Shown here: positions 1 through 37,791 of the stretch, piece by piece
Layout of the letters: every line of letters starts with the position of its first letter
Numbering within the stretch: position 1 is the first letter of the stretch
Assembly (NCBI GenBank): GCA_964434315.1
Contig: CAYSUX010000001.1
Location: 1 to 37,791 of the forward strand
DNA length: 37,791 nucleotides
Source of the DNA: an uncultured archaeon
GTDB taxonomy: Archaea > Thermoplasmatota > Poseidoniia > MGIII > CAYLMJ01
Reading direction: 5' to 3'
Made by a program: the position numbers and the translations under genes
The notes under the pieces: generated by a model
Seen by the model: the letters and a program-made list of their open reading frames with translations, nothing else
Database searches by the model: none
Told to the model about the DNA's origin: nothing

Positions 1-51
1 CCAGTTTTGACCGTTACCTTGCCAGTTTTGACCGTTACCTTGCCAGTTTTG
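1..51. repeat. 21-nt tandem direct repeat, two full copies plus a partial third, at the window edge
   Basis: CCAGTTTTGACCGTTACCTTG occurs perfectly at 1-21 and 22-42, then CCAGTTTTG at 43-51 before diverging. It lies just 3' of carS, whose minus-strand stop is at 61. The full extent is unknown because the window starts here. Confidence 0.9.
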
Positions 52-60
52 GCCTTTATC

Positions 61-645
61 TTACCAGGGTACATCTTTCTTGCCCATCTTGTAGCCGATG
101 ATGTTGACCCCGCGATGCAGAATGGGCGTGACGATGAGAACCACCAGCAATCTCCAGGGTCCATCGTCGGCGTTGATGAACCAATCCCTGAACCAATCGA
201 AGGCTCCGATGATGACCAGAAGCCAGGCTCCGATGAGAAAGTCATACTGGTCGAGACCTGGGAACTTGGCGCCCCGTTCCACGTTCATCCTGCGTTTGAG
301 AAATGAAGCTCCCATGTCCCCCATCAATGAACCCAGGGCCAACAGGAAGATGACCCAGAGCAGGAACGGGAAAGAGCCGAAGAAGTCGGGAAGCTCCAGG
401 TCCAGCGCCAGGCCCAGACCGGCCAGCAAGCCCACCTGGGTCAGTCCCAGAAGGATGCCCGAGGCCGTCCCCCCGATGGTGCCACGCCAGGTCTTACCAT
501 CGCCCAGCAACCGTCTGCCATCCTTGAAGGTACGCCCACCGTCCACCGGTTTGCCGCCTCCGAAGACCGCGGCCGCCGAATTGGGCAGATAGGCGGGCAG
601 GGTCAACCACAATCCTTGCAACAACTGGACCCAGATGGCGGTCAT
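61..645 (-). CDS. carS: CDP-archaeol synthase (CDP-2,3-bis-O-geranylgeranyl-sn-glycerol synthase, DUF46/UPF0290 family)
   Basis: 194 aa polytopic membrane protein. The N-terminal LPAYLPNSAAAVFGGGKPVDGG...DGRRLLGDGKTWRG motif is typical of archaeal CarS. It starts 2 nt after the stop of the upstream gene, which suggests an operon. Confidence 0.8.
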   Translation of the reverse strand: MTAIWVQLLQGLWLTLPAYLPNSAAAVFGGGKPVDGGRTFKDGRRLLGDGKTWRGTIGGTASGILLGLTQVGLLAGLGLALDLELPDFFGSFPFLLWVIFLLALGSLMGDMGASFLKRRMNVERGAKFPGLDQYDFLIGAWLLVIIGAFDWFRDWFINADDGPWRLLVVLIVTPILHRGVNIIGYKMGKKDVPW

Positions 646-647
646 TT

Positions 648-1673
648 TCAGGCCTCACGGGTCGCAAGCTCTCGTTTCAGAGCCTCGATGACCTTCACCG
701 GTGTGGCCTCGACTCCCAGTCGATCGGCCAGCATGACCGAGGCCACATCCCCGGTCTGCACCAGCCACAGGATCTGGGCCAGGGCGCTATCGCCCCGGGC
801 CGTGACCTCGACCACCCTCGCGCCCTTTTCCCAGGCCAGCTTTCTGGTCAGCTCGAACCTGGCCGCTACCTCCGGGGGCTCCAGGGATGTGCGTAAAAGG
901 ACCACAGCCATCCCCTCGGGGGCGCCCATCCAACCCACGATATCGTTGTGGTCGGCCTCGGGCAGGACATGGTGAAAGGCCAGGACCTTGGCGTTCTCGT
1001 TCATCTGGGTCCGCCACCGGTAGGCCACCGGCTCGAACCTTTCCCAGGCATAGACCACAGCCATCCGACCTTCCAGAACTTCTGCTATCCGTCCGGCTTC
1101 GGCCAGCAGGTCCTCGCGCTCTTTCAATCCCCGGTAGATGCGCCCCGTATCCCATTCGGGTGCCGGTTCGCAAAACCCGCCCAGTACCCTGAGCAGGGGG
1201 ACGAGAAGATAGGGCAGGGCCGCGCGGGGCTGGAATCCGGTGGGAATCTCCACTACCGGAACCCCGACTGAATCAGCCTCGGCTGCCAATCGACCTCCGG
1301 TGGTGAGCGCCAGGCGCCCGCATCCCCGTTTTCCGGCCAGTTCGAACGCGGCCAGGGTCTCGGCGGTGTTGCCGGAGTAACTGACCGCCACGACCAGCCA
1401 ATCCCGGTCGACCCATCCCGGCAATCCATATCCCCTGGCCAGCTCCAGGGGCACCTTCAGTACCGGTCCGAGGGCGGCGCGGACCATGGCTCCGCCGATG
1501 GCCGAGCCTCCCATTCCGACGATACAGACCCCTTTGACGTTCTCAATACGCAAGTCGATCTTCAGGTCACGGTTCCAGGCCCTTTCCAGATGTTCGGGCC
1601 AATCCCGGGCCGTTTCCAGGGCGGCTTCGTTACCGGAAATGTGGCGAGCGCTACGGTCCTGTGAATCGGGCAT
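648..1673 (-). CDS. Bifunctional phosphoglucose/phosphomannose isomerase (SIS domain)
   Basis: 341 aa with the SIS-domain motifs VGMGGSAIGG and VSYSGNTAETL. Length and layout match archaeal PGI/PMI family proteins. Confidence 0.75.
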   Translation of the reverse strand: MPDSQDRSARHISGNEAALETARDWPEHLERAWNRDLKIDLRIENVKGVCIVGMGGSAIGGAMVRAALGPVLKVPLELARGYGLPGWVDRDWLVVAVSYSGNTAETLAAFELAGKRGCGRLALTTGGRLAAEADSVGVPVVEIPTGFQPRAALPYLLVPLLRVLGGFCEPAPEWDTGRIYRGLKEREDLLAEAGRIAEVLEGRMAVVYAWERFEPVAYRWRTQMNENAKVLAFHHVLPEADHNDIVGWMGAPEGMAVVLLRTSLEPPEVAARFELTRKLAWEKGARVVEVTARGDSALAQILWLVQTGDVASVMLADRLGVEATPVKVIEALKRELATREA

Positions 1674-1803
1674 GGTCTTCGAATGGGCCCTTATTTATAA
1701 ACTAAAAGCCCAACCGATGGGATTTCAATCACAACTCTTTTATAAAAATCCGGTGTATGCAGAATCGCCCTTCGGGCGTTCGAACCCAATCGGGGTAGAA
1801 AAT

Positions 1804-3291
1804 ATGGTAACAAAAGCCAATTTACATGAGTCCTTCACAGGACGCCGCATGGCTGTAGCTGTGGCTATTGCGGTATTGCTGCTAGGTTCCTTTACCTTGT
1901 TCAGCCTGAACTCTACAGCTATCAACATCTCCGAGGTCATCATCTCGGCCGATGAGAATTCCAAGACCGTGCTGAACGGTGAAAATGTAACCTTCGCCAT
2001 CACCCTGGACAACACCGATTCGGATTTCGGTGTACAACCATTGACGATGGAGGCCAATTTCCTTGCCGGCGACGACTGGGTTCACGGCTTCGCCACCGAT
2101 CTTGTGGGTACGCCTCTACCCAGTGTACAGGTACCCAACAGCTATGGCGGCGACACGATCGACCATGTCATCGAGGTCCCCCAGGAAAGTTCGGTGACCA
2201 TCTACTTCTGGGTCAGCGCTCCCGCCAACGGTCATCTGCTCGGAGAGCGCAAGATCCAGGTCATGGGATACGACAACTGGGGCCTTCTGACCAAGGGCGC
2301 CAACATCACCAAGACAACCGGTGGCTCGACCCTGACCCTGACTGTGACCGCGGTTCAGGAATACGACGCCGAGCTCACCATCGATGATGTCAACAACGAG
2401 GGCAATGTCTTCATTTACCAGGCCGAGAACGTCGTCTGGGGATTCACCCTCGAGAACACCGGTTATGAACAGATCGAATTCGCCTTGGAAGGAAATGCCT
2501 ATGCTTCGGGCTCGGCCCAACCCGAGACCGGTTGGAGCTTCACCTTCGCGGGTAGTTCCACGACCCTCATACCCGGATCCAGCGCTGCGCCCAACAACAA
2601 GGTAACCTCCAGTGTGACCATCACGGCTCCCTTCGACGCCGATGCCGGAGCCTACGAGATCGAGATATGGGCCACCGGCCAGGATGACGCTTCCAGTGTT
2701 GCCAAGAACAAGCGCGCTGATGCCATCATCCCTCTGCCCGACTTCGTTATCGAGGACGGTGACGTGGAGTTCTCCCACCGGGCCGCCTATGTCAGGGGTA
2801 CCACATCACAGGATGTCACCATTACCATCACGGTCCGCAACAATGGCGGTAATCGCGATTCCTCCGGACGCGCCACCCAGCATATCGATGTCCATGTATC
2901 GGAATCCGAGGGTGTGGTCGACATGGGTGATGGAGCTTCCATAACCAAGTACATCGAGACCCTGAACCACGGCGATGAAAAGACAGTTACCGTGACGTTC
3001 ACACCCAACAAGGATATTTCAGGCTCTCTTGACCGGGATTATGAGAAGGAGATATACTTCTCCATAATGGTCGACAAGTTCAACGATGATTCCGACCCCA
3101 ATGATGTCGATATCGGGGAATCCAACGCCAACAACAACGACGTTACCAAGAGCTTCACGTTGGTCCAGGTCGGAACCACCGAACCATCGTTCACCCTGGG
3201 ATTCGTGGCTCTGTTGGGCGCGGCCCTGGTACTGGCCGGCTTGGCCAGCCGATACCGCCACCGCCTGAACCAGGACGAGGACGAAGAGTAG
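1804..3291 (+). CDS. Cell-surface protein with N-terminal signal/anchor, CARDB-like beta-sandwich repeats and a C-terminal TM anchor
   Basis: The track ORF 1486..3291 overlaps the opposite-strand PGI gene, so I start at the ATG at 1804 (MVTKANL...). A hydrophobic segment AVAVAIAVLLLGSF follows. T/S/V-rich repeats of the type DVTITITVRNNGG resemble CARDB domains. The C-terminus is PSFTLGFVALLGAALVLAGLASRYRHR plus an acidic tail. Confidence 0.65.
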   Translation: MVTKANLHESFTGRRMAVAVAIAVLLLGSFTLFSLNSTAINISEVIISADENSKTVLNGENVTFAITLDNTDSDFGVQPLTMEANFLAGDDWVHGFATDLVGTPLPSVQVPNSYGGDTIDHVIEVPQESSVTIYFWVSAPANGHLLGERKIQVMGYDNWGLLTKGANITKTTGGSTLTLTVTAVQEYDAELTIDDVNNEGNVFIYQAENVVWGFTLENTGYEQIEFALEGNAYASGSAQPETGWSFTFAGSSTTLIPGSSAAPNNKVTSSVTITAPFDADAGAYEIEIWATGQDDASSVAKNKRADAIIPLPDFVIEDGDVEFSHRAAYVRGTTSQDVTITITVRNNGGNRDSSGRATQHIDVHVSESEGVVDMGDGASITKYIETLNHGDEKTVTVTFTPNKDISGSLDRDYEKEIYFSIMVDKFNDDSDPNDVDIGESNANNNDVTKSFTLVQVGTTEPSFTLGFVALLGAALVLAGLASRYRHRLNQDEDEE

Positions 3292-3357
3292 ACACCATCG
3301 TGGGTCTATTCCCGGACATCGCCTCAACTTATTAGGCCCAGGAGCCCTGCTTAGGCC

Positions 3358-5274
3358 ATGCCATTCAGCCTTAGCGGGGCTGCCTTGCGCCATCTGACCC
3401 GTGAGTTCCGGGAGTCGCTACTGGATTCACGCCTGGAGAATATCTACCAACCAGACCCCGCGTTCTTCCTGCTGCGTTTCAAGAGCGTTGACAGGGAGCG
3501 TCAGCAGCTCCTGTTACCCCTGGGCGGCCTGCCCCACATCTCACAGGGGACGATAACCACCCCTGCTACCCCCTCCCAGGCTGCCCAGATAATGCGCAAA
3601 CATCTGCGTTCCGGCAGGGTCACTGATATCGGCCAGCCCGGTCTGGACCGGATCATGTGGCTCGATATTCAGCGTCAGGAAGAGACCCGACGCCTGGTCG
3701 TGGAGCTCTTCGGTCGTGGCAACCTGATGCTGGTACAGGACGGTCTGCTACTCTGGGTGCTCAAGCCCCGGGATTATCGACACCGCAGCCTGCGGGTGGG
3801 TCGACCCTATCTCCTACCACCCCAGGGAATGGACCCTTGCGATCTGGAACGATCGGAGCTGACTGATCACTTATCGCAGGGTGAGGGATCCCTTGAAAGA
3901 AGGCTGGCCAGGGACCTGAATCTGGGGCCTCAACTTACCCGGGAGGTGCTCGCCCGGAGTGGTATGGACCCGGAACATCCCTCTGGCGACCTTAACCACG
4001 AAGAGGCCAAAACGGTGGTCAAGATGATCATGGAGCTTTTGGATACTGCCCGATCCAGGCCCCATCTGTACCTCGAGGATGAGCGCCCTGTGGCCGCCTA
4101 TCCCTGGGTTTCCAGGTTGCATCGAGAACTCGAATTCCGGACTCTGCCAGGTCTATCGGAGGCCTATGAACAGCTCCACCGGGCCAGGCAGGACCAGGTG
4201 GCCGAGGAGGCCCCCGACCCGGAGCTGGAACGATGGGAACGACGTGTTGAACAGCAATGCCGGGCCATCGAGAATTACAGGCGGATGTCTGCCCGCTTCC
4301 GGAGCGATGCCGAGGCGCTCTATGCCAATTACACGGTGGTCCAGCGGATGTTGGAGGTGCTTTCGCTGACCGTCGAGCAAAAGGGTTGGGAAGCCCTGGC
4401 CGCGAAGATCGATGAGTTGCCTGGCCTGGTGGCTGTTGACCCGGAGCACAAGGAGGTAGAGGTCAAGCTCCACGATCATTCGATAATCCTGGAGTTGGAG
4501 GCCACCGTGGATGCCAATGCCAATCGCCTCTATGCCCGGTCGAAAAGAGCCATGGACAAGGCCAGGGGAGCCAGGGAAGCCCAGACCCGGACCATCAGGC
4601 CTGAACCGAAGGCAAAGACCACCCCTGTCGCCGGAAATGACAGAACCTTCTGGTTCGAGAGGTTTCGCTGGTTCATCACCTCCACCGGCAATGTCGTTGT
4701 CGGTGGTCGGGACGCCCGTTCCAACGAGACCGTGGTCCGTCGTTATCTAAAGAACAACGATGTCTATTGCCACGCCGACCTGACCGGCGCTCCCTCGGTG
4801 GTGGTCAAGCATGACCAGGGGAGTGTCGACCCGGCCGCGGCCCACGAGGGGTGCCTCTATTCCCTGGCCTACTCCAAGGCCTGGCCGACCCGGGTCGCCT
4901 CGGGTCATACCTACTGGACCGAGGCCGAGCAGGTCTCCAAGACGCCCCAGACCGGTGAGTTCCTGGCCAAGGGCTCGTTTGTCATCCGGGGTCGGCGCCA
5001 TTGGCATCGCAACCAGCCGGTCGAGGCGGCCGTGGGTTGGGTGGATGTGGAAGGGACACCAAAGATGATGGGCGGCCCGGTACCGGCCCTTGAGGCCCGC
5101 TCCGTTCGATATGTGGTACTGCGTCCGGGATACCTGTCCCGTCGCGAAACCGCCCAGGTACTGGCCGCGGCGTTCGATGTGGACCAGAACATCCTTGAAC
5201 GGGTCCTTCCCCCAGGTGACTGCGACCTGGTTCGAACCACTGGTATCGAGGTCGATTGGCCATCCCCGAAGTAG
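3358..5274 (+). CDS. NFACT-family RNA-binding protein (archaeal Rqc2/RqcH/FbpA homolog with DUF814)
   Basis: 638 aa. It has an NFACT-N-like N-terminus, a coiled-coil middle, and FWFERFRWFITSTGNVVVGGRDARSNETVVRRYLKNNDVYCHADLTGAPSVVVK, the characteristic NFACT-R/DUF814 block. Confidence 0.8.
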   Translation: MPFSLSGAALRHLTREFRESLLDSRLENIYQPDPAFFLLRFKSVDRERQQLLLPLGGLPHISQGTITTPATPSQAAQIMRKHLRSGRVTDIGQPGLDRIMWLDIQRQEETRRLVVELFGRGNLMLVQDGLLLWVLKPRDYRHRSLRVGRPYLLPPQGMDPCDLERSELTDHLSQGEGSLERRLARDLNLGPQLTREVLARSGMDPEHPSGDLNHEEAKTVVKMIMELLDTARSRPHLYLEDERPVAAYPWVSRLHRELEFRTLPGLSEAYEQLHRARQDQVAEEAPDPELERWERRVEQQCRAIENYRRMSARFRSDAEALYANYTVVQRMLEVLSLTVEQKGWEALAAKIDELPGLVAVDPEHKEVEVKLHDHSIILELEATVDANANRLYARSKRAMDKARGAREAQTRTIRPEPKAKTTPVAGNDRTFWFERFRWFITSTGNVVVGGRDARSNETVVRRYLKNNDVYCHADLTGAPSVVVKHDQGSVDPAAAHEGCLYSLAYSKAWPTRVASGHTYWTEAEQVSKTPQTGEFLAKGSFVIRGRRHWHRNQPVEAAVGWVDVEGTPKMMGGPVPALEARSVRYVVLRPGYLSRRETAQVLAAAFDVDQNILERVLPPGDCDLVRTTGIEVDWPSPK

Positions 5275-5413
5275 TTGGCCTGCTGATAATGATAATGCTA
5301 ATGATAACTGAAAGCCTCAGACAGAGCCTATGAATGCGTCAATGGCCTGGATTGGATGGTATGGACCGTTCAGAGTTGAACTGAACCGGGAATGACCCTG
5401 GCACTGCACAGGG

Positions 5414-5782
5414 CTACGAATGGTGGTGATACTCTTCCACCCGTTCCACCTGCCAATCCCTTGAGCCGGCCAGTTCTTTCACCCTTCGGGCAGCTTCCTC
5501 CTCCAGCTCCTCATCGGCCCAGAGCCTTAGGCGCAGTAAGCTGGAGCGCCCGCCGATGGTTGTTATCGTGACCATGACCTCGTCGGAAACGAACCCCTCG
5601 GCGACCATGACCAGACCCATGGTGGCGTTGTGGCGCAGGAATAGTTTTTCGGCCAGGAGCACCTGCGATCGCCCGGGTCCCGAGGGTTCGGCACCCAGCC
5701 GGGAAATATTGTCCCAACCATCTGTCTCCAGGCACTCCAGCAATCGGGTCACTCCCTGACCCCTGACACGGAACATCAACAT
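5414..5782 (-). CDS. Hypothetical protein (122 aa)
   Basis: Clean ORF with ordinary amino-acid composition, transcribed divergently from the ribosomal-protein operon. I recognise no motif. Confidence 0.45.
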   Translation of the reverse strand: MLMFRVRGQGVTRLLECLETDGWDNISRLGAEPSGPGRSQVLLAEKLFLRHNATMGLVMVAEGFVSDEVMVTITTIGGRSSLLRLRLWADEELEEEAARRVKELAGSRDWQVERVEEYHHHS

Positions 5783-5963
5783 GGTATCACCACGATCGAA
5801 CCCGGATCGTTATCGACGATTATCACGGACCACTTTATCACGGGCTACTATTTGAAGCTGTAGTTCGGTTGGTCGCGGGCAGCTCCTGCGGCAGCTCCTG
5901 GCAGCCCTTGTTTTCCCATTAATAGCCCGAGTCGGCTCAACATAGCCCGAGTCGGCAGTCGGC

Positions 5964-5979
5964 ATAAAGATATTAATAG
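5964..5979 (+). promoter_or_regulatory. Putative archaeal TATA box for the rpl44e operon
   Basis: ATAAAGATATTAATAG is the only strongly AT-rich patch in the GC-rich spacer, about 65 nt upstream of the rpl44e ATG. A GAGG Shine-Dalgarno-like motif sits at 6035-6038. Confidence 0.35.
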
Positions 5980-6043
5980 GGCCCTTGTTTGGCACCTTCC
6001 CCCGAGCCTAGCCGAAAGCAGGCAAAGCTATTCGAGGATTTAC

Positions 6044-6322
6044 ATGAAACAGCCTCGTTTTATCAAAACATATTGCCCTTCATGCACAACCCACACTCGC
6101 CATGAGGTTGAGCGCATCAAGAAGAAGAAGGCCTCAGAGCTCAAACGCGGACAGCGACTCTTCAGGCGGGTCACCGCCGGCTATGGCGGATTCCCCAGAC
6201 CCAAGCCCGAGGGCCGGGAGAAACCCACCCGTCGTGTTGCCAGGCGATACCGCTGTCAGAAATGTAAAAAGGCTCATCAACCAGCCTCGATCCGGGCCAA
6301 GAAATACGAGTTGGTGGAATAA
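6044..6322 (+). CDS. rpl44e: 50S ribosomal protein L44e (eL42)
   Basis: 92 aa, MKQPRFIKTYCPSCTTHTRHEV...RYRCQKCKKAH. It has the CxxC...CxxC zinc ribbon and basic composition typical of L44e. Confidence 0.95.
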   Translation: MKQPRFIKTYCPSCTTHTRHEVERIKKKKASELKRGQRLFRRVTAGYGGFPRPKPEGREKPTRRVARRYRCQKCKKAHQPASIRAKKYELVE

Positions 6323-6489
6323 TGACATCCAAGTTCCTCAAGGTCAAATGTAATGATTGCCAGACCGAGAAGGTCACTTTCTCCCATCCGGGATCGGATG
6401 TCACCTGCCAGGTCTGCGGAGCCAAGCTTCTCGAGCCCCAGGGCGGCAAGGGCCGACTTCTTGGGGAGCTGGTGGAGGCTCTGGAGTAA
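6322..6489 (+). CDS. rps27e: 30S ribosomal protein S27e (eS27); not in the supplied ORF track (55 aa)
   Basis: Hand translation from the ATG at 6322 gives MTSKFLKVKCNDCQTEKVTFSHPGSDVTCQVCGAKLLEPQGGKGRLLGELVEALE with a stop at 6487-6489. It carries a C4 zinc ribbon (CxxC..CxxC) in the canonical position after rpl44e. The start overlaps the rpl44e stop as TAATG. Confidence 0.9.
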   Translation: MTSKFLKVKCNDCQTEKVTFSHPGSDVTCQVCGAKLLEPQGGKGRLLGELVEALE

Positions 6490-7259
6490 TGGTAGACAAT
6501 CTACCCGAAGAAGGAGAGTTCGTTATCGGCTCGGTCTACCGGGTCGAAGCCCAGGGCGCCTATGTCAACCTGCTTGAGTATGATGGTCAACGGGGTTTCG
6601 TCCATATCGCCGAGGTCTCCTCCGGGTGGGTCAAGAACATCCGTAACTATATCCGGGAGAACCAGAAGGTCGTCTGCAAGGTCATGCGGGTACGCGCTGA
6701 CAGGGGTCGTATCGACCTATCGTTGAAGCAGGTCTCGGGTTACCGAAAACAGGAGAAGATCCGGGCCTGGAAGAACGAGCAGAAAGCCTCCAAATTACTG
6801 GAGAGGCTGATATCCGGCCTTGAACTCGACCAGAGCAAACTTGAACCACTCGGCCACGAACTCAAGGACCGCTTCGGCACTCTTTACGCGGCTTTCGAGG
6901 CAGTTGCCATTGATGAGGAGGCCCTGGCCAAGGAGAAATTCGAAGGGGAATGGATATCGGAATTCATCCAGACCGCCAAGAAGAACATCTCACCACCCTA
7001 TGTTTCCATCGAAGGCTATCTTCAGTTGACCACTCACCATCCCGAGGGTATCAATTTCATCAAGCAGGCACTGTCCAATGTGGCTGCCACCCATGACGAA
7101 GCCAAGGTTGAGATCCAGTATGCCGGGGCGCCTCGATACAGGCTTACCGTATCGGCTCCCGACTACAAGATCGCGGAATCCCAGTTGGAAAACACCCTGT
7201 CGGGCATCAAGAGCAGCCTGAAGGCGGCCTCGGCCACCATCGATTTCGAGAGGAGCTGA
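6489..7259 (+). CDS. eif2a: Translation initiation factor aIF2 alpha subunit
   Basis: Same frame as track ORF 6357..7259, but I start at the ATG at 6489, which overlaps the rps27e stop as TAATG. MVDNLPEEGEFVIGSVYRVEAQGAYVNLLEYDGQRGFVHIAEVSSGWVKNIRNY is the S1 domain of aIF2alpha. It sits in the conserved operon position. Confidence 0.9.
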   Translation: MVDNLPEEGEFVIGSVYRVEAQGAYVNLLEYDGQRGFVHIAEVSSGWVKNIRNYIRENQKVVCKVMRVRADRGRIDLSLKQVSGYRKQEKIRAWKNEQKASKLLERLISGLELDQSKLEPLGHELKDRFGTLYAAFEAVAIDEEALAKEKFEGEWISEFIQTAKKNISPPYVSIEGYLQLTTHHPEGINFIKQALSNVAATHDEAKVEIQYAGAPRYRLTVSAPDYKIAESQLENTLSGIKSSLKAASATIDFERS

Positions 7260-7264
7260 GGGCT

Positions 7265-7489
7265 TTGCGCTCCCAGATATTTCGTTGTCCCGGCTGTTCC
7301 CGCTACACTCTTCAGGTCAGATGTCAGGACTGTGATACCAAGACCCTATCACCGATACCGCCAAGGTATTCTCCTGAGGACCATTACGGACACTACAGGC
7401 GAGCGTTGCTACGAATACGGCGAGAGCAGGGTGAGGGCTCTTCCAGTTCATTGACATCATCAGCCAATTCCGGTACAGAGGCGAAATAA
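7265..7489 (+). CDS. nop10: H/ACA RNP protein Nop10 with a short Ser-rich C-terminal tail
   Basis: It contains FRCPGCSRYTLQVRCQDCDTKTLSPIPPRYSPEDHYGHYRR, the zinc-ribbon and PxRFSPxD-like motif of Nop10. It begins at TTG, and there is no in-frame ATG upstream. Confidence 0.85.
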   Translation: MRSQIFRCPGCSRYTLQVRCQDCDTKTLSPIPPRYSPEDHYGHYRRALLRIRREQGEGSSSSLTSSANSGTEAK

Positions 7490-8259
7490 TGGAACCAGTC
7501 ATCATTCACGAGATCGAGAAGGTAGCGCCCAGATCGGCGATTTTGATCGAAGGCTTGCCAGGTGTGGGCAATGTTGGCAAGCTTGCCGCAGCCCACCTCA
7601 TCGATGAGCTTAAGACCCAAAAGATCTACGAACTCTACTCCAAACACTTCCCACCCCAGGTACTCATCGACGAGGAGGGTGTGGTGAAGCTGGTCTCCAA
7701 CGAGATCCACTATTACAGAGCTCCAAAGAAGGAGCAGGACGACATCCTGATCCTGACCGGTGAATACCAGGGTCTCACCCCCGAGGGCCAGTACGAGTTA
7801 TGCGATATCATCCTGGGTCTGGCCCAGGATCTCAACGTGAAACGGGTTTACACCCTGGGAGGCTACGGACTGGGCAAGATGGTTCCCAAACCCCGGGTCC
7901 TGGGTGCCGGCACCAACGCCAAGGTGGTCCAGGAGATGACCGAAGCCGGTGTCGAGTTCTCCAAGGATGAACCCGGTTCGGGAATAGTCGGTGCCTCGGG
8001 TCTTCTCCTGGGCATGGGCATACTGAGGGGCATGGAGGGTGGCTGTCTGATGGGTGAGACCTCGGGTTATCTGGTGGATCCCAAATCCGCGCAGGTGGTG
8101 TTGGAGGTCATCCAGAAATTGCTTAACCTGAAGCTGGACATCACCCAGTTGGAGGAAAAGGCTCAGCAGATGGACCTTCTGGCATCTCATCTCAAGGATA
8201 TGGAATCCCAGTTCACCGGAGAAGATACCAAGGGTGACCATCTAAGCTACATCGGCTAG
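7489..8259 (+). CDS. Proteasome assembly chaperone family protein (PAC2/DUF75)
   Basis: 256 aa with LIEGLPGVGNVGKLAAAHLIDEL near the N-terminus, typical of archaeal PAC2-family proteins. It is the conserved gene after nop10. Its ATG overlaps the nop10 stop as TAATG. Confidence 0.75.
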   Translation: MEPVIIHEIEKVAPRSAILIEGLPGVGNVGKLAAAHLIDELKTQKIYELYSKHFPPQVLIDEEGVVKLVSNEIHYYRAPKKEQDDILILTGEYQGLTPEGQYELCDIILGLAQDLNVKRVYTLGGYGLGKMVPKPRVLGAGTNAKVVQEMTEAGVEFSKDEPGSGIVGASGLLLGMGILRGMEGGCLMGETSGYLVDPKSAQVVLEVIQKLLNLKLDITQLEEKAQQMDLLASHLKDMESQFTGEDTKGDHLSYIG

Positions 8260-8292
8260 GATCGCAAGCGCATCCTTCATAAGCCAGGTCAT

Positions 8293-9852
8293 TTGTATCA
8301 GTCTGTGAGCCCGAGCCCTCGTCATTCACGCCCGGTCATATATGCCAGCGCGTTCGCGGTTCTCTTTGCCGGCATCCTGGGCGTGGGCTCAGCAGGGGCA
8401 GACCCCCCTGCCACCTGGGTCGAGGTGGAAGATGAGCTGGCCCTGCTGGCAACGCAATATCCTGAGCTGGTCAACCGGTATTCCCTGGGCGAGACCTGGG
8501 AGGGAAGGACCCTATGGGGAATCCGTATCTCCGACGACCAGTATATAAATGAATCACTTTCTAACCTGACCCCTCCGACCGATCCTGCGATACTCTATCT
8601 GGCTGCCCAACATGGCGATGAACCCCAGGGTGTCGACCTGACCCTGACCCTGGCCAACGACCTGCTGAGCGGCTATGGCACAGATCCCAACCTCACAGCC
8701 CTGGTGAAGGCCCGGGATATCTGGATCATCCCTGTGGCCAATCCCGACGGTTACTTCCATGACCATCGCAAGAACGCCCGGGATAATAACGAGAACGACA
8801 GATTCGATCCCAAGCATGACGGGGTTGATCTCAATCGCAACTTCGCCTATGAATGGGGCGTCGATAGCCATACCTCCGCTGATCCGGATTCCGACAATTA
8901 CCATGGTCCGGACCCCTTTTCCGAACCGGAATCCCGGGCATTGGAGAACCTGAGCCGTACTATCCCCTTCCTCTCGGTCATAAGCTATCACTCCGGGACG
9001 GCAAAGCCGGTCATCTACTATCCCTGGGGCTGGAACGACTCCCTGCAGGTACCGGCGGGCGATCTGGTAAACTTCACCGACATGGCTTCCAACCTGAGCG
9101 CCATGACCGGTTACCGGTATGGTCAGGCTACCGACCCCGACATATATGGCTACGAGGCCCGGGGCGACCTGGCCGATTGGCTCTACGCCAACCATTCGAC
9201 CCTGGCCTTCACCATCGAGCTGCCCGGCCGGATGACCTCTGATGAGATCGAGGCCAATCTGGAGGCCGCCCTGTGGCTGCTGGCCCGGCCCTGGGGCAAC
9301 GAGACCGAGGGGCCCCTGGGGAACCTGACCGGTGAGGAACCGGAGCTCGAACCGGAGGCGTTTCTGCCCGATGCCTGGGTGGAGGATGTTCGTACGAACG
9401 GACCTTTGGTGGAAGGGGATCAGGTGAGTATCGTGATATGGATGGCTACCGCTCCTGAAGCGTGGCCCAAGCCCCGGATATCAGTGACCCTTCTGGTGAA
9501 CCATGCCACCCTTGCCACTGTGAATACTTCTCCGGAGATGGGCGGTAACACAACGGTTACCTTCGTCTGGGTACCTGATAGATCCGGAGCTTACGTCATT
9601 GAGGTCCTGGTTGACCCCTGGAACAGGGTCGAAGAGGCAAATGAAACGAATAATAGCTTCAAATTCACCATCACCATTGGATCTGAACATGATGATGACC
9701 AAGGTTTGCTGCCCGGTCCCGGCATCCCTCTGATAGTTGTGACGGTCTTCGGCCTATCTGCCGTTAGGATAAATCGTAAGAGGCTATTGAGTGTACAGTA
9801 CAATCGCCTCTCAGTCAGACGAAATGATGATGGTGGGATCGGTCCTTTGTGA
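8293..9852 (+). CDS. Secreted, membrane-anchored M14-family zinc carboxypeptidase with a C-terminal CARDB-like domain
   Basis: M14-type blocks include AAQHGDEPQG (the zinc-ligand HxxE region), IIPVANPDGY and GVDLNRNF. It has an N-terminal hydrophobic signal. The late domain DPWNRVEEANETNNS is CARDB-like. The C-terminal TM is PGIPLIVVTVFGLSAV followed by RINRKR. The annotated start is TTG, with an in-frame GTG at 8305. Confidence 0.8.
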   Translation: MYQSVSPSPRHSRPVIYASAFAVLFAGILGVGSAGADPPATWVEVEDELALLATQYPELVNRYSLGETWEGRTLWGIRISDDQYINESLSNLTPPTDPAILYLAAQHGDEPQGVDLTLTLANDLLSGYGTDPNLTALVKARDIWIIPVANPDGYFHDHRKNARDNNENDRFDPKHDGVDLNRNFAYEWGVDSHTSADPDSDNYHGPDPFSEPESRALENLSRTIPFLSVISYHSGTAKPVIYYPWGWNDSLQVPAGDLVNFTDMASNLSAMTGYRYGQATDPDIYGYEARGDLADWLYANHSTLAFTIELPGRMTSDEIEANLEAALWLLARPWGNETEGPLGNLTGEEPELEPEAFLPDAWVEDVRTNGPLVEGDQVSIVIWMATAPEAWPKPRISVTLLVNHATLATVNTSPEMGGNTTVTFVWVPDRSGAYVIEVLVDPWNRVEEANETNNSFKFTITIGSEHDDDQGLLPGPGIPLIVVTVFGLSAVRINRKRLLSVQYNRLSVRRNDDGGIGPL

Positions 9853-9907
9853 TACCGGAAAGACAGGGGAGGGCGTTTTGGTCAACCATGGGTCATAATT
9901 CGAATGG

Positions 9908-9912
9908 TTTTT
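9908..9912 (+). terminator. Oligo-T tract, possible archaeal terminator after the M14 gene
   Basis: TTTTT lies about 55 nt after the stop at 9852, and GTTTTG is at 9874-9879. Archaeal termination commonly uses oligo-T runs. Confidence 0.3.
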
Positions 9913-10153
9913 GATCCCATATCGTAAGACTCCAATATTTAGAATTTCGAAATAATTCTTGTGATATATTTATATTTTCAAAGAATATTAGGGTCTTGGG
10001 GTGATAACTAATGCCAATAACTTTTGATATTAAGGATTTTAGATTTTTTAAACCAATTTTACTTAGAGATTCTAATCAATAATGCCCACATCCTAAGGAT
10101 TATCTTAATATACCTGACCTCACTAATTCACCCATATCATTCCAGGCGATCTC

Positions 10154-10927
10154 ATGGAGACACCGACCATGTGCCCCGACCCAAACGCCGACACCGCCGT
10201 CGACACCAATGACAGAATGACACTGACACCCGAGGAGGTGGCCCAGGCCGCTTCCGATCTCGACCAGGCCACGCCCCAGGAGGTTCTGCGATGGGCCCTC
10301 GACCGCTTCGGCGATTCCCTGTCGATAGCCTGCAGCTTCTCCCTGGAGGACCTGATAGTCTTCGATATGCTGGCCAAGCTCACCGACAGCCCCAGGGCCT
10401 TTGCCCTGGACACCGGCAGGCTGAACCCCGAGACCTACGCCGTCTGGGGGCAGGTGGAGAAGAAGTACGACACCCGACTGGAGGCCTTCTTTCCCGATTC
10501 ACCCTCTGTGGAGGCCCTGGTCCGGACCAGGGGCATCGATTGCTTCCTGGAATCTGTGGAGAACCGCCGCCTCTGCTGTCATGTCCGCAAGGTAGAGCCT
10601 CTCAACCGGGCCCTGGGCGAACTATCGGCCTGGGTCACCGGACTGCGCCGGGAACAGGCCGTCACCCGCTCGTCCCTGCCCAAGGTGGAGTATGACGCGA
10701 AGCATGGCGGCATCGCCAAGCTCAACCCCCTGGCCGACTGGACCCAGGAGCAGGTCATGGCCTACGCCGTTAAGCAGGATATCCCCAGCAACGCCCTCTA
10801 TGAGAAGGGCTTCACTTCCATCGGCTGCGCCCCCTGCACCCGGGCCATCAGGGCCGGAGAGGACGAACGCGCCGGCCGCTGGTGGTGGGAGGATCCCGAG
10901 ACCAAGGAGTGCGGACTTCACGCCTGA
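10154..10927 (+). CDS. cysH: Assimilatory adenylylsulfate (APS)/PAPS reductase, thioredoxin-dependent, Fe-S type
   Basis: 257 aa with a PAPS-reductase fold and the C-terminal catalytic ECGLH motif. The cysteine pairs RRLCCH and GCAPC are typical of the [4Fe-4S] APS-reductase subgroup. It is immediately followed by sat. Confidence 0.85.
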   Translation: METPTMCPDPNADTAVDTNDRMTLTPEEVAQAASDLDQATPQEVLRWALDRFGDSLSIACSFSLEDLIVFDMLAKLTDSPRAFALDTGRLNPETYAVWGQVEKKYDTRLEAFFPDSPSVEALVRTRGIDCFLESVENRRLCCHVRKVEPLNRALGELSAWVTGLRREQAVTRSSLPKVEYDAKHGGIAKLNPLADWTQEQVMAYAVKQDIPSNALYEKGFTSIGCAPCTRAIRAGEDERAGRWWWEDPETKECGLHA

Positions 10928-10941
10928 TCGAGGGTGAACCC

Positions 10942-12615
10942 ATGGCATTACCCGAACCACTTGGTGGAAAGCTTATCGATCGTATCCTCGTCGGTGCCGA
11001 ACGGGAACAGGCCCTGGCCGAGGTCAAAGAACTGCCAATCCTGGAGGTGGGTCCCGAGGTGGCCATCAACGCCGAGATGATCGGCACCGGTGTCCTCTCG
11101 CCCATGACCGGCTTTGTCGGTTCCGAGGCCATCGACTCCATCTGCAAGACAATGCATCTGCCCACCGGAGAGCCCTGGACCATTCCCTACCCTCTGGCTC
11201 CCATGAGCCTCCCGGAAGGCAAGGAAGCCATGGCCAAGGCGGGCATCGAGGTCGGTCAGCGCATCGTCCTCAGCTCCAATCCCGACCGACCTCCCATCGC
11301 GTTGCTGGACCTCGAGGAGATATTCTCCATCGACAAGGAATTCTACTGCCAGTCCATATTCGGCACCACCGATACCGCCCATCCGGGCTGCAATTACACC
11401 ATGACCGGTCTGGGCGATACCTTCCTGGCAGGTCCGATAAAACTGCTACGCAAGACCTTCTGGGGTTCCTTCGAGCGCCTTCGCAAAGACCCGGTCGAGG
11501 TGCGAGCCGAGTTTGTCAAGCGGGACTGGAAGACAGTGGTGGCCTTCCAGACCGCCAATCCCATCCATCGGGGTCACGAGTATCTGCAGAAGTGCGCCCT
11601 GGAGCTTCACGACGGTCTATTCATCCATCCCATCGTGGAGACTACCCGCAAGGCTTACTTTCGCAATGAGTTCAGATTGGCGGCCTATGACGCCGCCCTG
11701 GCCAACTACTACCCCGCCGACAGGGTCGTAATGGCCCCGCTACGGGTGTTGATGAACTATGCAGGACCCAAGGAGGCCATCATGCACGCCATCATCCGGC
11801 GAAACTTCGGCTGTACCCACCTGATCCTGGGTCGTGACCATGCCGGCTTCAAGGATTTCTACGATCCCTACGCCGCCCAACACATCTTCGATGACTTCTT
11901 GACCGGAGAACTGGGTATCGAACCGTTGTTCTTCCAGAACTCATTCTATTGCACCCGATGCTCGTGCATGGCAACGGCCAAGACCTGCCCCCATCCCCCG
12001 GAGTACCATCTGACCATGTCGGGCACGGCGATACAGGATGCCCTGCGCTTTGGTTACTTCCCGCCCAAGGAGGCCATGCGCCCCGAGGTGGCCCAGGTTG
12101 CAATACAGGGGATCCAGCCCAAGGGTTGGGTCAAGGGTCGTGCCATGTCCCCTCCGGGTAACACGGTGAAGGGGCTCATGCCCTGGTACTTGACCCACCA
12201 CCAGTTGGGTGGTTATCCCCGGGAGGAACCTCTGAAGGCCGAGAACCTCAGCCTGGACGATCTGGCCATGTCACTTCGTATCACCCGGGACAACGCCGAT
12301 TCCATCTACTCCAACGTGGCTCGCGAGCTGACCCACTTCCTTGAGATCAACCGGGCGGTCGTCGTGCGCCAGAAGACCGATACGTTACATGCCGCCATGG
12401 GACGTCAGCGCAAGCTGATCAAGGACCTCGAGGTCAAAGTGGCTGTGTCCGAGGACCGGGTCTCCAACCCCTACATGTACCAGGACAAGAACGAGGCCCA
12501 ACGGGAGTTGGACACCGCCAGGACCATCCTGGAGGAGATCCCCAAGCCTCTCGACCCCGAGCAGTTCCGCAAGCGGGTCTGGAATCCCCTGGATTACGAT
12601 GACTATCGCGGTTGA
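10942..12615 (+). CDS. sat: Sulfate adenylyltransferase (ATP sulfurylase) with an approximately 160 aa uncharacterised C-terminal extension
   Basis: I start at the ATG at 10942 (MALPEPLGGKLIDR), downstream of the cysH stop. FQTANPIHRGHEYL and LILGRDHAGF match the ATP sulfurylase signatures QTRNPxHRxH and GRDHAG. The tail has no P-loop, so it is not an APS kinase fusion. Confidence 0.85.
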   Translation: MALPEPLGGKLIDRILVGAEREQALAEVKELPILEVGPEVAINAEMIGTGVLSPMTGFVGSEAIDSICKTMHLPTGEPWTIPYPLAPMSLPEGKEAMAKAGIEVGQRIVLSSNPDRPPIALLDLEEIFSIDKEFYCQSIFGTTDTAHPGCNYTMTGLGDTFLAGPIKLLRKTFWGSFERLRKDPVEVRAEFVKRDWKTVVAFQTANPIHRGHEYLQKCALELHDGLFIHPIVETTRKAYFRNEFRLAAYDAALANYYPADRVVMAPLRVLMNYAGPKEAIMHAIIRRNFGCTHLILGRDHAGFKDFYDPYAAQHIFDDFLTGELGIEPLFFQNSFYCTRCSCMATAKTCPHPPEYHLTMSGTAIQDALRFGYFPPKEAMRPEVAQVAIQGIQPKGWVKGRAMSPPGNTVKGLMPWYLTHHQLGGYPREEPLKAENLSLDDLAMSLRITRDNADSIYSNVARELTHFLEINRAVVVRQKTDTLHAAMGRQRKLIKDLEVKVAVSEDRVSNPYMYQDKNEAQRELDTARTILEEIPKPLDPEQFRKRVWNPLDYDDYRG

Positions 12616-12784
12616 GAGTTGAGAACCATTTCATCATCTGGTCAAGGGTCAAGAGCGAAACTATATAGCTCAAGAGCGAAACCGAGCCAGGTTTTATCTG
12701 GTCATCGACACGGTAACCCGGTAACGGTAACCCGTTAATCCGGTAGATCGCCTAGCAGCCATTATCCGGGCCGCTCGGACAGGA

Positions 12785-15460
12785 CTAGATCCCGAGCAAC
12801 TTCTCCTTGGCCCTGGCGAACTCGACGTCGGTGAGCAGACCTTCCCTGTGGGCGATGATCAGACGTTGGAGCTGGGTCGATACATCCGAGGTGGGCTCCC
12901 AGGGGCGGGTCAACGGCTCATCCTTCTCTCTCTGTGAGCTCTTGATCTCAACCTCGCCTTCCGGGGTTCCCGACCTATCCTGGGGAGTCAGGTCTTCAAG
13001 TTCCTGGACCATTTCCGGGCTCAAGGACATCCCGGTTCTCATTGCATCTTCAACACCCTCGTTCGATCGTGCATCATCTCCTTCCAATCCTTCCAGATAC
13101 TGCTCGGTCATTCTCTCGGGTGCCAGTTCCCGAAGCAACATCTCCAGCCTTGGCGAGCCGTCGGATAGGGTCTTGTAGTGATTCAGCAGGGATTCCAGGT
13201 TGGTTCTGCCCAGGATCCGTAATATGTCCAATCGTGTTCTCAACTCCATGTCGGGAGCCTCATCGAGACCGTTCACGAGGGGTCCTAAAGCCAGCTTGTC
13301 GTAATTGATCAGGGCCTTCTTGACCTCTGCCACAACCGACCGATCACTGTCGGCCAGCTTGGAAACCAGGGGCTCCAGGGCTCGTGGGTCACAGATCCGG
13401 CCCAGAGCGATGGCAGATCCCTGTCGTACGAACCAATGAGGCTTCTCAAGACCCCTGATCAGGGACTGGACCGCTCCCTTTCCCAGGGCTACCATGGCCT
13501 CCTGCGCGGCCTCCCGGACCTCACCTTCCTCATCGGCCATCGTTCTCAACAGCGCGGGGGCACTGGGCCCCTCTTTCAACTGTCCCAGGGCTCTGGCTGC
13601 CTGTCGACGTACCGACGAGTGCTTGTGATTTAGGGCCTCCTCCAACCCCTTTCTGGCCGACAGTCCCAGGGCTACCAGGGCTTCAGTGGTCTCCTTGACC
13701 AGCTGGGTCCCGTCCAGCAAGAATGTCTTGAGTGGTTCGATGCCCAGCTCACTACCTGATCTACCCAGTTGTTTGATGCCTGGCGCCCCCAGGGAGATGA
13801 GGGCCTGGGCCGCTTCCTTGCCCACCCTGATCTCGGGGTCCTTCAGAGCCTTGGACAGTGCGGTCAAGGCCTTACCCTCGCCCAGGGCTCCCAGGGCTCT
13901 GGCCGAGTCCCGGCGCATTCTGGGGTCCTGGTTCTCCAGTCCTTTCAAAAGTCCGTCGAATGCCGGTTGTCCCAGATCCAACAGGGTCTGCAGACTGGCC
14001 CGGCGGCGCCTGAGGTCATCCTCGGCCATGACGATCACCAGGGGTTCTACAACGACCGTGCCCATCTTTGTCAGGGCCGAACTGGCGATCCTCTGACGCC
14101 GGTCATCCAGGTCACCCAGGGCCTGAACAAGGTAGGAGATGGCCTCGGGACCCAATCGCCCCAGGGCTCCCGGCTTCTCGGCTCTCAACAGGATCTCCAC
14201 ACGCCGGGCCATGTCCAGATCCGGTGACCGGCCCAGCAACTGGGCATACCGCTCCTTCAATTGGGTATTGGAGTTCTCGAAGGCCCTCCATAGCGGGTCG
14301 ATGGCAGTTTGCCCCAGGTTCAACAGGGCCCGTCCGGCCCGTTGGTGGATCTTTCCCTCGTCACTTTGCACTGCCTGGACCAGTCCTTCGATACCCGGCG
14401 CTCCCAGCTTTCCCAGAGCGGATGCCGCGGTACGGGCGACCTCCTCATGAGGGTCGTTCAAACCCTTCAGCAGTGGATCCAGGGAATCGACCTGGCCCAG
14501 CTTGCCCAATCCCTCCAGGGCCACATGGCGCACCGGAGGATCTCCGTCGTTCAGCAATCTCTCCAGAGCCTTGACAGCCCTGGGGTCCTGCATATCACCC
14601 AGGAGCATGGCTGCCATGAAGCGATGGCGTGGGTCCTTCCATCTTATCGCCTCTATCAGGGTTTCGAACGCTCTTGGCCCCAGTTCTCTCAACTGCTCCT
14701 CTTCACCCTGGAGGAGATGGATCTTCACCCTGGTATCGATCGGGAGCTCTCCCATGGTGTCGAGGATCGACCTGGCGGCCTCCTTCTCATGTCGGGTCCC
14801 GTCGGAAATGACCTTCAAGAGGGGTTCGATGACCAGGGCACCGAATCGCGCCAGGGCCTGTTTGGTGGCTTCCATCATGGGGCCCCGGGCCTTTCCCAGC
14901 AACCCTATGAGGGGCTTGATAGCCTGCTGGTTTCGAAGGAGGCCCAGGATCTCCACGATGCTCAGGCGCAGGTTGGCCGGGCCCTCCATCCCTTTCAGGA
15001 GCTCGGGGATCGTGGCCTCTGGTGGGTAACCCCGGATGATGTCCCTGGCCCAGCGTTTGAGTTCCGGATCTTCCTGAGCCAGGAGTTCGATCAGTTGTTT
15101 CAGGTTCCTGGAAGGGTCGAGTTGCCTGACCAGTCCCCGGGCGATTGACCGGGAGCCGGGATCTGCCCGGACAACCGCCAGAATGTACTGCACGCCTTCA
15201 CGCCGACATAGCTCGAGCAACAGTCGTTCCATTCTGGGTCCCACTTCGGGAGCCAGCCTGTTCCGGGCGAGGGCGGCCAGCGCCGGGGCCATGACCCGTG
15301 GGGCATCCAACCCTCTTAGTCCCTCGAGCACCTGGTTCAGGCGCTCCTCCTTCAAGGGCGGTGTCTTGGTCAACAGCTCTATGAGCCCGGCACCATCTTT
15401 GGCCTGGAGCAGTTTGGTCACCTTGGACCATGGTCTGGACATGTCAGGTTCACCTGCCAT
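12785..15460 (-). CDS. Large HEAT/PBS-lyase-like repeat protein with a C-terminal SHOCT-like motif
   Basis: 891 aa with many roughly 30-aa repeats of the form D..VR..AA.ALG.LG...A...L...L.D. An acidic linker is followed by LQRLIIAHREGLLTDVEFARAKEKLLGI, which matches the SHOCT short C-terminal domain pattern. Confidence 0.8.
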   Translation of the reverse strand: MAGEPDMSRPWSKVTKLLQAKDGAGLIELLTKTPPLKEERLNQVLEGLRGLDAPRVMAPALAALARNRLAPEVGPRMERLLLELCRREGVQYILAVVRADPGSRSIARGLVRQLDPSRNLKQLIELLAQEDPELKRWARDIIRGYPPEATIPELLKGMEGPANLRLSIVEILGLLRNQQAIKPLIGLLGKARGPMMEATKQALARFGALVIEPLLKVISDGTRHEKEAARSILDTMGELPIDTRVKIHLLQGEEEQLRELGPRAFETLIEAIRWKDPRHRFMAAMLLGDMQDPRAVKALERLLNDGDPPVRHVALEGLGKLGQVDSLDPLLKGLNDPHEEVARTAASALGKLGAPGIEGLVQAVQSDEGKIHQRAGRALLNLGQTAIDPLWRAFENSNTQLKERYAQLLGRSPDLDMARRVEILLRAEKPGALGRLGPEAISYLVQALGDLDDRRQRIASSALTKMGTVVVEPLVIVMAEDDLRRRRASLQTLLDLGQPAFDGLLKGLENQDPRMRRDSARALGALGEGKALTALSKALKDPEIRVGKEAAQALISLGAPGIKQLGRSGSELGIEPLKTFLLDGTQLVKETTEALVALGLSARKGLEEALNHKHSSVRRQAARALGQLKEGPSAPALLRTMADEEGEVREAAQEAMVALGKGAVQSLIRGLEKPHWFVRQGSAIALGRICDPRALEPLVSKLADSDRSVVAEVKKALINYDKLALGPLVNGLDEAPDMELRTRLDILRILGRTNLESLLNHYKTLSDGSPRLEMLLRELAPERMTEQYLEGLEGDDARSNEGVEDAMRTGMSLSPEMVQELEDLTPQDRSGTPEGEVEIKSSQREKDEPLTRPWEPTSDVSTQLQRLIIAHREGLLTDVEFARAKEKLLGI

Positions 15461-15600
15461 TGATGATAGGGTTCAGCCCTACCATGGCCCGGCCAGTGTA
15501 CATTACTTTTAAGACTCACCCTTAGGAACCGAGATATCTTACCCTCAGGTCCCTGGCCATCGACCCCTGCTTTTATGCTGCCTGGCCCATTGGCTGGTCC

Positions 15601-16305
15601 ATGCCCTCCTCAACCAAGATCATCACCCCCTGCATCATCCTGAACTACAAGACCTATGCCCAGGGATACGGGCCGGCCGGTTTCGAGCTTACCAGGATCA
15701 TGGAGGAACTGGCCCGGAGTAGCGGGGTCTGCCTGGCCGCGGCCGCCGGGCCGATCGATCTGGGCAACTACGCCGGGTCCTGCGACCTGCCGCTGCTGGC
15801 CCAGCATGTAGACCCCGCCGTTTTCGGCTCCTTTACCGGTTCCGTCCTGGCCCAGGCCGTCGCCGGTACCGGCGCCGTGGGTACGCTGGTCAACCACTCC
15901 GAGCACAGACTCCGGCTTGCCGATATCGGAACTGTCATCGAGCGGTGCCGCCAGGTCGATCTGCAGACCGTTCTCTGCACCGACACGGTCACCACGACCG
16001 CTGCCGGAGCGGCCCTGGGTCCAGATTTCCTGGCTGTCGAGCCCCCGGAGCTTATCGGTGGCGATATCTCGGTCAGCACCGCCCGACCGGAGGTGGTCTC
16101 AGGAGCCGTCGAGGCGGCCCGGGCCGTTGCTGAAGGTCAGGGGAATCCGGTGGTGCCGGTCCTTTGCGGCGCCGGTGTCAAGACCCGTACCGATGTGGCC
16201 ACAGCCATGGATCTGGGAGCCCAGGGTATCCTGCTGGCCTCGGGAGTGGTCAAGGCCTCGGACCCGAAAGGGGTTCTGGAGGATCTGATCCAGGGTCTGG
16301 GCTGA
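15601..16305 (+). CDS. tpiA: Triosephosphate isomerase, archaeal type
   Basis: 234 aa with ILNYKTY, LVNHSEHR, LAVEPPELIGG and GAGV blocks typical of the short archaeal TIM. Confidence 0.9.
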   Translation: MPSSTKIITPCIILNYKTYAQGYGPAGFELTRIMEELARSSGVCLAAAAGPIDLGNYAGSCDLPLLAQHVDPAVFGSFTGSVLAQAVAGTGAVGTLVNHSEHRLRLADIGTVIERCRQVDLQTVLCTDTVTTTAAGAALGPDFLAVEPPELIGGDISVSTARPEVVSGAVEAARAVAEGQGNPVVPVLCGAGVKTRTDVATAMDLGAQGILLASGVVKASDPKGVLEDLIQGLG

Positions 16306-16460
16306 AGACTTCGATCCCAACCGAAACGAAGCAAAAATCCGCGTTTATACCCAGCTCCATCGGGTCGTTGTTCGCATCCTGTTCTGGTGCCTACCGGCTT
16401 CCTTCGTATTCTCACCATCGATTCCAGCTCTTTAAAACAACGACATTGAATTGCACAAGG

Positions 16461-16470
16461 TTTTTATATT
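16461..16470 (+). promoter_or_regulatory. Putative TATA box for the coiled-coil gene
   Basis: TTTTTATATT is centred about 24 nt upstream of the ATG at 16490, consistent with a leaderless archaeal transcript. Confidence 0.35.
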
Positions 16471-16489
16471 CTTCAATCTAGGAATAATC

Positions 16490-17812
16490 ATGCAAAACTC
16501 GGCCGAGTTGACCAGTTCATCCAGTGAGGACAATACGACCGGGGTCTATTCCGGGGGCCTGGATGAGGGGTCGAAAGAGAGCCTTTATCCCAATATGAGC
16601 AATCTATTGAGCGCCATCGAACTGGAGAATGAGAACGCCCAGTTGAAACAACAGTTGGAATATCTCAAGAAGACCCTGCTCAACAACGAAGATGAGATGC
16701 ACCGGATGGAAGAGGAGCTGGCCGACCTCTCATCCCGATACAAGGACCTGCTCATCGATCATGAGAAGCAGATGTACGAGCTGGAGGCCAAGAACGACGA
16801 TAATCTCTCCAGGTTGCGAGATGAGCTCACAAAGCAGAAGCAGGCTCATCGGGACTTTGAGAACAAAATAGAGATGGACAAGATAGCCTCTGTCGATTAC
16901 AAGCAGAAATACGAGACCCAGGCCAAGCGACTTGAGATGGTAGAGGAACAAAGGGATGCCAACCTGGCCAGCTATGAGGAGGCTGCCAGGGAACGGAACC
17001 TGAGGCAGGAACAGTTGGAGAAGAAAGAGCTCCGGTTGAGCCAGTTGGAAGACAACCTGACGACCAAGAAGGACCAACTGGTCGAGGTCTCGAAGGAGGC
17101 GGTCAAGCTTCAGAAGATGCTGGATGAGGAAGTATACGAGAAGTCGGTGCTTTACGCAAAGGCCAAGGCCTCCGATCTGTTATACAAGAAGTTGCAGCTA
17201 CTGACCCGATTCTACCAGCAGTTGAAGGAGCTCTATGCCAAGACCAGTGACCGGAATATCGACCTGACCACCGAGTTGGAAGGCCTGAGGAAGAATCGAT
17301 CCGACCGGATGGTGGACGATTCCAAGATGACCAAGGATTTTTGCAAGATGAAGAAGAAGGTCATTGATCTCGATGATGAGATGGATCTGAAGATGAACAT
17401 CATCACCTCCCTGGAAGGCGACCTGGAAGACGCGAAAAGCCTTCATTCCAGATACAAGCAGGAGATATTGAAGCTTCAGGATGTCGCGGCCAACGCGGTG
17501 AAGAAACAGGAGCTGCTGCAGGTCAAGATCGAAGCCGAGATAATCTCCCAGGAAGTGCTGAAGTTAGCCATTGAAAAGGAGTTCAAGGTGATAGGCGAGG
17601 TTCTGGGTACCTTTGCCGAACAGAACCTCGAGACCATGAAGAGATGGGACGATTACATCAGACGCAAGGGTCGGAACATCCAGCATATAATGGCCCTGAC
17701 CGAACAGATCGGTCGTATCAAGGATGACAGCAGCAAGACCGAGATAGGCCTCATCGAAGGCCTCCAGGAATACCTCGACCTGGAACCGGACAAGACCCCG
17801 GATTCCGATTAG
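16490..17812 (+). CDS. Long coiled-coil protein (K/E/L/Q-rich), function unknown
   Basis: I start at the ATG at 16490 (MQNSAEL...), because the track start at 16451 is a TTG lying inside the TATA-like region. Heptad-like, charged helical sequence runs throughout, with no TM or signal peptide. Confidence 0.7.
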   Translation: MQNSAELTSSSSEDNTTGVYSGGLDEGSKESLYPNMSNLLSAIELENENAQLKQQLEYLKKTLLNNEDEMHRMEEELADLSSRYKDLLIDHEKQMYELEAKNDDNLSRLRDELTKQKQAHRDFENKIEMDKIASVDYKQKYETQAKRLEMVEEQRDANLASYEEAARERNLRQEQLEKKELRLSQLEDNLTTKKDQLVEVSKEAVKLQKMLDEEVYEKSVLYAKAKASDLLYKKLQLLTRFYQQLKELYAKTSDRNIDLTTELEGLRKNRSDRMVDDSKMTKDFCKMKKKVIDLDDEMDLKMNIITSLEGDLEDAKSLHSRYKQEILKLQDVAANAVKKQELLQVKIEAEIISQEVLKLAIEKEFKVIGEVLGTFAEQNLETMKRWDDYIRRKGRNIQHIMALTEQIGRIKDDSSKTEIGLIEGLQEYLDLEPDKTPDSD

Positions 17813-17988
17813 ATCCTTTGCCCGTTTCCCTGGATAGTATCGGTTGATTTTTATCCCCGACAGCATCCGGAACATCAGGGATGAAGGGAATGATTGCCGG
17901 CTACATCTCATCCCTATCTGTTACAAGGTAGGAGGTCCATTCACCGACGGATCCATCCACATTGAAGTTGATAACGTCTCTTTAATAT

Positions 17989-19020
17989 CTACTTGAGCTC
18001 GTCCAAACGCTTCTTCAACTGGGATTCCATCGTTACAGCTTTCTTAAGTTGTTCAAGGAGGTTCTCGATGGTCTTCTTGTTGGCCGCGATCATGGCGTCG
18101 TAATCCTTCATGATCCCCTTCTTCTTGTCCGGTAATTCACCCTTGACCTTGGCGATCTTCTTCTTGATCTTTTCGATGGCCTTCTTCTTGTCGACCTCGT
18201 TGGATTTCTTGAAAGGCTCCTCGGTATCCAACAGTGCCTGAAGATCCTTTCTGGTCTTGGCCAGATTGTCCTTGTATTTTTTCAGGTTCTTCTCGTTGTA
18301 CCGGTAGGTGGCATAGGGTTCCTTCAATTCAGCTTCCATGAGCTGAACGAATTTTTCCTTCTCATCATTGGCCTTGGCGATCTGCTTGCCCAGTTTCTGA
18401 ATGACCTTGTCCAGCTCGATCTTCTTGTTGGAGAGGGTAAAGGTCTCATTGGCGTTGTGTATCTGGGCCCAAAGCATCTCGTTGGTGTAGGCCGACCGTT
18501 TGTTGACCGACTCGTGGGTGATCTTGTCGATATCCAGTGGAGGCATGTTGTTGAGCGAATCATAGTTCGTTCTGGCCTGCTGATCCAGGAACAGCAAACG
18601 CTCGATGACCTCCTTGTATTTGGAATTCTGGTCGGCTTGATCGTTCTCCAGTCCGGCCAGTTGCTCATTGAATTTTTCGGTCTTTGCGCTCTTTTCAGCC
18701 TCGAGTTTCTCGATTATATCCTTGGATTTCGTGAACTTCTTGTTCCAGTCCTGAACATGGTTTGCTTCCCGGTTGATTTTATTCTCCAACTGCTTCTTCT
18801 GGGCGCCGAAATCCTCGTAGAACTTGTTGATCTCACTGCCAAAACCAGCTTCCAAAGATTCACGTTCTTTTTCAAGCTGTTTGATCTTGTTCTTTGTCTT
18901 TTTATCCAGTTCCTTAAGCTTCTGTGCTTTTTCCGCAAGGTAATCCCGATTCAATTTCTCTAACGTAGAAATTCTGGAATTGTAATCGGCAATAAGGGCG
19001 TCCAATTTTGGGTTTAGCAT
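17989..19020 (-). CDS. Coiled-coil protein (K/E/N-rich), function unknown
   Basis: 343 aa of almost uninterrupted charged helical sequence with no TM. The TATA-like CTTTAAAG lies about 28 nt upstream on the minus strand (19043-19055). GC is lower than in the flanks: the line 18001-18060 has 26 G+C out of 60. Confidence 0.7.
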   Translation of the reverse strand: MLNPKLDALIADYNSRISTLEKLNRDYLAEKAQKLKELDKKTKNKIKQLEKERESLEAGFGSEINKFYEDFGAQKKQLENKINREANHVQDWNKKFTKSKDIIEKLEAEKSAKTEKFNEQLAGLENDQADQNSKYKEVIERLLFLDQQARTNYDSLNNMPPLDIDKITHESVNKRSAYTNEMLWAQIHNANETFTLSNKKIELDKVIQKLGKQIAKANDEKEKFVQLMEAELKEPYATYRYNEKNLKKYKDNLAKTRKDLQALLDTEEPFKKSNEVDKKKAIEKIKKKIAKVKGELPDKKKGIMKDYDAMIAANKKTIENLLEQLKKAVTMESQLKKRLDELK

Positions 19021-19088
19021 ACAAGTGCTGAAGTTGCTGTCCTCTTTAAAGCTTTTCCATCTCTAACGTTTCTCCTGGTCGGGAACGC

Positions 19089-20891
19089 TCAAAAGCCGGT
19101 ACGTTTGAACCGGCGGTCCAGCTCGTCGACGGTGATGGACATCATGGTCGGTCGGCCATGGACGCAGGCATAGGGATTGGTGATGGATGTCATCTCGGCC
19201 ATCAACCATCTCTGGCGGGCCGGCGTCAGCTCCTCTCCCGCACGCAAGGCCGAATGGCAGGCCACGGTGTGAAGGTAGCCTTCCATCCGGTCAGAAATGG
19301 TCCGGGAGCGTCCCACCTCGGCCAACTCGGCCAGGATATCGGTCAGGTCCTGCTCGTCCGAGGCGCCCCCCAGGACCAAAGGCACGGCCCTGACAACGAA
19401 GGAGGTCCCCCCGAAATGCTCGATATCGAAGCCCAGCTCTTCCAACTCCCTGATATGCTCTTGCAATATGGCGGCCTGATCCGGCGAGAGCTCCAGGGTC
19501 CGGGATTCCAGCAAGGCCTGGGATGAGATGTTGGAATAGCGGTGGGAGAGCTTCAACCGTTCGTACATGACCCTTTCATGAGCGGCATGGTAATCGATGA
19601 TGTAGAGCCCCTTCGGGTCCTGTGCGATGATGTACTTGCGGTCCAGAAGGGCCACCGGTGTCATGACCGGCAATGTGCTGTCAGCGGGCAACACCTCACC
19701 GGCGGGTGCCACCTCCAGTTGGGTCTGGGAGTGAGTGTGGTCCATCTCGGTCATTTCCGGACCCGGCCCGATACCCTCCGCGGACCCGATGGACTCATCC
19801 GCGTTTGGACCCAGGATGGTCTCCGGGGCCTTTCGCCTGGATGGCAGTTCGAGGTTTGGTATCAGGGCATTCTCCTCCAGGGCCATCCGGACGGCTTCTT
19901 TCAACGACCGTAGAACCGCCGGTTCGTCGGCCAGTCGCACCCAGAGCTTGGCCGGGTGAACATTGACATCGACCTTGGTCGGCTCGAGCTCCAGGTCGAT
20001 GACCGCTATCGGATAGTGTTTGCCGGGTAGGAGATCGAAGTAGGCTTCCCTGATGACCCTCTGAAGGGTCTTGGCCTGCACCGGACGGCCATTGATGAAG
20101 AGGTGGATGGCGCCGGCGGTCTTGCGCATCAGGGCCGGCTTGCCGATCCAACCGTCGATTTGCAACTGGGGGCTTCGATATGAGACCCGGACCAGCTCGC
20201 GGGCGACCTCGGGTCCCAGCAATGTGCCCAGTCTTTCCCTGACCCTGTCGGTTCCCGGGACGTTGAGCAGCTCCCGTCCGTTGTGCTCGCACCGGAAGCT
20301 AACCCTCGGATTAGCCAGGGCGATGGCGGTCATGGCCGTCAAACAGTGGCGAAGCTCGGTGGCGGTGGTCTTCAGGTATTTCTCGCGGACCGGAACGTTG
20401 TAGAAGAGATCCACCACCTCGATAAGGGTCCCCAGGGGAGCTCCCACATCTTCCACCGACCTGACCTCGCCCCCTTCGATAATCATCTGGGTGGCGGTTG
20501 TGGTTCCCGCGGTCCGGCAAAGGGCGCGCACCCGGGCCACCGAGGAGATGGAAGCCAGGGCCTCGCCCCGAAATCCGAAGCTGGCGACCTTTTCCAGGTC
20601 ATTGAAGCTCCTGATCTTGGAGGTGGCGTGTTTGCGAAAGGCCAGTAACAGGTCTCCTCGTTCCATGCTATGCCCATTGTCCCTTACCGCGATCAGCTCC
20701 TTGCCCCCATCACGTAATCTGACATCGATCCTGGTCGCCCCGGCGTCCAGGCTGTTCTCGATCAGCTCCTTGAGCGCGCTGGCCGGACGCTCGATGACCT
20801 CGCCTGCGGCGATCTGGTTGACGGTGCGTTCATCAAGGAGTTTCACAGGTGGCGATGAGGTCGGCTCGACTGGTTCGGGATTCGGTGCCAT
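19089..20891 (-). CDS. mutL: DNA mismatch repair protein MutL
   Basis: VNQIAAGEVIERPASALKELIENSLDAGAT is the GHKL ATPase motif I of MutL, and the C-terminal dimerisation region is present. I start at the ATG at 20891 (MAPNPEP...), 10 nt after the stop of the upstream M28 gene. Confidence 0.9.
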   Translation of the reverse strand: MAPNPEPVEPTSSPPVKLLDERTVNQIAAGEVIERPASALKELIENSLDAGATRIDVRLRDGGKELIAVRDNGHSMERGDLLLAFRKHATSKIRSFNDLEKVASFGFRGEALASISSVARVRALCRTAGTTTATQMIIEGGEVRSVEDVGAPLGTLIEVVDLFYNVPVREKYLKTTATELRHCLTAMTAIALANPRVSFRCEHNGRELLNVPGTDRVRERLGTLLGPEVARELVRVSYRSPQLQIDGWIGKPALMRKTAGAIHLFINGRPVQAKTLQRVIREAYFDLLPGKHYPIAVIDLELEPTKVDVNVHPAKLWVRLADEPAVLRSLKEAVRMALEENALIPNLELPSRRKAPETILGPNADESIGSAEGIGPGPEMTEMDHTHSQTQLEVAPAGEVLPADSTLPVMTPVALLDRKYIIAQDPKGLYIIDYHAAHERVMYERLKLSHRYSNISSQALLESRTLELSPDQAAILQEHIRELEELGFDIEHFGGTSFVVRAVPLVLGGASDEQDLTDILAELAEVGRSRTISDRMEGYLHTVACHSALRAGEELTPARQRWLMAEMTSITNPYACVHGRPTMMSITVDELDRRFKRTGF

Positions 20892-20901
20892 GCGAGTGGT
20901 T

Positions 20902-22365
20902 CTATCGACGAGCCAGATATAAAGCGTAACTGCCTTCAATACGCCCTGCGATCTGTATTGACTCGGGATTCATGGTCTCATCTTCCAGGCTATCCCACAT
21001 GGTATGGTAGTACTTGGAGCCGGAACCATATGAGGTCAGGGTATCGAAGTCCTCCAGGTTGAAGGTTTTATGGTCCGAGGGACCTGCAGATTCGCGGTAG
21101 GTGATAGGCACTTCGTAGAGCTTGGCCAGATCGGGGTTTTCCTTGAAGAACTGGTTGCGTATGGCTTCAATGGGTTTGACATGCTTTTGGTCATTGATCT
21201 CCAGGGGGATCCGGTTGGCGCCATCCTCCAGATCGGCATGGTCCATGTCGAAATTCAGATAGATCTCGAGGTGGTCCTTGAGTTCATCGCGCTGATCCAG
21301 GAAATAGCCGTAGGAGCCAAGCAACGCGATCTCCTCACCGCCCCAGGTGGCCAATCTGATGGTCTTCTTCAGACCCGAGATATTACCCAACTGTCGGGCC
21401 AGTTCGAGCACGGTGACCGTACCCACGCCATTATCGATGGCGCCGGGACCCAGATAATGGGTATCCATGTGAGCGCCCAGCATGATCACATCATCGCCGG
21501 AGCCCTTGTTGTCCCCGGTCACGACAAGCACCGGTCGCTCCTCGATGGTGACCCGTACATCCACGTCGGCCACGATCCTCTGGTCGTCATCCCCGGAGGC
21601 GCTCTCGATCCACTCCATCATCTGATAGCCTGTGGCATTATCCAGCATCAGATGGGGGATGAGGTCGTTGGCATGCTCGGGATAGGCCTCGGGGAAGGGG
21701 ATCATGTGCTCGGTGCCCTCCTCCATGCCGATGGAGGTCTTGGCGATGGGGAGGGTTCGATGCTTGTCGAAGACCAGTGAGGCGGCGGCGTCATGCTCAA
21801 GGGCCGCCAGATAGAGTTCCGAGTAGGAACGCGCTCCGTCGTTCTCCACCAGGACGACATTGCCCGAGGCCTCGTTCTCGATGGCCGAGTAGTTTGCCTC
21901 GTCCCCATTGCCGGCATAGATGACCTCAAGATTGTTGTCGTTCAGGGTCCCTGAATATCCCAGGATGGTGAAGTTGTAATGGTGCTCCAGGTTCATCCGG
22001 TCATTCTCGCCCCAACCCACAGGTTGCCCGAGCAGGTATTCCCGTTCCTGGTAGATGATGTTCAACACCGGTGAGCCCACGGGCTCGTATAGGGTCCAGG
22101 GATACTCGTGGATCGTTATGTCGGTCAATCCCGAGGCATTGAACTGCTCGGCGATATACTCGGCAGCCTGACGTTCGTTATCGGTGCCGGATGCCCGATT
22201 CGGCAGGTCGCCGGCCAGGTATTCCAGATCGTGAAAGGCCCGGTCACAATCGAAATCGATGATGAGATAGCTCTCTTTTTCGTCCTCTTGCAAGGCGTAG
22301 AAGACCCCCATCCCTAGAACCAGGACGATTATTATCACGACGGCCGACAACTGAGTGAGGTCCAT
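20902..22365 (-). CDS. M28-family aminopeptidase with PA domain and N-terminal membrane anchor
   Basis: VIMLGAHMDTHYLGPGAIDNGVGTVTVLELAR and ATWGGEEIALLGS are M28 zinc-ligand blocks. I start at the ATG at 22365 (MDLTQLSAVVIIIVLVLG...). The longer track ORF runs through a 7-nt tandem repeat, which is unlikely to be coding. Confidence 0.8.
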   Translation of the reverse strand: MDLTQLSAVVIIIVLVLGMGVFYALQEDEKESYLIIDFDCDRAFHDLEYLAGDLPNRASGTDNERQAAEYIAEQFNASGLTDITIHEYPWTLYEPVGSPVLNIIYQEREYLLGQPVGWGENDRMNLEHHYNFTILGYSGTLNDNNLEVIYAGNGDEANYSAIENEASGNVVLVENDGARSYSELYLAALEHDAAASLVFDKHRTLPIAKTSIGMEEGTEHMIPFPEAYPEHANDLIPHLMLDNATGYQMMEWIESASGDDDQRIVADVDVRVTIEERPVLVVTGDNKGSGDDVIMLGAHMDTHYLGPGAIDNGVGTVTVLELARQLGNISGLKKTIRLATWGGEEIALLGSYGYFLDQRDELKDHLEIYLNFDMDHADLEDGANRIPLEINDQKHVKPIEAIRNQFFKENPDLAKLYEVPITYRESAGPSDHKTFNLEDFDTLTSYGSGSKYYHTMWDSLEDETMNPESIQIAGRIEGSYALYLARR

Positions 22366-22420
22366 GGTATGGACTAGGTCCCTGCTCGACTTAAGGTTTT
22401 GGAGGAGGGGGTAGTAGATA

Positions 22421-22476
22421 GGAGTAGGGAGTAGGGAGTAGGGAGCAGGGAGTAGGGAATAGGGAACAGGGAGTAG
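22421..22476 (+). repeat. Tandem heptamer repeat (GGAGTAG)x8, a G3N4 array
   Basis: The units are GGAGTAG x3, GGAGCAG, GGAGTAG, GGAATAG, GGAACAG and GGAGTAG. This gives seven GGG runs separated by 4-nt loops, plus a GGGGG at 22407-22411. It lies in the 132-nt spacer between the aminotransferase stop and the M28 start. Confidence 0.95.
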
Positions 22477-22497
22477 GACAGGTTTCAAACCGGGCGA

Positions 22498-23769
22498 CTA
22501 CCCAATTCGGTCCAGCGCCGCGCCCAGGGCCTCCAGGCGGCCTGCCAGTTCCCGGGGTGGACAGCCGTACCCGATCCGCAGGAACCCGGGCCAACCGAAA
22601 TGCTCGCCTGCGCTGATGAGGATGCCGAACTCGTCCCTCAGCCGGTTGGCCAGACCCAGGGAGCCCAGGGGATGGTCCACGCCGATGAAGGCGATGAGCC
22701 CTGCCGAGGGATACCAGGTCAGCTCGGGACGCCGGTCGCAGAAGGCCTTCACTCTCGGTAGGTTCCCGGCTTTGATGGCCCTGGCCCGCTCCACCAGCCG
22801 GTCCCCGACCTGCAGGGCCTGAAGGGTCAGGAGTTCACAGGGGGCGGAATTGACGGCGCTCACATACTCCTTGAGTTCCTTGAGTCGCAAGATGAGCTCC
22901 GGTTCGCCCATCACCCAGCCGACCCTGAGATTCGATACGCCATAGACCTTGGAGCCCGAGCTCACCGACAGGCAGTGATCGCCCAGTGCGGCCACGGTCG
23001 GCAGACCGGGTTCGAGCTCCCGGAAGATCTCGTCCACCAGCAGCGTTCCACCATGGTCGCCCACCAGTTTCGCGATCCGACCCATCCGTTCGGGACTCGT
23101 CGGTACCCCCGAGGGATTGTGCAGATTGGTCATGACCACCAGGGCGGGTTCGTCATCGGCTTCAAGAAGCCCGGCCAATCCATCGATGTCAGCCTGCCAA
23201 CCTTTCAAGGGAACCCGCCGCCATCTTTCGATCCGGGCCCCGAAACCGGTGGGCAGGTTTACCAGGGGCTGATAGGTCGGGTCCTCGATGATGACCCTGG
23301 AAAATGGCGGCCCGCTGCCGGAGCTGACCATTGGGCCGCTCCTGCCGTGTCTATCACCCACCAGGGCTCCAAAGAGCAGGAAATTGGCCTCCGAGGCCCC
23401 CACCGTCAGCAGTACCCGCTCGGGCTCGCCGGGACGGCCATGGCGGGCCGCCACGACCTCCTTCAGGGCAGGGGTTATCTTGAGGCTCGGGTCACCCAGG
23501 TTCATCCGGCGCGGCCGCCCTTCGGCCCCGAGGTCGAGTAGCTCCTCCAGGGTCAGCCCGGCCACGTTGGATAACGCCAGATCGATCTTGCCTTTTGGAG
23601 GCCAACCTGAAACGAGCTCCCGGGTGCCGGGTTTGGCTGCGGGCGCGGTTGCGGGCGTAGTTGCGGGTGGTGTATTATCTGTCGCTTGTTCGCCATCTTC
23701 ATTGACCGGTCTCTTGGCCGAGGGGATGAACTGGTGGAGCAGGCTGAAATCAGGGAACACGAGAGCCAT
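22498..23769 (-). CDS. Class I/II PLP-dependent aminotransferase
   Basis: 423 aa. SVSSGSKVYGVSNLRVGW contains the SxSK PLP-lysine motif, and NLHNPSG is the conserved N-P-x-G block. The N-terminus carries a Pro/Thr/Ala-rich extension. Confidence 0.8.
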   Translation of the reverse strand: MALVFPDFSLLHQFIPSAKRPVNEDGEQATDNTPPATTPATAPAAKPGTRELVSGWPPKGKIDLALSNVAGLTLEELLDLGAEGRPRRMNLGDPSLKITPALKEVVAARHGRPGEPERVLLTVGASEANFLLFGALVGDRHGRSGPMVSSGSGPPFSRVIIEDPTYQPLVNLPTGFGARIERWRRVPLKGWQADIDGLAGLLEADDEPALVVMTNLHNPSGVPTSPERMGRIAKLVGDHGGTLLVDEIFRELEPGLPTVAALGDHCLSVSSGSKVYGVSNLRVGWVMGEPELILRLKELKEYVSAVNSAPCELLTLQALQVGDRLVERARAIKAGNLPRVKAFCDRRPELTWYPSAGLIAFIGVDHPLGSLGLANRLRDEFGILISAGEHFGWPGFLRIGYGCPPRELAGRLEALGAALDRIG

Positions 23770-23965
23770 GGGGCCGTATTGGCCCGGCTGCTTTTAATCG
23801 ACATGGCTATGCAGAACATGGAACATGGCTCTTTGGTTGATGTTTTTAGCTTGGCGGGAGTGCCGGATACCGAATCGAACAAATGGACCCTCGGAATGGC
23901 TGTTTGGGGCTCAAATGGGATTCCTATCGCAATAATTCTTATTTAACCGACCCATCTAGAGCCCC

Positions 23966-25990
23966 ATGGACTCCAAAGAGAATCCCAACTACACACCCCT
24001 GATGGCCATATCCATCGCCATTCTCCTTCTCGCGGGAGGTATAAGTCTCCTTCTCTGGGATGATGATGAATCGACATCAGGTATCCAATACTCCCCCACA
24101 GTGGAACGACCCGAACCCGATCCGGAAACGTGGCAGGAGGACGAGATTGCCCAGGGGCAAGCCATCGCCTACATGGTCATAGTCGAGGCCCCCAGCTCGG
24201 AAGAAGAGCTGACCCTGATCGCATTGCTTTCCACTATTGTCGTGCCCCGGGACATGGGCTTCCAACCCTTCTTCATTCTGGAGGAGGGCGCCCTCGACGA
24301 CCATGCCCTGTGGACCATCAACCACCACATGGACCGGGATGCCCCCAAGTTCCTGTTCACCAACAGTGATGCGTCAGAGGAGACGGTCACCGGCCAGGTG
24401 GGCGAGGTCTGGCGAGTGGGTTTCACGGTCAAGGCGGTGAACGAGTTCCTGCGTACGATGAAGGGCTACGAGGGCATCATCTCGGTCGGTAGCTTTGAGG
24501 AGGCTCTATGGGTCGCGCCTCTGGCCCGTGTATTGAACCAGACGATGATCCTACACAAGCCGACCTTCGAGTCCCAGGAGGATGTCTGGGAGGCAATGAG
24601 CGAGAATGACCAGCCTGCCAGCTATGTGCTGACGGTCAACCCCAAGGATTGTATGGATATGGGCGGAGTTGACGCCACCAACGGCAACGAGGTTTCCTAT
24701 CACGTTCCCTGGCTCTCGGCCGTGGGCGGTCAGATAGCCGCTTACCACAACGCCTACGTGATCACCAACGTCACCACTCCCGACAATTCCGATCCGATCT
24801 GGGATGAATGGGCCTATGTCCTGCCCGAGGACAACGATGATACCCCGAATTTCGACGATTCACACCTCAACGATTACGCCGTCGGCCTGCTGGCCCAGTT
24901 GCGACAGCTCGACGCCCGGTACGGCCCTATCGAGAACATCGCCCTGCTGGGCTCGGCCGAGGCCGTTCCCCAGTGGGAGATCATCGACCACTCCGACAGC
25001 GAGCCCGATTATGTCTCTTCGGACATCATCTACGGCTTCATCGACAACGACCACACAGCCATGGATGTGCCGGTGGGCCGTTTCATCAACTACAATGTCC
25101 AGGGCATGGCCAACCAGATCACCCGCACCTTCGATTACGAGCGGATCACTCCCGAGGTGACCGTGAGCTACAGCGATGGAGACGAGACCTATCCCTGGCG
25201 CACCACCGGGGCCGACCTCAACGGATTCGAGGTGGCCGACATGCGTTTGCAGAACACACCGGGGTTATGGGCGGTGCGGGATTACGAAGATGAGCAGTTC
25301 ACCGATATCCACTATGTCAGCACCTGGGGTATAGGTGGGTCTCTGGGCGAGGAGATCATGCCCCAGGACCTGCCCACCGATGAGGACATCGAGGCCTATG
25401 TCCAGTCCGCCGGCCATGTCCTCTATCGCGGCCACGGCTCCTGGCACGGCGGTTTCTACACCTGGCGTTACTATGGCCAGGGAGTGGCCGGCCAGGGTCA
25501 TATCGAAGGCACCGACGCCCGCCATCTCTACCTGCCGCCTCAATCCACCCACATATTCTCCTGCGAGAACACAAAGATCCACGGCCTCAGCTACGGCGGC
25601 GACCCCATAGAAATGGACCGGGCCTTCGCCACCAACTGGATGTATGCCGGTGCCGTGGCCCTGGTGGGAGCCACCGAGGTCTCCTACTCCAACATCGGCC
25701 AGGATGGTGGCGGTGTTGTCGGCGAGGTGACCGGAGAGCACCACTGGGACCTCAACAACCTCTGGTTCGCGGGACTGGCCGACAAGACCCTTGACGACGA
25801 GCTGACCCTGGGACAGGCGGTGATGAACACCGAGAACCGCTACATGACCTATCACAACTACGACTACACACCCGTGAAGGGTGGGGATGCTCACTGGAAG
25901 GAGATAGTGATGTTCTCGCTGCTGGGCGATCCGGCCTTCAAGTATTATGTGACCGTGCCCGGTGAAAAGGACTACAATCCCTGGCACTAG
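23966..25990 (+). CDS. Membrane-anchored secreted protein with a clan-CD (gingipain C25-like) cysteine peptidase domain
   Basis: The N-terminal TM is LMAISIAILLLAGGISLLLW. VLYRGHGSWHGGF is followed about 45 aa later by THIFSCENTKIHG, giving the His...Cys dyad spacing seen in C25/caspase-fold peptidases. This assignment is by motif only. Confidence 0.5.
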   Translation: MDSKENPNYTPLMAISIAILLLAGGISLLLWDDDESTSGIQYSPTVERPEPDPETWQEDEIAQGQAIAYMVIVEAPSSEEELTLIALLSTIVVPRDMGFQPFFILEEGALDDHALWTINHHMDRDAPKFLFTNSDASEETVTGQVGEVWRVGFTVKAVNEFLRTMKGYEGIISVGSFEEALWVAPLARVLNQTMILHKPTFESQEDVWEAMSENDQPASYVLTVNPKDCMDMGGVDATNGNEVSYHVPWLSAVGGQIAAYHNAYVITNVTTPDNSDPIWDEWAYVLPEDNDDTPNFDDSHLNDYAVGLLAQLRQLDARYGPIENIALLGSAEAVPQWEIIDHSDSEPDYVSSDIIYGFIDNDHTAMDVPVGRFINYNVQGMANQITRTFDYERITPEVTVSYSDGDETYPWRTTGADLNGFEVADMRLQNTPGLWAVRDYEDEQFTDIHYVSTWGIGGSLGEEIMPQDLPTDEDIEAYVQSAGHVLYRGHGSWHGGFYTWRYYGQGVAGQGHIEGTDARHLYLPPQSTHIFSCENTKIHGLSYGGDPIEMDRAFATNWMYAGAVALVGATEVSYSNIGQDGGGVVGEVTGEHHWDLNNLWFAGLADKTLDDELTLGQAVMNTENRYMTYHNYDYTPVKGGDAHWKEIVMFSLLGDPAFKYYVTVPGEKDYNPWH

Positions 25991-26112
25991 ACCATTGCCT
26001 GCCTTTGGGACGATCTTTGATCTCCCTGGTCCATAAAGTCCATTAGCGAAAAGGCTGTAAGATTACCTAAAGCACCCAAAGACTTGAATGTAAGTACCTG
26101 TTCCACTGGTTC

Positions 26113-26940
26113 ATGGCAGCCATGGAGTACAAGACCCTCAATGGTGGAACCAAGATACCGGCCCTGGGCATCGGTACATGGGGCATGGGCGGGGGCCACA
26201 AGCGTTCGAACGTCAATGACGATGCCGAGATCAGAGCCATCAAGGCCGCCATCGATGCCGGCCTGACCCATATCGATACCGCCGAGACATATGGCGAGGG
26301 CCATGTGGAGGAACTGGTGAGGGAGGCGATCCGTGGACGTCGGCGTGACGAGCTGTTCATCACTTCCAAGAAGTGGGCTGACAACCTCAATTACGATGCC
26401 ATACTGGCTTCCTGCAAGGCCAGCCTGCGGCGAATTGGGACCCGGTACCTGGACCTCTTCCTGATCCACTTCTACAATCCGGTCTATCCGTTGAGCAATG
26501 CCATGGCGGCCATGGATCATCTGGTGGAAAAGGGACATGTTCGTCACATCGGTGTCAGCAACTTCAGCCTGCCCCAGTTGAGGCGGGCCAGCAAGCGAGC
26601 CAAACACCGGATCGTGGCCAACCAGGTCCATTACAATCTGCTCGACCGAAATCAAGGTGAGGAGCTATTGCCCTATTGTCGTGAGAATGACATACTGCTA
26701 ATAGCCTACCAGCCCCTCAAGCGAGGTGTACTGACTGAAACAGGCGCCAACCATCGCCATATGGATGCCCTGACCGAGAAATATGACAGGACCCATGCCC
26801 AGATGGCGCTCCGCTGGCTGCTGGACCAGGAGCGGGTCGTTACCATTCCCAAGATGACCCAACTTCCCCATCTCAAGGAGAACCTGGGGGCTCTGGGCTG
26901 GCGTCTCGAGGAGGATGACTGGCAGGCGTTACGGGTATGA
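26113..26940 (+). CDS. Aldo/keto reductase
   Basis: MEYKTLNGGTKIPALGIGTWGMGG, HIDTAETYG, LDLFLIH and IGVSNF are classic AKR blocks. Confidence 0.9.
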   Translation: MAAMEYKTLNGGTKIPALGIGTWGMGGGHKRSNVNDDAEIRAIKAAIDAGLTHIDTAETYGEGHVEELVREAIRGRRRDELFITSKKWADNLNYDAILASCKASLRRIGTRYLDLFLIHFYNPVYPLSNAMAAMDHLVEKGHVRHIGVSNFSLPQLRRASKRAKHRIVANQVHYNLLDRNQGEELLPYCRENDILLIAYQPLKRGVLTETGANHRHMDALTEKYDRTHAQMALRWLLDQERVVTIPKMTQLPHLKENLGALGWRLEEDDWQALRV

Positions 26941-27041
26941 CGCCCGATGCCATGAGTATGGGTCCTGTTCATCGGTGAACATTATCGGCTCCGACAAAAT
27001 AAAATCAAAATTCGGTCTCGTAGGCCATACCGGCGAAAGGT

Positions 27042-27785
27042 TCATCTCATCACGGCGAAGAACTCGGTCATCTTGATTATCTCGATCATATCCTTGACCT
27101 TCTCGTGAGTATCGCTCACTGTACCGGTTATCCGAGGGATCGAGACCAATGTGCTACCGCCCGCCAGCGACACATTCCTTTCGATATCAATGGTCAGGTC
27201 ACTTTGGGGTATATGGATGGAAGCCACCTTCCGATAGATGTAGGAGTATCCCCCGGGAGGTGGGATGAGCCGGAACTGAACATGGATCCTGTCCAGGCCT
27301 TTCCGAAGGCTCTCGACGATGACCGGGGGATGATTGGGTATGAAGATGGTCTTCTTGTTCCTATGGTCCTTCCCGCACATCGCGGTGAAGATTATCCCGA
27401 CGGTGGAAAGTAGAAGGCCGATGACGAAGATGATGAGCGAAGGCAGGCCGGCTCCTTCATCGCCGATATGAGACCACAACGCCAGCAGGAAGACCAGGAT
27501 GAATCCCACAAAGAGACCCGCAAAGATGAAATTGCCAAGGTCCAATCTGGCCCACTGGTCCCCATTCGGGGTTCCCGGTCCGGACCCGGTCACGGAGTTT
27601 TCTTTGGAAACATCGCCCTCGGCCATGGCTTGCGTAACCGGTGGTCTGTAATAAACCTGGTCAACCAGGGCCTGATTGAAAAGCGGCATCTGTGGTTGCT
27701 GATCATTCCTTGTGTATTTCATCAACCCGTTCTTTGTCCTTTTTGGCATGTCGTTGCCACCACACCGGGAGTCGCCAACGCTCAT
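27042..27785 (-). CDS. Hypothetical two-TM membrane protein
   Basis: 247 aa with hydrophobic segments FIFAGLFVGFILVFLLALW and LIIFVIGLLLSTVGIIFTAM. Its start overlaps the upstream radical SAM gene by 4 nt (ATGA). Confidence 0.55.
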   Translation of the reverse strand: MSVGDSRCGGNDMPKRTKNGLMKYTRNDQQPQMPLFNQALVDQVYYRPPVTQAMAEGDVSKENSVTGSGPGTPNGDQWARLDLGNFIFAGLFVGFILVFLLALWSHIGDEGAGLPSLIIFVIGLLLSTVGIIFTAMCGKDHRNKKTIFIPNHPPVIVESLRKGLDRIHVQFRLIPPPGGYSYIYRKVASIHIPQSDLTIDIERNVSLAGGSTLVSIPRITGTVSDTHEKVKDMIEIIKMTEFFAVMR

Positions 27786-28903
27786 GTCAGTTCATCCAGC
27801 CACCTTGCGATCTTGCCCGCCATTGCCTTGCCGATACCTGGTAATCGCGTCAGACCCTCTTCGCCATCCTTTTTATATAGCTCGTCGACAGGATGTTCAA
27901 GCTCATCGATGGCCCAGGCGGCCTTGCGATAGGCCCAGATCCGTTGTTGATGGGTCTGTTCCAGTTCCAGGTCAAAGGTGGCCAGGAACAGCTTCTCCCC
28001 AATGAGCTTGTTGATGCCAAATGGGCCCGGCGGGATGTAACGGGGAATGCGGTGAGCCAGCCCGTGCAGTTCACACAGTTCTTTGACCATCCGCCCTTGC
28101 CGGGTCGCGTAACCGGAAGGCGGGCCATACCCGGGCTTGCCATCGGTTCGCCATTGATAGAGCTCGCGCCATTTGTCATCCATCGCGGGATCGAGCTTGC
28201 AGGCGGCGGCCAGACTTCGTTCGGCCTGGACCCCGGCCATGGTCAGCCCTCCTGACAGGACGAACGAGCCTCCATGAGTCCTGGTGGCCTTTACCACCTC
28301 TTCCAGATGAGCCTTGTCATCACCGACAAAGGGCAGGATGGGCATCAGGTTGGTACCGGTCTGGATACCCGCGTCGGCGACAACGCTCATGGCCTCCAGG
28401 CGGCTCTCCACCGAGGGGCTGCGCGGCTCAAAGGCCATCTTGAGGGCCGGGTCGAGACTGGAGAGGCTGAAGCTCACGCAGGCCCAGCTCTGTTCGTTGA
28501 TCTGCTTCAAAAGGTCCAGGTCACGGGTGACCAATGGCGAACGCTCGATCACTATCAAAGGGAATTTCAGGTCCCGAACCACCTTCAGCATACCCCTGGA
28601 GAGCTTGAAACGCTCCTCGGCCGGTACCTGCCAGTCACCGACGGCGACCACATCCACAGGCAACCGAGACAGTTCCATCCTGAGTCGGTCGACGGCGTTG
28701 AGCTTCACCGTGATATGGGTATCGAAGGTGGCCGGGTCCCGTTTGCCCAGATAATTGCCGCCCCTGGAATAGCAGAACTCACAGCCAAAACGGCAGCCGA
28801 TATAGGGATGGGCCGAGTACCGGTCCCAGAACCAGGCCCCGTCAACATGCTTGTGGACATTGACGATCTTGCGGGCGTGCTGCTCGATGAACTTGAGCTT
28901 CAA
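27782..28903 (-). CDS. Radical SAM protein (SplB/COG1533-like) with a C-terminal helix-hairpin-helix
   Basis: YIGCRFGCEFCY carries the CxxxCxxC radical SAM cluster motif near the N-terminus. The C-terminal LTRLPGIGKAMAGKIARWL is HhH-like. Confidence 0.75.
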   Translation of the reverse strand: MKLKFIEQHARKIVNVHKHVDGAWFWDRYSAHPYIGCRFGCEFCYSRGGNYLGKRDPATFDTHITVKLNAVDRLRMELSRLPVDVVAVGDWQVPAEERFKLSRGMLKVVRDLKFPLIVIERSPLVTRDLDLLKQINEQSWACVSFSLSSLDPALKMAFEPRSPSVESRLEAMSVVADAGIQTGTNLMPILPFVGDDKAHLEEVVKATRTHGGSFVLSGGLTMAGVQAERSLAAACKLDPAMDDKWRELYQWRTDGKPGYGPPSGYATRQGRMVKELCELHGLAHRIPRYIPPGPFGINKLIGEKLFLATFDLELEQTHQQRIWAYRKAAWAIDELEHPVDELYKKDGEEGLTRLPGIGKAMAGKIARWLDELT

Positions 28904-29081
28904 TCGCTCCCGCCCCCTGCCTGCACGACGGTCGCCAGTTCTCGCTGTTCATCGTCCAGATAGGTGAGGGCTGTGTGTATCTGCTCCCTGGCCGTCCCGA
29001 CATTCATCACCTTCAGGAGTCGATTGGGGCTAAAAACAACTCGCCCGCCTTTATTTTTAGCCAGACGCCCATGCCCCGCTC

Positions 29082-29888
29082 ATGCCCACACTTTTGCTGG
29101 ATAACTTCCTTGATACCAAGTACTCGAAATGGTTCTCCCGTTACCACAGCGATGAGCTGGAGACCTTCCGGGCCCCTGAAGGGCGGTTCCCGGAGGATCT
29201 GACCCGTTACGACCATGCCATCCTCTCGGGTTCCGAGGATTCGGTCGTCGAGGACCGCGATTGGGTGGACACCGAGATGGAGTTGATCCGGGAGCTCGCT
29301 CGCCTGAAGATCCCGACCCTGGGTCTGTGCTACGGCCACCAGCTCATCGCCAGGGCCCTTATCGGCCCCGAGGCTGTCCGCCGCACCCTCACGCCCGAGT
29401 TCGGGTGGATCGAGATTATCCTGTCTGATATGGAATCCACGATCGACGGCGTGGCTTCCCCGACAAAAGCAGGGTCGGGCAGAGAAGCTGCCTTGACCAT
29501 GACCAAAACCCCCACCGAACCCGGTAGGCCTGCCCGGTTCGCGACCCCATCGCCTGATGCTCTTATGGCCGGCCTGCCCCCTCGATTCCATGCCTTCAAC
29601 AGCCACTTCGACGAGGTAGCCGCCAAGGCTCTGGCCGCCGACGGCCGGTTCCGGGCCCTGGCCACCTCGGCAGGCTGCGCGGTCCAGGCCTTTGGTGTGA
29701 AGGAGGCTCCCATATGGGGCATCCAGTTCCACCCCGAGATCAGCATCACCGACGGTGTGCTCTTTCTGCGCGATATCGCCGAGTATGTGGCCGGGGCGGG
29801 CTTTGATGTGGAGGAGGCGATGGCTAGCCGGGCGAGGGCGGCGGAGGGTGTGAGCCGGAGGCTGTTCGGGAATTTTTATGGGGTTTGA
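29082..29888 (+). CDS. Class I glutamine amidotransferase-like protein with an internal insertion
   Basis: LGLCYGHQLIARAL carries the nucleophile Cys and WGIQFHPE the catalytic His-x-Glu region. A Pro/Thr/Ala-rich insert of about 50 aa lies between the two halves. Confidence 0.75.
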   Translation: MPTLLLDNFLDTKYSKWFSRYHSDELETFRAPEGRFPEDLTRYDHAILSGSEDSVVEDRDWVDTEMELIRELARLKIPTLGLCYGHQLIARALIGPEAVRRTLTPEFGWIEIILSDMESTIDGVASPTKAGSGREAALTMTKTPTEPGRPARFATPSPDALMAGLPPRFHAFNSHFDEVAAKALAADGRFRALATSAGCAVQAFGVKEAPIWGIQFHPEISITDGVLFLRDIAEYVAGAGFDVEEAMASRARAAEGVSRRLFGNFYGV

Positions 29889-29903
29889 GTGCTCATCATT
29901 TCA

Positions 29904-30515
29904 TTATTTCAGGTCACCCTCCGGCCCAGTCCTCGACCAGACGACCTCCTCGCCCCTCCAGACCCTCCGGATGCGGTGCAGCGGCACGGTGCGCCGTCGT
30001 CGCCGGTCGCCGCCTCCGCTGCCGATCTGCCGGCCACCGCCTCTGGGCCCACCGCCGATCGGCCGCCAGCCTCGGCCCCGGCTGCCGCTGCTACCACTGT
30101 CGCTGCCGTCGCCACCACCGGTCCCCGGGTCCCCGCCTCGGCTACGGCCCTCGTCGTCGGTATCGGTGTCCGCGTCCTCCTCTTCGATCAGCCTGAGGGC
30201 GAACTTGTCCGAGGCCTCCCAGTCGATAGCGGCCAGCGGGGCTTCGATTATCTCCCTGGCTATCCGGTCCCAGTATCCCATGGAGTGGTCGGCCAGGTCG
30301 TAGGCCGGGGATGGGTCCCAGCGTAGCCGGTTGAGCAGCTCCAGGATGGTCGTTTGTCCGGGCTTCTTCCCATCATCATCTTTCGAGGGCTCGTCGGCGC
30401 CTGGAAGAGGCGGGCATACCGGAGCCATCCCAGCCATACGTTCCGGGTTCGAAGGTTCTTCATCCATATCTGTGATCTGTGATCGAAGGAGGCACAATAT
30501 CCTCAAGTCTGCCAT
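29904..30515 (-). CDS. DUF504/UPF0248-like protein carrying an acidic plus RGG/Gly-Arg-rich low-complexity insertion
   Basis: ILELLNRLRWDPS... and ...VPLHRIRRVWRGEEVVWSR match the N- and C-terminal blocks of small archaeal DUF504 proteins. Between them lies EEEDADTDTDDEGRSRGGDPGTGGGDGSDSGSSGSRGRGWRPIGGGPRGGGRQIGSGGGDRRRRR. The true start among several Met codons is uncertain. Confidence 0.5.
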   Translation of the reverse strand: MADLRILCLLRSQITDMDEEPSNPERMAGMAPVCPPLPGADEPSKDDDGKKPGQTTILELLNRLRWDPSPAYDLADHSMGYWDRIAREIIEAPLAAIDWEASDKFALRLIEEEDADTDTDDEGRSRGGDPGTGGGDGSDSGSSGSRGRGWRPIGGGPRGGGRQIGSGGGDRRRRRTVPLHRIRRVWRGEEVVWSRTGPEGDLK

Positions 30516-30564
30516 AGGGTCAGGTCTGCCATAGGGTTAAAACATATCCCTGGCTGAGCTGCCC

Positions 30565-31713
30565 ATGGACCTGGTATTGGACGACCAACAGCGCATGATG
30601 CGCGACATGGTGCGCGACTATTCCCAGACCAAGCTGAAACCCAGGGCTGCCGAACTGGACCGGACAGCCGGATTCCCCGCGAGGTCTATTGACGAGATGG
30701 CTAAGCTTGGACTTTTCGGTATGGTCGTGCCCGAGGAGTATGGCGGCGTCGGCGCCGATTACCTCTCCTACATCCTCTGTATCGAGGAGATGGCCCGAGC
30801 CTGCATGGCGACCTCCACCATAGTGTGTGTGGTCAACTCCCTGGCAGCCTTGCCGATATTGAACTTTGGCAATGCTGACCAGAAGCAGCGTTTCCTTCCC
30901 AGGATCGCCTCGGGCAAGGTCCTGGGAGCCTACGCGCTGACCGAAGCCGAGGCTGGATCGGACCCGGCATCCATGCGAACTACCGCCATTCGAAAGGGGG
31001 ATGAATACATCCTTTCGGGCGAGAAGGTCCTGATCAGCAACGGTGGGACCTCGGACATCATCATCGTCTTTGCCGTTACTGACCCCGATGGTCCCAGAGG
31101 TCGCAACATCACGGCCTTTGTTATCGACAAGACCGACGTGGGAGCGAGTCTTGAGATCGGGCAACCCGAGTCCAAGATGGGGATCCGGGGCGCCAATACC
31201 ACGACCCTGAACTTCAATGATGTCAGGGTTCCGGTCGCTAACCGGCTGGGACCCGAGGGTGTCGGTTTGAAGGTGGCATTGGGTACCACTGACTCCGGTC
31301 GAATAGTGGTCGCGGCACAGTCCCTGGGTGTGGCCCGGGTCGCCCTTGAGGAGGCGGTGGAACAATCCCGGCAACGCGCCCAGTTCAACAAACCCATCGG
31401 CAAGAATCAGGGATTATCCTTCCAACTGGCCGATTGCGCCACCAGGTTGGAGGCTGCGGCCCATCTAACCTACCATGCGACCCGGCTCAAGCAGGCTGGT
31501 CAACCCTTCACCAGGGACGCGGCCATGGCAAAGCTCTATGCCTCGGAGACAGCGGCCTTTGTCACCGATGTGGCCGTACAGGCCTTCGGAGGCTATGGCT
31601 TCTGCCGCGACTACCCTGTCGAGCGCTACTACCGGGACGCTCGCATACTCCGGCTCTATGAGGGCACATCCGAGATACAGCGACTTGTGATAGCCCGCCA
31701 TCTGGGCCTGTGA
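30565..31713 (+). CDS. Acyl-CoA dehydrogenase (short/medium-chain type)
   Basis: 382 aa with YALTEAEAGSDPASMRTTA and YEGTSEIQRLVIARHL, canonical ACAD signatures. Confidence 0.9.
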   Translation: MDLVLDDQQRMMRDMVRDYSQTKLKPRAAELDRTAGFPARSIDEMAKLGLFGMVVPEEYGGVGADYLSYILCIEEMARACMATSTIVCVVNSLAALPILNFGNADQKQRFLPRIASGKVLGAYALTEAEAGSDPASMRTTAIRKGDEYILSGEKVLISNGGTSDIIIVFAVTDPDGPRGRNITAFVIDKTDVGASLEIGQPESKMGIRGANTTTLNFNDVRVPVANRLGPEGVGLKVALGTTDSGRIVVAAQSLGVARVALEEAVEQSRQRAQFNKPIGKNQGLSFQLADCATRLEAAAHLTYHATRLKQAGQPFTRDAAMAKLYASETAAFVTDVAVQAFGGYGFCRDYPVERYYRDARILRLYEGTSEIQRLVIARHLGL

Positions 31714-31874
31714 CACGTTCGAATCCAATGCCCTGTCCATTGCGTTTTTCCATGTAGGATCGCCTTTACAACATTATCGATCACGATAATAAACAGGCAG
31801 AAGTATTAAATATGATGGAAATCACCTTTTTATTTAACATATCCAGATGTATTCAATATTACGCGAGGCCGCAC

Positions 31875-33482
31875 ATGGACGAGTATAACGATGAGGACTA
31901 CGAGCCTGACGAACTGGATTTCGACTTGGACGGTGAGTCGGATGGATCATCTTTCTGGGATCGAATACTGCTTAGCAAGCTGGATGATGAACAGTATGAT
32001 TCCATGATCCAGAATTCCCTGATCGTGGCATTCATAGGTCTTGTACTGCTGCCCATCAGCCTGATCTGGTTATGGGGTTCTGGTATCTTCTTGTATGTGG
32101 TTATCGCCGCCATAGTCCTTTTGCTTGTCGGACTGGGCCTGTTCTATGTGCTACTTGGCCAACCCAGTGGGGAACAGATGAAGGAACTCTTCTCGGCCTG
32201 GAAGCGTCACAGTGTGGACCGGGTAAAAAGTACCATCCCCGGGTTAAAAGACAAGGCCGAGGATAAAGAAGAGGATGATGAGGAAGAGGACCTGGACGAT
32301 GCTGGCCTCACCATCGATTTAATGACCGGTGAGGAAGGGGCAGAAGGTCTGACCACTGTCGACCATCACCTGGAGTCAGCCTTTGCCGAGATGCAGAGCG
32401 AGGCCGCCCAGGCCGAGGCTCACTTTGCCGAGCGAACAGACGAGGAATGGCTGGCCGAAGGGATCATCCCCCCCAAGGTGGCAGCGCGTATTGCCATGGA
32501 AGCAGGGGCCCGGACCAAGGAGATGTCCGAGCAGATCATAGAGTTGATGGACGCCCGGGAAGAGGCTCAAAAGCAGCGTCATACCGAGAATTGCAACCTC
32601 ATGGAAGAGGTCATTGGCGGGCTCAAAATGCTAAACGAGCAACTTGGTAATCTGGTCAATAGCTGGCCCGAGGACCATGAACCGGCGCGTCTGATGACTG
32701 TGGTCTCTGGTGACAACAGCTACCCGGTCTACCAACCTCAGGTCGAGGCACCTTTGATCGCGGATGGACAGGTTGATGAATCCAAGCCGGTGTCACCCAG
32801 CAGCCAGGCTGAGCAGGAGCTTTTCGCCATAGATACCAGCACCATCTCCCAGGCCGAGGTCAAACCCAAAGTAGGGGATACGGTCATCGTTGAACAGATC
32901 AACCGCCTCATGGACCTACCCATTGCCGGCATCCTGCAGAGCCGCGAGGTGGACGAGGTCGTACTGGACATACTATCCGGTACCAATGCCACCTATTGGA
33001 GGGTCCGCAACCTCAGGGCTTCCAAGACCGCCTATCAGGATCTACGGCTCACACCAGAACAGGCCGAGGACCTTGTACGCAGGCTTGATAATAAGCTTAA
33101 GAAGGTCCGGGCTTTCGATGATCCAGCCCTGCGCGCGGGGTTGATACTCGAAGGTCTGGGTGACCCATTCTACCGTCTTTGCGTCATCAAGGAAGTCTTC
33201 CCGGATGGTGATGGCCAACCAGTCGAACCAAATCTGGATGATTTCTCCAGGGTGGCAGCCGCCACGGGTCTTGACGAGTGGCTTGAGATGATCCAGCAAG
33301 GAGATATCGAACAGATCACCGAGCGCCTGGAAGGCTCCAGCGATTTCCTCATAGACTACCATCTTCTGGCGCCCATTGCCCAGAAGAAGCTCAAGCAAGC
33401 CCTGATGGACGACCTTATCGAAAGACAACGCAATGCTGTCTCTATCCTGCTCGAACCGGGAAGCGGTCCGGATACCAAGTAA
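31875..33482 (+). CDS. Hypothetical membrane protein with acidic N-terminus, two or three TM helices and a long acidic helical C-terminal region
   Basis: I start at the ATG at 31875 (MDEYNDEDYEPDE), because the AT-rich TATA-like TTTTTATTTAA at 31827-31837 lies inside the longer track ORF. The TM segments are LIVAFIGLVLLPISLIWLW and IFLYVVIAAIVLLLVGLGLFYVLL. Confidence 0.6.
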   Translation: MDEYNDEDYEPDELDFDLDGESDGSSFWDRILLSKLDDEQYDSMIQNSLIVAFIGLVLLPISLIWLWGSGIFLYVVIAAIVLLLVGLGLFYVLLGQPSGEQMKELFSAWKRHSVDRVKSTIPGLKDKAEDKEEDDEEEDLDDAGLTIDLMTGEEGAEGLTTVDHHLESAFAEMQSEAAQAEAHFAERTDEEWLAEGIIPPKVAARIAMEAGARTKEMSEQIIELMDAREEAQKQRHTENCNLMEEVIGGLKMLNEQLGNLVNSWPEDHEPARLMTVVSGDNSYPVYQPQVEAPLIADGQVDESKPVSPSSQAEQELFAIDTSTISQAEVKPKVGDTVIVEQINRLMDLPIAGILQSREVDEVVLDILSGTNATYWRVRNLRASKTAYQDLRLTPEQAEDLVRRLDNKLKKVRAFDDPALRAGLILEGLGDPFYRLCVIKEVFPDGDGQPVEPNLDDFSRVAAATGLDEWLEMIQQGDIEQITERLEGSSDFLIDYHLLAPIAQKKLKQALMDDLIERQRNAVSILLEPGSGPDTK

Positions 33483-33553
33483 CTGACTGACTGCGAGTTT
33501 GATATGCTGAATAGACCAAAACGTTAAGACCGTTCCATATTCTTGGCGTTTCG

Positions 33554-34639
33554 ATGGAGCAAGCTACAGCGCTCTCCAAATCGAAGCCCTCCCTCGACTC
33601 GATTATCCAACGCATTGGGACAGCCAAGGAGACCCTTGGTGAGAACGTAATGGTCCTGGGTCATCACTATCAGCGTGACGAGGTCTTCCAGTTTGCTGAT
33701 ATGGCCGGCGATAGCTTTAACCTTACCAGGGCCGCAGCGGCCAATCCGAAGGCCCGTTACATCGTCTTTTGCGGGGTTCACTTTATGGCCGAGTCGGCGG
33801 ATATCCTTACCAATGACGACCAGGCCGTAATCCTACCTGACCTCGATGCCGGCTGTACTATGGCCGATATGGCCACCATCGAGGATGTGGAGGAGGCGTG
33901 GGAGATCATCACCGAAGCCCAGCCGGGTCGCAAGATCCTCCCGATCACCTATGTCAACTCCTCGGCTACCGTCAAGGCCATGGTGGGACGGCACGGCGGC
34001 TCGGCCTGCACCTCCTCCAACGCCGGGGCTGTAATCGCCTGGGCCCGTAAGCGAGCCGATCAGCTCGTTTTCATGCCCGACCAGCACCTGGGCCGCAACA
34101 CCTGCTACAAGATGGGCGTGCCCCTGGACCGGATGGTTCTGTGGGACCCAGGGCGGGAGACCGGCGGGCTGACCCCAGAGCAGCTCCGGCGGGCCGAGGT
34201 GATCCTCTGGAAGGGCCACTGCTCGGTGCATCAGCAGTTCACGACCCGGCAGATCGACTACTGGCGTAAAGAGTACCCCGACATCCGGATCGCCGTCCAC
34301 CCCGAATGCTCCTTTGAGGTAACCCAAAAAGCGGACTATTTTTCCTCCACCGAGGGCATCAAGAAGCTCATCCGCGACTCGCCGCCCGGCAGCCGCTGGG
34401 CCATTGGCACCGAGCACCACATGGTCAACCGACTCGCCGCCGCCTACCCCGACCGTTTCATAGTCACTCTGACCCCCTTCGCCTGCCAGTGCTCGACCAT
34501 GTACCGCATCGACCAGGCCAAGCTGCTCAGGGTCATGGAGGGTCTGGTCGAAGGCAAGCTCATCAACCGGATCAAGGTCGATGACGAGACCAAGCGGCTG
34601 GCCAGGGTGGCGCTGGAGCGGATGCTGGAGCTGGGTTGA
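33554..34639 (+). CDS. nadA: Quinolinate synthase
   Basis: VLGHHYQRDEVFQFAD..GDS, FCGVHFMAES, MPDQHLG and AVHPEC are NadA family blocks. Confidence 0.9.
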   Translation: MEQATALSKSKPSLDSIIQRIGTAKETLGENVMVLGHHYQRDEVFQFADMAGDSFNLTRAAAANPKARYIVFCGVHFMAESADILTNDDQAVILPDLDAGCTMADMATIEDVEEAWEIITEAQPGRKILPITYVNSSATVKAMVGRHGGSACTSSNAGAVIAWARKRADQLVFMPDQHLGRNTCYKMGVPLDRMVLWDPGRETGGLTPEQLRRAEVILWKGHCSVHQQFTTRQIDYWRKEYPDIRIAVHPECSFEVTQKADYFSSTEGIKKLIRDSPPGSRWAIGTEHHMVNRLAAAYPDRFIVTLTPFACQCSTMYRIDQAKLLRVMEGLVEGKLINRIKVDDETKRLARVALERMLELG

Positions 34640-34874
34640 GTCTGACTTACTTAAGAGGAAAAGAATCAAATGTTTGTTCTTTAGCCCTCTTCGTTTCGAT
34701 CAGTAGCTTATTACTCCCCATCCCCAACCCTCGACCGGCTTACCACCGAGTCCTCGACCACGGCCACCTTGTCACCCTCGACACGCCGGCCATGGACATG
34801 CCGCTGGAGCTTGGGCAGATAATGTTTCACCTTCACCCGTTTCTCGATGGTGTCCAGCAGGCCGTAGAAGAAGC

Positions 34875-34919
34875 CCACGGCCAGGCTCCGCCTGTCCTCC
34901 TCCGTGCTGCGCACGGCCA
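34875..34919. repeat. 45-nt perfect direct repeat, copy a
   Basis: CCACGGCCAGGCTCCGCCTGTCCTCCTCCGTGCTGCGCACGGCCA is identical to 35330-35374. On the minus strand both copies encode AVRSTEEDRRSLAV. Confidence 0.95.
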
Positions 34920-34933
34920 CGGCCACCTTTGGT

Positions 34934-34976
34934 GGCCTGAGACCGCAGACACGCCCTGGCGGGCGATCTCGCGGCC
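34934..34976 (-). repeat. Hairpin element E1 (43-nt long form)
   Basis: The minus-strand sequence is GGCCGCGAGATCGCCCGCCAGGGCGTGTCTGCGGTCTCAGGCC. Removing it shifts minus frame 1 into minus frame 0 and joins ...SREALL to PKVAVAVRSTEED... It is followed on the minus strand by the perfect 7-bp hairpin GGCCACC-AAA-GGTGGCC (34921-34937). Confidence 0.85.
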
Positions 34977-35087
34977 AGTAGCGCCTCCCGGCTCGGAGCG
35001 CCCGCCTCCAGCCTGAGGTCGCAACTGCCCTCCCGCTCCCCTGGGGCCACGCTCACACGCAGGACGTAAGCCACGGCCACCTCCGGT

Positions 35088-35130
35088 GGCCTGAGACTGC
35101 AGACACGCCCTGGCGGGCGGTCTCGCGGCC
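35088..35130 (-). repeat. Hairpin element E2 (43-nt long form)
   Basis: The minus-strand sequence is GGCCGCGAGACCGCCCGCCAGGGCGTGTCTGCAGTCTCAGGCC, which differs from E1 at 2 positions. Removing it joins ...AADGVKGL to PEVAVAYVLRVSV... in frame. It is followed by the hairpin GGCCACC-GGA-GGTGGCC (35075-35091). Confidence 0.85.
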
Positions 35131-35289
35131 AGGCCCTTGACCCCGTCGGCGGCGAACAAGGTTGTGGTTTTGGAACCCTTCTCGGCCCCGACTTCCGCTT
35201 CGCCTGTGGAGAGCTCACGACCGCCCTCAATCCGCCGCAGGTTCAGGTCCTCCACAACGGTGATCACCAGCGCGGCCAGCCATCGGCCT

Positions 35290-35331
35290 GGCCTGAGACC
35301 ACAGAAGCTCGCTACGCTCGTTCTTGCGGCC
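35290..35331 (-). repeat. Hairpin element E4 (42-nt long form with a different core)
   Basis: The minus-strand sequence is GGCCGCAAGAACGAGCGTAGCGAGCTTCTGTGGTCTCAGGCC. The ends match E1/E2 (GGCCGC.AGA...TCTG.GGTCTCAGGCC) but the 16-17 nt core is unrelated. At 42 nt it keeps the frame whether present or removed. It abuts 45-nt repeat copy b. Confidence 0.75.
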
Positions 35332-35374
35332 ACGGCCAGGCTCCGCCTGTCCTCCTCCGTGCTGCGCACGGCCA
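35330..35374. repeat. 45-nt perfect direct repeat, copy b
   Basis: Identical to 34875-34919. The two copies are 455 nt apart. Confidence 0.95.
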
Positions 35375-35524
35375 ACACCACCCGGGGCTCCAACGGCAGG
35401 CCTTTCAGTGTCTCTGCGGTGTGAGTCAGATTGGTCCAGCGTTCTTGCCATACCTCCGGGGTGAGGACGGCGCCCTTCAACAGGGGGCAGACCATCCATC
35501 GGCCAGCCTTGGGCGTGACCTCCC

Positions 35525-35558
35525 CCGCAGACACGCCCTGGCGGGCGGTCTCGCGGCC
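35525..35558 (-). repeat. Hairpin element E3 (34-nt short form)
   Basis: The minus-strand sequence is GGCCGCGAGACCGCCCGCCAGGGCGTGTCTGCGG, the same core as E2 but lacking the distal GTCTCAGGCC arm. The coding-like frame changes across it. A 35-nt deletion, not 34, would be needed to join the two frames. Confidence 0.8.
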
Positions 35559-35640
35559 ACCTCCACGGGCTCGGGGCGCAGCTCCTCGCGCTGGCGGGTG
35601 GCGTAATGGTAAAAGCTCACCTCCAGGCCGATCTGGCGCC

Positions 35641-35674
35641 GGCCGCGAGAATCTTTCGAGCAAAGATTCTGCGG
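35641..35674 (+). repeat. Hairpin element E5 (34-nt short form, inverted orientation, different core)
   Basis: The plus-strand sequence is GGCCGCGAGAATCTTTCGAGCAAAGATTCTGCGG. It has the same 10-nt and 7-nt ends and the same length as E3. The core ATCTTT-CGAGC-AAAGAT is a different perfect hairpin. Confidence 0.8.
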
Positions 35675-35797
35675 AAGAGGACAGTGAAGCTGGCCGTGGC
35701 CGCACTCCCCCTTGGGCCGCAGGATAAAGGCCAGGGTGGCCGAGGCCCCCGGCTCTAGCAGGGCCAGGCTCTCGGTGGTGTCGGCGGCCTCGAAATA

Positions 35798-37791: not shown

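What the first reader, a model, noticed from the sequence alone, without database searches (positions are those of the whole stretch)
34711..35795. Gene remnant interrupted by a family of 34-43 nt hairpin elements with conserved ends and variable cores; exact excision of three copies restores one ORF
Five elements share the ends GGCCGCGAGA...TCTGCGG. E1, E2, E3 and E4 lie on the minus strand and E5 is inverted. E1/E2/E3 have the core CGCCC-GCCA-GGGCG, and E5 has the unrelated perfect hairpin ATCTTT-CGAGC-AAAGAT. The basal stem CCGC/GCGG plus AGA/TCT is kept. E4 has a third, only weakly self-pairing core. The long forms (E1, E2, E4) add a distal arm GTCTCAGGCC that can pair with the 5' GGCC(GC)GAGAC. 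The coding-like minus-strand frame changes exactly at the elements. Deleting the 43 nt of E2 joins ...GVKGL to PEVAVAYVLRVSVAPGE..., and deleting the 43 nt of E1 joins ...SREALL to PKVAVAVRSTEED...stop. E4 (42 nt) is frame-neutral. E3 is off by one (35 nt needed), and E5 is read through without a stop. Insertions sit between a T and an A with no target duplication. This fits a palindromic miniature mobile element, such as an IS200/IS605-derived PATE or a REP-like element, colonising a dead gene. The conserved ends, variable cores and frame restoration also raise the possibility of RNA-level excision.
Basis: partly seen in the sequence, partly recalled or inferred. Interest (0 to 1): 0.7.

Follow-up and report, generated by a model that had tools for sequence, protein, structure and literature searches.

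The report
Small hairpin inserts in a dead archaeal gene
A broken gene fragment in a strain-specific island of an uncultured marine archaeon carries five copies (a sixth lies just past the window) of a 42-43-base hairpin-forming repeat that look like tiny insertions; this is an undescribed but fairly ordinary kind of selfish or recombination-prone DNA, with no sign that it is removed from RNA.

Summary
Five hairpin units are at the stated places, and a sixth lies 410 nt beyond the window on an overlapping contig. The minus-strand coding periodicity changes frame at E3, E2 and E1, and stays in frame across E4 and E5.

I redefine the unit as GCCGCRAGA-[16-17 nt core]-TCTGYRG-[3-4 nt]-AGGNCA, 42-43 nt. 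All five in-window copies fit, including the 'short' E3 and the inverted E5. None of 214 other fetched loci does.

The host is an archaeon. The region is a roughly 5.5 kb insertion between convergent nadA and a conserved gene that are only tens of nt apart in relatives. It is a 5'-truncated, internally duplicated fragment of a surface-protein-like gene, next to a 19-35% GC cassette.

Internal paralogous repeats supply empty sites for E1/E2 (CTG|CCG) and, less surely, E4 (GTG|GGC). There is no target duplication.

Best reading: a new family of miniature palindromic insertion or recombination-prone repeats in a pseudogene. REP tags, attC boxes, BHB intron geometry, Rfam families and any transposase are absent. 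Genome-wide copy number could not be measured, so mobility versus local spread is unresolved. Interest is modest.

The parts
34933..34975 (-). E1, 43-nt hairpin unit GCCGCGAGA-TCGCCCGCCAGGGCGTG-TCTGCGG-TCTC-AGGCCA; shifts the frame by +1
35087..35129 (-). E2, 43-nt unit; together with 18 nt of right flank it is 94% identical to E1; shifts the frame by +1; absent from paralog U and from unit I
35289..35330 (-). E4, 42-nt unit with the same ends and tail but an unrelated, non-pairing 16-nt core (direct repeat CGAGC..CGAGC); frame-neutral
35516..35557 (-). E3, 42-nt unit; core identical to E2; tail GGG-AGGTCA; the observed frame change (0->2) needs 41 or 44 nt, so there is an extra 1-nt lesion
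35642..35683 (+). E5, inverted 42-nt unit with an unrelated, perfectly paired core ATCTTT-CGAGC-AAAGAT and tail AAG-AGGACA; frame-neutral
34921..34937 (-). Second hairpin GGCCACC-NNN-GGTGGCC directly after E1 (it overlaps the last 5 nt of E1)
35075..35091 (-). Second hairpin GGCCACC-NNN-GGTGGCC directly after E2
35388..35405 (-). Uninterrupted paralogous site AAAGGCCTG|CCGTTGGAG (KGL|PLE...VVLAVRSTEED): an empty-site counterpart of the E2 left flank and the E1 right flank
34871..34880 (-). Candidate empty site for E4: CCGTG|GGCTT (RSLAV|GFFY), at the end of the 53-nt duplicated block
   Evidence: alignment ambiguous
34711..35795 (-). 5'-truncated, internally duplicated gene fragment 'W' with no start codon. 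Coding frames on the minus strand are 0 (35795-35558), 2 (35515-35131), 0 (35086-34976) and 1 (34932-34711, stop). Residues AGRWMVCPLLKGAVLTPEVWQERWTNLT weakly match prealbumin-like (SpaA/SdrD_B) surface-protein repeats
35798..37390 (-). AT-rich cassette (19-35% GC): a 178/186-aa membrane ORF plus the C-terminal two-thirds of the 461/527-aa ORF X. It abuts the fragment W
33554..34639 (+). nadA, the conserved gene that bounds the inserted island on one side

Best explanation
The units are a small, previously undescribed family of 42-43-nt palindromic insertion elements. Each has a bulged GC-rich hairpin, with foot CCGC-R-AGA...TCT-GYGG, and a short 3' tail AGGNCA. The foot, the bulge and the tail are conserved. 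The distal stem and loop (the 'core') are free to vary.

Copies sit in a non-functional, 5'-truncated and internally duplicated gene fragment. That fragment lies in a strain-specific island of roughly 5.5 kb or more in a marine archaeon. Copies were added without target duplication, directly 3' of a G (YTG in five of six). Because they are 42 or 43 nt long, some keep the old reading frame and some break it.

Shown:
- the anatomy of the units;
- the frame shifts;
- the pseudogene status of the host sequence;
- the island context;
- absence of the units at paralogous junctions.

Inferred:
- that they were inserted by a structure-specific enzyme acting on a single-strand hairpin (HUH/RAYT-like or similar) encoded elsewhere in the genome;
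- that they later spread locally by short-tract gene conversion and promoted the block rearrangements seen at their borders.

They are probably inert in the RNA and the protein.
For: - One pattern, GCCGCRAGA-N16-17-TCTGYRG-N3-4-AGGNCA, hits all five in-window copies. It hits none of 214 other loci, which include 146 chance matches to the two ends alone.
- E5 carries the same ends and tail in inverted orientation, in a different coding context.
- Two unrelated cores (the E1 type and E5) both extend the hairpin.
- Lengths predict the observed frame behaviour for E1, E2 (43 nt, +1) and for E4, E5 (42 nt, 0).
- E2 and E3 are 33/33 identical, and E1 and E2 are 94% identical over 63 nt, while their flanks are unrelated or far more diverged.
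- The upstream paralog U (78% identical flanks) lacks E2 and keeps a positional homolog of E1.
- Unit I has the uninterrupted junction AAAGGCCTG|CCG. This matches the E2 flanks 11/12 after a 43-nt excision, and it continues into the block that follows E1.
- The fragment has no homolog in syntenic relatives, where nadA and the next gene are only tens of nt apart.
Against: - All six copies lie within 3.5 kb. There are none in the other 34.7 kb of the contig or in about 150 kb of related genomes. Genome-wide dispersal, which is the hallmark of a mobile repeat, is therefore not shown.
- No transposase or recombinase was found among the ORFs tested.
- The E1 and E2 sites are themselves paralogous, so one insertion followed by duplication would suffice for both.
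- The empty-site matches are short: 3 nt beyond the junction for E4, with an alternative alignment.
- E3 needs an extra 1-nt change.
- In E4 the unit's 3' end plus its flank reads SFCGLRPGRW. This resembles the SFCGLMPGTY motif of prealbumin-like repeats, so part of the unit may be native coding sequence. The match is not significant on its own.
- Wholesale core replacement with unchanged ends is not explained.
Confidence: 0.5

Rival explanations
1. The hairpins are not mobile. They arose and spread in place. A quasi-palindrome in a repetitive gene was perfected by replication template switching. It was then copied between paralogous repeats by short-tract gene conversion or unequal recombination, with the conserved ends acting as homology anchors. 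The hairpins also caused the duplications and deletions seen at their borders.
For: - Copies are confined to one 3.5 kb locus.
- Duplicated blocks end at or next to units: the 53-nt block ends at E4 and starts after E1 plus the second hairpin; U looks like unit II with deletions on both sides of the unit.
- E1/E2 share 18 nt beyond the unit. E3/E6 share 11 nt of left flank.
- No transposase was seen.
- The E1/E2 sites are paralogous.
Against: - E5 is a complete unit in inverted orientation, with the same tail, at a site with no similarity to the others.
- Three unrelated cores between identical ends are hard to get by conversion alone.
- The 3' half of the E1 core shows no similarity to the E4 core, as a template-switch origin from an E4-like ancestor would predict (own comparison of the sequences).
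Confidence: 0.25
2. The units are structure-specific recombination sites (attC-like in logic). They are used to shuffle the AT-rich cassettes and GC-rich units of a polymorphic island.
For: - The conserved foot, extrahelical purine and variable centre resemble the logic of folded attC sites.
- The island is modular: an AT-rich cassette, a GC-rich tail and a conserved 5' region.
- Two structural variants exist.
- Block borders coincide with units.
Against: - There are no R''/R' boxes (RYYYAAC...GTTRRRY) anywhere in the island.
- The units are 42 nt, against 57 nt or more for attC.
- Spacing of 116-230 nt leaves no cassette ORFs between units.
- The AT-rich cassette borders are not at units.
- No recombinase gene is present.
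Confidence: 0.08
3. The 'units' are native coding sequence of tandem prealbumin-like domain repeats (V-A-A-R...C-G-L-R-P). E4 is the intact version. E1/E2 simply carry a 1-nt frameshift in a diverged core.
For: - All minus-strand copies are entered in the same codon phase (xxG GCC GCR AGA). E1, E2 and E4 are left in the same phase (TGY GGT CTC AGG CCA = CGLRP).
- A 16-nt core is in frame and a 17-nt core is +1.
- SFCGLRPGRW resembles SFCGLMPGTY of P0004, and there is a gapless 30-residue HMM alignment.
Against: - That HMM match scores 1.1-3.6 bits, no better than chance matches elsewhere in the window.
- E5 is the same unit on the opposite strand.
- The DNA after E4 (GGCCGATGG) is homologous to the G-R-W of the true motif after E3. 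This places E4 upstream of the motif, not in it.
- Near-identity of E1/E2/E3 contrasts with diverged flanks.
- Two independent palindromic cores are not expected from coding constraint.
Confidence: 0.08
4. The units are removed or skipped during expression, by an archaeal BHB-type intron, by translational bypass or by +1 frameshifting, so that the fragment is expressed.
For: - The host is an archaeon.
- Skipping E1 and E2 restores the frame.
- A GCC...GCC pair 52 nt apart could serve as take-off and landing codons in E1 and E2.
Against: - No bulge-helix-bulge geometry is shared by the copies in either orientation. The one shared candidate removes 20 nt, the wrong phase for E1/E2.
- GCC is very common here, and no stop or rare codon follows the take-off.
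- E3 is off by one.
- The fragment has no start codon and begins at a cassette junction.
- There is no Rfam match.
Confidence: 0.03

Closest known systems
REP / BIME elements (repetitive extragenic palindromes, RAYT-associated)
   Same: Both are 20-40 nt GC-rich imperfect palindromes with a bulged stem. Both occur in either orientation, sometimes paired with a second hairpin, and cluster downstream of or between convergent genes. Intragenic copies are known (PMC3733652).
   Different: No GTAG or CGTC tag at either end. No RAYT gene seen. High copy number not shown. Archaeal host. A conserved 3' tail. Unrelated cores between identical ends.
IS200/IS605-derived miniature elements (PATEs) and other single-strand HUH-transposed elements
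   Same: Insertion without target duplication, directly 3' of a short motif (here YTG). Hairpin as the likely recognition feature. Asymmetric ends.
   Different: Only one hairpin in 42-43 nt, instead of subterminal hairpins at both ends of an element of hundreds of nt (own knowledge). No TnpA/TnpB gene in 38.4 kb.
Rickettsia palindromic elements, cyanobacterial small dispersed repeats and enterobacterial RU elements inside ORFs
   Same: Short palindromic repeats found inside protein-coding sequence. Some are in frame and would be translated (PMC2759123; RPE and SDR from own knowledge).
   Different: Those are either much longer (100-170 nt) or shorter (21-27 nt). They sit in live genes, dispersed genome-wide. 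Here the host is a pseudogene fragment and the copies are local.
Integron attC sites
   Same: A folded hairpin with conserved ends, an extrahelical base and a variable centre, in a modular, compositionally foreign island.
   Different: No R/L box consensus. Too short. No cassettes between copies. No integrase.
Archaeal bulge-helix-bulge introns; T4 gene 60 and mitochondrial 'byp' bypass elements
   Same: Short inserts that interrupt a reading frame, and whose omission rejoins it.
   Different: No BHB motif. No stop or hungry codon at a take-off site. The interrupted sequence is a start-less fragment.

Membership tests
REP (GTAG/CGTC-tagged palindromic repeats) | 20-40 bp imperfect palindrome able to form a stable stem-loop | tested here: met
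   Four of the five in-window units, and E6 in its longer 76-nt context, fold as bulged hairpins; z -1.6 to -3.3. E4 does not.
REP (GTAG/CGTC-tagged palindromic repeats) | Unpaired GTAG or CGTC tag at one end (PMC3733652) | tested here: not met
   No GTAG/CTAC/CGTC/GACG at either foot of any copy. The only GTAG lies inside the E4 core.
REP (GTAG/CGTC-tagged palindromic repeats) | High copy number dispersed over the genome | tested here: inconclusive
   0 copies in the other 34.7 kb of the contig and in about 150 kb of relatives. The rest of the genome could not be reached.
REP (GTAG/CGTC-tagged palindromic repeats) | Associated RAYT (Y1 HUH) transposase | tested here: inconclusive
   No Y1_Tnp or other transposase hit among the ORFs tested in 38.4 kb. 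The enzyme could be encoded elsewhere.
IS200/IS605-derived PATE / MITE | Subterminal hairpins at both ends, derived from a TnpA/TnpB element | tested here: not met
   Single hairpin plus a 9-10 nt tail. No similarity to any transposase-bearing element in the window. No hit in plasmid or phage records.
IS200/IS605-derived PATE / MITE | Insertion 3' of a fixed short target, without target-site duplication | tested here: inconclusive
   No duplication. The 5' flank is CTG, CTG, GTG, GTG, GTG and CCG. The junctions are supported only by short internal paralog matches.
Integron attC | R''(RYYYAAC)...R'(GTTRRRY) boxes 35-130 nt apart, and a neighbouring IntI | tested here: not met
   No such pair on either strand of L215 or L220. 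No integrase domain.
Archaeal BHB intron | Two 3-nt bulges separated by a 4-bp helix, placed so that excision rejoins the frame | tested here: not met
   Both geometries were scanned. No motif is shared by the copies with the required length class.
Programmed translational bypass (gene 60 / byp) | Matched take-off and landing codons, with a stop or undecodable codon after the take-off | tested here: inconclusive
   A GCC/GCC pair exists in E1 and E2, but GCC is ubiquitous here. The next codon is GCG, not a stop. The fragment lacks a start codon.
Any Rfam RNA family / tRNA | Covariance-model match | tested here: not met
   No gathering-threshold hit in the window. Only a chance-level Histone3 hit (E 0.22) in the AT-rich part. 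No tRNA.
CRISPR array | Regularly spaced identical repeats with spacers of 25-50 nt | tested here: not met
   Spacings are 116-428 nt and irregular. One copy is inverted.

The most novel reading that the evidence does not exclude
The 42-43-nt units are structure-specific recombination or transposition sites of an archaeal system not yet described. A conserved hairpin foot with an extrahelical purine and an AGGNCA tail would be the recognition determinants, and the core would be free to vary. This activity would drive the shuffling of GC-rich gene blocks and AT-rich cassettes in a polymorphic island. Such a system would be analogous in logic to attC/integrase or REP/RAYT, but unrelated in sequence.
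Probability: 0.1. Interest if true: 0.7.

Novelty: new member of a known kind. Interest (0 to 1): 0.35.

Why it matters
If these units turn out to be dispersed and mobile, they would be one of the smallest insertion elements described in archaea. They would also give a handle on an unknown hairpin-recognising enzyme in an abundant, uncultured marine lineage. Identical ends around unrelated cores would show which parts of the hairpin are recognised.

If they are only local, they are a clean natural example of palindromes seeding duplications, deletions and frame breaks while a gene fragment decays inside a hypervariable island.

Either way they warn annotators. The deposited 322-aa ORF (P0001) reads straight through three frame breaks and is not a real protein.

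Tried and rejected
1. Ends-only pattern in viral contigs and genome contigs. It gave 28 and 118 single-match loci. These have no AGGNCA tail and hairpin energies that look like chance matches.

2. Specific long-form pattern in metagenome contigs. It gave 0 hits, not even the source contig, so that collection does not hold this population. Specific patterns in viral contigs also gave 0.

3. Second metagenome scan, with NadA. It returned only relatives at about 50% identity, which were not useful.

4. Protein search with the 'restored' ORF. It found only the deposited read-through ORF.

5. Six-frame peptides of the unit as a query. Nothing passed the E-value ceiling, and only 54 word-sharing candidates were collected.

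6. An eyeballed similarity between ORF X and the fragment. It is not supported.

7. A profile of prealbumin-like repeats. It does not bridge the E3 junction. Its match to the E4 peptide is at chance level.

8. tblastn of W, U and X against syntenic relatives and the rest of the window: nothing.

9. blastn of the region against plasmid and phage records: nothing.

10. Pfam, NCBIfam, PHROGs and PADLOC on the fragment pieces and the island ORFs. There were no family hits, apart from weak tape-measure-like matches for X.

11. BHB intron geometry, attC boxes, REP tags, Rfam and tRNA: all negative.

12. Population variants from other samples. They are 99.8-100% identical, with 1-2 SNPs each and none in a unit, so they give no covariation or presence/absence information.
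Full report
**What is in the sequence**

The exact ends GGCCGCGAGA...TCTGCGG occur three times, against 0.00 expected from shuffles. E2 and E4 differ by one or two bases at the ends. No further copy exists in the other 34.7 kb of the window, even when 2+1 mismatches are allowed.

An identical JGI contig, L001, overlaps the window end and runs 621 nt further. It carries a sixth copy, E6, at window-equivalent 38201-38243.

Aligning all six shows that the 'short' forms E3 and E5 also have the 3' tail. The unit is GCCGCRAGA-[16-17 nt core]-TCTGYRG-[3-4 nt]-AGGNCA, 42-43 nt long. This pattern finds exactly the five in-window copies.

E1/E2/E3/E6 share one core. E5 has an unrelated core that pairs perfectly. 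E4 has a third core that is a direct repeat, not an inverted one. As RNA or DNA, four of the five in-window units, and E6 in its 76-nt context, fold into a bulged hairpin (z -1.6 to -3.3). E4 does not.

E1 and E2 share 63 nt at 94% identity. The shared stretch includes a second perfect hairpin, GGCCACC-NNN-GGTGGCC, that occurs nowhere else in the window.

**Frames**

Genes of this window have GC of about 0.63/0.43/0.75 at codon positions 1/2/3. The same signature on the minus strand of 34711-35795 switches phase 0->2 near E3, 2->0 at E2 and 0->1 at E1. It does not change at E4 or E5.

This matches the unit lengths: 43 nt for E1 and E2, 42 nt for E4 and E5. E3 is 42 nt but would need to be 41 or 44, so one more single-base lesion is present there. 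However, any deletion of 1 mod 3 would restore the frame equally well.

**Host and context**

The contig is archaeal. It encodes CDP-archaeol synthase, aIF2-alpha, PAC2, NFACT, an MJ1316 domain and L44e. A marine group II-like lineage is my inference only.

The closest NadA relatives (72-74% identity) lie on contigs with the same gene order, from MutL to nadA. In those contigs nadA is followed, after only tens of bases, by a convergent 328-348-aa helical gene.

In the present population the ortholog of that gene (84% identity) is found on contig L220. There it is separated from nadA by the following, in order:
- a first AT-rich cassette with a 182-aa membrane ORF;
- a short GC-rich tail;
- a conserved 5' region;
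- ORF X;
- a second AT-rich cassette, 19-35% GC;
- the fragment studied here.

The fragment therefore lies in an insertion of about 5.5 kb. That insertion has no counterpart in relatives, in plasmid or phage records, or in 5.8 billion proteins apart from the deposited read-through ORF.

Two structural variants exist upstream of X: L215 with a paralogous copy 'U', and L216/L220. The NCBI contig ends exactly where the two diverge.

**What the interrupted sequence is**

The fragment has no start codon and begins at the cassette junction. An exhaustive profile search with its longest uninterrupted piece found only weak matches (E 3.6e-10 to 3e-4). The matches are to repeats of large surface proteins, and those repeats are prealbumin-like SpaA/SdrD_B/CarboxypepD_reg domains. 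The matching part is AGRWMVCPLLKGAVLTPEVWQERWTNLT.

The fragment is internally duplicated:
- A 53-nt block (VAVRSTEEDRRSLAV) occurs twice at 94% identity.
- The block FAADGVKGL recurs at the 5' end of the fragment, in diverged form (FEAADTTESL), and again in U.

It is best read as a decaying remnant of a repetitive surface-protein gene.

**Are the units insertions?**

Evidence for:
- The same 42-43-nt unit, tail included, sits in unrelated contexts, once inverted.
- E2/E3 (33/33) and E1/E2 (94% over 63 nt) are far more alike than their flanks.
- U aligns with the fragment at 78-92% on both sides of E2 but lacks it. U retains a positional homolog of E1.
- An uninterrupted paralogous stretch...AAAGGCCTG|CCGTTGGAG...VVLAVRSTEED, matches the E2 flanks 11/12 across the junction once 43 nt are removed. 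It then continues into the block that follows E1.
- For E4, the second copy of the 53-nt block continues GTG|GGC, exactly as E4's flanks would after excision of 42 nt.

They show no target duplication. The base 5' of the unit is always G (YTG in five of six).

Evidence against, or limits:
- The E1 and E2 sites are paralogous to each other, so one insertion plus duplication would account for both.
- The post-junction matches are short.
- MAFFT offers an alternative alignment in which the 3' end of E4 (TTCTGTGGTCT) pairs with native TTCTACGGCCT.
- E4 plus its flank reads SFCGLRPGRW, which resembles the domain motif SFCGLMPGTY. That match is not significant. It also conflicts with the DNA homology between the flank of E4 and the true G-R-W motif downstream of E3.
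- Duplicated blocks end at the units. This fits either recombination at or near the hairpins or their local copying.

**Known families tested**
- REP: the size and the fold fit, but the defining GTAG/CGTC tag (PMC3733652) is absent.
- PATE/IS200-IS605: there is one hairpin rather than two, and no TnpA/TnpB.
- attC: no R boxes and no integrase.
- Archaeal BHB introns: neither bulge geometry gives a motif shared by the copies with the required lengths. The one shared candidate removes 20 nt, the wrong phase for E1/E2.
- Translational bypass: a GCC/GCC pair 52 nt apart exists in E1/E2, but GCC is ubiquitous here and no stop follows the take-off.
- Rfam and tRNA: nothing.
- No ORF tested in the 38.4 kb has a transposase or recombinase domain.

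**Verdict**

The most likely account (about 0.5) is a new small family of palindromic insertion elements sitting in a pseudogene fragment of a variable archaeal island. Their lengths, 42 or 43 nt, explain which copies break the frame.

A purely local origin, by template switching and gene conversion, is the main rival (about 0.25). It cannot be separated from the first account without the rest of the genome, and the capped collection scans did not reach that. RNA-level or translational removal is unlikely (about 0.03).

The find is a new member of the broad class of short palindromic repeats. It is of modest interest unless a genome-wide scan shows dispersal or an associated enzyme.

Noticed in passing
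window 35798-37390: A sharp drop to 19-35% GC inside a contig of about 59% GC. ORF X (36337-37722; 527 aa on L001) starts GC-rich and turns AT-rich about 110 codons into the 461-aa reading (about 170 in the 527-aa form). It is followed by an AT-rich 178/186-aa membrane ORF. The layout resembles a swapped C-terminal cassette plus partner gene, as in polymorphic toxin-like systems. The helical part of X weakly matches tape-measure-type PHROGs.
   Followed up: partly
window 34640-37791 plus L220 1-4081: Everything between nadA and the ortholog of the relatives' 328-aa helical gene is an insertion of about 5.5 kb that is absent from syntenic relatives. L220 shows a second AT-rich cassette (182-aa membrane ORF), followed by a short paralog of the fragment's C-terminus (YLPRLQRHIHGQRMEGDKMEVEDSVVSQSRVGG).
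   Followed up: partly
window 37791/37792 (contig end); L215 1-618 vs L216 1-521: There are two structural variants upstream of ORF X in different samples. One has a paralogous GC-rich copy 'U' with unit E6. The other has an AT-rich cassette. The deposited contig ends exactly at the divergence point, which suggests a repeat or strain branch in the assembly.
   Followed up: partly
window 35790-35815: The last codons of the AT-rich membrane ORF and the start of the fragment (TCA AAA TGA TAT TTC GAG GCC GCC GAC) parallel the internal block TCC AAA ACC ACA ACC TTG TTC GCC GCC GAC (GSKTTTLFAAD). The cassette junction therefore seems to lie inside a repeat unit of the old gene.
   Followed up: no
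window 34833-35813 (-): The deposited 322/326-aa ORF (P0001) reads through E4, E2 and E1 in one frame. After E2 it is in the wrong frame, so it is an annotation artefact of GC-rich DNA.
   Followed up: yes
window 1-67: A 21-nt tandem repeat, CCAGTTTTGACCGTTACCTTG, x3.2 at the very start of the contig, just downstream of the CDP-archaeol synthase gene.
   Followed up: no
window 22421-22477: A heptamer tandem repeat, GGAGTAG, x8 inside the 5' end of the M28 peptidase ORF (20902-22488, minus strand). A 7-nt period is not a multiple of 3.
   Followed up: no
window 16451-19020: A lower-GC stretch (46-50%) with two ORFs (453 aa and 343 aa) that have no Pfam match. It may be another variable segment.
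   Followed up: no
L214 4177-5223: In one sample, the relatives' conserved 348-aa helical gene carries an in-frame stop (GKD*PVRK) that splits it into 101-aa and 245-aa calls.
   Followed up: no
viral loci L004, L014, L015, L027: Four related viral contigs share GGGCCGCGAGATCC(G/A)TCACGGGGATT(T/C)TTCTGCGGTCTGTGG. This chance-level match to the unit's ends also has a small internal hairpin and a GGTCT after the foot. It lacks the AGGNCA tail.
   Followed up: no
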